A program made the position numbers and the translations under genes. A stretch of DNA of 63,245 nucleotides, counting the filler, from Octopus bimaculoides (taxonomy: Eukaryota), in assembly GCF_001194135.2 (NCBI RefSeq). It is 5 parts of 5 records of this genome, joined end to end, with 100 filler letters (N's around TTAATTAATTAA, not from the genome) between each part and the next. Parts side by side here need not be neighbours in the genome. Positions count along the whole stretch, not along the records: positions 45,726 to 60,501 come from NC_068987.1; 4 more parts are not named here. One strand, given 5' to 3'. Under the pieces are notes generated by a model. That model saw only the letters and a list, made by a program, of their open reading frames with translations, had not been told where the DNA came from and ran no database searches. Position 1 is the first letter of the stretch. The number at the start of each line of letters is the position of its first letter. Below are positions 1 to 63,245 of the stretch, piece after piece.

Positions 1-190
1 TCGCTTGACAACCGATGCTGGTGTGTTTACGTCCCCGCACCTTAGCGGTTCGGCAAAAGAGACTGATAGAATAAGTACTAGGCTTCCAAAGAATAAATCC
101 TGGGGTCGATTTTCTCGACTAAAGGCGGTGCTCCAGCATGGTTGCAGTCAAATGACTGAAACAAGTAAAAGAGAAAAAGAGTAGAAGAGT
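1..190 (+). mobile_element. Family B SINE 3' half with (TAAAAGAG)-type tail
   Basis: gacaaccgatgctggtgtgtttacgtcccc...ggcggtgctccagcatgg..gcagtc..gaaacaagtaaaagag recurs elsewhere in the window. Confidence 0.85.
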
Positions 191-1312
191 AATATTTTCT
201 GATATTAACTTTTAGGTTACATGCAAAGATTGTCTGAAGTTTCTTCACACATTGATTGTACCAAATCTTTCACTTTGCAGAAAACGAATTGTGTGTGTGT
301 GTGTGTGTGTGTGATGACCTCTCGCGTCAAAGACGGCGTTTGAGAGTTCAGCTTTTGCAAAATGACCAGCATAAATGATTTGCTTACAGTATAGTGGGCA
401 AATGCCGCACATTAGTTCACTCTCTTCGTCAAATCGACGTTGTCTGAACAGGAACATTGTGTACTACATGTCAGCTGTTGAAGTGATCGCAGAGCAACAT
501 GAGATGAAGTGCGACATCCTAAGTAACTCCGAGTAACAGTTTTGTTATATTTCTNNNNNNNNNNNNNNNNNNNNNNNNNNNNNNNNNNNNNNNNNNNNNN
601 NNNNNNNNNNNNNNNNNNNNNNNNNNNNNNNNNNNNNNNNNNNNNNNNNNNNNNNNNNNNNNNNNNNNNNNNNNNNNNNNNNNNNNNNNNNNNNNNNNNN
701 NNNNNNNNNNNNNNNNNNNNNNNNNNNNNNNNNNNNNNNNNNNNNNNNNNNNNNNNNNNNNNNNNNNNNNNNNNNNNNNNNNNNNNNNNNNNNNNNNNNN
801 NNNNNNNNNNNNNNNNNNNNNNNNNNNNNNNNNNNNNNNNNNNNNNNNNNNNNNNNNNNNNNNNNNNNNNNNNNNNNNNCCTACAATTTGGAACATACAC
901 AAAGTGTGTGTATGCCATGCATGCCATAAAGACAAAGAAAATTTGTACAAAAGAATATATGAAATTACATAAACCCTTATAAATATTTGTCAGTAACATT
1001 GCAAGGTCAGAACTCGGAACGTAAAGGGACATAACCAGACATAGTAAGGTAATTAATTACACGTTGTACTATTTTTGTCAGTCTATGTCATTATGAAGGT
1101 GTGACATCAAGAGAGTATCCAATTGGTTGCTCGAAAGCCTCGAAATAACTGCCAATTCTCCGCAAACGACAGTTTGCCATTTTAGAAAAGGGCACACTAA
1201 ATAACGCGGTCCTGAGTTAACTATGCATTGCAAAAAATGATTGGAGAGTCACACTTATAATTATTTTGATCATAAGTGTATTTGGTCAGAGATGACAAGT
1301 GTTTAACAACTC

Positions 1313-1403
1313 CTGCTGCCGCTGTTGCTGCTGTTGCTGCTGTTGCTGCTGATGCTGCTCCTGCTTCTGCTCCTGCCGTTCCTGCTTCTGCTGCAGCTGC
1401 TAA
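1313..1403. repeat. (GCT)-rich imperfect microsatellite
   Basis: Direct inspection. Confidence 0.85.
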
Positions 1404-1504
1404 AATGAAATGTTGTCGTTGCTGCTTAAGCTAAAGCCAAACGTGATCAAGTAGACCAAGATGCGCAAGGTGTGACTAGCTTGACGCTTTGTTTTTCTTG
1501 CACT

Positions 1505-1685
1505 GCTTGATAACTGGTGTAAGCTTCTTTATCTTCTCGTTACTCTGTAAAATAGCGGTTCAGCAAAAGGAGACAGACATAATAAGTACTGGGATTAAGT
1601 TAATCGATTAAAACCTTCAAGGTTGTGCCCCCAGCATGGTCGCATTCCAATGAGTGAAACAAGTAAGAGAATAAACGAATAATAT
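1505..1685 (+). mobile_element. Family B SINE 3' half, diverged
   Basis: gcggttcagcaaaag...aataagtact...ccccagcatggtcgca...gaaacaagtaagag. Confidence 0.65.
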
Positions 1686-2128
1686 AATTTTCATCTAAGA
1701 TTACATTATGCAATGTGTCTTTTCGTTTAATAAGTATATTGGATGCAGAATGATGGAAATTTGGCAGCGATATCTAGCATCTTGAATGTCGCCTCTTTTG
1801 AGTGTTTTGGCTCACGGTCATAAGATTGTAACTTTGACTCTCGAGTGAGCAGGGCGTTGTGTCCTTGGGAAATGTATATCATTTCTCATTCTGTGAAATT
1901 AACTCTGCTATGGATTGGGGTTCCGTTCAGAGCGTAGTCTTGTATTCTCATTTGCTTAAGCGCATTGGAAAATGGCATAATTATCCTGTAAATTCGAAAC
2001 GGACTTTAGCATAACTTTACTGTTAATGAAGGAAACATCGTAAACGCTAATTAGTAGTATTTGTGTTGGGAGAAAAATACAATATTAACTCAATGATTAG
2101 TAATATTCAAATCAATCCAGTAAGTAGA

Positions 2129-2129
<1 letters not shown>

Positions 2130-2188
<59 letters not shown>
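2130..2188. repeat. (GATA)n microsatellite
   Basis: Direct inspection. Confidence 0.95.
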
Positions 2189-3206
2189 CTGCAGACTTAT
2201 TTTGGAGTTATTAGACCTCTTTAGTGAATCATAGTACTTAGTGTATATTCCGAGTTAGTGATGAGATAATTACAAATTAGCTATACAAAATTGTGCACAG
2301 ATAGTGTCTTAACACTACTTCGGTAAATACGATGAAAACCATGCAGCGTTGATGAGGTCTCATAAGGCCAAAATATGTCCTCAGTTATTTCCCGTTCTTT
2401 CCAAATTAATTTAATGCTAATCACTGAGATATTGTCTTTTCTTCATCACAAGCATATTTTAATTCGACTTATTATTTATGCTTACTACATGAAATATGTT
2501 AAGAAGAGCTAAACCTCTTCTTTTTTTATGCGGATGGCGCCGCTACATAATTTTCTTTCGTAATTAATTTTTTCTTTTGATTATACATTCATTTAATAAA
2601 AGTACTTTTACAGCATTTATTTTGTGTATAGTTGTTGATGTTTTCATTTTTTATATAATTTGCTGTTGTTGTTGTTTGTCTTGAGAAATTCTGATATTAA
2701 TTTTCGCTTTTAATTGAAAACTTATTTCATAATATGCTCAAGTATCCATTTCTATACGTCTAGCTTTATAATAAATTTAGATATACGGTTGCATGCAAGG
2801 CTGTTAAAAGTTCGTTTCCCGCCCACGTCGTTCAATCTTACTCAGGCGGGCAAATGTTTTTACCATAGCCTCAAATTTCAATGTCTTTCTAACACCAATA
2901 ATCAATTTACGAACATAATTTTTTACTACTTTCAAGTCACCGGACAATTGCTATTTAGAGTACAGCCTTCAAGAGACCCCCAGGACCTAAACGGAAAGAC
3001 ATCCAAACGTGATATAAGTGTCCATAAGTTTGACGGATATAAATAAGGAATTTCTGCTCATTGTACTGATTTTGTTACTTCAATCAGTGCACACACATAT
3101 ACAAACATGCTTCTATATGTGTAAACCTATGTTTGTATGAGTGTATGTATGCGTGTGTATACGTATGGGCATGTCTGTGAATATATACAAATATATGTAT
3201 ATATAC

Positions 3207-3263
<57 letters not shown>

Positions 3264-3529
3264 ACCCTATGTAAATTTATGTAAATTGTAGTCAAGACGA
3301 CATGTGGTTACTCTGGTTTTAAGGCTAGCTGAGCGGTTCTGAAAGCATTCCTCTAGTCAACAAAATATCTCTATGTAAGTCAATGTATGGCCATATTCTA
3401 AATACAAATATACAGTACCGGACCTCTTTTCCGACTTGCAGATATCCGGAATCATCCCCCCACCCAAATGGTTATTTTGAACAGGTGATTCTCTCACAGT
3501 TACATGTTTACATATGTGAATTTATTATA

Positions 3530-3685
3530 GTTTCTATTTATGTGATAAGAAGCTTGCTTCCCAATCACACGGCTCCGGGTTCAGTCCCATTGCGTGAGAT
3601 CTTCGGCAAATGGTTCCTACTATAACCAATGTTCGATCAAATCCTCGTGAATAGATATGATGGACGAAAACTGAAAGAAACATAC

Positions 3686-3725
<40 letters not shown>
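3530..3725 (+). mobile_element. Family B SINE tRNA-like head plus internal (TG)n
   Basis: agaagcttgcttcccaatcac..ccgggttcagtccca...gaaactgaaagaa, followed by (TG)n. Confidence 0.75.
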
Positions 3726-3727
<2 letters not shown>

Positions 3728-3744
3728 CTCTCGTTGCTCCAGGC

Positions 3745-3903
3745 CATTCAGCAAAAATGAGTTGTACTTGTAATTCAACGGGGCGGCCATGTCACAGTGT
3801 CACACTGAATCTCCAGGTGAACTACGTTAAAGATAAGCGTGTCTACGAAGTGCTGACCACCTGCAGTTTAATTTCATGATTAAGCTGTTCAGTTGATCGA
3901 ATC
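3745..3903 (+). mobile_element. Family C SINE 3' part, interrupted by the hAT MITE and resuming at 4480-4500
   Basis: tgtcacactgaatctcc...aactacgttaa...gctgttcagttgatcg matches 18860-18970. Confidence 0.65.
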
Positions 3904-3911
3904 CTCTAGAA

Positions 3912-4471
3912 CAATGGTTGCCAAACTTTTTAGAGATGCGACCCACTATTTATGACACCAGTTTATGGCGACCCACTTAACTCTACTCGGTAAAAACATT
4001 AACGAAAGAAACAAATTTATTTCGGATTACATTTTCATTGAGGCCTGTGAGAAGGCCTCATTTATATTAAATGTGAAGCAAAACGTTTTATAACTGTTTC
4101 AACGTCTCCATACCCAATGGGCAGGTATTAACTCTAATACAAAACCTCGAAGCAGTAACTGTTATCGGCTCGATCAGTGTTGTACTGCGCCTAGTTAAAG
4201 TTCTCTATAAATAGGTAAAAACAGACTTTTCCTTTTACGATTACGTACGAATAAATAACTTGAGAAAATGACCACCTCTGATTTGTTAAGTTCGTGAAAA
4301 AAGCCTACTGCTTGATAAAACAACCAGTCTGGTATTGAAGACATGAGTCTTGAACTCATGATAGACAGCAGTTAATCAAAGCTAATGCGTAATTTTATAA
4401 CTTTTTGCGACCCACTAGGATTCCGTTCGCGACCCATCAGTGGGTCGCGACTCATGGTTTGGGAACCACTG
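3912..4471. mobile_element. hAT (Charlie-like) MITE
   Basis: TIRs CAATGGTTGCCAAAC / GTTTGGGAACCACTG and a perfect 8-bp TSD CTCTAGAA at 3904-3911 and 4472-4479. Confidence 0.9.
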
Positions 4472-4805
4472 CTCTAGAACACTCGTCATAACCGACGGTG
4501 AGCAAGGCCATGCATATGCATGTTTATTTGTATTTGTATCTATCTATTTATCTATACATACGTACATACATGTGTGTGTGCCTCTGTGCATGTGTGTGTG
4601 TGTGTGTGCCTCTNNNNNNNNNNTGTGTGTGTGTGTGTGTGTGTGTTATGTAGCAATGCTTCAACAAGTAGAAAAGCACTCGATCAGCTAAGAGATAATC
4701 TTCAAAAAAAAAAAAAAGATCTTGTGAATACAGATTCCAAGCATTTCCTTGTCGAAATAATAATTCAATCCTGGGTAGTTGCATTTACAAAATTTGTGGT
4801 TTTTC

Positions 4806-4806
<1 letters not shown>

Positions 4807-4856
<50 letters not shown>

Positions 4857-4888
4857 CATTATTATTATTGTTGTTGTTGTTGTTGTTT

Positions 4889-4923
<35 letters not shown>

Positions 4924-4925
4924 GC

Positions 4926-4995
<70 letters not shown>

Positions 4996-4996
4996 T
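4807..4996. repeat. Compound (TTA)n-(TTG)n-(TTA)n microsatellite
   Basis: Direct inspection. Confidence 0.95.
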
Positions 4997-5420
4997 CATA
5001 CCCACACACACATATATATGCATGTATATATGCATGCATGTATGTCATTGTTCAGTTTTATTTCAAGATTTCTTGCCAATAGCGAAAGAACCGGTTTCTA
5101 ACCTAGATCCAAGGCTCCTTGACAAAAATAACTAATTGATTAATTAACCGAATATTTATTCAGACAGTTAATTAGTAAAATATTTTACCAACTGACAAAT
5201 AATAAAGATGTGGCTTTGTGTCCCACAAGTAGCCTTCGACTACTTTAAATCCAAAGATCGAAAAAGTTTTATATGCTATTGTTTATAGCTCTGTTTGCTT
5301 CAAGATTCACCATTCCAAAAATAAATTATTTCACGCTCGTTCGAAAACATCTAAATTCTTATATCATCAACGAAAGGGCACACACACACACATACACACA
5401 CACACACACATACACACACA

Positions 5421-5454
<34 letters not shown>

Positions 5455-5573
5455 TAATTGATATATATGTGCATGTATATATACATATGTATACATTCAT
5501 ACATACACAAATTAAGATATGGTTGGTGTGGTATGAAATTTCTAAAGCAGTTTCCAAAGTTCAGGGACCTCAA

Positions 5574-5628
<55 letters not shown>

Positions 5629-6288
5629 TGTGCGCGCGCGTGTGTGTGAAAGCAGTAACAGGAATGACAAAGAAAATAAAAAGAGGGAAAAGTAAGAAAG
5701 AGACGGCAGAATGCCGACAAAAGATAACATTTCCTCAGATCAGTAAGAAAACGTCTGTAGAAGCCAGATTGTCACTCCTTACCTTCTTTTGAATTTTCTT
5801 TTAAATCTCTCCCTCATATGATTCACTATTTTAATGAATATTCCATTTGTTTCTTTCTATTTGATTATATATTGTTGTTACTACTGTTTAGTCCGAGGTC
5901 ATTTATGGTTCATGATCAAAGAGGAGTCTTTTTTTGACATCAGGAGTTATGTCAAAAAATATAATTCTGCCTGCATAAATCTCTGTTCAAATGAATTTCA
6001 GATTTAAACCTGACTTGTACGCGCGCGCGCGTATCTCCATATATTTAATGGCGATTATGATTATACTACAATATTTAGAAATGTAACCTAAATAACCCCT
6101 ATAATCTCATCAACATGAAAACTCTAAGACTGAATGCGGGATCATTAGATCGTCGATAAACGCTGGCATGGTTAAACTATACCAGTGTATAGTGTATAGA
6201 TAGATAGATAGATAAGTAGATAGATAGATAGTTAGATACATATATACATACATACACACACACATATGTATGTAAGTATGTATGTATC

Positions 6289-6643
6289 TTGGCACTTCGT
6301 CTGTTACGACGATGAGGGTTCCAGCTGATCCTATCAACTGAACAGCCCACTCGTGAAATTAAGGTACAAGTGGCTGAGCACTCCACAATGTACCATTAAC
6401 GCAGTTCCCGAGGAGAAGATTCAGTGTGACACCTGGCCCTTTGAAATACAGGTAGAACAGAAACAGGAAGAAAGAGTGAGAAAAAGAATACAGCAGGGTT
6501 GGCCACCACCTCCCGCCGGAGCCTCGTGGAACTTTTTAGGTGTTTTCGCTCAAAAAACACTCACAACGCCCGGTCTGGGAATCGAAACCACGATCCTACG
6601 GCTGCGAGTCCACTGTCCTAACTACTAGGCCATTGCGCTTCCA
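6289..6643 (-). mobile_element. Full-length family C SINE
   Basis: Reverse complement of the 18641-19011 element, ending ...actaggccattgcgcttcca. Confidence 0.85.
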
Positions 6644-6647
6644 TGTA

Positions 6648-6878
6648 TACTCTTTACTCTTTTACTCTTTTACTTGTTTCAGTTATTTGACTGCGGCCAT
6701 GCTGGAGCACCGCCTTTATAGTCGAGCAAATCGACTCCAGAGCTTATTCTTTGTAAGCCTAGTACTTATTCTATCGGTCTCTTTTGCCGAACCGCTAAGT
6801 TACGGTGACGCAAACACACCAGCATCGGTTGTCAAGCGATGATGGGGGGACAAACAGACACACAAACATACACACACA
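6648..6878 (-). mobile_element. Family B SINE 3' half; the head is probably in the gap
   Basis: Reverse complement of the 1-190 sequence. Confidence 0.85.
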
Positions 6879-7430
6879 NNNNNNNNNNNNNNNNNNNNNN
6901 NNNNNNNNNNNNNNNNNNNNNNNNNNNNNNNNNNNNNNNNNNNNNNNNNNNNNNNNNNNNNNNNNNNNNNNNNNNNNNNNNNNNNNNNNNNNNNNNNNNN
7001 NNNNNNNNNNNNNNNNNNNNNNNNNNNNNNNNNNNNNNNNNNNNNNNNNNNNNNNNNNNNNNNNNNNNNNNNNNNNNNNNNNNNNNNNNNNNNNNNNNNN
7101 NNNNNNNNNNNNNNNNNNNNNNNNNNNNNNNNNNNNNNNNNNNNNNNNNNNNNNNNNNNNNNNNNNNNNNNNNNNNNNNNNNNNNNNNNNNNNNNNNNNN
7201 NNNNNNNNNNNNNNNNNNNNNNNNNNNNNNNNNNNNNNNNNNNNNNNNNNNNNNNNNNNNNNNNNNNNNNNNNNNNNNNNNNNNNNNNNNNNNNNNNNNN
7301 NNNNNNNNNNNNNNNNNNNNNNNNNNNNNNNNNNNNNNNNNNNNNNNNNNNNNNNNNNNNNNNNNNNNNNNNNNNNNNNNNNNNNNNNNNNNNNNNNNNN
7401 NNNNNNNNNNNNNNNNNNNNNNNNNNNNNN

Positions 7431-7466
<36 letters not shown>

Positions 7467-7509
7467 AAAAAGATAAAAGATAAAAGTAAAAATATATACA
7501 TACTTGCAG

Positions 7510-7990
7510 GCGAATGTGGGGTGCGCAATGTGTGTGTTTCAAGCTAGTGTGGACGACCATATGCACATAGGCACATGTATGTGGGTGCGTGTACGCGCTT
7601 GTGTATGTATGGACATGCGCTCATACGCGTTCACCATGAGCATATTTACACCTTTACTTTTTATTCTTATTGCTTATTTTTTTACACTTTTTAAAACATT
7701 TTCTGTATTTTGCCTTTAGCCCTGATTTTTCTTGTGCATGTGCGTATATAGACGTATGTGTGGACCTTTCTGTGCGCACACGTGTGTGTGCGAGCGTGTA
7801 TACGGGCATGTATATATTTTAATTTTTGGGGGGCAAATGTGTGGGTGCGCATGTGTGTGTTTCAAGTGAGGGTGGATAAGTATACACATATAGGCACTTG
7901 TACGTAGGTGTGCGGGCGCGCAAGTGTATGTATGGACATGCGCGCTTACGCGATTACTGTGAACATTTTTACTCCTTTACCTTTTATTCC
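7510..7990. repeat. Diverged tandem duplication (~320-bp period)
   Basis: gtgcgca.tgtgtgtgtttcaag...cacataggcac.tgta.gt.ggtg...tatggacatgcgc occurs twice. Confidence 0.65.
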
Positions 7991-8102
7991 CTCCCCTTAC
8001 TGAGCAGTCATTCTAATAGCTCTTTTGTCTTAATAACGGTCAATCACACAGTAATTTCCCTTTGTTTAACGGTCATTTTCAGAGCATATTTTTCGATGGA
8101 CC

Positions 8103-8163
8103 GATAACTGAAGAGATGCCGGCGTGGGTTTCCGCCCCGACATCCGAAACTCGGAGTTTTAAC
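8103..8163 (+). ncRNA. Second-family minimal hammerhead ribozyme-like motif
   Basis: GAUAA CUGAAGA GAUGCCGG...CCGACAUC C GAAAC UC-G-GA GUU UUAAC. Stem II has 7/8 pairs, stem III is ACUC/GAGU with a 1-nt loop, stem I has 4/5 pairs. Confidence 0.5.
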
Positions 8164-9472
8164 ATGGCTACCGAATAATTATAACATATTATATTTTCAG
8201 ATAAATTCTTCTATTTACATAATATCGAGGTCTCTTTCATTCTTTTGTTGTCTTGCCATTTCTATTAATATATATATGCATNNNNNNNNNNNNNNNNNNN
8301 NNNNNNNNNNNNNNNNNNNNNNNNNNNNNNNNNNNNNNNNNNNNNNNNNNNNNNNNNNNNNNNNNNNNNNNNNNNNNNNNNNNNNNNNNNNNNNNNNNNN
8401 NNNNNNNNNNNNNNNNNNNNNNNNNNNNNNNNNNNNNNNNNNNNNNNNNNNNNNNNNNNNNNNNNNNNNNNNNNNNNNNNNNNNNNNNNNNNNNNNNNNN
8501 NNNNNNNNNNNNNNNNNNNNNNNNNNNNNNNNNNNNNNNNNNNNNNNNNNNNNNNNNNNNNNNNNNNNNNNNNNNNNNNNNNNNNNNNNNNNNNNNNNNN
8601 NNNNNNNNNNNNNNNNNNNNNNNNNNNNNNNNNNNNNNNNNNNNNNNNNNNNNNTATATATATAGTATATTCTATTGTGTTACATTATATATCATTGTCC
8701 TTAAAAAGAGAATATTTTGCTTATGTATGTCAAACAAAGTAGAGAAAAAGAATTCATTATTATTCGAATTCATAATAGCTTTGTTGTCATTTATTAGATT
8801 TTGACATCTTACTTTTAAATGTTTTATATCTGTCTGAGATCTCAATATTTACATGAATAATAGAATAGACACAATACAGATTTTGTAAACAGCCAAGTTT
8901 TCTTTACTATCAGATATTTCAGAGTTTGCTAAACAGATACAACAATTCAGTTGTCACTGAAACTGATAGAAATAGTAACCAAATCTAACAAATCATAACG
9001 TATAGTCTTGAAGTAGCAACGAATACTCTGCACAATGCAAGACATGTCAAATTATTAGGTTTCATTGTTCAGTAATCCTTATGTTATACGATACACATCA
9101 GAGTTTGGTAGCCAAGCTTACCCGCAACATATCGGAGCGTTGATTCAGATGTTATACTTCTCTGTTATGCATTGCTTACATCACTTTGATCCATTTGAAT
9201 ATGAGTTAGTAGATTCGACTGTGTTCCTCCTGATAGCGGTATTGTTAGAACAACTTATTTTTCTACGTGCAGGCATATGAAGAAATTTCTCTACGAGTAA
9301 TTTCAGTGAGAGACTGAGTTAGCTTTCTTACAACTACATGCACAAATTATCGGCTAAAAGAACTTTCTAACAACTCATAGAAATTTCTATTTATGTAGTA
9401 CTATATTGTTCATCCACCAGTGGCTTCCTTGTAGTATTACCCCGTTTTTTTTTAATGAAAGACAAACTGATT

Positions 9473-9521
<49 letters not shown>

Positions 9522-10112
9522 CACACATATTAAAATACTTCATGTTCCACAGTGTGGTGTGTCTTACCACCTATCCAAAGATAAACAATGAAAATTGTAG
9601 TAGGTGACATATTCCCTTCCTTTAACTTGTGAGCGGCAAACTCAGTTCTTCTGTTCATTTAATTTTCAGTTTTGGTTAAAGAATCTTGCGTAGAAAAAAA
9701 CCCTAAATGAACCATCTGTTTCGAGCAAATCAATGAACTCTACAGGTATTTAGTACCTTTGCACTTTTAGATATATCTAACTATATATGTATTATATTAA
9801 AGAGGTTTTAGAAATTCGAGCGGCTTCCTCAGTCAGCACTACTGCGAATACTAGCTAACAGAGTGCATAGAAATAGACAGTTTTCCTTAAAGGATGTTAT
9901 TCTATAGAAATTGACATTCATGGGATAATCTATTAGTCCCAAAGTATAACTGAGTAAATCCAAGAATGGAGTTGATGGAGTAAGTGCAAGAATGATATTG
10001 CACTTATTCCTTCATTCTGATCGTTTCATTGATACATGGCACAGATGCATATGCATATAAATGATTGTGTTTTAAATGTTGGCATGGGACCAACAATTTC
10101 AAGGAACAGAGT

Positions 10113-10280
10113 AAATCGATTACATCGACCCCAGTAATCAATTGGTATTTATTTTATCGATCTCGAAAGGATGAAAAGCAAAGTTGGCCTCTACGGAATT
10201 TGAACTCAGAACGTAAAGATGGAGGAAATGCACTAAGCATTTTGCCCGGCGCGGTAACGGTTCTGCCAGCTCACCGCCTT
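10113..10280 (-). mobile_element. Family A tRNA-derived SINE; central ttcatcctttcg..gtcgataaaataagtacc domain resembles Deu/Nin-type SINEs
   Basis: Reverse complement of ggcggtgagctggcagaa..gttaccgc..gggcaaaatgcttag...gagttcaaattcc. Confidence 0.8.
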
Positions 10281-10644
10281 AAATGATTGTTTAATATTGC
10301 AACATATTACTTGTAATTCTTGTTCATCTTGTCAAACCTTTATCTAACGAGAGAAACATGGAATATTCCCATGTAGTATTGTCTTAAGACGGTTGAAGCC
10401 TGATAGTTTAAAGTGATATTCTCTCCCTCAAGTTTACGTTTGGTTCATTTTAATTATGCTTTCGTGTTTGAAATACCTGTCATATATTGTGGATGAGCAA
10501 TGTCTGTTGGTCTACGTTTTTTAATTGATTTTATAAGTTTGAAGTTCTATGTTTTGTATGTAGCATTTTCAATTTCTGTGTTTCTTAGCTATACATATGA
10601 AACGATTTATGTTTGAGATTTGTAATTTATATTTGCAATAATTC

Positions 10645-10852
10645 TCTCTAATATAGGCACAAGACCTGGAATTTGGGGAGTAGATAGTCGATTAAATCGA
10701 CCCCGGTATACAACTGGTACTTATTTTAAAGACCCCGAAAGGATCAAAGATGAAGTCGACCTCGGCGGATTTGAACTCAGAAAGTAAAGACAGACGAAAT
10801 GCCGCTAAGCATTTTACCCGACGCGGTAACGATTCTTCCAGCTCACCGCCTT
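10645..10852 (-). mobile_element. Family A SINE
   Basis: Same consensus; head at 10852. Confidence 0.85.
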
Positions 10853-10883
10853 CGTTTGTATTTGTAATAATAAGCAGATATTT

Positions 10884-11095
10884 AAGGTAGCGAGTTGGCA
10901 GAAACGTTAGCACACCGGGCAAAAATGCTTAGCGGCATTTCGTCCGTCTTGAGTTCAAATTCCACCGATGTCGACTTTACCGATGTCGATGTCCTTTCGG
11001 GATCGATAAAATAAGTACAAGCTTAGTACTGGGGTCGGTGTAACCGACTTAGCTCCTTCCCCGAAACTGCTGATTTTGTGCCAAAATATGAAGCT
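10884..11095 (+). mobile_element. Family A SINE
   Basis: ggtagcgagttggcagaaacgttagcacaccggg...gagttcaaattcc...gatcgataaaataagtac. Confidence 0.85.
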
Positions 11096-11524
11096 AATAA
11101 TAAGCAGATGTAGACATAATGAACATATTACACAAAATTTCGTTCTTGCTTCTTGCTGCTTTCCTGTTTTGAACGCTGGTGACGTAAGATTGAATGTTAC
11201 TGCCCAGGTATCGAAGCCGAAATTATATTCATTAGGCAGATGATGCTGGAATTATACTTCTGAAGTGCCTTTGTCTGTGAATCAGTTATACCATGTGTTC
11301 TCATTGCTCTTCTTTTTCTTTGTGTAGGACATATCAAGGGATTTTTGGTTTGTCGTGATTTTGTGTTTATATTATAGCATATATGGATATTGCATGATTG
11401 TTCTTCTTAGGAATTCTAATTCTGATAAGAGTAATACTCACTTAAGGTGTCTAGATTATGGAGGTTTTGCTACTTACACACGCACGCACACACAATTGTA
11501 TGTTGATATCTATACATACATACA

Positions 11525-11560
<36 letters not shown>

Positions 11561-11723
11561 TATATACACACACAAATTATAGTGAGAATGGATACATAAG
11601 GGTGGAAGACCACAGGAACAATACCGTATATCCAACGGTAGCCAATATCGTATATCCAACTCTAGCCCGTTTTTATATATTGTTATATTAATATATGATT
11701 ATACAAAAAATTGCAGCTTACAT

Positions 11724-11760
<37 letters not shown>

Positions 11761-12627
11761 NNNNNNNNNNNNNNNNNNNNNNNNNNNNNNNNNNNNNNNN
11801 NNNNNNNNNNNNNNNNNNNNNNNNNNNNNNNNNNNNNNNNNNNNNNNNNNNNNNNNNNNNNNNNNNNNNNNNNNNNNNNNNNNNNNNNNNNNNNNNNNNN
11901 NNNNNNNNNNNNNNNNNNNNNNNNNNNNNNNNNNNNNNNNNNNNNNNNNNNNNNNNNNNNNNNNNNNNNNNNNNNNNNNNNNNNNNNNNNNNNNNNNNNN
12001 NNNNNNNNNNNNNNNNNNNNNNNNNNNNNNNNNNNNNNNNNNNNNNNNNNNNNNNNNNNNNNNNNNNNNNNNNNNNNNNNNNNNNNNNNNNNNNNNNNNN
12101 NNNNNNNNNNNNNNNNNNNNNNNNNNNNNNNNNNNNNNNNNNNNNNNNNNNNNNNNNNNNNNNNNNNNNNNNNNNNNNNNNNNNNNNNNNNNNNNNNNNN
12201 NNNNNNNNNNNNNNNNNNNNNNNNNNNNNNNNNNNNNNNNNNNNNNNNNNNNNNNNNNNNNNNNNNNNNNNNNNNNNNNNNNNNNNNNNNNNNNNNNNNN
12301 NNNNNNNNNNNNNNNNNNNNNNNNNNNNNNNNNNNNNNNNNNNNNNNNNNNNNNNNNNNNNNNNNNNNNNNNNNNNNNNNNNNNNNNNNNNNNNNNNNNN
12401 NNNNNNNNNNNNNNNNNNNNNNNNNNNNNNNNNNNNNNNNNNNNNNNNNNNNNNNNNNNNNNNNNNNNNNNNNNNNNNNNNNNNNNNNNNNNNNNNNNNN
12501 NNNNNNNNNNNNNNNNNNNNNNNNNNNNNNNNNNNNNNNNNNNNNNNNNNNNNNNNNNNNNNNNNNNNNNNNNNNNNNNNNNNNNNNNNNNNNNNNNNNN
12601 NNNNNNNNNNNNNNNNNNNNNNNNNNN

Positions 12628-13633
12628 TGGTGACGCTGCGTTCGGTCATGTAAAAACAAATAGTAAATGAGTATATGCATATATACGTACAGGTATGTGC
12701 ATACCGACATCCACCTGTATGTATAGGTGCATATCTGGGTACAGGACATTGCAAACAAAACGTAGACGAGAAAACACACAAGCCACATAGAGAACATTCT
12801 TCAGCTACCCCCGTTTTAACACCGGCGTTTCGAAGAGCTGGGCAGGACGCATCGATAAAACGGCTCTTCCCATGGACCGCAAATTAAATTTGTATACACA
12901 AATTAAACCTTGCCATGGAGGAATGTAGTGGCGGACAAAAAACAAGACAGGAAAACAAACAGAAAAGGCTATTGTTATGGGAGAATCCTAAACACCCGCA
13001 CGTGACTGAAGGCGAACAAACCGATTACAATAAATATGAACTGAGTGAACTCTCAGTCTACTATGTTAGTTCAACGTGCGCTGGTTTAACAGTTGGTAGT
13101 TGAACAGTGAATACTGAGTATCGTACCTACATTCGAGTAGTACGGAGTGCATTCTATATTAACACATATTTCTGCGATAAGTTATTTTTAGATAATACAA
13201 CCAACTACTTATTTGTTTAATGCCATTTTACACCAGACGTGTACAACCACGTCATAACATTTTTGACGACGAGATTATTTGAAGCTCATGCTGGATCGAT
13301 TTTTGCTTGAACATGGTAGGTTTACTGAATTACAGAAGCAACAGCAACAACAGCAACAACAGCGGTTGTTGGAATTACAGAAGCAACAGCAACTGTTACT
13401 ACAACTGATGCAGTAGAAAACAGAAAATACATTTCGTTCGTTCACCCCTGACATGGTCGCACAACTCGTTCGGAAATTTCGCATATGACCCAGAGGAAGG
13501 TATTACCTTCTCTGCTTACTTTAGAAGGTATGAATTACTTTAGAAGGTATGAGAAAATTTTTAGATAACCACAACCAACTATTGATTTGTGTAATACCAT
13601 TTTACACCAGATGTGTATACCCGCACTATAACA
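12628..13633 (+). mobile_element. Internally deleted Gypsy-type LTR retrotransposon (5' LTR, PBS, gag N-terminus, 3' LTR end)
   Basis: LTR-like end ...CATAACA at 13259, then TGACGACGAG (variant of the TGGCGACGAG PBS). A Gln-rich frame follows with FAYDPEEGITFSAYFRRYE, typical of invertebrate Gypsy gag. 13185-13259 is repeated at 13557-13633. Confidence 0.75.
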
Positions 13634-13647
13634 CACATATACATAGG

Positions 13648-13681
<34 letters not shown>

Positions 13682-14415
13682 CATACATACATACATATAT
13701 ACATACATACATAAATACATACATTCATACATATATATATATAAATACATATACGAATAAGTGAATAAACGGACAAAAGTAACAGTAAACATGTTTAACT
13801 GAAGTTATATTTAATAACAGTTAAACTGCTCTCCACAATACTTAAAGTTTTGTAAGCGTAGAGCACGTTCAGATTACCCGATTGTTTCCGAACATCTGAA
13901 GAAGCGGTCACTAGAAAAAGAGATAGGGAGCGAGAGAAAGAGAGAGGGAGTGATGGGGCGAGAGAAAGTATGTGCGTGTGTGTTTTTACGTTTATTTTGT
14001 TGTATAATAATAGTATAAGGGGGCTCAATATACCCTTAAAATAGTCAGACATGTTTTTGGAAAACGTTTTTGTTTTTGTTTTTGTTTTTTGTGCGTGCTG
14101 ACAGACTTGAAATCATGCAATAGAAATCCTTTAAGCTCATAAAAAGTTACATATTTTTGAGTTTATAGAAATTACATGAAAAACAAATTACATTGTATTT
14201 AAATCATATTTAAATCTATGTGATTAGGTATTAACTAACATCCAATGAGAAACCTATTTATTATCAAAGAAATTTTAACATCAAATGGTTGGATGCTAGA
14301 ATGGGCATAAATATAACGAACTTCTATAAATAAAAGAAAATTATGCTAATGTGAAATTTATCAAACGGCATATTATTTATTCCTGAACGTCAACACGCAC
14401 ACGTTCATACACACA

Positions 14416-14468
<53 letters not shown>

Positions 14469-14989
14469 NNNNNNNNNNNNNNNNNNNNNNNNNNNNNNNN
14501 NNNNNNNNNNNNNNNNNNNNNNNNNNNNNNNNNNNNNNNNNNNNNNNNNNNNNNNNNNNNNNNNNNNNNNNNNNNNNNNNNNNNNNNNNNNNNNNNNNNN
14601 NNNNNNNNNNNNNNNNNNNNNNNNNNNNNNNNNNNNNNNNNNNNNNNNNNNNNNNNNNNNNNNNNNNNNNNNNNNNNNNNNNNNNNNNNNNNNNNNNNNN
14701 NNNNNNNNNNNNNNNNNNNNNNNNNNNNNNNNNNNNNNNNNNNNNNNNNNNNNNNNNNNNNNNNNNNNNNNNNNNNNNNNNNNNNNNNNNNNNNNNNNNN
14801 NNNNNNNNNNNNNNNNNNNNNNNNNNNNNNNNNNNNNNNNNNNNNNNNNNNNNNNNNNNNNNNNNNNNNNNNNNNNNNNNNNNNNNNNTCTCATTGCTTT
14901 GAAGATATGATGTTGTGGAAAAGAGCGATAGAATAAGTACTGGTGTGGATTTATAGAGTTCTATATTTAAGAGATGAGGAATTATGTAC

Positions 14990-15180
14990 ATTATTTACAT
15001 TATTTACATTCGGCGGATAGTTTTCCTCATCTTGTTAACACAACGTTTCGGCTGATATACTCTCCAGCCTTCTTCAGGTGTCTTGGGGAAATTTCGAACT
15101 TGGGTTCTCATTCCTAATGTATTTTTTGATGTTCTTCTTCTTCTTCTTCTTCTTCTNNNNNNNNNNTCTTCTTCTTCTTC

Positions 15181-15279
<99 letters not shown>

Positions 15280-15372
15280 TTGTTGTTGTTGTTCAGGTCA
15301 CTGCTTGGAATCGGACTCGCAATATTGGGATTAGTAGCCCACGCTCTTAAACACTACGCCATATGCCCGTAA
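14990..15372 (-). mobile_element. Solo terminal repeat (pLTR) of the same Penelope-like family, with internal (TTC)/(TTA)/(TTG) expansions
   Basis: Closely matches 19790-19990 (ttcggctgatata..ccagcctt..tcaggtgtcttgggg..aatttcgaac and ttcaggtcactgc..ggaatc..actcg..). Confidence 0.8.
15037..15082 (-). ncRNA. Minimal type I hammerhead ribozyme motif, intact core
   Basis: Minus strand: GACAC CUGAAGA A GGCUG-gagaguauau-CAGCC GAAAC GUU GUGUU. Stem I GACAC/GUGUU, 5-bp stem II, loopless palindromic stem III (ACGU), GUU cleavage triplet. Confidence 0.75.
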
Positions 15373-15501
15373 ATAATGGGTAGATTTATTGGACACAGAC
15401 CTATCATGGCAATACCCAGCATGGCTACAGTCAAGAAAAAGATCCGAATAGAAAGTGGTGCCCGCAAAACCAAAAGGAACCGAATCCCCTCTACTCAACT
15501 A

Positions 15502-16810
15502 CTTATTTCATCGACTCTGAAAGAATGAAGGGCAAAGTCAACGCCAGCAGAATTTGAACTTAGAACTAAGCATTTTGCCGGGCGTATTAAGGATTCATCA
15601 GGCTGGCCTCCCTACTCTTAATACATATAATCAATATACACTCTGCACGTATTGAGTGCGGATCTTGTTGGTTTGGTGTACGTCAAACCAAAAGGATCTG
15701 GGGATGAAATTATTTTATCGACTCAGAAAGAATGAAGGGCAAAATCGACGCCAGCATAATTTGAACCCAGAACTATGCATTTTGCCCGGCGTATTAACGA
15801 TTCATCAGGCTGGCCACCCTACTGTTAATACATATATTCAATATACACTCTACACGTAATGAGTGAGGATCATTTTGGTTTGGTACCCGTCAAACCAAAA
15901 AGATCTGTTTAGGAACTTATTTTGCCCGGCGTATTAACGATTCATCAGGCTGGCCACCCTACCTTTAATACATATATTCAATATACACTCTAAACGTATT
16001 GAGTACGGATCTTTTTGGTTTGGTGCCCGTCAAACCAAAAGGTTTCGGGGAGGAATTTATTTTATCGACTCAGAAAGAATGAAAGGGTCAGTAAACGCCA
16101 GCAGAAATTGTACTCAGAACTAAGCATTTTGCCCGGCGTATTATCGATTCATCGGGCTTGCCACCCTACTGTTAATGCGCATATTCAATATACAGTCTAC
16201 ACGTATTGAGTGCGGATCTTTTTGGTTTGGTGCCCGTCAAACGAAAAGGATCCCGGTAGGAACTTATTTTATCGACTCTGAAGCAATGAAGGGCTAAATC
16301 GACGCCAGCAGAATTTGAAATCAGAACTAAGCATTTTGTCCAGCGTATTAAGGATTCATCAGGCTGGCCACTTTACCTTTAATACATATATTCAATATAC
16401 ACTCTACACGTATTGAGTGCGTATCTTTTTGATTTCGTACCGATAAACCAAACGGATCCGTGGAGGAACTAATTTTATCGACTTATAAAGAATGAAGGGC
16501 AAATTCAACGCCAGCAGAATTTGAACTCAGAACTAAGCATTTTGCCCGGCGTATTAAGTATTCATCAGGCTGGCCACCCTACTGTTAAAACATATATTCA
16601 ATATACACTCTGCACGTAATGAGTGAGGATCATTTTGGTTTGGTACCCGTCAAACCAAAAAGATCTGTTTAGGAACTTATTTTGCCCGGCGTATTAACGA
16701 TTCATCAGGCTGGCCACCCTACCTTTAATACATATATTCAATATACACGCTAAACGTATTGAGTGCGGATCTTTTTGGTTTGGTGCCCGTCAAACCAAAA
16801 AGATCCGGGG
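15502..16810. repeat. SINE-derived tandem array: five ~207-bp units and two ~140-bp units (L-L-S-L-L-L-S)
   Basis: Units start near 15502, 15709, 15916, 16056, 16263, 16469 and 16676. Each is a reversed family A SINE fragment plus a unique spacer containing a hairpin. Confidence 0.92.
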
Positions 16811-17696
16811 ATTCCATATAATTTCCTATCTCGAACCCACTGGACTTGTTCTAAAATTTGAAACCAACATATGTATTAAGAAGTTGTGTCAGCCTTACAT
16901 TAACTTACATTTTGTAGATGTAAATTAATGTCGAACGCACGGCTTACCTTGATACAACAAGTATGGAGAAGAATAAATATACTACCCACGCGGTCATTAG
17001 TCCGTCTGGATCGTATATTGAAGTTATTGACGAAACCGTGGAACTTAAGTCAACAGCATGTGAGAATACATACACACATATGCGTGTGAGTGTGTGTGTG
17101 TATGTGTGTGTGTGTGTGTGTGTGTATGTGCGTGCATGCGTGCGTGCATGCGTGCGTGCGTGCATGTGTATGTGCGCGCATGCGCACATGTAGAGACAGA
17201 GAGAGTATGTGTAGCAGCAATATACATAGCATGTGTGACTGTGAATCTGCAAGTATCGGTGGTATGAATTTAGTGTTTTAGGAACAGTGAATCTCGAAAC
17301 ACATAGAGCTATAAATAATAGGGTGTGAATATTAGTTTTAAATTCTTTGAGCTAGAAAAAATAGGAGATTTGGGTTCGTGTCCCACGGGTTACATGAACC
17401 CACTCCTCTTGTATATATGACACCCGTTTTGGACACACATATGCACACAGAGAAAAATGCGTAGGCACATACATTCCCCACTTCTATATNNNNNNNNNNN
17501 NNNNNNNNNNNNNNNNNNNNNNNNNNNNNNNNNNNNNNNNNNNNNNNNNNNNNNNNNNNNNNNNNNNNNNNNNNNNNNNNNNNNNNNNNNNNNNNNNNNN
17601 NNNNNNNNNNNNNNNNNNNNNNNNNNNNNNNNNNNNNNNNNNNNNNNNNNNNNNNNNNNNNNNNNNNNNNNNNNNNNNNNNNNNNNNNNNNNNNNN

Positions 17697-17736
<40 letters not shown>

Positions 17737-18524
17737 TTTTTTTTTCGCACACATATACATATGTACGTGTATCTATGTGATTATATAGCTGATTGCGCCG
17801 TAAAGTGTGTTCAGTGCTGTTGAACACTTTCTCCATTCGGAAGAAATTACGCTCAAGAACTTCTTGGACTCCCACAGTGTTTGTATGTATGTACGTACCT
17901 ACGTTCCTATGTATGTATGTATGTTTGTATGTATGTATGTATGTTTGTATGTATGTATGTATGTATAGTTTGCACTTACTCTTGACTGCCTTTTCGCCCA
18001 TCTCCTAAGCATTTATTTCTGTATTTGATGTTTGGATGATGAGGGAGTGATATATGGTCTTCCCTTTCAGCACCCTCCCTGTCTTATGATGCCGTGGTTG
18101 ATATTTGAGGTGGTTGTCTGAAGGTCGATGTCTGTTGCTATGTATGTGTGGGGGAATGATGGGGTTATAAAGGCCTGGTCTGCATAAATTTTAGAATAAA
18201 GGATTGCCAAAACTGTTCGACATAGTGTTTGTGGAATGAAGTATTTTAGAGAAGAAGGAAGTGACTGAAATTGATTAATTGGATAGCTTTGGGTTTGAGT
18301 TGATTAAGGATCATCGCCATTTCAAACGTGACCGACCTGTCTTTCTAGCATTATATAATACGTTCTTCTTTTATAAAGTTGCAATCTGGAAGTAGTGATA
18401 GAGTTGGCTGCTATTTTTGGACAGATGGGTGACTGTTGATGTTCCTACAGTAATGTATTGAGCTGAAGGCTGGAATTGATAAACCATCTGGACAAGAGTA
18501 AACTAGTGGGTATTTTATTTAGAC

Positions 18525-19260
18525 TCATTGTATCTAGGACTACACTATCTAATCTATTCTATCTTTTACTTAGACATTGTGTATCTCGGACTACATTGTC
18601 TAATATGTCGTGTATTTTATTCAAGTTATATGTATCTAAGTGGAGGCGCAATGGCCCAGTGGTTAGGGCAGCGGACTCGTGGTCATAGGATCGCGGTTTC
18701 AATTCTCAGACCAGGCATTGTGAGTGTCTCTTGACACCTAAAGTTCCACGAGGCTCCGTCAGGGGATGGTGGCGAACCTTGCTGTACTCTTTCACCACAA
18801 CTTTCTCTAATTCTTTCCTTCTGTTTCTATTGTACCTGTATTTCAAAAGGGCCTTGTCACACTGTGTCACGCTGAATATCCCCGAGAACTACGTTAAGGG
18901 TACATGTGCCTGTGGAGTGCTCAGCCATTTGCACGTTAATTTCACGAGCAGGCTGTTCCGTTGATCGGATCAACTGAAACCCTCGACGTCGTAAGCGACG
19001 GAGTGCCAACATAGTGTATCTAAGGCTACAATATCGAATATGTCCTGTCTTTTATTCAGATACAGTATATCTTCGACTACACTATCTAATCTATTCTATC
19101 TTTTATTTAGGCATTTTGTATCTAGGACTACATTGTCTAATATGTCGTGTATTTTATTCAAATCCTAGTGTATCTAAGGCTACAATATCGAATATGTCCT
19201 GTTTTTACTGAGATACAGTATATCCAGGACTAGATTATCTAATATGCTCTTCCTGAATTA
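18525..19260. repeat. ~51-bp minisatellite with three alternating variants, interrupted by a SINE
   Basis: tatct motif at 18531, 18582, 18633, then 19017, 19068, 19119, 19171 and 19221. Confidence 0.8.
18641..19011 (+). mobile_element. Full-length tRNA-derived SINE (family C)
   Basis: A box TGGCCCAGTGG, degenerate B box GGTTTCAATTC, and duplicated TGTATCTAAG flanks at 18631-18640 and 19015-19024. Confidence 0.85.
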
Positions 19261-19759
19261 AAATGTCATTTGAAGGAACTTTAACTTGTATCTTCAGCAG
19301 GAATTATGGTACGTAGAGATTTTTATTCTTTTGGTCCCTGACTTTCCTTTTTCCTTGATATTGTTGTTTAAGGATGAGATTAATGATGTTCCAATCATGA
19401 CTATGGTATTTTTTCCTCTGCATCATCCCGGTAGGGATGGCCATGGTTAGAACATCTTTAATTAATTGAAAAGCATTAGGTTTGAGGTGATTAAGAATCA
19501 AAGCTGTTACAAACGCATCTTTCTAGGATTATCTTGTTCTTCATTATATGTGTCCTTTCTTCATATGACTGTAAAGTGTGTGAGTTGGACATTTTTTTAT
19601 TGGATGGAAATTGACGTGGGCTTAAAAAACAATTCGAAGTGAAGGTGAAATTCCTGCAACATGTTGAAACAGAGAGACTCTGTCCATATGAAAAACTTGA
19701 TCACAAGACTGGAAGGTGAAATTTGCGTGAGTAAAGTGTAAATTAATGTTGTCAACAAA

Positions 19760-21034
19760 TGAAACAAAGAAATATCTACATTATTCACATTTGACAGATA
19801 TTTGTCCTCAGCTTGTTGTTAACACATTTCGGCTGATATACCCTCCAGCCTTCATCAGGTGTCTTGGGGAAATTTCGAACCTGAGTTCTTATTCCTAAGG
19901 TATTTTTCGATGTTTATTCAGGTCACTGCCTGGAATCAAACTCGGAATCTTAGGGTTAGTAGCCAGCGCTCTTAACCACAACGCCATATGCTCGTGGGCA
20001 ATTATGGAGTGAATTTTAGGGCTTATAGATCTAATATCTTCCTATCCGTCCTTAATACCGGTTCCCATATACTATTCATATCTGCACTCGATCTGCTTAG
20101 GAGGTTATTGTGTCCTAGCATATATGCTGCTTCTTTCAGCTTTCGTATTTTCCAGTGGTGTTCTCTGTCTATTATTTTAATTTCATCCCACATGGGGAGG
20201 TGGTCTCCATTTTTCCGTACATGATCAACTATACCCGATTTATCAATATCTCCTCGTGTTACAGCTTTGCGATGTTCCTCTACCCTTATTTTGAGGAGAT
20301 AGCATGTTTCATCTTTGTATAACCTACCACAACTGCATGGAATGGAGTACATGGAGTTTTGGGTCATATTCTCTTCTATTGGTGGTTTTACCCGAAGGAG
20401 ATATTTGCGAAGTCTTGTATTACTTTTAAATACGGTCCTGATGTCATATGGGCCGCATATCTTTTGTATCTTTTCGGAGAGGTCTTTCACATAGGGTAGA
20501 CAGACTGTAGACAGTTTATTGGTTTCATCCTCTCTTTTGTTCAGAATTGGAGTGGATAGTATGCTTTGGGGTAGTTGTTGCTTAATAGATTGTTACTGAG
20601 CCTGATCATTTGTTCGTGGTGGGCATCACGATCGCTACTTATATTCATTGCTCGATGTTTTAGGCACTGAGCAATCCCTCTCTTTGCACTGTATAGATGG
20701 TGGGAATTGAAGTTGAGATATCGTCCAGTGAGGGTCGGCTTGCAATATACGGATGTCCTGAACCCATACTTGGTGCGTGTTATTAATACGTCCAAGAATG
20801 CTAGCTGGTTGTCTTTTTTTATTTATTTAACATTGTGAACTGTATGGATGGCTTTATTGAGTTCATATGATCTAACAGCACTTGGACATCTTCCTGGTAG
20901 GGCCAGAGTATAAAGGTGGCATCAACATATCGCAGCCATAGGGTTGGTTTTAGTGGTGTTGATCCTAAAGCCAAATTCTCAAAGTATTTCATGTATATAT
21001 TGGCTGTTATCGGTTATAATGGCGAACCCATAGG
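19760..21034 (-). mobile_element. Penelope-like retroelement, 5'-truncated and degenerate (RT C-terminus, GIY-YIG endonuclease, 3' pseudo-LTR)
   Basis: The minus strand reads PMGSPL*PITANIYM, WLRYVDATF, LAFLDVLI, YCKPTLTGRYLNFNSHH and YSIPCSCG...RVEEH...SGIVDH...KLKEA, typical PLE RT and GIY-YIG motifs. A terminal repeat with a hammerhead motif follows. Confidence 0.9.
19821..19863 (-). ncRNA. Hammerhead ribozyme motif, likely inactivated
   Basis: GACAC CUGAUGA A GGCUG...CAGCC GAAA U GUGUU: same as the 15037 copy but lacking 3 nt (CGU) of stem III and the cleavage triplet. Confidence 0.6.
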
Positions 21035-22140
21035 AAAAGGGAGAGTAGAAGGAGGAGGAGAGGAGGAATGGAAGAAAGAGAAGATGCGAGGAGGAAGATG
21101 TAGCCCTGAGGTCAAATGTATTTTAGTCGTTCTTATTCTTTTTTTTTTATTATTCAAACAACCTATGTAGGAACATATTATACAGAGAAAATATTGGTAG
21201 TGCCAATGTGCCACCTATGTGAAGAACATTGCTTAGCCCAATGAATTCTAATCAAGTGAAATTAGAACTGTAATGAGAATAGTCATTAGCGTTAATGAAA
21301 ATCTATTTCAGAGTTCATTTGTCTCTCTTAAGATTAATTCTTATTAACGCCAAGGGCTGTCATGATTACTATCTTTTATGTTAAATTCAAATTACGATAA
21401 ACGTAAACAAACAAACGAAGTTTGCTTTTAGAAACGTTGAGATGTCTTAGAAAGTTAAAGATGTGATTTTTAAATTCTCAAACGCAAGATAATGCTAATA
21501 ATATAGCCTGAACAGGATAAGCTACCCCTATTTTGCAGAAAAAAAAAGCGTTGGCGGCCAGCTATGAGNNNNNNNNNNNNNNNNNNNNNNNNNNNNNNNN
21601 NNNNNNNNNNNNNNNNNNNNNNNNNNNNNNNNNNNNNNNNNNNNNNNNNNNNNNNNNNNNNNNNNNNNNNNNNNNNNNNNNNNNNNNNNNNNNNNNNNNN
21701 NNNNNNNNNNNNNNNNNNNNNNNNNNNNNNNNNNNNNNNNNNNNNNNNNNNNNNNNNNNNNNNNNNNNNNNNNNNNNNNNNNNNNNNNNNNNNNNNNNNN
21801 NNNNNNNNNNNNNNNNNNNNNNNNNNNNNNNNNNNNNNNNNNNNNNNNNNNNNNNNNNNNNNNNNNNNNNNNNNNNNNNNNNNNNNNNNNNNNNNNNNNN
21901 NNNNNNNNNNNNNNNNNNNNNNNNNNNNNNNNNNNNNNNNNNNNNNNNNNNNNNNNNNNNNNNNNNNNNNNNNNNNNNNNNNNNNNNNNNNNNNNNNNNN
22001 NNNNNNNNNNNNNNNNNNNNNNNNNNNNNNNNNNNNNNNNNNNNNNNNNNNNNNNNNNNNNNNNNNNNNNNNNNNNNNNNNNNNNNNNNNNNNNNNNNNN
22101 NNNNNNNNNNNNNNNNNNNNNNNNNNNNNNNNNNNNNNNN

Positions 22141-22203
<63 letters not shown>

Positions 22204-22254
22204 GCACGTACATACACACACACACACAAGCATTTTTAAAAAAATATTTTTTTA

Positions 22255-22440
22255 ACTTGTTTCAATCATTGGATTGCGGCCACTCTGGGGCACCGCCTTG
22301 AAGAGTTTTTGGTCGAACGAATCGAACCCAATCGTTTTAAAGTTTGATACTAATTTTACTAGGCTTTTTTGCCAAAAAGATTACGTTACGGGAACGTAAA
22401 CAACCTGACACCGGTTTCAAGCATCGTGGGAGACAAACAT
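22255..22440 (-). mobile_element. Family B SINE 3' half, diverged
   Basis: acttgtttcaatcatt..gcggccactctggggcaccgcc...ccggtttcaagc. Confidence 0.7.
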
Positions 22441-23719
22441 GACACACACACGTATGCATACATATATATACATTCATACATAATACATACATACATACAC
22501 ACACGCACACACATACATACACACACACACATACATACATACATACATACATACATACATACATACTCACATACATACAATGAACCAGCTTGCACATTTC
22601 AAATACAATATATAAGTTGAACAGTAAAAATGTGCAAGACTTTACTCAAGTTTAAACTGTGACATTGTTTTCGTTATCTACTTTCCAACGATGCAGTTTG
22701 TCTTATTTTAAACCAGCTCCTTCCTCGGTGGAAGAATTCAAATAGTTAAACATAANNNNNNNNNNNNNNNNNNNNNNNNNNNNNNNNNNNNNNNNNNNNN
22801 NNNNNNNNNNNNNNNNNNNNNNNNNNNNNNNNNNNNNNNNNNNNNNNNNNNNNNNNNNNNNNNNNNNNNNNNNNNNNNNNNNNNNNNNNNNNNNNNNNNN
22901 NNNNNNNNNNNNNNNNNNNNNNNNNNNNNNNNNNNNNNNNNNNNNNNNNNNNNNNNNNNNNNNNNNNNNNNNNNNNNNNNNNNNNNNNNATATATATATA
23001 TATACATGCTGTCTATACAAAAGTAAAACAAATGCTTCACACCTGATAAAATTAAAATCAGTTATACTTATCAGAACAGAAATGCAACCCAGCTGTCAAT
23101 ACATTCTGAAAAATAGGACCACAGAGCTCACATCTCAACAACTAAAGTGTGACGGTAGAATCTCCTCAATTATTCAATCTGTCCACTTAAATCATCTGCT
23201 TTTAGAAAAGTTTCTAATTTAAGACAAAGCCATTAATTTCGAGACGAGCGAAATAGACGATTAAATCAATCACAGCTACTTGACGAAGCCTGTATTTTAT
23301 CGATCTCGGAAACATTAAAGGCAAAGCTGACCTCGGCGAGATCTGAATTCCGAATATCTTTACGAAACAAATACCGAAAGGTATTTTTTCCGAAGCTCCA
23401 AATAATTCTGCTAATCGGCCACCCATAATAATATTAATATAGATACAAGACATGAACATTTTGGTTAGGTTTTAGTTGATCATATTGACCACAGAGCTTA
23501 GTTGGTACTTATTTCAGCAACCCCGAAAGGATGAAAGGCGAAGTCATCTTCGGTATGATTTGAACTTGGAACGTAATGAACCGGAGGAAATGCAGCTAGG
23601 CATTTTGTCTGACGCATTAATGGTTCTGCTAGCTCACCATTTTAATAACAATCCTTTCTAATACAGGTACAAAGCCTGAAATTTGTGGAGAGAAGGATAG
23701 TCGATTGCATCGACCCCAG

Positions 23720-24118
23720 AGCTCAACTGATACTTATTTTATAGACCCTGACAGCTGACCTCGGCGGAATTCGAACTCAGATCGTATAGACGGACGAAAT
23801 GCCGCTTAGCATTTTGTCCTGCGTGCTAACGATTCTGTCAGCAGGCTGCCTTTAAAATCCATTCCAGTATAATGAACTGTGTGGGGACCGGCATATCAAA
23901 GAATAGACCCCAATGCTCAACTGATAATTATTTTATAGACCCTGAAATGATGAAAGGCATAGTTGATCTCGGCGGAATTTGAACTCAGAGCGTATAGACG
24001 GACGAAATGCCACTTAGCATTTTGTCTAGGGTGCCAACGATTCTGCCAGCAGGCTGCCTTTAAAATCCTTTCCAGTATAATGAACTGTGTGGGGACCGGC
24101 ATATCAAAGAATAGACCT
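23720..24118. repeat. Tandem duplication (~195 bp) of a SINE head plus flank
   Basis: ttaaaatcc.ttccagtataatgaactgtgtggggaccggcatatcaaagaatagacc occurs twice. Confidence 0.85.
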
Positions 24119-24121
24119 AGC

Positions 24122-24330
24122 ATTTCCTCTGCGTGTCGCAAAAAGCGACTAAAGGGGGTTGAAGTAGGATTTGTAGACAAACCTCATAAAACTCTCAGCA
24201 GCAACGACTACTCAAACAGACCCAAGGGTCGGCGGGTTGTCGTCTGAGTGGCGCAAAGATGTCATCTACCAGGAGCAGGGAGCCGCCAACAAATGGCGGA
24301 TGCGTCGACGCGCTGTTACGAAGCATGTGT

Positions 24331-24407
<77 letters not shown>

Positions 24408-24435
24408 ACTACTGCAACTACTGCTACTACTGCTG

Positions 24436-24483
<48 letters not shown>

Positions 24484-24484
24484 T
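24122..24484 (+). mobile_element. GC-rich structured retroposon 3' fragment with (CTA)/(CTG)n tail
   Basis: The cctctgcgtgtcgcaaaaagcgactaa motif resembles the gtcgtaagaggcgactaa of metazoan SINEs. It carries several hairpins and a trinucleotide tail. Confidence 0.45.
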
Positions 24485-24584
24485 NNNNNNNNNNNNNNNN
24501 NNNNNNNNNNNNNNNNNNNNNNNNNNNNTTAATTAATTAANNNNNNNNNNNNNNNNNNNNNNNNNNNNNNNNNNNNNNNNNNNN
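24485..24584. other. Artificial 100-nt scaffold spacer N44-TTAATTAATTAA-N44 (also at 35210-35309, 45626-45725 and 60502-60601)
   Basis: Identical six-frame-stop 12-mer centred in N runs at four places. Confidence 0.9.
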
Positions 24585-24619
<35 letters not shown>

Positions 24620-25927
24620 TTACATACATTCATATGTTTATGTGCGTCTGTGTGTTTGCTCAATTACAGTCGATAGAATGAACGGTTAAGTCGACCTTGG
24701 GGGAATTTGAACTCAGAACGTAAAGATGGGCGAAACGCTTCTGAGCATTTTGTGCGACTTGCTAAGCATTTTGCCTGCTCGCCATCTTGATAATCCTTTC
24801 CGCTGTAGGCACAAGGCCTAGAATTTGAGGGGAGAAAGATGGTCAACCATATCGACCCTAGTAATTGACTGGTACTTAATTTATCGACTCAGAAAGGATG
24901 AAAGTCAAAATCGACTTCGGCCACAGTGGCTTCAAATTTTATCAACAATTATAAAAATAATCCTTTCTACTATAGGCGCATTACCTGAAATTTTGGGGGA
25001 GGGGCTTAAGTCGATTATTTCATCGACCCCGAAATAATTCAATCAAAGTCGGCCTCGGTGGAATTCGATCTAAGAATATGAAGACGGACGAAAAGCCGTT
25101 AAATATTGTGCCAGGGGTTGCTAGCTATTCTTCTCGCTCGCATCCTTAATGTGTGTCTATATATGTTAATATTCATTTTCTTTCAGGAGTCTCCGATTCT
25201 GCAAAATAAATATTCTGGTGTAGAAAGACATAAAAAAAAAGGAAAAAATTGGGGATAGAGAACGAGAGAAAGCGACACGGTGGTTTTCGGTTGATATCCT
25301 TCGCATTTTTAACATTTTTCTTGCAATTCTATGACCGTATAACTACATTTGCATACACATGCATATTAATTTCTTTTTGTAAACAAATTGAAAATTTGTC
25401 TTCTTCACGAATTTTACTTCTGCAGCTTGGTGATAAGAAAAATGGAGTGGGGTTCCTTTGTTTCGTGATATTACTTGCAAATTGCAGTATTTGAATCTAT
25501 TTCATGACTGACCCATGAATCTCTTTCTCTCCCTCCTCTCTCTCTCTCTCTGTATACTCACACATACGCTCATGTAGACATACACATCACACTTGTATAT
25601 ATAATAACTACACCAGTTAATTATAAACAACAACGTATACAAGTCATAAATTGTAAAAACCGTCTTTTGGAAGATTTCACGTTTAGATCCACAAGCATTG
25701 GCTCGGTGGACTGGACCTATAACGTCCACGATAGAGGTACACTCGCACGCGTTCAATCGTTAATACATGTTGGTGTTTGTATGTATATATGCATTCATGT
25801 AAATATGTATTTATGTATGAGTGTGTGTATGTATGCATGCGTGTATGTGTGCATGTACGTGCGTATGCATGTATGCATTTCAAATTTACAGAAAACAAAA
25901 GACGAAAACGACGATCAGGTGTATTAG

Positions 25928-26215
25928 TTTAACGTTTCGAGCCTACGTTCTTCGACAGAAAGGATTAAGAGGGAAAAAAACGGAGATTGTTATGAAGCAA
26001 TACTCACTCGTGAGTGACGGCTGGTTGTATTGTACAAGCTGGTATACCTAAAGGACGATTGTGATCCCGTTGCTGCTCCCTCGTTAGGTTTTAGTTGTGA
26101 AGTCATGCATCAACAAGATAGCTGGGTGTATTCCGAGGGGGGAAAGGGTTGTTATTTCGAAGTATCTCGTAGGAGGACATCTATTCGTTGATACATAGGA
26201 CAGTGTGCTGTAGTT
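25928..26215 (-). mobile_element. Probable Penelope-like 3' relic with a variant hammerhead-like motif at 25928-25961
   Basis: Minus strand has UUU CUGUCGA A GAAC-GUAG-GCUC GAAAC GUU AAA downstream of a decayed ORF-like stretch. Protein similarity is weak. Confidence 0.35.
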
Positions 26216-26639
26216 ATATGTAGCTTTTGCGCCTTTTTTCTATTTCTTTCTTTTTTTTTTTCGAGATCGATCGACCATGAATACGCTCAATTTCAATAGG
26301 ATTATGTGTCTGAATAGAGAAATCAATAAATTTTGACATTCTTTCAATGGACAATATTTGTAAAATGGCCGAAATGTGTTTAGGCTTTTTTTTCACCATT
26401 TTTTTTTTTTTTTTTTATAGAGAGAGACTTCTTCTCATTGTCCACCATGTTGTTTGGAAGTCTGTATTAATTTCCTGAGATTTTTTTCCCCCGTTTCTAA
26501 ATAGAATTTTAGAAAGAATTATCGAAAATTTAAATAAATAAGCGAAAAAAAAAAAAAAAAACCAACAATAATGTTTTTTATCAATAATCTTTTCCCCCTC
26601 TTCTCTGAATTAAATAATTATAAAAATGTGCACAGTTAT

Positions 26640-26795
26640 ATATGAATACACATATGTCTGTATATGTAGTGTATATGCATGTGCATATACATACATGCAT
26701 ACATATATATAAATATACATATATACATATACACACACATGTATATATATATACATATATATTAATACATATACATACGTGTATACATATATAAT

Positions 26796-26861
<66 letters not shown>

Positions 26862-27086
26862 TATATTCATGTGTATATATTTTTATATACAATCACACAG
26901 AGTTCAATATATGTGTACCTGTATGTATATGTATATATATGTGTGTGTGTGTGTGTATACATTTGTGTGCGTATATATATGTATACACTTATACATAGTT
27001 CAATGTATATGCTTATATATAAACATGTGTATAGATATGTGTAAATATATATATATATATATATGTGTGTGTATATATAGACATGG

Positions 27087-27117
<31 letters not shown>

Positions 27118-27160
27118 TATATAAGTGTGTCTGCGTGGGTCCGGGCATTTGTGTGTTTGN
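26640..27160. repeat. (TA)/(TG)/(TATG) low-complexity tract
   Basis: Direct inspection. Confidence 0.9.
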
Positions 27161-28144
27161 NNNNNNNNNNNNNNNNNNNNNNNNNNNNNNNNNNNNNNNN
27201 NNNNNNNNNNNNNNNNNNNNNNNNNNNNNNNNNNNNNNNNNNNNNNNNNNNNNNNNNNNNNNNNNNNNNNNNNNNNNNNNNNNNNNNNNNNNNNNNNNNN
27301 NNNNNNNNNNNNNNNNNNNNNNNNNNNNNNNNNNNNNNNNNNNNNNNNNNNNNNNNNNNNNNNNNNNNNNNNNNNNNNNNNNNNNNNNNNNNNNNNNNNN
27401 NNNNNNNNNNNNNNNNNNNNNNNNNNNNNNNNNNNNNNNNNNNNNNNNNNNNNNNNNNNNNNNNNNNNNNNNNNNNNNNNNNNNNNNNNNNNNNNNNNNN
27501 NNNNNNNNNNNNNNNNNNNNNNNNNNNNNNNNNNNNNNNNNNNNNNNNNNNNNNNNNNNNNNNNNNNNNNNNNNNNNNNNNNNNNNNNNNNNNNNNNNNN
27601 NNNNNNNNNNNNNNNNNNNNNNNNNNNNNNNNNNNNNNNNNNNNNNNNNNNNNNNNNNNNNNNNNNNNNNNNNNNNNNNNNNNNNNNNNNNNNNNNNNNN
27701 NNNNNNNNNNNNNNNNNNNNNNNNNNNNNNNNNNNNNNNNNNNNNNNNNNNNNNNNNNNNNNNNNNNNNNNNNNNNNNNNNNNNNNNNNNNNNNNNNNNN
27801 NNNNNNNNNNNNNNNNNNNNNNNNNNNNNNNNNNNNNNNNNNNNNNNNNNNNNNNNNNNNNNNNNNNNNNNNNNNNNNNNNNNNNNNNNNNNNNNNNNNN
27901 NNNNNNNNNNNNNNNNNNNNNNNNNNNNNNNNNNNNNNNNNNNNNNNNNNNNNNNNNNNNNNNNNNNNNNNNNNNNNNNNNNNNNNNNNNNNNNNNNNNN
28001 NNNNNNNNNNNNNNNNNNNNNNNNNNNNNNNNNNNNNNNNNNNNNNNNNNNNNNNNNTCTTTGTTAGAGAAGAGTAAGATTCGTTGTGTTTTGCGACAGA
28101 GAAGAGTGACAGCGTTTAGCATGAAAGAGGTAAGAATGGCGGCG

Positions 28145-28214
28145 CTTTGCTTGAGAGGAGAGTTGGCAAGAGAGAGGGCTTGGCAGATGAGGGGTAAGAG
28201 TTGGCAGGAGAGAG

Positions 28215-28253
<39 letters not shown>

Positions 28254-28288
28254 ACAGAAGAGAGGTAAGAGTTGGCAGGAGATAGGTA

Positions 28289-28321
<33 letters not shown>

Positions 28322-28487
28322 GAGCTTGGCAGAAGAGAGGTACGAGTTGGCAAGAGAGAGAAAGAGAGAGAGAGACAGAGAGAGAGACAGAGAGAGAGAA
28401 AGAGAGAGCTTAGCAAGAGAGAGGTAAGAGTTGGTAAGAGAGAGAGAGAGCTTGGCAGGAGAGACGTGAGAGTTGGCAAGAGAGAGA

Positions 28488-28540
<53 letters not shown>

Positions 28541-28665
28541 AGAGAGCTTAACAGGAGAGATGTACGGGTGGGCAAGCGAGTGGGCTTGTTAGGAGAGAGG
28601 TAAGAGTTGGCTAAGAGAGAGAGAGGGCTTGGGAAGAGAGAGGTAAGAGTGACGGCACTTTGCAA
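28145..28665. repeat. (GA)n-embedded minisatellite with recurring gagaggtaagagttggcaag motif
   Basis: The motif recurs about nine times between (GA)n runs. Confidence 0.85.
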
Positions 28666-28872
28666 GAGTGAGATGGAGTTTTGCTACAGAGACGAGTGAT
28701 GGCGCCCTGCAAGGGAGATGTAATAGTGACAGCACTTTGTTATAGAGAAGTGTGCTAGCCCTTCGCTAGGGACTGGCGGCGAGAAGACTGAATATGAAAT
28801 GTTAGATGCCCCCTATCTCCTGATAAAATACTGGCCTTGTGCCAGAATTTGAGATAAATATAAAGAAATATG

Positions 28873-29100
28873 AAGGGCCAGGCGAAGCAGCAGAATCGTT
28901 AGCACACCGGGAAAAACACTTAGCGACATTTCGTCCATTTTTACGTTCCGCGTTTAAATTCAATCGAGATCGACTTTTCCTTTCATCAATCCGGGGTCGA
29001 AAAAATAGCTACTAATAGATGAATACTGGGGTTGAAATAATGGACTATCTCTACCCCCCGCCCCTCAAATTGTTGGCCTTGTGCCAAAATTTGACACTAA
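28873..29100 (+). mobile_element. Family A SINE
   Basis: gcagaatcgttagcacaccggg...tcgacttttcctttcatc..ggggtcg...ttggccttgtgccaaaattt. Confidence 0.75.
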
Positions 29101-29399
29101 TAAGTACCAGCTGTATACTGCGGTCAGTACAATGAGGTGTGGTCTGCTACTGTCTTGGAAACAATGGAACTTGTGACTTGTGGACACCAGATCGATATTT
29201 TTTAATTAATATTTTTCATATTGGAAAGGCTCATCAATATTGTAATCTATTCTGACACCGCCTGTTCGTTGAATCAATAGAATTGAAAGAATAAGTGAAT
29301 AATGGAATAATTGAATGAAAGAACGACTAAACGAAGACAGAAATGAATGAATTCATGGATGTACGGAGTGGGTGAACGGAGCCGGTCCGAGTTCGCACT

Positions 29400-29460
29400 C
29401 ATTGGATGATAGTAAAGGTGATGACGATGCTGATGATTGTGGTGATGAGTGTGATGCTGG

Positions 29461-29503
<43 letters not shown>

Positions 29504-29620
29504 GATGATGAAGATGAAGATGATGATGANNNNNNNNNNATGATGATGATGATGATGAAGATGATGAAGATGAAGATGATGATGATGATGATGATGAAGA
29601 TGATGATGATGATGATGGTG
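29400..29620. repeat. (GAT)n microsatellite
   Basis: Direct inspection. Confidence 0.95.
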
Positions 29621-30520
29621 ATGGGCGTAGGCGTGGCTATGCGGTAAGAAGTCTGCTTCCCAACGACTTTTCAACACCTTTATCCTCTGGCTGGACTGGC
29701 CAGATTGCCAGCTTGCCCGACGGCAAGTGGGCCCCTGCGCCGTTAGAATCCATACATGGGGGCCCATGTTAGTATCTAAGGGGCCCATCCTCTCAAGTTT
29801 GAGAATTCTTTATTCACTCCTGGAAGAATGCATTAATTATTTCAGCCTGGCTGTGTTTGTAAACAGTTAAAAAGAATACTTCTAACAAAAAAAAAAAAAA
29901 AATAATAATAATAATAAATAAATAAATTTATAGCATTGTAGGTGCGGGTAGGCCCCCCTTAGTCTCCTGGCAACCAATATTTTTAGACTCAGTTCACCAC
30001 TGCCTCTGAATATATGCTTATTTTTTTGTGGGATATATTTAAGTGTTTTATTGTTATTCTTTAACACTTTAGAAGTCAAAGCGGTCGCCANNNNNNNNNN
30101 NNNNNNNNNNNNNNNNNNNNNNNNNNNNNNNNNNNNNNNNNNNNNNNNNNNNNNNNNNNNNNNNNNNNNNNNNNNNNNNNNNNNNNNNNNNNNNNNNNNN
30201 NNNNNNNNNNNNNNNNNNNNNNNNNNNNNNNNNNNNNNNNNNNNNNNNNNNNNNNNNNNNNNNNNNNNNNNNNNNNNNNNNNNNNNNNNNNNNNNNNNNN
30301 NNNNNNNNNNNNNNNNNNNNNNNNNNNNNNNNNNNNNNNNNNNNNNNNNNNNNNNNNNNNNNNNNNNNNNNNNNNNNNNNNNNNNNNNNNNNNNNNNNNN
30401 NNNNNNNNNNNNNNNNNNNNNNNNNNNNNNNNNNNNNNNNNNNNNNNNNNNNNNNNNNNNNNNNNNNNNNNNNNNNNNNNNNNNNNNNNNNNNNNNNNNN
30501 NNNNNNNNNNNNNNNNNNNN

Positions 30521-30626
<106 letters not shown>

Positions 30627-31157
30627 TGTGTATTCCATATGTACATGCGGTTGTATGTATGTGATCAGTCAAGGAACCTTAAAAGTAATTCCTGGAACAC
30701 ATAGCAGCTTTCCACTGTACCAATAATCGATTATATTTGCAAAATGCAGATCAGTTTACTGAGTTCTTTCTCAGATGAAAGCAGCCTCTCTAGTTTTAGT
30801 CTGTTAAACAACTCTGTAGTTCTCTAGCTTGCAGGATACGTACCCATGCATAACTTGCCGTTGATCTGATGAATATTTCTCTTCAGTCCAACCATTCTTG
30901 GTTCACATGGGAATCTGTACACTCAGAGACTCGTTCAGAAGTTCTGTCGCTAATTTCTTGACAGTATTAGATCTGTTATTAAGTATACAAGCAAAGTACC
31001 CGTTTCTCTCTTTTCTGTTCAGTAGCTCGGCTCTCATGGATGAGATACGGCATTCAAAGTCCGCGTGGACTGTTCTCATGTGGCTCTTTTCCATTCTTCC
31101 GTTTAACCTAGATCCTGATAGTTTCACTGTTGGGGTGGAAGTTATCACTTAGTGTTA

Positions 31158-31361
31158 CTGGGTTTGTACGTAATTATTGCGGCTTTTTTTTTTTCAACAA
31201 ATTTTATTCAACAAAAACAATAACATATTTAACAAAAACATCTTTAAATGATGGTCTGATCGTCTGCCAAGCAAATGGGAAGCAGTAATTGAAGTAGATG
31301 GTGAATATGCTCCGGAATAATCATTTAAAGATGCATTTGTTACATGTTATTGTTTTTGTTG
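31158..31361 (+). mobile_element. Mariner-derived fold-back/MITE; right end lies in the gap
   Basis: TA followed by a TIR-like CTGGGTTTGTACGTAATTATTGCGGCTTTT resembling Hsmar1-type TIRs. Transposase C-terminus DRLPSKWEAVIEVDGEYAPE* at 31258-31320. Inverted arms at 31209-31251 and 31321-31361. Confidence 0.7.
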
Positions 31362-32391
31362 NNNNNNNNNNNNNNNNNNNNNNNNNNNNNNNNNNNNNNN
31401 NNNNNNNNNNNNNNNNNNNNNNNNNNNNNNNNNNNNNNNNNNNNNNNNNNNNNNNNNNNNNNNNNNNNNNNNNNNNNNNNNNNNNNNNNNNNNNNNNNNN
31501 NNNNNNNNNNNNNNNNNNNNNNNNNNNNNNNNNNNNNNNNNNNNNNNNNNNNNNNNNNNNNNNNNNNNNNNNNNNNNNNNNNNNNNNNNNNNNNNNNNNN
31601 NNNNNNNNNNNNNNNNNNNNNNNNNNNNNNNNNNNNNNNNNNNNNNNNNNNNNNNNNNNNNNNNNNNNNNNNNNNNNNNNNNNNNNNNNNNNNNNNNNNN
31701 NNNNNNNNNNNNNNNNNNNNNNNNNNNNNNNNNNNNNNNNNNNNNNNNNNNNNNNNNNNNNNNNNNNNNNNNNNNNNNNNNNNNNNNNNNNNNNNNNNNN
31801 NNNNNNNNNNNNNNNNNNNNNNNNNNNNNNNNNNNNNNNNNNNNNNAGTTCCAGAATTTTCTTACGATTACAAAGTTTTTTTTTTATTTACAGCGCGCAG
31901 TTTATGTCTAAGAGCACTTAGTTTATTCGTTAGTGTTTCGCGTCGACATTTCCCATAGGCATTAGATTGTCTATCATAATGTCGCAGATGGTGGCTCGCG
32001 AATAGATAACTCACTTTTCTCTTGATAAAATTACATCGTAATTTTTCACCATTTTTTCTGAGCCTGTCGATATTTGTCTCAAAAAAAAAAAAAAAACTAA
32101 ATCATTTTGATTGTAAATTCTCGTTGCCATCGATCTCTGCTACTGCCATCTGTTGTGGAATGGCAACTGCAACATTCTTGGAGATTCAATGTCCAAAAGT
32201 TGGAAATCTCGATCTCTAAGCTTAGCAAATTGATCGATCAAAAATGTGATCAATTAATTTGGTATTGTATCGATTCATGTTGTAATTATTTCCCCACGTA
32301 ATTGCTTATTAATGTAAACGGACAGCTTTTTGTTTGAATTTAGTTGATAACCGTGCTTTTATTTGTTTTCATTCCTCCGTTCATTATTAGT

Positions 32392-32890
32392 GTAACAAGC
32401 TAGCAGAGTCGTTAGAAGGCCAGATAGGATGCATAGCGGTTTTCCTGCTGGCGGTTTACGTTCTGAGTTCCAATTCCGCTTTTCTTGTTTGCGTGGGTTG
32501 ATGAAATAAGTACCAGCTGAGTTACTGGGGTCGATATAATCGACTTACCCACTCTCCCAAAATTTCAGGCCTTGTGCTCTATAGTAGCGGCAAGTTAGCA
32601 CAATCGGTAGCATGCCGGACAAAATGCTTAGAAGCATTTCTTTCATCTTCTTGCGTTGTGAGTTCAAATTCTAGTAAGGCTGACATTACCTTTCATCCTT
32701 CCGAGGTCGATGAAAAAGTACGTGGCTGCGTAGTAAGTAACTTGCTTATCAACCACGTTGTTCTGGGTTCAATCCTACTGTGTGGCACCTTGGGCAACTG
32801 TCTTCTACTATAGCCTCGGGCCGACCAAAGCCTTGTGAGTGGCCGCAGTCTTTTGACCGAAACAAGTAAAAGGATAAACGATGAAAGGTA
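32392..32890 (+). mobile_element. Tandem cluster of two family A SINEs and one internally deleted family B SINE
   Basis: A heads near 32395 and 32585. B head near 32735 is fused directly to the ggccgcagtc...gaaacaagtaaaag tail. Confidence 0.7.
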
Positions 32891-33589
32891 AAAAAATTTT
32901 TTTTTTAAATAACCAAGCATCACAACATAGTTTATACGTTGCTCTACCGACTCTACAAAAGCGCCTAGCAATATAAACGCTGTTATATTTTTGGTAACTT
33001 ATGTAACTAAATTCACCAATGCTTTGTCGATATCAAACGAAAACTTATAATCAAACTGCTACAATGGCGACAAGTTCCACATCAGCTGACCTGATCATTC
33101 ATCGTGTATTTTTTGTTATTTTCATATTTTACTGTTTCACTAACTGTTGACGTAACATTGAAAGCAATGGAGCACAGAGATGTTTCCAGAAACAACGGAG
33201 ACATTGTGCTTTGTATTCAGGCTCTCGTCCTCTCTTCCGCTGTCTAATTCTTTCCCGTTTTCTTTCTCTCATCCTTCTGTGTCCCTCTCTCTCTCAGTCT
33301 CTTCATACGCTCTCTCTCTCTCTCTCTCTCTCTCGCTCTCACTCTCTCACACCCTCTCTCGATATATACATCCTACCCCACTCTCTGTCTCTGTTTCTGT
33401 CTATGTTTCTCTCTCTCCCTCTCTCTTTCTTTTTCTCCTTGTATCTTGCTGAGTCATTCCTGGTCTTTTGCCAATATATATGGCCGCCATTATGCATTTT
33501 CTGTATTATTCTCTTCGTCTTTCTGTCGTTTTGACTCTGTATTACTTTATATTTTCTGTTTGTCTCCCTGCTTCTCTGTTTGCCTCTCT

Positions 33590-33607
33590 ACCTGTCTGTC
33601 TGTCTGT

Positions 33608-33668
<61 letters not shown>

Positions 33669-33669
33669 C

Positions 33670-33741
<72 letters not shown>

Positions 33742-33760
33742 GTCTATTTATCTATCTGTG
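33590..33760. repeat. (CTAT)n microsatellite
   Basis: Direct inspection. Confidence 0.95.
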
Positions 33761-34082
33761 TGTGTGCGTATATATNNNNNNNNNNNNNNNNNNNNNNNNN
33801 NNNNNNNNNNNNNNNNNNNNNNNNNNNNNNNNNNNNNNNNNNNNNNNNNNNNNNNNNNNNNNNNNNNNNNNNNNNNNNNNNNNNNNNNNNNNNNNNNNNN
33901 NNNNNNNNNNNNNNNNNNNNNATATATATATGTATGTATCAATATCTATATCTATGTAAACATATGTATGCATTTAAAACTACATATGCATATTTATATA
34001 CATATACGAACATACATGTCTTTACATTTGCATACATATATACATATAATGGCTATTGAACTCACACATATATATACATATT

Positions 34083-34115
<33 letters not shown>

Positions 34116-34540
34116 TTGTGTGTGTTTGTGTGTGTTTGTGTGTGTGTTTGTGTATTAATATATATTATCACGTATATACACACATCGATATATAATATAG
34201 ACACTGCGATAGATTTATACTGAAACTCAATCTATCAATCGAGTTATGATCAATATAGACATGAATCATATGAACCTTAATGCCGAATATTTGGTTTTAT
34301 GATTCGTGACATTTTGGTGAATAGTGTTTTGCACAACAAGACACTCGACACCAATTGCCAGCCATATTAATAGTCAAACATTCAGATTTTCTTCGTACGT
34401 TCCATTCACGGTGAAGCAAGCCGGAGGCAGGAATTAACACGATGTATGTGTGTGTGTGTATGCATGTATGTGCGTGTGTATGTATGTATGTGTGTATGTG
34501 TGTGTATGTGTATGTATGCATGTGTGAATGTGTGTATGTG

Positions 34541-34572
<32 letters not shown>

Positions 34573-34769
34573 CATGTATGTATGTGTATGTTTGTGTGTA
34601 TATATGTGTGTACGTGTGTATCTGTAGGTATGTATGCATTTGTATGGCTTTGAAGATGCTTTCTTGTTCTTTTTATGAAGTGTCCTGTTCGTTATGTCCC
34701 AGAGGTATTCAATAGGATTCATATCTGGTGACTGGCTTGACCATGGAAGCTATTTAATGCCATTATTAT

Positions 34770-34860
34770 CCAACAAATCTTGCCCAAGGTGCCACGTAGT
34801 GGGACTGAACCCAGAACCATGTGGTTGGGAAGCAAGCTTCTTACCACACAACCACGCCAT
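34770..34860 (-). mobile_element. Family B SINE head fragment
   Basis: ttgcccaaggtgccacgtagtgggactgaacccagaaccatgtggttgggaagcaagcttcttaccacac. Confidence 0.75.
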
Positions 34861-35148
34861 ATATTTAATCACGTATAGACAGTATATGTGTGTTTGTATA
34901 TGTGTGTGTGCGTGCGTGTGTGCCTGCGTATGTGTGAGCGTGTGTGAGAAAGAGAGATAGATAGATAAACAATTAGATAGCGAGATATGCAAATATATGT
35001 ATATATACACCAATTTAAAGGGAGTAACAGAAAGAGAAAGAAAGAAAGAGAGAGAGAGAGAGATAGCAGAAAGAAAGAGATAGAGTGAGAGAGAATGGAA
35101 GAGAGACAAAGAGAAGAGCCAAGCGGAAGAAAGATAAATGAGAGAGTG

Positions 35149-35193
<45 letters not shown>

Positions 35194-35432
35194 AAGAGAG
35201 AGAGAGAGANNNNNNNNNNNNNNNNNNNNNNNNNNNNNNNNNNNNNNNNNNNNTTAATTAATTAANNNNNNNNNNNNNNNNNNNNNNNNNNNNNNNNNNN
35301 NNNNNNNNNTATACATATATATATACATAATACACACACACACGTGCATGTGCACACACACACACACATGCACACACACACACATGCACACACACATACA
35401 TATATACATGTATGTGTATATATACATATATA

Positions 35433-37149
35433 TCTGTTATATAAAAGTCAATGTCTTTATGTGTGTTATAGACTCAAAAACTACTGCACCGATTCCTAAT
35501 GAAATTTGGAACACAAAATCCAAGCCTAGGGAGAAGGGTAATGCAGTATGTTTTATACAATTTCATGGACCAAAATTACTGAATGAATCCTCATAATATT
35601 TTGAACTTAGATTCAATGCATAAGGGCAAGTATAATGCAGTATGTTTGGTTTGAATTTTAGGTGGTTTAAAGGGAGCAGAACCGCCATGAAAATTCATAA
35701 ATTTTTCATGTTGATGAAATTTCAACCATAGGTAATTGGCATACCTCAAGAAGTATTCCCAAAGTTTCTGATTCTTATGAGGATTCTAAGACCCCCACCT
35801 AATGGGGGCCTTAACTCCCAAATTTTAATCATTTTTTATGATCTAAAACTAGGTCAAAAGTACTGAATGGATCTTTATGAAATTTGGAAATTATATTCTA
35901 TGCATAAGGACAGATGTAATACAATATATGTTTGAAAGTGAGGGGGTATAAATGAGGCCATAACCCCCATGAAAATTCATATATTTTTACTGTTGATGAA
36001 ATTTTAACCATAGATATTAAATGCAAATGAATTTTCCTAAAATTTCTATTTCTTAGGAGTTAGTAAGACCCCTTAATGGGGGCTTAACCCCCACAATTTA
36101 GTCCTTTTTCCTAAGCCAAGACAAATTCAAATGTACTCTTGGCAACTGTAGAGTCACCTGAGCATACAAGATGGGAGTTATTTGTAATTCAATGATACAA
36201 CAGTGAAAGAGTTTGCTCTGAGATATACTTAGATTATGATTTCTGGAATGTGATGCATAAATTGTCAAGTAAAGGAGAGGCATTTTTGCCTCCACTGATT
36301 CAGTTGCAAAGTGTTATTTTGAGTAAAGTTATTTGGTTGCAGACCTCCTTTGAGTCTTTTTATTATCATTGGGTTAGAGATGGTCCCCAGATGGTAACAT
36401 TGATTTCAAAGCCTTTCCAGATAAGTGATTGGTCATTCAAAGAGATTTATAGATTGCAAATTTATTCTGTTCAGTTACCTATCAGCATAGTGATCATTGG
36501 CAAACTTCAGAGGTGACACTTTCATTTCCTCTTAATTTTTATTTGAGTTGGGTCACTCCCTTCCAATTGCTATAGATCCGTAATGCATCTTACGGCTGTG
36601 CCTATCACCTGTATGGTGAGGAATCCTACACTGGGGTGTGGTAACGACTGGGGTAGGGTAGCTGACTGCTTATTGTGATCATTCGTCTTTTGCTTTCCTG
36701 TAGCTTTGCTCTCTTTTACAAACCCAATGAACATTCATATGTTTCCATTTTCAAAGAAATTTGAACAATAAATACAAGACACAAGTTAGAAGAGACTCCC
36801 AACAATTCAACTTCTCTGGTTGACTTTAAGACCCCCTAATAGGGGCCTTAACTCCCACATTTTAGAGCTCCATGTGCTCTATTTTTCAGGAGTAAAAACA
36901 TTTGAATGGGTTTTATAAGATTTGGATTTTGGAATCTGTGCATAAAGATGAGTAGTATGGGATAAATATGTCATGATTAGAATTCTTGTTAGGGTGTGTA
37001 AAGAAGGAAAGAACTCTCATTAAAATTTTTAATCTACAATTTTGGTGAAATTCGAATCATGTGTGTTCCAGTTCATTAGAAAAAATATAAAAGAAAAGTC
37101 TAATTCTTCAATTCCATGTGACACGGGCAACGCTGGGTATCTCTGCTAG
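35433..37149 (+). mobile_element. Non-autonomous Helitron-like element
   Basis: A|TC...CTAG|T boundaries, a degenerate subterminal hairpin (cgggcaacgctggg), and three internal aagacccc..aatgggg..ttaac repeats near 35788, 36065 and 36828. Confidence 0.55.
36110..36530 (-). mobile_element. Decayed L2/CR1-type reverse transcriptase fragment inside the Helitron-like element
   Basis: Frameshifted minus-strand motifs LKFAND-TMLIG (FADD-like) and QCYHLGTI (YKYLG-like), with many stops. Confidence 0.4.
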
Positions 37150-37188
<39 letters not shown>

Positions 37189-38014
37189 GTATGTATACAT
37201 ATGACAGGCTTGGAGGTGGTGATGATGCTGGCTGGTGCAATTTTGTGGTTTACTGATATGCCGAGAGAGATCTAGCTCTGTTTCTCATATTTTCTAAGTT
37301 CAGCTGCCTTTGCTCTTGACTCATGTCTTCTCAATTCTGTTGATCACTATCTCTCTTATTTTGAAAGTATTCTTCTCTTTGGTCCCGACTCATTTGTTTT
37401 GTCCTTTGCTGATTTCTTTCCCTCCTATTCGCTTATTTCGTTTCTTTTCTGTCTCACCTTCATGCAATTTTGATTCTTAATTTCCTCCCTCTGTTCCTTG
37501 TGTAACCATTCTCTCCTTCTACACTGATGCTCTCATGCTGTGTCCCTCATGCGATTATCCATATTTTATTAAAACAATAAATTTCCAAAATGAAAAAGAT
37601 ATACAAATATATTAGACAGTTTTTATTTAAAAGGCGAAAATATTTCTGAAACACTCTCCCAATATGCAAGGACACAGATGTTTTCTTGACCATAGGGAAG
37701 TAGCATTGTGTATTTATTTAACTTGATAGAAAATAATGTTCTCTCACTGAGGCACTTGTCTTCCAACATCTGTTTGGCCTTTAATTTTAGAGGGCTTCTT
37801 GTGATCCTTCAGTTGAGATTGATTCTCCTTGATTTACATTTTTTAAAGTTCACTAGCAATAGAAATAGGAAGGGGATTTTGGTTGTATATATTCTTGGTT
37901 TGCTGTATATTAAGCTTATGTAATCTCCGAAACAGAGTTACAGAAATCAAAGTCAGACTAAAAACCTGTCTTGATTCCCTAAAATTTATTTAGTATTTAA
38001 TATTTTATTTTCAG

Positions 38015-38127
38015 ATGAGTCATACTACAAATTGGCTTTGGAGACTCTTGAGGAACTTGACTGGTGTTTGGATCAACTCGAAACTATTCAGACACATCGA
38101 TCAGTTAGTGATATGGCATCAAGCAAA
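38015..38127 (+). CDS. PDE4: PDE4 (dunce-like cAMP phosphodiesterase) internal exon, N-terminal half of UCR2: (D)[37 protein letters not shown]
   Basis: The hallmark PDE4 UCR2 motif [15 protein letters not shown] is read directly. Acceptor tattttattttcag, donor AAA|gtaaat. 113 nt, phase 1 to phase 0, matching the vertebrate exon as I recall it. Confidence 0.97.
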
Positions 38128-38385
38128 GTAAATACATTTTTCCTTCAGTTCTTTTACTACTAACTCTTTGTAACTCTGGAGTTTTCATGAAATACATTAT
38201 CTGCATATTGTGTAATTATTATCTTTTACGCTTAATTAGTCTTTTGTAACACGAAACTTATTCCTATCCAGAATGAAGTATAAGTTTTGTTGAGATTGAT
38301 CTGAATTTGATCATTATTTATTTCCACTTCTGCCTAATCCATCCATGGCCATTGTTTACAAGTGAATATGACTGGGTAACATATA

Positions 38386-39421
38386 TGTAGTGAAACTACC
38401 TCTCTCATGGTTATTTATGTACAAATGCGAACGTAGCAGGAAACAACTCTTTCCCGCCTTGCTGTGTCATCACCTGACTGACTTTTATTTTCGCGGCATT
38501 TGCCTCCAGTCCGTTCGCGCCAGGATGCAAACCGACCAACCGTGGCCATCTAATAAGGTCATGTGAGAGAGTGTTTTCTGATGCTCTCTGGAGCCTATCT
38601 GTACCTATAAATAGCCTGCTTTAACCCGCGCCAATTTGTCGCGGCTTCAGATCTGCTAAGATCTGGTCGTAGACCACACACGTAACACAGCCAGCCAGTT
38701 TCCAGCGACCAGATCAACAGCATCATTCAACTACGTACTACCAGCATCGTCGCTAACGTCAACATGATTTCTCCACGTACACAAGAAACCGCAGCTTCTC
38801 TTCTCAACCCTGTTTGTGTGAATCGCCTCACCACGGAATTAACAGCCAGAACTCAACCTGCGAAGAACATCTGTATCAAGAATCCTGCCCGGCATCGAAG
38901 CCTCAACTGCACGACAAGTGACTTAGCTCTGCCTCAACCTTAACCTCTTATATACAGACCTACAATACAACTGTGTACCTTAACAGAACTGGTATCTTAT
39001 TATCCTGTGTTACAGACTCTTTCTATGCTTTGTATCTCTTGCATTCACATACATATATTTGTATACACACTCTTGTTTACATGACGGCCTGTCTTATATT
39101 GTGTTTTATTATGTCGCATTCACATGCACACAGACATACAGTTTAATGCTCCAATAAATCTTACTGTTATTCATCTTTATCGGTTGCGTTTCTATCTGTT
39201 CCTTGCTGGCAAACTTCTTAGTTCTCTTTGTTATAGTATTATAACATATATTCATATATTTTGTGTCGACCGTGCGACGCGTTAAAAAAGGAGCCTGTTT
39301 TCCATTCGTCACCATTTCTCCTTTGGTTCGCACGGTCGTTTCTACATATACCATGCTTTCACTTATTGTTTTAGGTTATTATGAAGTCGTGAGCAACCCT
39401 CCACCTTGATCCAGTGAGACA
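38386..39421 (+). mobile_element. Probable solo LTR inside the PDE4 UCR2 intron
   Basis: TGT...ACA termini, TATAAATA at 38606, AATAAA at 39153, and a CpG-rich block in CpG-poor surroundings. No clean TSD is visible. Confidence 0.55.
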
Positions 39422-41432
39422 TTAAAGTGTGATTTCTGGAGGGAGAGAGGGTCATAACAGTGCTGGTACTAATTTTCAGCTGAGTAGACTAAAGCAACAT
39501 GAAATGAAGTGCCTTGCACAATGACATAATGTATTGCCCAGTCTGGAATTGAACCCACTGTTTTTATGATCATAAGAGCAAATCCAAACTACTAAGCCAT
39601 GTGTCTCCACTACTTTTTTACTCCATATAAAATAGTTAGATAACTTTGTTGTCAGGATTATCTGTTGCTTTGTCTACGTTCTTTTAGATGAAGAATTAGG
39701 TTGAGCAATTCTGAAAAGTATTTCAGCATCAGCCAAAGAATACCATCTTGTTAACCCAGTCCAAACAAACAAAGACATCTTTGATCATAGATTTTCTTGA
39801 TGAAGGCTGTTCTGGGGCTAAATAACAATGATAGACTTATAAAAATACACTGGAAGAAAGTACCACTTTTCCAGATTACATCATTGTACAATCAGCCATT
39901 GCATGTCAGAATGTGTAATATAGACTTCAACAAGATAGAGGCATGACAAACCAGGAGCTACATCCAACTACATTTTTGCCACAGATTTGCCTGTTGAGGT
40001 TTAAACTGGTACTAGATAACAGCTTACATTTTTATTTACTAATATTTTTGTATATTCTTTGCTATAAAAGAATTTATATGCTAAAACTTGTCACTATTAA
40101 GGCGATAGACTTCACTAGGTCTGCATTAGAAAAATCCTGAAGTGCTGAAGGAAATGTGGTTTTAGGATTAATGCATCTATCAATCTTAAATAGTTTTGTA
40201 TTGGTGTCAAACATGCAATTAAAATTTAAGAGTGGTTTTATATGAATTAAGTGAAAAAATCACTGACTTGGGTTGATGAAACTGCTCTCAAAATTAACTG
40301 TCATAAAAATACCCAAAATACAAATCATATGTTGTATGGTGAATTCCAAGTCACAGAATACATTTTAATATATTAAAGAAAGGTTGAAATTGGGAAAAAA
40401 ATTTAGCATATCCCTTAAAAACAGTGAAGTTCTGAACCATGCGAAATGCTAAATTCATGAACTGAAACTGCTTAAGAAATTTTGAAACTGTAAGAAATTC
40501 TCTACGCACACCAAAATAACATTCTACAGTTTTAATGCATTCTCCTCAACATTCTACAAATATGAAACTTGTCAAATTATGACTATCAGAACAAAATACC
40601 TTAGAAAGATTTTGATCCTCATCAAAATGAAGAACTTTTGTATGAAATGGAGGAATCCAAAAATATCTCAAAACACTTAATTCACTATTCATATGCAAAC
40701 AATGCTTATATAGACTTGTAACTCACAAAATTTCCTCTAGACTTGACAATCTATTCCAACTGGGTCTCAAAGAGGTAATAATGTAAGTTGAAAAACTTCA
40801 GTCTGCTGAAATTAGTCAAAAGTTAGTACAGAAACTCCCTTTAGATGTATTTAAATTGCGAAAGCAAACAAGGGAGATAATTCTAATAAGTTTTTTTTTT
40901 TCTTTCTGGTTTTTGACAATATACACAGTATAGATTGGAGTGGACTTTGTCTATAAAGTTAACATGAAAGCAATTGACATGTTTCAGTAATATTTCACCT
41001 CCTTAGTGAAGTATATATTATTTAACTGGCAAAACTAAGAATGACTTTAATACTTGAATAGGAATAGAGGGAATGTAGGGCCACTGATAATGGACAGGTT
41101 TTTAGCAGACTAGAGAAGCAGGAAACTTCTAGAAATAATAGGAAAATACTAAATGACAGACTGAAACTGCAACATATCAAATACTTCCATTGCAATCGAT
41201 CTGATATATAAATGAATTTTGATATCTGTGTTAATAACAGTACTTATTTAGATATTTCTTTACATTTCTCACATACACACTCTCTCTTTCTCTCTGTATA
41301 TGCACATACACAGACTCAGACATATACACACACAAATGAATGTATGTATACACATTCTTGTCTTTTTTATTTTATATGTGTCTTAATCAAAACAAAAATC
41401 CAAATAGCACTATAATTGGTTTTGTGTTTCAG

Positions 41433-41526
41433 TTCAAACGGATGCTAAACAGGGAGCTTAGTCATTTTGCAGAGTCAAGTAAATCAGGGAATCAAATAGC
41501 AGAGTACATATGCAGTACATATCTTG
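41433..41526 (+). CDS. PDE4: PDE4 internal exon, C-terminal half of UCR2: [31 protein letters not shown](D)
   Basis: FKRMLNREL...SGNQ motif. Acceptor ttttgtgtttcag, donor G|gtaagt. 94 nt, phase 0 to phase 1, in frame with the 38015-38127 exon. Confidence 0.97.
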
Positions 41527-42349
41527 GTAAGTAATAGATTTCTTTGACTACACTTATATAATAATGGAATTAATGTTTCACATAGAAAACTTTTATCCAC
41601 AGGTGTGCAGTGAAATTAATATTTATTATACCTGTGTTCTACAAGCTTCAAAGGCCTAGTAACTACAGGTCTAAAGTCTAAAGGCTTAAAAGACCACATA
41701 CAGAATACCAAGTTGTTATTATCAACAGAGATCAACAAAATCCTGACGTTTTAGTGAAGCGCTCATGTTCAAGTGGTAAGAAAAGGTATTCAGTGGCAGG
41801 ATGGAGACATAAATGAAGCACTGGAATATCTGGCAGATTAAAAATGAATAAAACTTTGGTTTTTATTAATACAAAATGGTTAGCTCATACAACTTGCTAG
41901 ATGTAGTTAATAGTTTCTGCAATCAGATTATTTAAAAGCAGTTACAATGATGGTATTACAGTTAGAGTAAGAAATAGTTGCAAGAAGCATTTGTAAGAAG
42001 TCTGATGTATGTTGATGAAATATAAGTATATAATGTTGGTGATTGCTCTTAAGAAGGATTTGGAAATATTCTGTTAACTGATCGATGTTAGCTTGCATGA
42101 AAGATGGTTTGCATGTGAGATAATGAAATAAGTGAGCATTAAAGAAATTAGCTAATGTTTGCAAGAGTCATAATAGTACTGGTATAGACAAGTGTTGTGT
42201 ATGCATAATATTTGTTTCATAAACAAGAATTATGTAATAAAGATAACTGGTATTTATAGTACAAGATGGCAAAGAATGATATGGATGGAAAAAAAATGCT
42301 AAGATTAGATCTTACCTCATAGATAAGCTGAGATGACTGGGAATACGGT

Positions 42350-43743
42350 TAATGGTGGCTTTATCTCATATCTGAGTATTTATTTTCTTTTTTGCTGAAT
42401 GCTTCCTTTATGGTGATACTGTTGATGACTCTGTGGACCAATTCGTGCATAGAAGAGTCGATGGCATTAATTGTATGGCAATGTTGGTGGAGGACAAGGT
42501 TGATTTTGTCAAGCCTTTCTCTCCTATCATTTGATTTCTTCCTTTTCTCTTCTGGTGGTTTCACAGTTTTTGGTTCCAATAGTAATGGAACACCACCACT
42601 TGGTACAGTCTTGGACTTGTGTTTCAAACAATTTGGGCTCAATTCCAGTGGCTTTTAGTGTCGCTTTGAGTTGGTCCTTGTATCTTCGAAGAGGACAACC
42701 CCATGGTCTTCTTCCAGAAATGAGCTCACTGAATAAAACTTGACTCATCCATTCTTGTTACATGTCCTGACCATCGAAGATGGTGTCTCATGATCAGTGA
42801 TTTGATACTTTGACTGTTGGCTTTTTCCAGGATTTTATTGTTAATCACATAATGTCCCCATTTGATGCTCAAGACTGAATGAAGCTTTTGTTGCTGAAAG
42901 CATTCTAATTTTTGGATGTTGCAATTTAGAGTCCAGGTTTCACATCCATATAGCAAGGTTGAGACAACAACAGCATTATAAACTATAATTTTCTTTGCTA
43001 AGTTAGGATCTTTATTGTTGAAGACACATTTTTTTAACTTTCCAAATACCCCATGTATAGCTCCAATTATGTGTTCCTTTTCTGAGGTGCACTTATTTGA
43101 TAAAAAGCTGCCTATGCTCTACTTTTTCAAGAGATGTAACCGAGTTGGTAACATCAAAATCTTGTATGATGGTATTTGGGGCTGGTTGTGCAAGGACCTT
43201 GGCTTTCTTGATGTTTACTGTAAGACCAAAGCAATGGGAAAGGCTATAGCACAATTGTTTTGAGAGACTGTTGGAGTTCTTCTTTTGAATGACAGAGGGC
43301 AGCATTATCATCATCATATTGAAGTTTTGAGATGTGTTGCATGTGTGTCAGATGTTTAGACTGAAATCTACTAAGATTAAAAAGTCTTACATCATATTGA
43401 TATCTGATGTCAACTCCTGGAATGTCTGCAGTAACCTCATGAAGCATTGCAAGCCAGATAGAAGGAGAATAGCATAGGTGCCAAGACATATCTTTGTTTT
43501 AGTCTGCAAGTGAATGGAAGTTCTTCTGACAGCAAGTTTTGGTGGAATACACATCCAGACATATTGTCATGCATTGCTTGAACCAGAAAGATAAAGTTAT
43601 CAGGACATCCAAAACGATGAAGAACCTTCCACATAGCAATTCTTGAAATGCTATCAAAGGTCTTTTCCAACTCAGAAAACAAGAAAATGAGTTTTTGTTG
43701 TTTTCTCTTGGAGTTTTCTTGCACAGAAAATCATGTTATGTCA
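42350..43743 (-). mobile_element. 5'-truncated RTE-clade LINE relic
   Basis: Broken ORFs read ELEKTFDSISR..MWKVL..FGCP, LKQRYVLAPMLFS, YDDD, LYGCETWTL, HLRWSGHVTRM, GRRPWGCPLRRYKDQLK. Flanked by a 21-bp direct repeat TGAGATGACTGGGAATA(C/T)GGT at 42329-42349 and 43744-43764. Confidence 0.88.
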
Positions 43744-44979
43744 TGAGATGACTGGGAATATGGTAAATTGCAAACATATCAATAATGGTGGTTACTGAAC
43801 GATAATGATGGGTGATATATGATCTTGAATGATAATGTTGGGGTATATGTGAACATCTAGATGAAAATAAAGAATCAGACTATTTGTCTACTCAAAGATT
43901 TCATGTGGATGAATAATCAGACATTTCAGGCTTTCTTGGAAACTAGAATAAGATAACTTTGCTTGGAGTAGTGGGCAATTGAAATAGCATAGTATAGAAT
44001 TTATTCGGGCACACTAAATTCATATTTTGATTCAGAATTATATTTTATTTGTATTTTTGTATCGTATGTCATCATCATCATTATCATTATTTTCATGCCC
44101 ACCTTTTTTCCTTACTGGCATAGATTGGACAAGACCTCTTGAAGAAGTATTCTATGATCAGCTGCCCATCTTGTGTCAAACCTTGTTTTCAACTAATGCA
44201 CTTTATTCCATTGATCTTTGCTTCCAAGCTATAGAATATATTGTCTTGATTAAACATAAACAAATGATTTACTGCACAGTGTATATGTGTATGTCATGAT
44301 CATCATCATTGTTGTCATTATTGTTGTCATCATCGTCATCGTCATTTATCCACTTCTCATTCTGCCATAGATTAAATGGTTCAACTGGATCCAATGGACT
44401 AAGTCTTACTCCATTGTCTCAGTTTTGACATGATTTTTATAGCTGGGCTTTGATGTCTTTTCTAACACCAACTGACTACAGTATGTACTAGGTGCATTTT
44501 TTTCTTGGAACCAGCTCTGTGGAGATTATCTTTCTTTCAGCAAGAGTAAGGAACCTTCTCAAACTCTGCATTGTCACTGCTTGATTCCATTTACCAACCA
44601 CTTACAGAGTGTACTGGATGCTTTATTTTCATGGCATTAGAACTTATGGGATGTCGTGTAGCTAATTTGGTGTAAGAGAATCTTCTTAGAGTAAAAGAGT
44701 AATAGTTGAAATATGAAAGAAGAAACAGATTTTCTGTTGGGAGATGATAGGTGAGGAAGAGAAAATTAGTGTCTGGGGGTGGGTAGTGAGAGATATTCAG
44801 AATGATAAGGATGGTGGGACAGGTTGAGCAGAAAGAGATGCAATACTACCCAAAATTTGGCAAATTTGAGGAAGTACACTCATACTCGTTTCACTAAAAA
44901 AAAAACTCAGATTTTTTTTGCATGGAAGCAAGTATCCCTACCACCTAATGTGCTGCAAACCCCTTATTTTTGTTCAGAA

Positions 44980-45570
44980 AAAAGGGTAGGGGGTACCGCC
45001 CCTCCCGGAATCATTGGAATTTTTCTTTTTCATTGAATGAATTTCGATGACCTCCTAATATGCCACAAAACACGTTTTTTTTGTCCAGAAAATGGGGTGG
45101 GGATAATTCTCAGAAATTTCATCCCTCTCCTTCTTGGAATCATTGGAAAATGCTTGTTTTCTTTTCATCGAATGAATTACAGTGGCCTCTTAATATGCCA
45201 CAAAACATATTTTTGTCCAGAAAATGGAGGTTAGGGTGGGGTGGAGGCCTCGGAAATTTCACTCCAACATTTTACAGAAATATGTTTTTGAGAGTGTGGA
45301 TTACATGGTTTCATTATTAAATATATATTTACTAGTTGATACTATATGAATTATTATGTTAACATTTATATTTTGTGTATTTTATGCTAAAAATATTTTT
45401 TACAAAGCCGTAGTCTATGAAATGTGATTGTGTATGTATATATATATATATGGTTTGTTATTAAATACATATTTACTAATTGTTACTATCAATAATATTA
45501 ATATGTTTACATTTATATTGTGTGTATTTGTATTTTATGCTAAAAATGATTTTTCTGAAGTCATAGTCTA
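44980..45570. repeat. Two adjacent local duplications (~115 bp and ~150 bp)
   Basis: ggaatcattggaa...taatatgccacaaaaca..gtccagaaaatgg occurs twice; atatatttacta...ttttatgctaaaaat..gtctat occurs twice. Confidence 0.7.
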
Positions 45571-45725
45571 TAAAATGTGTGTGTGTATGCATATATATAT
45601 ATATATGTATATATATATCTATATANNNNNNNNNNNNNNNNNNNNNNNNNNNNNNNNNNNNNNNNNNNNTTAATTAATTAANNNNNNNNNNNNNNNNNNN
45701 NNNNNNNNNNNNNNNNNNNNNNNNN

Positions 45726-45822
45726 TCTCTCTCTTCCTTGCCCCGTCTCTCTCTCTCTTCCTTGCCCCGTCTCTCTCTCTCTTCCTTGCCCCGTCTCTCT
45801 CTCTTCCTTGCCCCGTCTCTCT
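45726..45822. repeat. (CT)n-cttccttgccccgt minisatellite, four copies
   Basis: Direct inspection. Confidence 0.85.
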
Positions 45823-46537
45823 ATTTAATACCCATACTTTGATAACCAGGCATCATTTTAGTTCATACAGTCTACTTTCTATTTGGAGAAATAATTCCTT
45901 TATTCCATTTCTCCAACTGTTCTTTGTCTAAACTCAATTGTTGTTACATATTTTCACTGCTTCAATTACTTTAACATATTTTCTGTCATACAAGTCAGAA
46001 TAGTATACAGTGTAAACATGAACGCATCATCACTATCTTTTCTAATCCTGCTATATTCTATATGGAACTTTTGGTTCCCAAAAGTTGTCTTGGCGTTTAA
46101 GTCAACCTACCATTTTTCTAGCTGTATATTCTTCTATACCAGAAAATAAGGTATACATTTCTTTGTCAAAAATGTGCCTATTCCAGTAATGTAACCCCAA
46201 CCCCTGAAGAATGTGCAGTTATGTTTCTTGCCCATAAGGAACCTGACTGGGGGCTTCCTCCTATCTTATCTCTTGTACACAACATACTTTTATGAGTCTT
46301 CACTCTAGTATTTCAACATTCTCCCCTGTTCTACGTTTCACTATAATGGTGATAGATGGTTGCAGTGATAGGTAGGTTGTTTGATGTCTTGCTGGACCTA
46401 TGAGATATAATCATCATTATTTTAATATCCACTTTTTCATCCCTGTATGAGTTGGTTGGAGCTTATTGAGGTAGATTTTCTATGGTTGGATGCACCTTCT
46501 GTTTTCACCGTATCTGTCTCCAAGCAAGGTTATACAG

Positions 46538-46960
46538 ACCCACGACAAGCACACACACAGACCCACGACAAGCACACACACACACGCACACACATGCCCA
46601 CGACAAGCACACACAAACCTACGACAAGCACACCCACACCCACGACAAGCACACACACTCATGACAAGCACGCACACACACCCACACAACAAACACCTAC
46701 CCACACTCACACACACACCCACAACAAACACACACAAAATACACGCACCCACAACACCCACCCGCACACGCTCATCCGCATACCCTTAACCACACATCCC
46801 CACAACACATGACCACACATTCCCACAAGACATACACCTACATCCACACACTCCCACAACACACACTCTTACAACGCACACCCACAATGCACACACCCAC
46901 AGCATACTCACAACACACTCAACACACACACACTCAACACACACACACAGGCACTCATGC
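46538..46960. repeat. cccacgacaagcacacac minisatellite decaying into (CA)-rich sequence
   Basis: acgacaagcacac occurs at least five times. Confidence 0.8.
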
Positions 46961-47130
46961 ACATACAATGAGCTTTTTCAGTTTCCATCTACCAAATCCA
47001 CTGACAAAGTTTCGACTGGCCCAGCGCTCTAGTAGACTCCACTTACTAGCCCAAGATGTCTTGCTGTGGGACTAAACTTGAAACCTTGTGATTACGTGGT
47101 TATGAAGCAAACTTCTTAATCACTCAGCCA
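46960..47130 (-). mobile_element. Family B SINE head
   Basis: ttcagtttccatctaccaaatccact...gggactaaac...gaagcaaacttcttaatcac. Confidence 0.7.
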
Positions 47131-48391
47131 CTACGATAAAAGTGACTTAGTTCAGTTAGCTAGCAAAAGGTCAGCAAATCACAGGGGAATCAGCTATTTC
47201 AGTATCTAGACTCACTTTTGTATGCTTCACTGTTGTAGACGTCTCTGACCAGTGGCATACATAGACATTTAGCAGATCAAAGAAATGAACAGAAAGTAGA
47301 ACATAGTTGTGACATTTATACTCTGTGTATGAGTGTGCTTATATGTACAGATATATGTGACTAAACCAAACTGAAATTTATTCCCACTGTTCACTTGACC
47401 AAAATAAAACATATACTATTAAGATAGTTATCATTGCCCAGGACATAATGACTCATTGAGTAATTGGTTACAAAAAAAATCCTGATAATCCTGCATAAAT
47501 ATTTAATTCTTGATGCAATGTTTATATCATTTGTAACAGATAAACATTTTATTTTAAATTCTTAAAATTTTATTTGCATTTTAATGACCCACTATAAAAT
47601 TAGATAACAAACACAGCCACACATATCAACAAATAGTTTACGGTTACTTTACAGTCATGGAGTCTGAGATTTAATTTTGCTGCTTAGTATCTTGAATAAA
47701 TATCTTGGACAGAATCAGTGTAGAAGCCTGTTGGATAACCTTATCACACTGTGCTATGTAGATTGTACTTGAGAATTATGTTAATGGTACATGTGTGTTA
47801 TGGAATATTCAACCACTTTGCATGTCAATTCAACAAGAAGATCGTTCATTCGACCAAACAACTAGATGCTCATACTTTGTACAATATATATATATGTATA
47901 TTATATAGTGAAAACTGCTTTTTGTTAGCACTTAAGGATGAAGCTTTTTTGGTAAATGTGACTGATAACAATTGTTTTAAAAACATAGAAGTAATCATTT
48001 CATATAGACAGACAGACAGATATCATGTATCTCACATGTCTTTTTTTTTTTTCATGGATATGTGTCTGTTTTCATCTGTTTTGTCTGTATATGTGATAGC
48101 TCTTGTCTATATATGTTTGAGTTTCAAATGCATTTGGCTGCGTGTACATGTTTTATCCTGTTATTTCATTTATGCCAGTTGAGAGAATTTACTTTCCTGC
48201 ATTGATAAAATAAGGAATAAAATTCTTCTGTTTTGAGGATTCCAGAGACCAGAAATATACTGAAAGTGATTTAGGCAAAAAGGCTTTTATTTAATGCTCA
48301 ATAGTTGAAGTATTTCTAAGATACGATGGATTGTTTTTCCAAAATCCCACTGAGCATTTTGTCCAGCATGCTAACAATTCCATCAGCTCAC

Positions 48392-48442
<51 letters not shown>

Positions 48443-48670
48443 TTTATTTAAAAGCAGCTACTCTACCTCTGGTATTTGAGTACTATTTTTTCCACCTTGT
48501 TGCACATTTATGTGCTTACTCTGGTATATATATATATACATATACACATACGCGCACACACACACACCCATGCGAGCTTGGAAGGCAGATGTTAAATGAT
48601 GATATATATATATATACACACACACATATTTTAAATGATATCTAATATTTGTTGTTTTTTCTATTTTCAG

Positions 48671-48830
48671 TTGGTGGTTCATGGAGTTCACAGTTATTGG
48701 TGTTGTGGTCATCATGTTTGTGCTGGGAACACTGTTTCTTGTCATTGCTCACCTCTCATCTGATCCCACTAATCGATATGTGTTCAATACATCCAAGAAG
48801 AACATGTGCGCCAGAGGACTCAATGTCTTT
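48671..48830 (+). CDS. Candidate 160-nt exon of unknown role; one open frame encodes a transmembrane-like segment (WWFMEFTVIGVVVIMFVLGTLFLVIAHLSSDPTNRYVFNTSKKNMCARGLNVF)
   Basis: Branch-like tctaat, long pyrimidine tract and ttttcag acceptor, gtaagt donor. Non-repetitive sequence with two of three frames open. No homology recognised. Confidence 0.5.
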
Positions 48831-48984
48831 GTAAGTTATCTTAATTACATTTTAATACTTGCCTAATTATTTCTTTTTAATCAACTAGACTGTCAGTTAT
48901 AAATTTGAAGTCATGCTACCAGTTTCCCCTCTTCAGCTGAATGACCCTAACTTTGCAGGCTTGTGGGTGCTGATCCCACATAAA

Positions 48985-49175
48985 ATCACCCATCCCAGTG
49001 CTTGTAAAAGCACCCTGTACACTCTGTAGAGTGGTTGGCATTAGGAAGGGCATCCAGCCATAGAAACCATTCCAAAACAGACATGGAATCCAGGCAGCTC
49101 TTCAGCTGGCCAGCTCTTCTCAAACCATCCAACCTATTCCACCATAGAGAACAGACCTTGAATGATGATAATGCT
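48985..49175 (+). mobile_element. RTE-tail repeat fragment
   Basis: aaagcaccc..tacactct..gagtggttggcattaggaagggcatccagc...gaatgatgat. Confidence 0.7.
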
Positions 49176-49199
49176 ACCAATCTGACAAGTTAAATAGTT

Positions 49200-49345
49200 T
49201 GTCATGGCTATGTGGTTAAAAAATTTCCTTCCCAATTACATGACTCTGGGTTCAATCTCACTGCATGACACCTTGGGTAAATGTCTTCTATTATAACCTA
49301 GGTCAGACTAATATCTTGTGAGTGGAATATCATAGACAGAAATTG
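49200..49345 (+). mobile_element. Family B SINE head
   Basis: catggctatgtggttaa...gggttcaatctcactgcatgacaccttgggtaaatgtcttcta. Confidence 0.7.
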
Positions 49346-49374
49346 TGTGGAAGTTGGCTTTATATATATTTTAT

Positions 49375-49745
49375 CTTTTACTTCTTTCAGTCATTAGACT
49401 GCAGCGATGCTGGAGCACTGCCTTGTAGAATTTTAGTTGAATGAATCAACCCTTGTACTTTATTATTTTTTTTGTAAAGCCTGGTATTTTATTTTATCAA
49501 TCTCTTTTGCTAAACTGCTACATTACAGGGATGTAAACACACCTACAGTGGTAGGGAAAGCACACGCACACACACGCATATATGCACACAATGAGCTTCT
49601 GTTTCCATCTACCAAATCCACTCACAAGGCTTTGGTCAGCCCAAAGCTGTTGTAGATGACACTTGCCCAAGGTGCCACGCAGTGGGACTGAACCTGGAAC
49701 AATGTGTTTGGGAGCAAATTTCCAACTACACAACCACATCTGTGC
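49375..49745 (-). mobile_element. Family B SINE, near full length
   Basis: 3' half, then (CA) microsatellite, then head (ctaccaaatccactcacaaggctttgg...cccaaggtgccacgcagtgggactgaacc). Confidence 0.8.
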
Positions 49746-49884
49746 CTACATCACCATAATTGTGATCTTCATCATTATTGTTTGGCATCTGTTTCTCATG
49801 CTGGCATGGTTGGGTGGTTCCCATGCTGGTATGGTTTCTGCATTTCTTGTTGGGCCAATTGATTTGGTGCAAATTGATACCAGG

Positions 49885-50098
49885 TTGCCAGTACCACCTG
49901 ACTGGCCTTCGTGCCGGTGACACATAAAAGCACCCACTACACTCTCGGAGTGGTTGGCGTTAGGAAGAGCAGCCAGCCATAGAAACTCTGCCAAATCAGA
50001 TTGGAGCCTGGTGTAACCATCTGGCTCACCAGTCCTCAGTCAAATTGTCCAACCCATGCTAGCATGGAAAGCGGACTTTAAACGATGATGATGATGAT
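49885..50098 (+). mobile_element. RTE-tail repeat fragment with one 3' UTR unit
   Basis: ctgactggccttcgtgccggtgacacataaaagcacccactacactctcggagtggttggcg...catgctagcatggaaagcggactttaaacgatgatgatgat. Confidence 0.75.
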
Positions 50099-50289
50099 AT
50101 ACTGGAAATGTTGTCTGAATTTGACTTCCCAACCAAGAGGAAAATAAAACCATTTTCTGTTTAATATTGCTGTGCATGAATTATGAGGAGCCTCTCTATG
50201 AGCACTCTATCTGAAAGAAATAGTATCACTATTACCAAGGGTACCACAATCATCATTGTTAACACTGTCCATCACTGCCTTCGTTATCA

Positions 50290-51250
50290 CCTCCACTAAC
50301 ACCACCAACAGACACCACCACTAACTACTGCCACTAACAATACCACCAACTCTAACATCATCACCTCCACTAGCATCTCTACCACTAACAACAACAACAA
50401 AATCAATACCACCAACACGAGCATCGCAATCACCACCTCCGCCACCACTAACAACAACAACAACAACAACAACACTACTACCATGAACCTCACCACTAAC
50501 AATACCACCAATACCATTAACACTAACATCACCATCACCACCATTGCCATCAACACTCCACCATTAACAACAATACCACTACTGACACTAACAACACAAG
50601 CAACACTGCCAATGCCTCTACCGCCAGCACTACTTCCATTATTCTACTCTTCTTCAGCACAGCCATCATTGATTTCACTACCACCACCATCATCATCATC
50701 ATCATCATTATTCTCACAGCCTTCTACATCACCATTATCACCATCATTTTCATCATAGCCATCACTATTACAAACTCTGCCACCACCACCACCACCACCA
50801 CCACCACCACCATCATTGCCAGTATCATCCTTATTGCCAACACCACTACCGCCACCACCTCCGTTCACATAATTGCTACCATTAACCTCATCATAATATT
50901 ATCTCCTGTTTCCTCCTCTCACACACGTCCACATAATCGTCGTCATCATCATCATCATCATCTTCATAATCGAGTTTTGCCTCTAATATATAGATATTTA
51001 AATCTCTATTCAGTATCATTCTCTACCTCCACCTCCACCTCTCTCTCGCGCGCCCTCGCTCTCACTCTCTCTGCACTTCATAGAAAGTCAATTGTATGAA
51101 ATGAATTCATTTAGACAAACTAAAAAAAAATCTAAATAACAAAAACAACAATAATGGCCACAATGATGATGATGATGACGATGATGATCATAGTGGTAAC
51201 AAAAAGTTCCAACAACAACAACAACAACAACCACCACAACAACAAACGGC
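50290..51250. repeat. Degenerate (CAC/CAA/CAT) trinucleotide low-complexity tract
   Basis: Direct inspection; the ORFs here are low-complexity. Confidence 0.85.
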
Positions 51251-51394
51251 AACACAAAGAGGAACAAGAACAATTTAATACATATAATGATAGATAAATA
51301 GGGGACAGGGTTGGAAGGGAAATAGCTTTATGGAATAGAGTAAGAATGGTAGCGGCTCAATAGAACTGTTACATTTGGAATTCCATTATGTTTT

Positions 51395-51437
<43 letters not shown>

Positions 51438-51666
51438 TTTTAAATTTTTGTCTGTCTGTATGTCTATTGTGCATCCGTTCTCATTTCAGCCTTTACTTTG
51501 CTTTTTTCTTTCTTTCTTTCTTTCACTCAATTTACTCTTCTTGTGGGTTTTTTTCTGTTATTCTTCCTTATTCTCTTTCTCCTGGTTACTTTATTTCTTT
51601 ATTTAATAGATAGCTGTTCAATAAGTGTTACATTTACATCATATTTGGTCTCCACACATTAATCGG

Positions 51667-51701
<35 letters not shown>

Positions 51702-51967
51702 ACGCACACGCACACACACGCATGCATGCTTATGTACGAGAGAGAGCATGTATATTATGCAATATATTTAATGTATGTGTATATGTGTGTGTGTGTACAC
51801 AAACACACTATATCTATTGTGTAATATATACCTAATGCATGCATACATTATATTACTTTACATGCATATATATTATGCTTTATTGTCATATATTACACTA
51901 CATTATATATATCATTAAATTTATATTAAATACATACTAAATGTGTGCACATATTTTATATATATAG

Positions 51968-52114
51968 GCGCAGGGGTGGCTGTCTGGTAAGTAGCTTGCT
52001 TACCAGCCACATGGTCCCTGGTTCAGTTCCACTTCATAGCACCTTGGGCAAGTGTCCTCTACTATAGCCTCGGGCGGACCAAAGCCTTGTGAGTGGATTT
52101 GGTAGACGGAAACT
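51968..52114 (+). mobile_element. Family B SINE head, young copy running into the gap
   Basis: ggcgcaggggtggctgtctggtaagtagcttgc...gggttcagttcc...ccttgggcaagtgtc...ggatttggtagacggaaact. Confidence 0.85.
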
Positions 52115-52939
52115 NNNNNNNNNNNNNNNNNNNNNNNNNNNNNNNNNNNNNNNNNNNNNNNNNNNNNNNNNNNNNNNNNNNNNNNNNNNNNNNNNNNNNN
52201 NNNNNNNNNNNNNNNNNNNNNNNNNNNNNNNNNNNNNNNNNNNNNNNNNNNNNNNNNNNNNNNNNNNNNNNNNNNNNNNNNNNNNNNNNNNNNNNNNNNN
52301 NNNNNNNNNNNNNNNNNNNNNNNNNNNNNNNNNNNNNNNNNNNNNNNNNNNNNNNNNNNNNNNNNNNNNNNNNNNNNNNNNNNNNNNNNNNNNNNNNNNN
52401 NNNNNNNNNNNNNNNNNNNNNNNNNNNNNNNNNNNNNNNNNNNNNNNNNNNNNNNNNNNNNNNNNNNNNNNNNNNNNNNNNNNNNNNNNNNNNNNNNNNN
52501 NNNNNNNNNNNNNNNNNNNNNNNNNNNNNNNNNNNNNNNNNNNNNNNNNNNNNNNNNNNNNNNNNNNNNNNNNNNNNNNNNNNNNNNNNNNNNNNNNNNN
52601 NNNNNNNNNNNNNNNNNNNNNNNNNNNNNNNNNNNNNNNNNNNNNNNNNNNNNNNNNNNNNNNNNNNNNNNNNNNNNNNNNNNNNNNNNNNNNNNNNNNN
52701 NNNNNNNNNNNNNNNNNNNNNNNNNNNNNNNNNNNNNNNNNNNNNNNNNNNNNNNNNNNNNNNNNNNNNNNNNNNNNNNNNNNNNNNNNNNNNNNNNNNN
52801 NNNNNNNNNNNNNNNNNNNNNNNNNNNNNNNNNNNNNNNNNNNNNNNNNNNNNNNNNNNNNNNNNNNNNNNNNNNNNNNNNNNNNNNNNNNNNNNNNNNN
52901 NNNNNNNNNNNNNNNNNNNNNNNNNNNNNNNNNNNNNNT

Positions 52940-53235
52940 ATTCTATTGGTCCTTTTTGCCAAATTGTTAAGTTACAAGGATATTAACTCACCAACACCGG
53001 TTGTCAAGCAGTGGTAGGGAACAAACACAGACATAAAGACACACACACACACACAGATATATACACATATATACATGACAAGCTTCTTTCAGTTTCTGTC
53101 TACCAAATCCACTTACAAGGTTTTGGTTGGCCTGAGGCTATTGTAGAAGACATTTGCCCAAGGTGCCACGCGGTGGGACTGAACCTGGAACCATGTGTTT
53201 GGGAAGCAAGTTTCTTACCATGCAGCCACACCTGC
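52940..53235 (-). mobile_element. Family B SINE
   Basis: 3' half, (CA/TA) microsatellite and head, in reverse orientation. Confidence 0.8.
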
Positions 53236-54507
53236 AATTATTGTTAGAATATTTGGTCATGTATCTCCTGGAAAATATTTGAAGGTGTATCACTTGAAGA
53301 AATGACATTTTGTGAAAATATGTATTTGCATTATGTTACTTATAAAGTTACACAATTGTATTCATGTTTTGAATAAACATGTCATGGAAAAATGTGTAGT
53401 GATACCCTGAAATAGCCATTTGTCTTATTCTTTTTTTATTATATCATACCTTGGTATAGTGTGGACTGAGATCCCCATTGAGAGGTCCTTGATATTAGAT
53501 AAAGTGTTAACACTTGAGGTCTACAAATTAGTTGCCCAGTTTTCTGTAGCTAATGAAAGTGATGACACAGATCCGCTACTTATTTCTCTGAGATTAGTCA
53601 AATTGAATGTAAATACATCTGATGAGAACCTAAAAGGTTTGAAAATTGATTTAGGCTGTTCATTTTCAGTCTATGGAGAACCCATACCAGCATGGAAAAC
53701 AGACATTAAATGATGATGTTGATGATAAAGAAATAGCTATAGCTAAATCAACATTGTTTATATGTCTACAATATAGGTGATGCGTGTATGTATGTATGTA
53801 TATATATATATATATATGAATAAAAATTTTAAAAAATATAAAAACGGGTTTTGTATATTCGTGTATAGAGGAATATATTATTTAAAAGAGTTCCAACTCT
53901 GTCTGTTTTTTATGTTTTATTTATATTCTTATAAAATTAATGTGGGATATAGAATATGGAATATATAATATAAATAGTAAAATGAAATGAAGTATTGAAT
54001 GTCTTATTGAATATGTGAAATATTGAGTATTAAATATAGAGTCTTAGATATATAAGGACTAGTATACTTTCCTGCNNNNNNNNNNNNNNNNNNNNNNNNN
54101 NNNNNNNNNNNNNNNNNNNNNNNNNNNNNNNNNNNNNNNNNNNNNNNNNNNNNNNNNNNNNNNNNNNNNNNNNNNNNNNNNNNNNNNNNNNNNNNNNNNN
54201 NNNNNNNNNNNNNNNNNNNNNNNNNNNNNNNNNNNNNNNNNNNNNNNNNNNNNNNNNNNNNNNNNNNNNNNNNNNNNNNNNNNNNNNNNNNNNNNNNNNN
54301 NNNNNNNNNNNNNNNNNNNNNNNNNNNNNNNNNNNNNNNNNNNNNNNNNNNNNNNNNNNNNNNNNNNNNNNNNNNNNNNNNNNNNNNNNNNNNNNNNNNN
54401 NNNNNNNNNNNNNNNNNNNNNNNNNNNNNNNNNNNNNNNNNNNNNNNNNNNNNNNNNNNNNNNNNNNNNNNNNNNNNNNNNNNNNNNNNNNNNNNNNNNN
54501 NNNNNNN

Positions 54508-54546
<39 letters not shown>

Positions 54547-54667
54547 CTGTATCAGAGTTTTGGCAGTTTGACATACAAAGACCTGAGAAATATCTTTTTT
54601 GATGCCAACCTATGTGAAATGTGCTGGATAGAAACTGTTCAGAAGCTTGTTGTCATTATGTGTGTGT

Positions 54668-54865
54668 GTAAGGTGGTGAGCTGGTAGAATTGTTACTCTG
54701 CCAGGCAAAATGCCTAGCACCATTTCTTCTGGTTTCATGTTCTGAGTTCAAATTCAAACCAAGGTCTCCTTTCAGGGTCGATAAAATAAGTACTCTGTTG
54801 AATATCAGGGTTGATATAATCAACTAATCCTCTCCCTCAAATTCTCAGACCTTGTGCCTATAGAA
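54668..54865 (+). mobile_element. Family A SINE, heavily CpG-decayed
   Basis: ggtggtgagctggtagaattgtta...ctgagttcaaattc...gggtcgataaaataagtac. Confidence 0.75.
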
Positions 54866-55295
54866 GAAAGGATTGTGTGTGTATGTGTGTATCATGTTTT
54901 AATCTATGAGATTTTACCATGGCACCTGCTTGCAACCATTGCCTTTCCTTCTGTCAAATGCTGGGAATCACAAATTTCAGTATTGACAGGCATGCTCTCA
55001 CACTTGGAAGCATGGGAAAATGGATATAAAAATGTTGATCTTAATGATAACCTATGTATTTATTTAATGGGTTACGTATATGTACCAGTGCTTTATACCT
55101 ATCTGTATGTTGATATACTTATATCTAAGCAGACTTATATGGGTGTATATTTTTGTGAACATGTGTATTCTTGTGCATATACTTGTATACATGTGTGTAC
55201 GCATGTATGTTGATATGAATGTAAATGTATGCATGAGTGCTTGAATGTGTGTATGCACAGGTGCTTGTGTATATGGTGTATCACTGTGTTGGAAA

Positions 55296-55339
<44 letters not shown>

Positions 55340-56205
55340 TAAAATACTATGAGAGAGAGAGAAAAGAAAAATAAACGAGGGAATGAATATGCCTGGGTGA
55401 AGAATAAAATGAGGGGAGGAATAGACAAAAGGAGGAGGAGGAGGAGGACAGAGAGGGATGAATGCATGTGAGAGGGGTGAAGGGAAAGAGAATGAGCAGG
55501 AAAGGAGGTGGAGTGGGGTATAAGAAAAGTAAGAAGAAAGAGAGGGAGGGTTGTTAGAGAAGGAAAGAAAGAATGAGGAAGGAAAAAGAATAAGATGGAG
55601 AGATTGATAATAAATGTAACAGACTGAACCTTCCTCTATTAATGTGGATTGTGGTGAGAAGAGTGATTGAGAATGAGTGGTAGTAAGAGGAGAGACAATG
55701 AGAAGCATGGATATGAGAGAGAGAGAGAGGGAGCTGCAAATGGAGGAGGAGGAAGAAGAAGTGAAGCTGAAATATTGATTCTGAAGTCAAATAAATCTCT
55801 TCTCTAACCTACTTTGACTATTTCACTGAATTCTTTAGCTTTTACTCACTTCATTGCACTACTACTACTACCATCACCACTACTATTACTGTCACCACAA
55901 TTACCAACACCTGCACCACCACCACCACCACCACTACTGCTGCTACCACTGTTGTCACCAACTGCACTATCACCACCATTGTAGCTCCTACCACTACTCA
56001 CCCCCACCATCACCTCCTACTTGCCACTACCACACTCCATTCCTTATATTTCTTACTGTTACACATGCACTCCTTTATACTGCAGTTACTAACATTGCAC
56101 TCTGTACCACACTATCTATCTATCTATCTATCTATCTGTCTATCTATCTATCTATCTACATATGTGTGTATCTATCTATCTATCTGTATAAATACACACA
56201 CACAT

Positions 56206-56272
<67 letters not shown>

Positions 56273-57147
56273 NNNNNNNNNNNNNNNNNNNNNNNNNNNN
56301 NNNNNNNNNNNNNNNNNNNNNNNNNNNNNNNNNNNNNNNNNNNNNNNNNNNNNNNNNNNNNNNNNNNNNNNNNNNNNNNNNNNNNNNNNNNNNNNNNNNN
56401 NNNNNNNNNNNNNNNCACATATATATATACTCTCACTTCCTCTCTCTCTCTATCTCTCTTCTCTCTTCTACCTCTCTCTTTCTTCAAAATTTATATATCA
56501 AATGGATGTACACGTGCACATATGTGTTTGAACATACATGTTTGCGTCTTCATGTACATATACATGTATGCATAGATAGATATTTATATATATATGTGTG
56601 TGTGTGTGTTTATATTTGTTTGTATCTATGTGTGTATGTATGATTTAAGCAATATAATTTGAGAGTAAATGTATACTAAATTGATATTGCTATTTTTTCT
56701 GTTTTATTAATTTTTCTAGACTTGAATATCAAATTAACTCATTCGTTAATGAGCAAAGCTAGAATTACCTCACAAAAAAATGTGTGTATTAAATATCATT
56801 TGTAGTTAAATAAACAAAGTGAAAAGAATGTACTGCAAATGAAAGCGAAGTACGAGTGGGAGCAGGGATTTGATCTATGTTGTAGTGCACTGGGGTGGGG
56901 TTCTATGTTGGTGTAGCAATACATGAGAAGCTGATCATCTTCATGGTGACAATGGTTTCATGTTTAATAACCGGCAATTGACTCCATCAAATATTTCATG
57001 AAACACTTACATATATGCATGCATATATATGTAACTGTACAGGTGCAGTGGTATCACAAACAGGTTAACAGAGGAAACAGACTTTGTACATGGTAGATGT
57101 GCATGTACAATAAACAGTAATGACACACAGAAAAATGAATTTTCTCA

Positions 57148-57560
57148 AATGCCCAAATGGATCCTTCGTAGTAGTAGACAGCTTTTGTTACAAGTGTGAC
57201 CTAATTAGTACTGGGGAAGAATGATCTGAAAGTATAGTTGCTAGAATAAGAACAGACTGGAGAAAATTCAGAGAGCTATTTATTACCTATGTTGGTAAGA
57301 AAAAGTTTTCTCTCTTAGAATGAAAGGCAGAATATGATGCTTATGTGTGAAATGTAATGCTTACATGGTAGTGAGACATGGGTCTTGCATGCAGAAGACT
57401 AATGAAGGCTCGAAAGAAATGAAGCTAGCATGCTCTGCAGGGTTTGCAACATCAGTATGGATGAATACTGAAGTACAAGTAGAGTGAGAAAAGATGAGCA
57501 TTAGGGAAATTAAATGTAGTGTGCAAAAGAGAAAACTGCTTTGATATGGGCATGTCCCTT
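57148..57560 (+). mobile_element. Old RTE-clade LINE fragment
   Basis: Frameshifted VVDSFCY..DLIS, SIVARIRT.WRKFREL, HGSETW, RNEASML and SVQKRKL..YGHV. Confidence 0.7.
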
Positions 57561-57802
57561 AACCCCTTGGGGGTCATTGGGGCACTGCAGTCATTCAGTA
57601 TATCTTGAGTGAGAAAGCCTGGCAGAGCTCATCCTTCTCCAGGCTAAACTCATTTCTACAGCCAAGTGGACTGGAGCAATGTGAAATGAAGTGTTTTGCT
57701 CAAGAACACACTGCATCACCTGATCTAGGAATCAAAACCACAATCTTACAATCAAGATTTTAACACCCTAATCACTAAGCCACATGTCTCCAGGTTAGCT
57801 GT

Positions 57803-58625
57803 ACTTTCCACTGTCTGGTACGGCATCAGGGCATTTCCACTGTCTGGTATGGCATCTNNNNNNNNNNNNNNNNNNNNNNNNNNNNNNNNNNNNNNNNNNN
57901 NNNNNNNNNNNNNNNNNNNNNNNNNNNNNNNNNNNNNNNNNNNNNNNNNNNNNNNNNNNNNNNNNNNNNNNNNNNNNNNNNNNNNNNNNNNNNNNNNNNN
58001 NNNNNNNNNNNNNNNNNNNNNNNNNNNNNNNNNNNNNNNNNNNNNNNNNNNNNNNNNNNNNNNNNNNNNNNNNNNNNNNNNNNNNNNNNNNNNNNNNNNN
58101 NNNNNNNNNNNNNNNNNNNNNNNNNNNNNNNNNNNNNNNNNNNNNNNNNNNNNNNNNNNNNNNNNNNNNNNNNNNNNNNNNNNNNNNNNNNNNNNNNNNN
58201 NNNNNNNNNNNNNNNNNNNNNNNNNNNNNNNNNNNNNNNNNNNNNNNNNNNNNNNNNNNNNNNNNNNNNNNNNNNNNNNNNNACGGCAATGGGGCATTTC
58301 CACTGTCTGGTACGGCAATGGGGCATTTCCACTGTCTGGTACGGCAATGGGGCATTTCCACTCTATGGTAAGGCATCAGGGCATTTCCACTCTATGGTAA
58401 GGCATCAGGGCATTTCCACTCTCTGGTACGGCATCAGGGCATTTCCACTCTCTGGTACGGCATCAGGGCATTTTCACTGTCTGGTACGGCATCAGGGCAT
58501 TTCCACTGTCTGGTACGGCATCAGGGCATTTCCACTGTCTGGTATGGCATCTTGGCATTTCCACTCTCTGGTACGGCAATGGGGCATTTCCACTGTCTGG
58601 TACGGCATCAAGGCATTTCCACCTC
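57803..58625. repeat. 29-bp minisatellite (ggcatttccactgtctggtacggcatcag), spanning a gap
   Basis: More than 12 visible copies with a few variant positions. Confidence 0.95.
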
Positions 58626-58744
58626 CAGTAGTGCATTAGGGCATTATTATTATTCTTTTGATGTACTTTCTGTACTGTCAGTTTTCATCATCTCTTCTCT
58701 TACTTTTCCTCCAATTCTTATTTACCATTGACCACTCCGCTGCC

Positions 58745-59045
58745 CTTACTCTTTTACTTGTTTCAGTCATTTGACTGCGGCCATGCTGGATCACCGCCTT
58801 TTTAGTCGAGCAAATCAACCCCAGGACTTATTCTGTGGAAGCCTAGTACTTATTCTATCGAACTCTTTTGCCGAACTGTTAAGTTACGGGGGACGTAAAC
58901 ACACCAGCATCGGTTGTCAAGCGATGTTGGGGGGACAAACACAGACACAAACATACACACACATATACATATATATATATATATACATATATATGACGGG
59001 CTTCTTTCAGTTTCCGTCTACCAAATCCACTCACAAGGCTTTGGA
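58745..59045 (-). mobile_element. Family B SINE, young and 5'-truncated
   Basis: ttactcttttacttgtttcagtcatttgactgcggccatgc...cggttgtcaagcg...(TA)n gacgggcttctttcagtttccgtctacc. Confidence 0.85.
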
Positions 59046-59328
59046 ACCATCTGGGAAGCTACTTACCACACAGTTACCACTATATTCATCCCAGCTGTCA
59101 TCCCTAACCATCTCTCACTCTCCACGCACACACTCTTACAACTTCTGTTCACCTTCTTGTACATCCGCATCTGAGCACCACCATTTGAAAAATTTCTCAT
59201 TCTGGGTTATACCCCAATTGTCCACACCCACCTTTATATAATGCAATGTAGCCATGTATCTCCTTTACAACAAAAACCCTCTTCACATTTCCCTCGTACT
59301 TTAACCTCTCAACACCTAATATAAAACC

Positions 59329-59366
<38 letters not shown>

Positions 59367-60297
59367 NNNNNNNNNNNNNNNNNNNNNNNNNNNNNNNNNN
59401 NNNNNNNNNNNNNNNNNNNNNNNNNNNNNNNNNNNNNNNNNNNNNNNNNNNNNNNNNNNNNNNNNNNNNNNNNNNNNNNNNNNNNNNNNNNNNNNNNNNN
59501 NNNNNNNNNNNNNNNNNNNNNNNNNNNNNNNNNNNNNNNNNNNNNNNNNNNNNNNNNNNNNNNNNNNNNNNNNNNNNNNNNNNNNNNNNNNNNNNNNNNN
59601 NNNNNNNNNNNNNNNNNNNNNNNNNNNNNNNNNNNNNNNNNNNNNNNNNNNNNNNNNNNNNNNNNNNNNNNNNNNNNNNNNNNNNNNNNNNNNNNNNNNN
59701 NNNNNNNNNNNNNNNNNNNNNNNNNNNNNNNNNNNNNNNNNNNNNNNNNNNNNNNNNNNNNNNNNNNNNNNNNNNNNNNNNNNNNNNNNNNNNNNNNNNN
59801 NNNNNNNNNNNNNNNNNNNNNNNNNNNNNNNNNNNNNNNNNNNNNNNNNNNNNNNNNNNNNNNNNNNNNNNNNNNNNNNNNNNNNNNNNNNNNNNNNNNN
59901 NNNNNNNNNNNNNNNNNNNNNNNNNNNNNNNNNNNNNNNNNNNNNNNNNNNNNNNNNNNNNNNNNNNNNNNNNNNNNNNNNNNNNNNNNNNNNNNNNNNN
60001 NNNNNNNNNNNNNNTCTCTCTCTCCCGTCCGCTCTCTCTCCCTCCCGTCCTCTCTCTCTCCTGTCCTCTCTCTCTCCCGTCCTCTCTCCCCTCCCTCCCT
60101 CTCTCCTATACTATATTCCCACTCTGCTGGTCATTTAACTGTCTTTAAATATCTTAAATGATCAATTTTTAATTAGTAAATTAATCATTAAGAGTTTTCT
60201 GTCTGTTTTCTACTATTGTATAACCTCATATTTGTTCTTGCTGACCTGAGTATATTTATACGTAAGTTTGTATGTACGTATGTAATTGTACAAACGT

Positions 60298-60501
60298 ATG
60301 TTTGTATGTGAGTGTACAAATATATATTTGTATGTGAGTGTACAAATATATATTTGTATGTGAGTGTACAAATGTATATTTGTATGTATGTGAGTGTACA
60401 AATGTATATTTGTATGTATGTGAGTGTACAAATGTATATTTGTATGTATGTGAGTGTACAAATGTATATTTGTATGTATGTGAGTGTACAAATGTATATT
60501 T
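60298..60501. repeat. 26/30-bp minisatellite (gtat)gtatgtgagtgtacaaatgtatattt
   Basis: About seven tandem copies running into a gap. Confidence 0.9.
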
Positions 60502-60601
60502 NNNNNNNNNNNNNNNNNNNNNNNNNNNNNNNNNNNNNNNNNNNNTTAATTAATTAANNNNNNNNNNNNNNNNNNNNNNNNNNNNNNNNNNNNNNNNNNN
60601 N

Positions 60602-60765
60602 ATGCTTGCATGGGTTGGGCAGAATTTGTTGAGGTGGAGTTTTGTACAGCTGGTGCCCTTCCTGTTACTAACCCTCACCTGTTTCCATGTAGGTAATTTT
60701 ACCTATAACCAGACATGTTTACATGGGAGATTGGAAATGAAGGACACTGACTGCATACACACACA
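60602..60765 (-). mobile_element. SINE/LINE-tail fragment
   Basis: Begins atgcttgcatgggttggg, the reverse complement of the shared cccatgc.agcat tail region. Confidence 0.4.
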
Positions 60766-60774
60766 CGTATATAT

Positions 60775-60930
60775 GACAGGTTTCTTTCAGTTTCCATCTA
60801 CCACCACTCAGGACTTTCATCAACTCAGGGCTATAGTAGAAGACACTTGTCCAAGGTCCCTCACAGTGGGACTAAAGTTGAGACTATGTGGTTGGGAAGC
60901 AAACTTTTTAACCACACACCCACACCTGTG
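60775..60930 (-). mobile_element. Family B SINE head
   Basis: ttctttcagtttccatctacc...gctatagtagaagacacttgtccaagg...gggaagcaaac. Confidence 0.7.
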
Positions 60931-60946
60931 CCTATCCAAAAGAAAT

Positions 60947-60986
<40 letters not shown>

Positions 60987-60996
60987 NNNNNNNNNN

Positions 60997-61034
<38 letters not shown>

Positions 61035-61038
<4 letters not shown>

Positions 61039-61430
61039 GCTTGTGAAGACCTGTTGAGTCAAGTGAAATCATTGTCCTGGCTGATGCCAGTACCACGTGA
61101 TTGGCACCCATGCCTGTGGCACGTAGAAAGCATTTGAGCTTGGTCATTGCCAGTGCCACTTGATTAGCACCCGTGCCTGTGGCACATAAAAAGCACCATT
61201 CAAGAATGGTCGATGCTAGTACTGTCTGACTGGGCCCTTGTACTGATGGCATGTAAAAAGCACCCACTACACTCTTGAAATGGTTGACTTTAGGAAGGGC
61301 ATCCACCTTTAGAAACTTTGCCAGATCAGATTGGAACACCTGGTGCAGCCTTCTGGCTTGCTAGCCCTCAGTCAAACTATCCAACCCATTCCAGCATGGA
61401 AAGTGGACGTTAAACGACAACGATGATGAT
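61035..61430 (+). mobile_element. Truncated copy of the same RTE 3' UTR
   Basis: gcttgtgaagacctgttgagtcaagt start, three repeat units, and a ccagcatggaaagtggacgttaaacgac..gatgat tail. Confidence 0.75.
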
Positions 61431-61519
61431 ATATATACAAGTTGGCCATAAGAAGCTTCAAGTGTAGTGTNNNNNNNNNNGATGATGATATATATACAAG
61501 TTGGCCATAAGAAGCTTCA

Positions 61520-62560
61520 AGTGTAGTGTGCAAAACAGACGACTGCGCTTGTATGGTCATCTGTTACATATGGATAAGGACAGCTGTGTTAGGAAGTACC
61601 ACTCCCTAACTGTGGAAGGAACCTGTGGAAGAGGTAGACCNNNNNNNNNNCCCTAACTGTGGAAGGAACCTGTGGAAGAGGTAGACCCAAGAAGACATGG
61701 AATGAGATGGTGAAGCATGACCTTCGAACATTGGGCCTCACAGAGGCCATGATAGGAGACCGAGACCTTTGGAGATATGCTGTGACTGAGAAGACCTGGC
61801 AACTAAAATGAGATTGCAGCCGTGAATGTCCAGCCCATTTAAGGGTACCCCCAATGCATCTGGTGATATGGTATGCTTGAGAAGACCTGTTGAGTCAAGT
61901 AAAACCAATACTATAGCTGTCACCAGTGCCCCCTGACTGGCTCCTGTGCTGGTGGCATGTGAAAAGCACCATCCAAACATGGTCAATGCCAGGTCTGCCT
62001 CACTAGCAGTACCCACTGACTGGCTCCCATGCCAGTGGCACGTAAAATGCACTCTCAAATGGGATCAATGCCAGGACAGCCTGACTGGCCCCCCGTGCTA
62101 GTGGCACATAAAAAAGCACCATCCAAACATGGCCAATGCCAATACCCACTGACTAGCTCCCATGCTGGTGGCCCATAAAAAGCACCATTTGAACATGGTC
62201 GATGCCAGAACCCCTGACTGGTCCCCATGCCAGTGGCATGAAAAAAGTACTATCCAAACGTGATTGATGTCAAGCCCACCTGACTGGCTCCTGTGCTGGT
62301 GGCATGTAAAAAGTACCCACTACACGCTCTGAGTGGTTGGCGTTAGGAAGGGCATCCANNNNNNNNNNAAGTACCCACTACACGCTCTGAGTGGTTGGCG
62401 TTAGGAAGGGCATCCAGCAGTAAAAACATTGCCAGATGACAATGGAGTCTGGTGCAGCCGCTGGCTCTCCAGACTTCAGTCAAACCATCCAACCCATGCC
62501 NNNNNNNNNNACCCATGCCAGCATAGAAAATGGACGTTAAATGATAATGATGATGATGAT
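61520..62560 (+). mobile_element. RTE-clade LINE 3' end: ORF C-terminus, tandem-repeat 3' UTR and (GAT)n tail
   Basis: SVQNRRLRLYGHLLHM...GRGRPKKTWNEMVKHDL...DRDLWRYAV...*, followed by about six ctgactggc...gcacc units and a catgccagcat..gacgttaaatgatgatgat tail. Confidence 0.85.
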
Positions 62561-63245
62561 ATATATAAATACATACATACACTCACACACGCATACATAT
62601 ACACATCAGATAAAACAAANNNNNNNNNNNNNNNGTGAAAAAATAGTTATTCCATTAGTTTACAGCTGTTTTGTTTTCATGTTATATAAATGGCATTACA
62701 TTACCCTTCACACATATATAAAATATACATATAGATATATATGTACACCAGAATATAGAAATGATTGTAAATTAACAGACTACTCTTCAAAATGCTTCAT
62801 GCTAGGTTAAAACATTCATTCTACTACATCCAGCAAACAGTTTTCATCATATATCACAAACACTAAATGCATTCAATAGGTTACCATATATGGCTTGTGT
62901 TAAGGGCACGATCAATACAAATTCTGAGAAAAAGCAGTAGAGAAAAATAAGAAAAGAAAACAGGATGATAAATAGGTACAAAATGTAAAATAAGAAAAAT
63001 AAAGATTTATGTGACCTCTGATTCTTTAAAAACCTATTCTTACTATACACACACACACACACACAGAATTTAACTTGTTTTTTACCTTTTTTTAAATTGT
63101 GCGTATCATTTTTCGAAGAATAACACTTATTATTTACTTTATTGTGTAATACTACACCTGTACTGAACATTCATAGCTCTCATGTCTAGTGAAGTATGAT
63201 TAATGAGATTATAGAGTTGTTTGGCAAGATTCTTAGTATGAAATC

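What the first reader, a model, noticed from the sequence alone, without database searches (positions are those of the whole stretch)
48671..48830. Orphan exon in the PDE4 locus: membrane-anchored N-terminus or truncating exon
Seen: a unique 160-nt block with branch-like tctaat, a strong pyrimidine tract, a cag acceptor and a gtaagt donor, 7 kb after the UCR2 exon. Frame A starts at ATG 48681 (ttcATGG) and gives 50 aa, MEFTVIGVVVIMFVLGTLFLVIAHLSSDPTNRYVFNTSKKNMCARGLNVF, with a ~23-residue hydrophobic helix and basic residues after it; it ends in phase 0. Frame B is in phase with the preceding PDE4 exon and gives a Cys-rich 54-aa tail ending in TAA at 48832-48834 if the donor is read through. 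If the donor is used instead, it shifts the frame relative to the expected phase-1 next exon. Known: PDE4 isoforms are targeted by unique N-terminal exons, and truncated UCR-only forms exist in human PDE4D. Inference: this could be a signal-anchored (N-out/C-in), catalytic-domain-only PDE4 isoform, a UCR-only decoy or poison exon, or an exon of a nested gene. A scaffold spacer (45626-45725) lies between it and the UCR2 exons, so its position is not guaranteed.
Basis: partly seen in the sequence, partly recalled or inferred. Interest (0 to 1): 0.7.

Follow-up and report, generated by a model that had tools for sequence, protein, structure and literature searches.

The report
Octopus M6 proteolipid gene exon
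The 160-base block is a real but already annotated internal coding exon of the octopus neuronal membrane glycoprotein M6 gene (proteolipid-protein family); it encodes the protein's second membrane helix, has nothing to do with PDE4, and is ordinary.

Summary
Positions 48671-48830 (+) form a unique 160-nt block with a ctaat branch-like site, a 17/20 pyrimidine tract, a cag acceptor and a gtaagt donor. It is the only such open block in the piece.

The PDE4 interpretation does not hold. The PDE4 exons lay on an unrelated piece joined to this one by the scan's program.

Frame A (from 48672) gives WWFMEF...GLNVF. This is 53/53 identical to annotated RefSeq proteins: Octopus bimaculoides LOC106874846, O. 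sinensis LOC115214044, and O. vulgaris 'membrane glycoprotein M6-a-like'. All match Pfam Myelin_PLP (PF01275).

The exon is internal. It encodes transmembrane helix 2 and the start of the cytoplasmic loop of a four-helix proteolipid. The ATG at 48681 is a conserved internal Met, not a start codon.

Assembled cDNAs from a related octopod join the exon on both sides to M6 exons, exactly at the predicted borders. Of the 16 nucleotide differences, 15 are synonymous in frame A and 1 gives V->I. Frame B changes at 14 of 52 residues, so it is not coding.

An oyster-like contig and another mollusc contig carry the same 160-nt exon with the same phases and a gtaagt donor.

Verdict: already known and ordinary.

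The parts
48642..48646 (+). Branch-point-like ctaat (CTRAY), 25 nt upstream of the acceptor.
   Evidence: Read directly from the sequence. Its function is inferred from position and consensus only.
48647..48667 (+). Polypyrimidine tract of the upstream intron.
   Evidence: 17 of 20 pyrimidines at positions -23 to -4.
48668..48670 (+). 3' splice site (acceptor) cag.
   Evidence: Similarity to the cDNAs L001 and L002 begins at 48672; base 48671 itself differs (window T, cDNA C) and both complete a Phe codon. L003 and L004 have an AG at the same place.
48671..48830 (+). Internal coding exon of the octopus neuronal membrane glycoprotein M6 (proteolipid family) gene, 160 nt. Base 48671 completes a split Phe codon (TT|T). 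Codons run from 48672, and the exon ends in phase 0.
   Evidence: 53/53 aa identical to RefSeq O. bimaculoides, O. sinensis and O. vulgaris M6-like proteins. 28 hits at E<=1e-3, best 1.8e-17, in the representative library. 144/160 nt identical to a related octopod's cDNA, with 15 of 16 differences synonymous.
48687..48755 (+). Codons for transmembrane helix 2 (FTVIGVVVIMFVLGTLFLVIAHL).
   Evidence: This is the second of four hydrophobic segments of the full protein, with peak Kyte-Doolittle 3.05. It aligns with helix 2 of the family.
48756..48830 (+). Codons for the start of the cytoplasmic loop between helices 2 and 3 (SSDPTNRYVFNTSKKNMCARGLNVF). This stretch includes four of the five alignment-invariant residues of the exon (S, F, N, N); the fifth, G, lies in helix 2.
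   Evidence: Alignment A1 has invariant G, S, F, N and N columns within the exon.
48831..48836 (+). 5' splice site (donor) gtaagt.
   Evidence: Similarity to the cDNA ends at 48830. Only the next two bases match, by chance, because the next exon starts with GTG. The oyster-like contig L004 and the mollusc contig L003 have gtaagt at the same codon.

Best explanation
Positions 48671-48830 (+) form a constitutive internal exon of the octopus orthologue of neuronal membrane glycoprotein M6. [quoted passage not shown]

The exon is spliced at cag|T and TTT|gtaagt. Its first base completes a Phe codon begun in the upstream exon (...CRKVMDEPSF|WWFMEF...). It encodes the last residues of the first extracellular loop, transmembrane helix 2, and the first 25 residues of the cytoplasmic loop. 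It then joins in phase 0 to the exon encoding helix 3 (...GLNVF|VLFLAYFLAVIW...).

Shown here: identity to annotated proteins, splicing at both borders in a related species' cDNA, purifying selection in frame A, and the same exon borders in other molluscs.

Inferred from the family, not tested here: the protein's role as a plasma-membrane proteolipid of neurons and epithelia that promotes membrane protrusions, as reported for mammalian M6a and Drosophila M6 (PMC3095610, PMC3230579).
For: 1. Identity to annotated proteins. The frame-A peptide is 53/53 identical to residues of XP_052825355/56 and XP_014778218/221 (O. bimaculoides LOC106874846), XP_029638933-42 (O. sinensis LOC115214044) and CAI9725980.1 (O. 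vulgaris 'membrane glycoprotein M6-a-like') (tblastn E=5e-34).

2. Family. Those proteins and their mollusc homologues match Pfam Myelin_PLP PF01275 at 50-95 bits, against a cut-off of 23.8.

3. Wider homology. HMMER against 1.84 billion representatives gave 28 hits, 16 of them at E<=1e-10, with 54-69% identity across the whole exon among the top hits. The 10 top hits scanned against Pfam all match Myelin_PLP, and those with source names are oyster, gastropod and chiton M6/PLP-like proteins.

4. Splicing. cDNA contigs L001 (SRR25114243) and L002 (SRR19578112) encode a 274-aa M6 protein. They are alignable to the window only from 48671 to 48830.

5. Selection. Of 16 differences in 160 nt, 15 are synonymous third-position changes in frame A and 1 gives V->I. 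Frame B would change at 14 of 52 residues.

6. Conserved borders. Genomic contigs L004 (oyster-like) and L003 carry the same 160-nt exon with AG|, the same phases and |gtaagt.

7. Position in the protein. The full protein has four hydrophobic segments, and the exon holds the second.

8. Gene size. The O. vulgaris gene spans about 327 kb. That explains why only one exon lies in a 14.8-kb piece.
Against: There is none of weight.

- The exon peptide alone does not reach any Pfam threshold; it gave only sub-threshold SPAR and Mem_trans hits.
- The word-index search found nothing for it. Both results are limits of a 53-residue hydrophobic query.
- I could not align the piece to an Octopus chromosome, because the gene range was too long for DNA retrieval. 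The species of the window, and its position inside LOC106874846 or LOC115214044, therefore rest on the exact protein match rather than on a genomic alignment.
- The spliced cDNAs come from a related species (90% nt identity), not from the window's own species.
Confidence: 0.97

Rival explanations
1. This is an alternative exon of a PDE4 gene, acting as a signal-anchor N-terminus, a truncating exon or a poison exon.
For: The program's note says the pieces are unrelated.
Against: The exon is flanked by M6 exons in cDNAs and in all 10 annotated isoforms read. The ATG is an internal Met shared by most aligned homologues. Frame B, the frame said to be in phase with PDE4, is not conserved: 14 of 52 residues change.
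Confidence: 0.005
2. This is a chance open block with splice-like ends, or a dead duplicate (pseudo-exon) of the M6 exon that is not the expressed copy.
For: Two frames are open, which can happen by chance. The assembly is a gapped draft with five N runs, so a duplicated fragment cannot be formally excluded without a genomic alignment.
Against: The match to the annotated proteins is 53/53 aa with intact canonical splice sites. Blocks as good are expected 0.03 times per piece by chance. The block has no second copy and no repeat-family membership in the piece. The substitution pattern against a related species is that of a constrained coding exon.
Confidence: 0.02
3. The exon is M6, but the internal ATG at 48681 (ttcATGG) is also used as a start codon in a transcript from an intronic promoter. 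That would give an N-terminally truncated three-helix M6 isoform.
For: The ATG has a G at +4. The gene has many N-terminal isoforms made from alternative first exons.
Against: None of the 10 annotated isoform sequences read starts here; the others were not examined. The Met is shared as an internal residue with most aligned mollusc homologues. The acceptor site upstream is strong. A three-helix product would invert the topology of the remaining helices.
Confidence: 0.01

Closest known systems
Octopus bimaculoides LOC106874846, O. sinensis LOC115214044 and O. vulgaris 'membrane glycoprotein M6-a-like' (CAI9725980.1)
   Same: These proteins contain the exact 53-residue peptide of this exon, in the same place: residues 59-111 of the 237-aa isoform. 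This is the same gene, or its orthologue in a sister species.
   Different: Nothing detectable differs at the protein level. The window's species cannot be told from this exon, and RefSeq names the gene only 'uncharacterized protein' in two of the three species.
Mollusc and insect M6 and mammalian GPM6A/GPM6B (neuronal membrane glycoprotein M6)
   Same: They share the four-helix architecture, the Pfam Myelin_PLP match, and the N-terminal CC..CL..VPC motif. They also share the conserved helix-2/loop motif (G...S..P.SR..F.....KN.C..G.N). In molluscs the 160-nt exon has the same borders and phases. Alternative N-terminal isoforms are also reported for Drosophila M6 (PMC3095610).
   Different: Identity in this exon is 54-69% for the top mollusc homologues. 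The octopus has WW where most have LW at the start of the exon. Function in cephalopods is untested.
Vertebrate PLP1/DM20, exon 3 (part 3A)
   Same: The octopus exon aligns with PLP helix 2 and the following loop (...FGDYKTTICGKGLSATV). BLASTP places the gap for the 35-residue PLP-specific insert within one residue of the octopus exon's 3' end. The octopus donor therefore corresponds to the DM20 donor inside PLP1 exon 3, the site studied in PMC1919487.
   Different: Overall identity is only 19%. The octopus protein is DM20/M6-like and lacks the PLP-specific segment. The human sequence and its exon borders were recalled from memory, not retrieved.

Membership tests
Proteolipid protein family (PLP/DM20/M6; Pfam Myelin_PLP PF01275) | A significant match of the encoded protein to the Myelin_PLP profile. 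| tested here: met
   Octopus proteins holding the exact exon peptide score 78-79 bits (E about 1e-21 to 1e-22) against a cut-off of 23.8. Ten mollusc homologues score 50-95 bits. The 53-aa exon peptide alone is too short to reach the threshold.
Proteolipid protein family (PLP/DM20/M6; Pfam Myelin_PLP PF01275) | Four transmembrane helices, with the exon's helix as the second. | tested here: met
   The Kyte-Doolittle scan of P0094 finds four hydrophobic segments. The exon (residues 59-111) contains the second, with a peak of 3.05.
Proteolipid protein family (PLP/DM20/M6; Pfam Myelin_PLP PF01275) | A cysteine-rich N-terminal motif before helix 1 (CC..CL..VPC), which in PLP and M6a carries palmitoylation sites (from my own knowledge). 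| tested here: met
   The motif is present in the octopus proteins (ENCCDKFLTCLSHVPCASL) and conserved in alignment A1. It is encoded by another exon and does not lie in this piece.
Proteolipid protein family (PLP/DM20/M6; Pfam Myelin_PLP PF01275) | The exon is spliced to the neighbouring family exons at the borders seen here. | tested here: met
   The cDNAs L001 and L002 match the window only from 48671 to 48830 and continue into M6 sequence on both sides. An oyster-like contig and another mollusc contig show the same borders, length and phases.
Proteolipid protein family (PLP/DM20/M6; Pfam Myelin_PLP PF01275) | The intron position is shared with the vertebrate DM20/M6 donor (end of PLP1 exon 3A). 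| tested here: inconclusive
   BLASTP puts the PLP-specific insert within one residue of the octopus exon end. However, the human sequence and its exon coordinates come from memory, and the paper on lipophilin gene structure (PMC6772626) is not held.
PDE4 (cAMP-specific phosphodiesterase 4) isoform exon | The exon is spliced in frame to PDE4 UCR or catalytic exons, and PDE4 exons lie in the same locus. | tested here: not met
   Both flanking exons in the cDNAs and in all 10 annotated isoforms read are M6. The frame proposed to continue PDE4 (frame B) is not conserved. The PDE4 exons lay on an unrelated piece, according to the program's note. I did not search the piece with PDE4 proteins.

The most novel reading that the evidence does not exclude
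The conserved internal ATG (ttcATGG at 48681) might also serve as the start of an intron-promoted, N-terminally truncated M6 isoform that begins with helix 2. Nothing found here supports it. The only reason it is not excluded is that no transcript-start data for this species could be examined.
Probability: 0.01. Interest if true: 0.25.

Novelty: already known. Interest (0 to 1): 0.04.

Why it matters
It matters little for biology, because the exon is annotated in three Octopus genomes and belongs to a well-described family.

Its value is methodological:
- A reader without tools correctly recognised a real 160-nt exon, its coding frame and its membrane helix in raw, repeat-rich cephalopod sequence.
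- The gene assignment was wrong because unrelated pieces had been joined. Neighbourhood arguments across joins should be discarded.
- The case also shows that a word-index protein search can miss an exact match for a short hydrophobic query.
- RefSeq still calls the gene 'uncharacterized' in two species, although it is clearly the M6/proteolipid orthologue.

Tried and rejected
- Pfam on the two open frames of the exon alone gave only sub-threshold SPAR (E=0.034) and Mem_trans (E=0.06) hits for frame A and nothing for frame B. I rejected these as noise.
- The search for homologous proteins with the 53-aa peptide found no candidates. This was a false negative of the word index, since exact matches exist.
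- I considered that the GT-rich first half of the exon might be the reverse complement of the ACC/AAC low-complexity repeats at 50274-50960. blastn with word size 7 found only 10-20-nt chance matches, so I rejected the idea.
- I searched for further M6 exons in the piece with octopus and mollusc M6 proteins. Only this exon was found; everything else was low-complexity noise at E>0.01.
- Retrieval of Octopus genomic DNA for the locus failed. P0092 is not on record. The O. vulgaris gene range of about 327 kb is too long for DNA to be returned. The window's read-through ORF is not on record.
- The paper on lipophilin gene evolution (PMC6772626) is not held.
- The tRNA scan of the SINE-like repeats found none.

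Full report
**Observation**

The sequence is as described. It reads tctaatatttgttgttttttctattttcag|TTGGTGGTTC...TCTTT|gtaagttatc.

- The acceptor cag is at 48668-48670.
- The exon runs from 48671 to 48830 (160 nt).
- The donor gtaagt is at 48831-48836.
- A CTRAY-like ctaat lies 25 nt upstream of the acceptor.
- The pyrimidine tract has 17 of 20 pyrimidines.

The frame from 48672 is open and contains the ATG at 48681. The frame from 48673 is open up to the TAA formed by the donor. The third frame has stops.

The block has no other copy in the piece and belongs to none of its many repeat families. It is the only splice-site-bounded open block of its kind on either strand of the 14.8-kb piece. 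Equally good blocks arise 0.03 times per shuffled piece.

**What it is**

The exon peptide alone gave nothing in Pfam above threshold and nothing in the word-index protein search. An exhaustive HMMER search of 1.84 billion representative proteins gave 28 hits at E<=1e-3. Sixteen of these were at E<=1e-10, the best was 1.8e-17, and the top hits were 54-69% identical across the whole 53 residues.

The full-length hits are mollusc proteins named 'neuronal membrane glycoprotein M6-a/b' or 'myelin proteolipid protein-like'. They come from Magallana/Crassostrea, Littorina, Babylonia, Liolophura, Elysia and Physella. All ten that were scanned match Pfam Myelin_PLP PF01275 well above the cut-off. In the alignment, the exon covers the end of the first extracellular loop, helix 2 and the first part of the cytoplasmic loop, including the invariant G, S, F, N and N columns.

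A profile search then returned P0073, a 274-aa protein from assembled transcripts. It is 52/53 identical to the exon peptide.

P0073's 90% cluster holds RefSeq and GenBank proteins of three species:
- Octopus bimaculoides (LOC106874846, many isoforms)
- O. sinensis (LOC115214044)
- O. vulgaris (CAI9725980.1, 'membrane glycoprotein M6-a-like isoform X4')

All ten sequences that I read contain the exact 53 residues of the window, in the context ...CRKVMDEPSF|WWFMEF...GLNVF|VLFLAYFLAVIW.... They match Myelin_PLP at 78-79 bits. A hydropathy scan finds four hydrophobic segments, and the exon (residues 59-111 of the 237-aa isoform) holds the second. The isoforms differ only upstream, in alternative N-terminal exons.

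**Splicing and selection**

Two cDNA contigs encode P0073: L001 from SRR25114243 and L002 from SRR19578112. They align with the window only between 48671 and 48830. On both sides they continue into M6 coding sequence, whereas the window continues into AT-rich intron.

Within the exon, 144 of 160 bases are identical. Of the 16 differences, 15 are third-position synonymous changes in frame A, counting the split Phe codon TTT/TTC. One gives V->I. The same differences would change 14 of 52 residues in frame B and 14 of 53 in the third frame. Frame A is therefore the coding frame and is under purifying selection. Frame B is open by accident.

Two genomic contigs from other molluscs carry the same exon. 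L004 belongs to the oyster M6 cluster and L003 comes from an ENA assembly. Both have an AG acceptor at the same base, the same length of 160 nt, the same phases and a gtaagt donor after the same codon. The intron positions are therefore old.

**Surroundings**

tblastn with octopus and mollusc M6 proteins finds no other M6 exon in the piece. This fits a gene that spans about 327 kb in O. vulgaris. The rest of the piece consists of microsatellites, minisatellites, SINE-like copies, low-complexity tracts and five assembly gaps.

**Mechanism**

The following is shown:
- The exon is spliced at both predicted borders.
- It supplies helix 2 and the start of the cytoplasmic loop of a four-helix proteolipid.

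The following is inferred from the family:
- Both termini are cytoplasmic, so helix 2 runs from outside to inside. That agrees with the basic residues after it.
- The protein acts as a plasma-membrane proteolipid of neurons and epithelia. Mammalian M6a promotes neurites and filopodia, and Drosophila M6 is needed in the follicular epithelium and the visual system (PMC3095610, PMC3438117, PMC3230579).

**Comparison with the known**

This is the same gene as the annotated Octopus M6-like loci. Against human PLP1 (sequence recalled from memory), overall identity is 19%. The gap for the 35-residue PLP-specific segment falls within one residue of the octopus exon's 3' end. The octopus donor therefore corresponds to the DM20 donor within PLP1 exon 3 (PMC1919487), and the octopus protein is DM20/M6-like. 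I rate this last point as inconclusive, because the human exon borders were not retrieved and the relevant paper is not held.

The PDE4 context is an artefact of joining unrelated pieces. The ATG is an internal Met shared by most aligned mollusc homologues (WFMEF/WFMEY), not a start codon. The exon is neither a truncating nor a poison exon, and it is not an orphan.

**Verdict**

This is an already known, ordinary constitutive exon of the octopus M6/proteolipid gene. Interest is low.

Noticed in passing
window 46977-47044, 49597-49713, 53088-53204, 59006-59073 (+); 49217-49326 and 51950-52114 (inverted): There are several copies of an interspersed SINE-like element, 73-87% alike, typical of a repeat-rich cephalopod genome. 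One copy begins about 70 nt after the exon's donor. ARAGORN calls no tRNA in them.
   Followed up: partly
window 58292-58622, and 57805-57857 on the other side of the N gap 57858-58282: A 29-nt minisatellite (GGGCATTTCCACTGTCTGGTACGGCATCA) has 11.4 copies at 91% matches. Further copies lie before the gap, so the array probably spans it and may have caused it.
   Followed up: no
window 60299-60501: A 30-nt tandem repeat (7 copies, 96% matches) runs into the end of the piece.
   Followed up: no
window 46534-46949; 50274-50960; 55855-55990: A degenerate CA-rich repeat of 19-23 nt and long ACC/AAC/ATC-type low-complexity tracts give many long mechanical ORFs on both strands that are not genes.
   Followed up: no
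window about 57240-57560 (+): By eye, the translation resembles the C-terminal tail of a LINE reverse transcriptase (…GSETW…), broken by stops.
   Followed up: no
window 52115-52938, 54076-54507, 56273-56415, 57858-58282, 59367-60014: Five runs of N (143-824 nt) lie in 14.8 kb, mostly next to microsatellites. This is a gapped draft assembly.
   Followed up: yes
proteins P0085-P0098 (Octopus M6 isoforms), outside the window: The octopus M6 gene has a dozen or more annotated isoforms that differ only in short alternative N-terminal exons, for example MTCCCCCCESKSPG..., MVSSYQVNPP... and MADVTENGLY.... RefSeq labels the gene 'uncharacterized protein' in O. bimaculoides and O. sinensis, although it is clearly Myelin_PLP/M6.
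   Followed up: partly
tool behaviour, versus 31-32: The word-index search (search for homologous proteins) returned no candidate for the 53-aa exon peptide, although proteins with the exact 53 residues are in the same collection. Short hydrophobic queries can give false negatives there.
   Followed up: yes
L003 positions 26-195 and L004 positions 997-1156: The homologous exon in two other molluscs is also exactly 160 nt, with the same phases and a gtaagt donor. L003 uses an unusual aag acceptor with a weak pyrimidine tract.
   Followed up: partly
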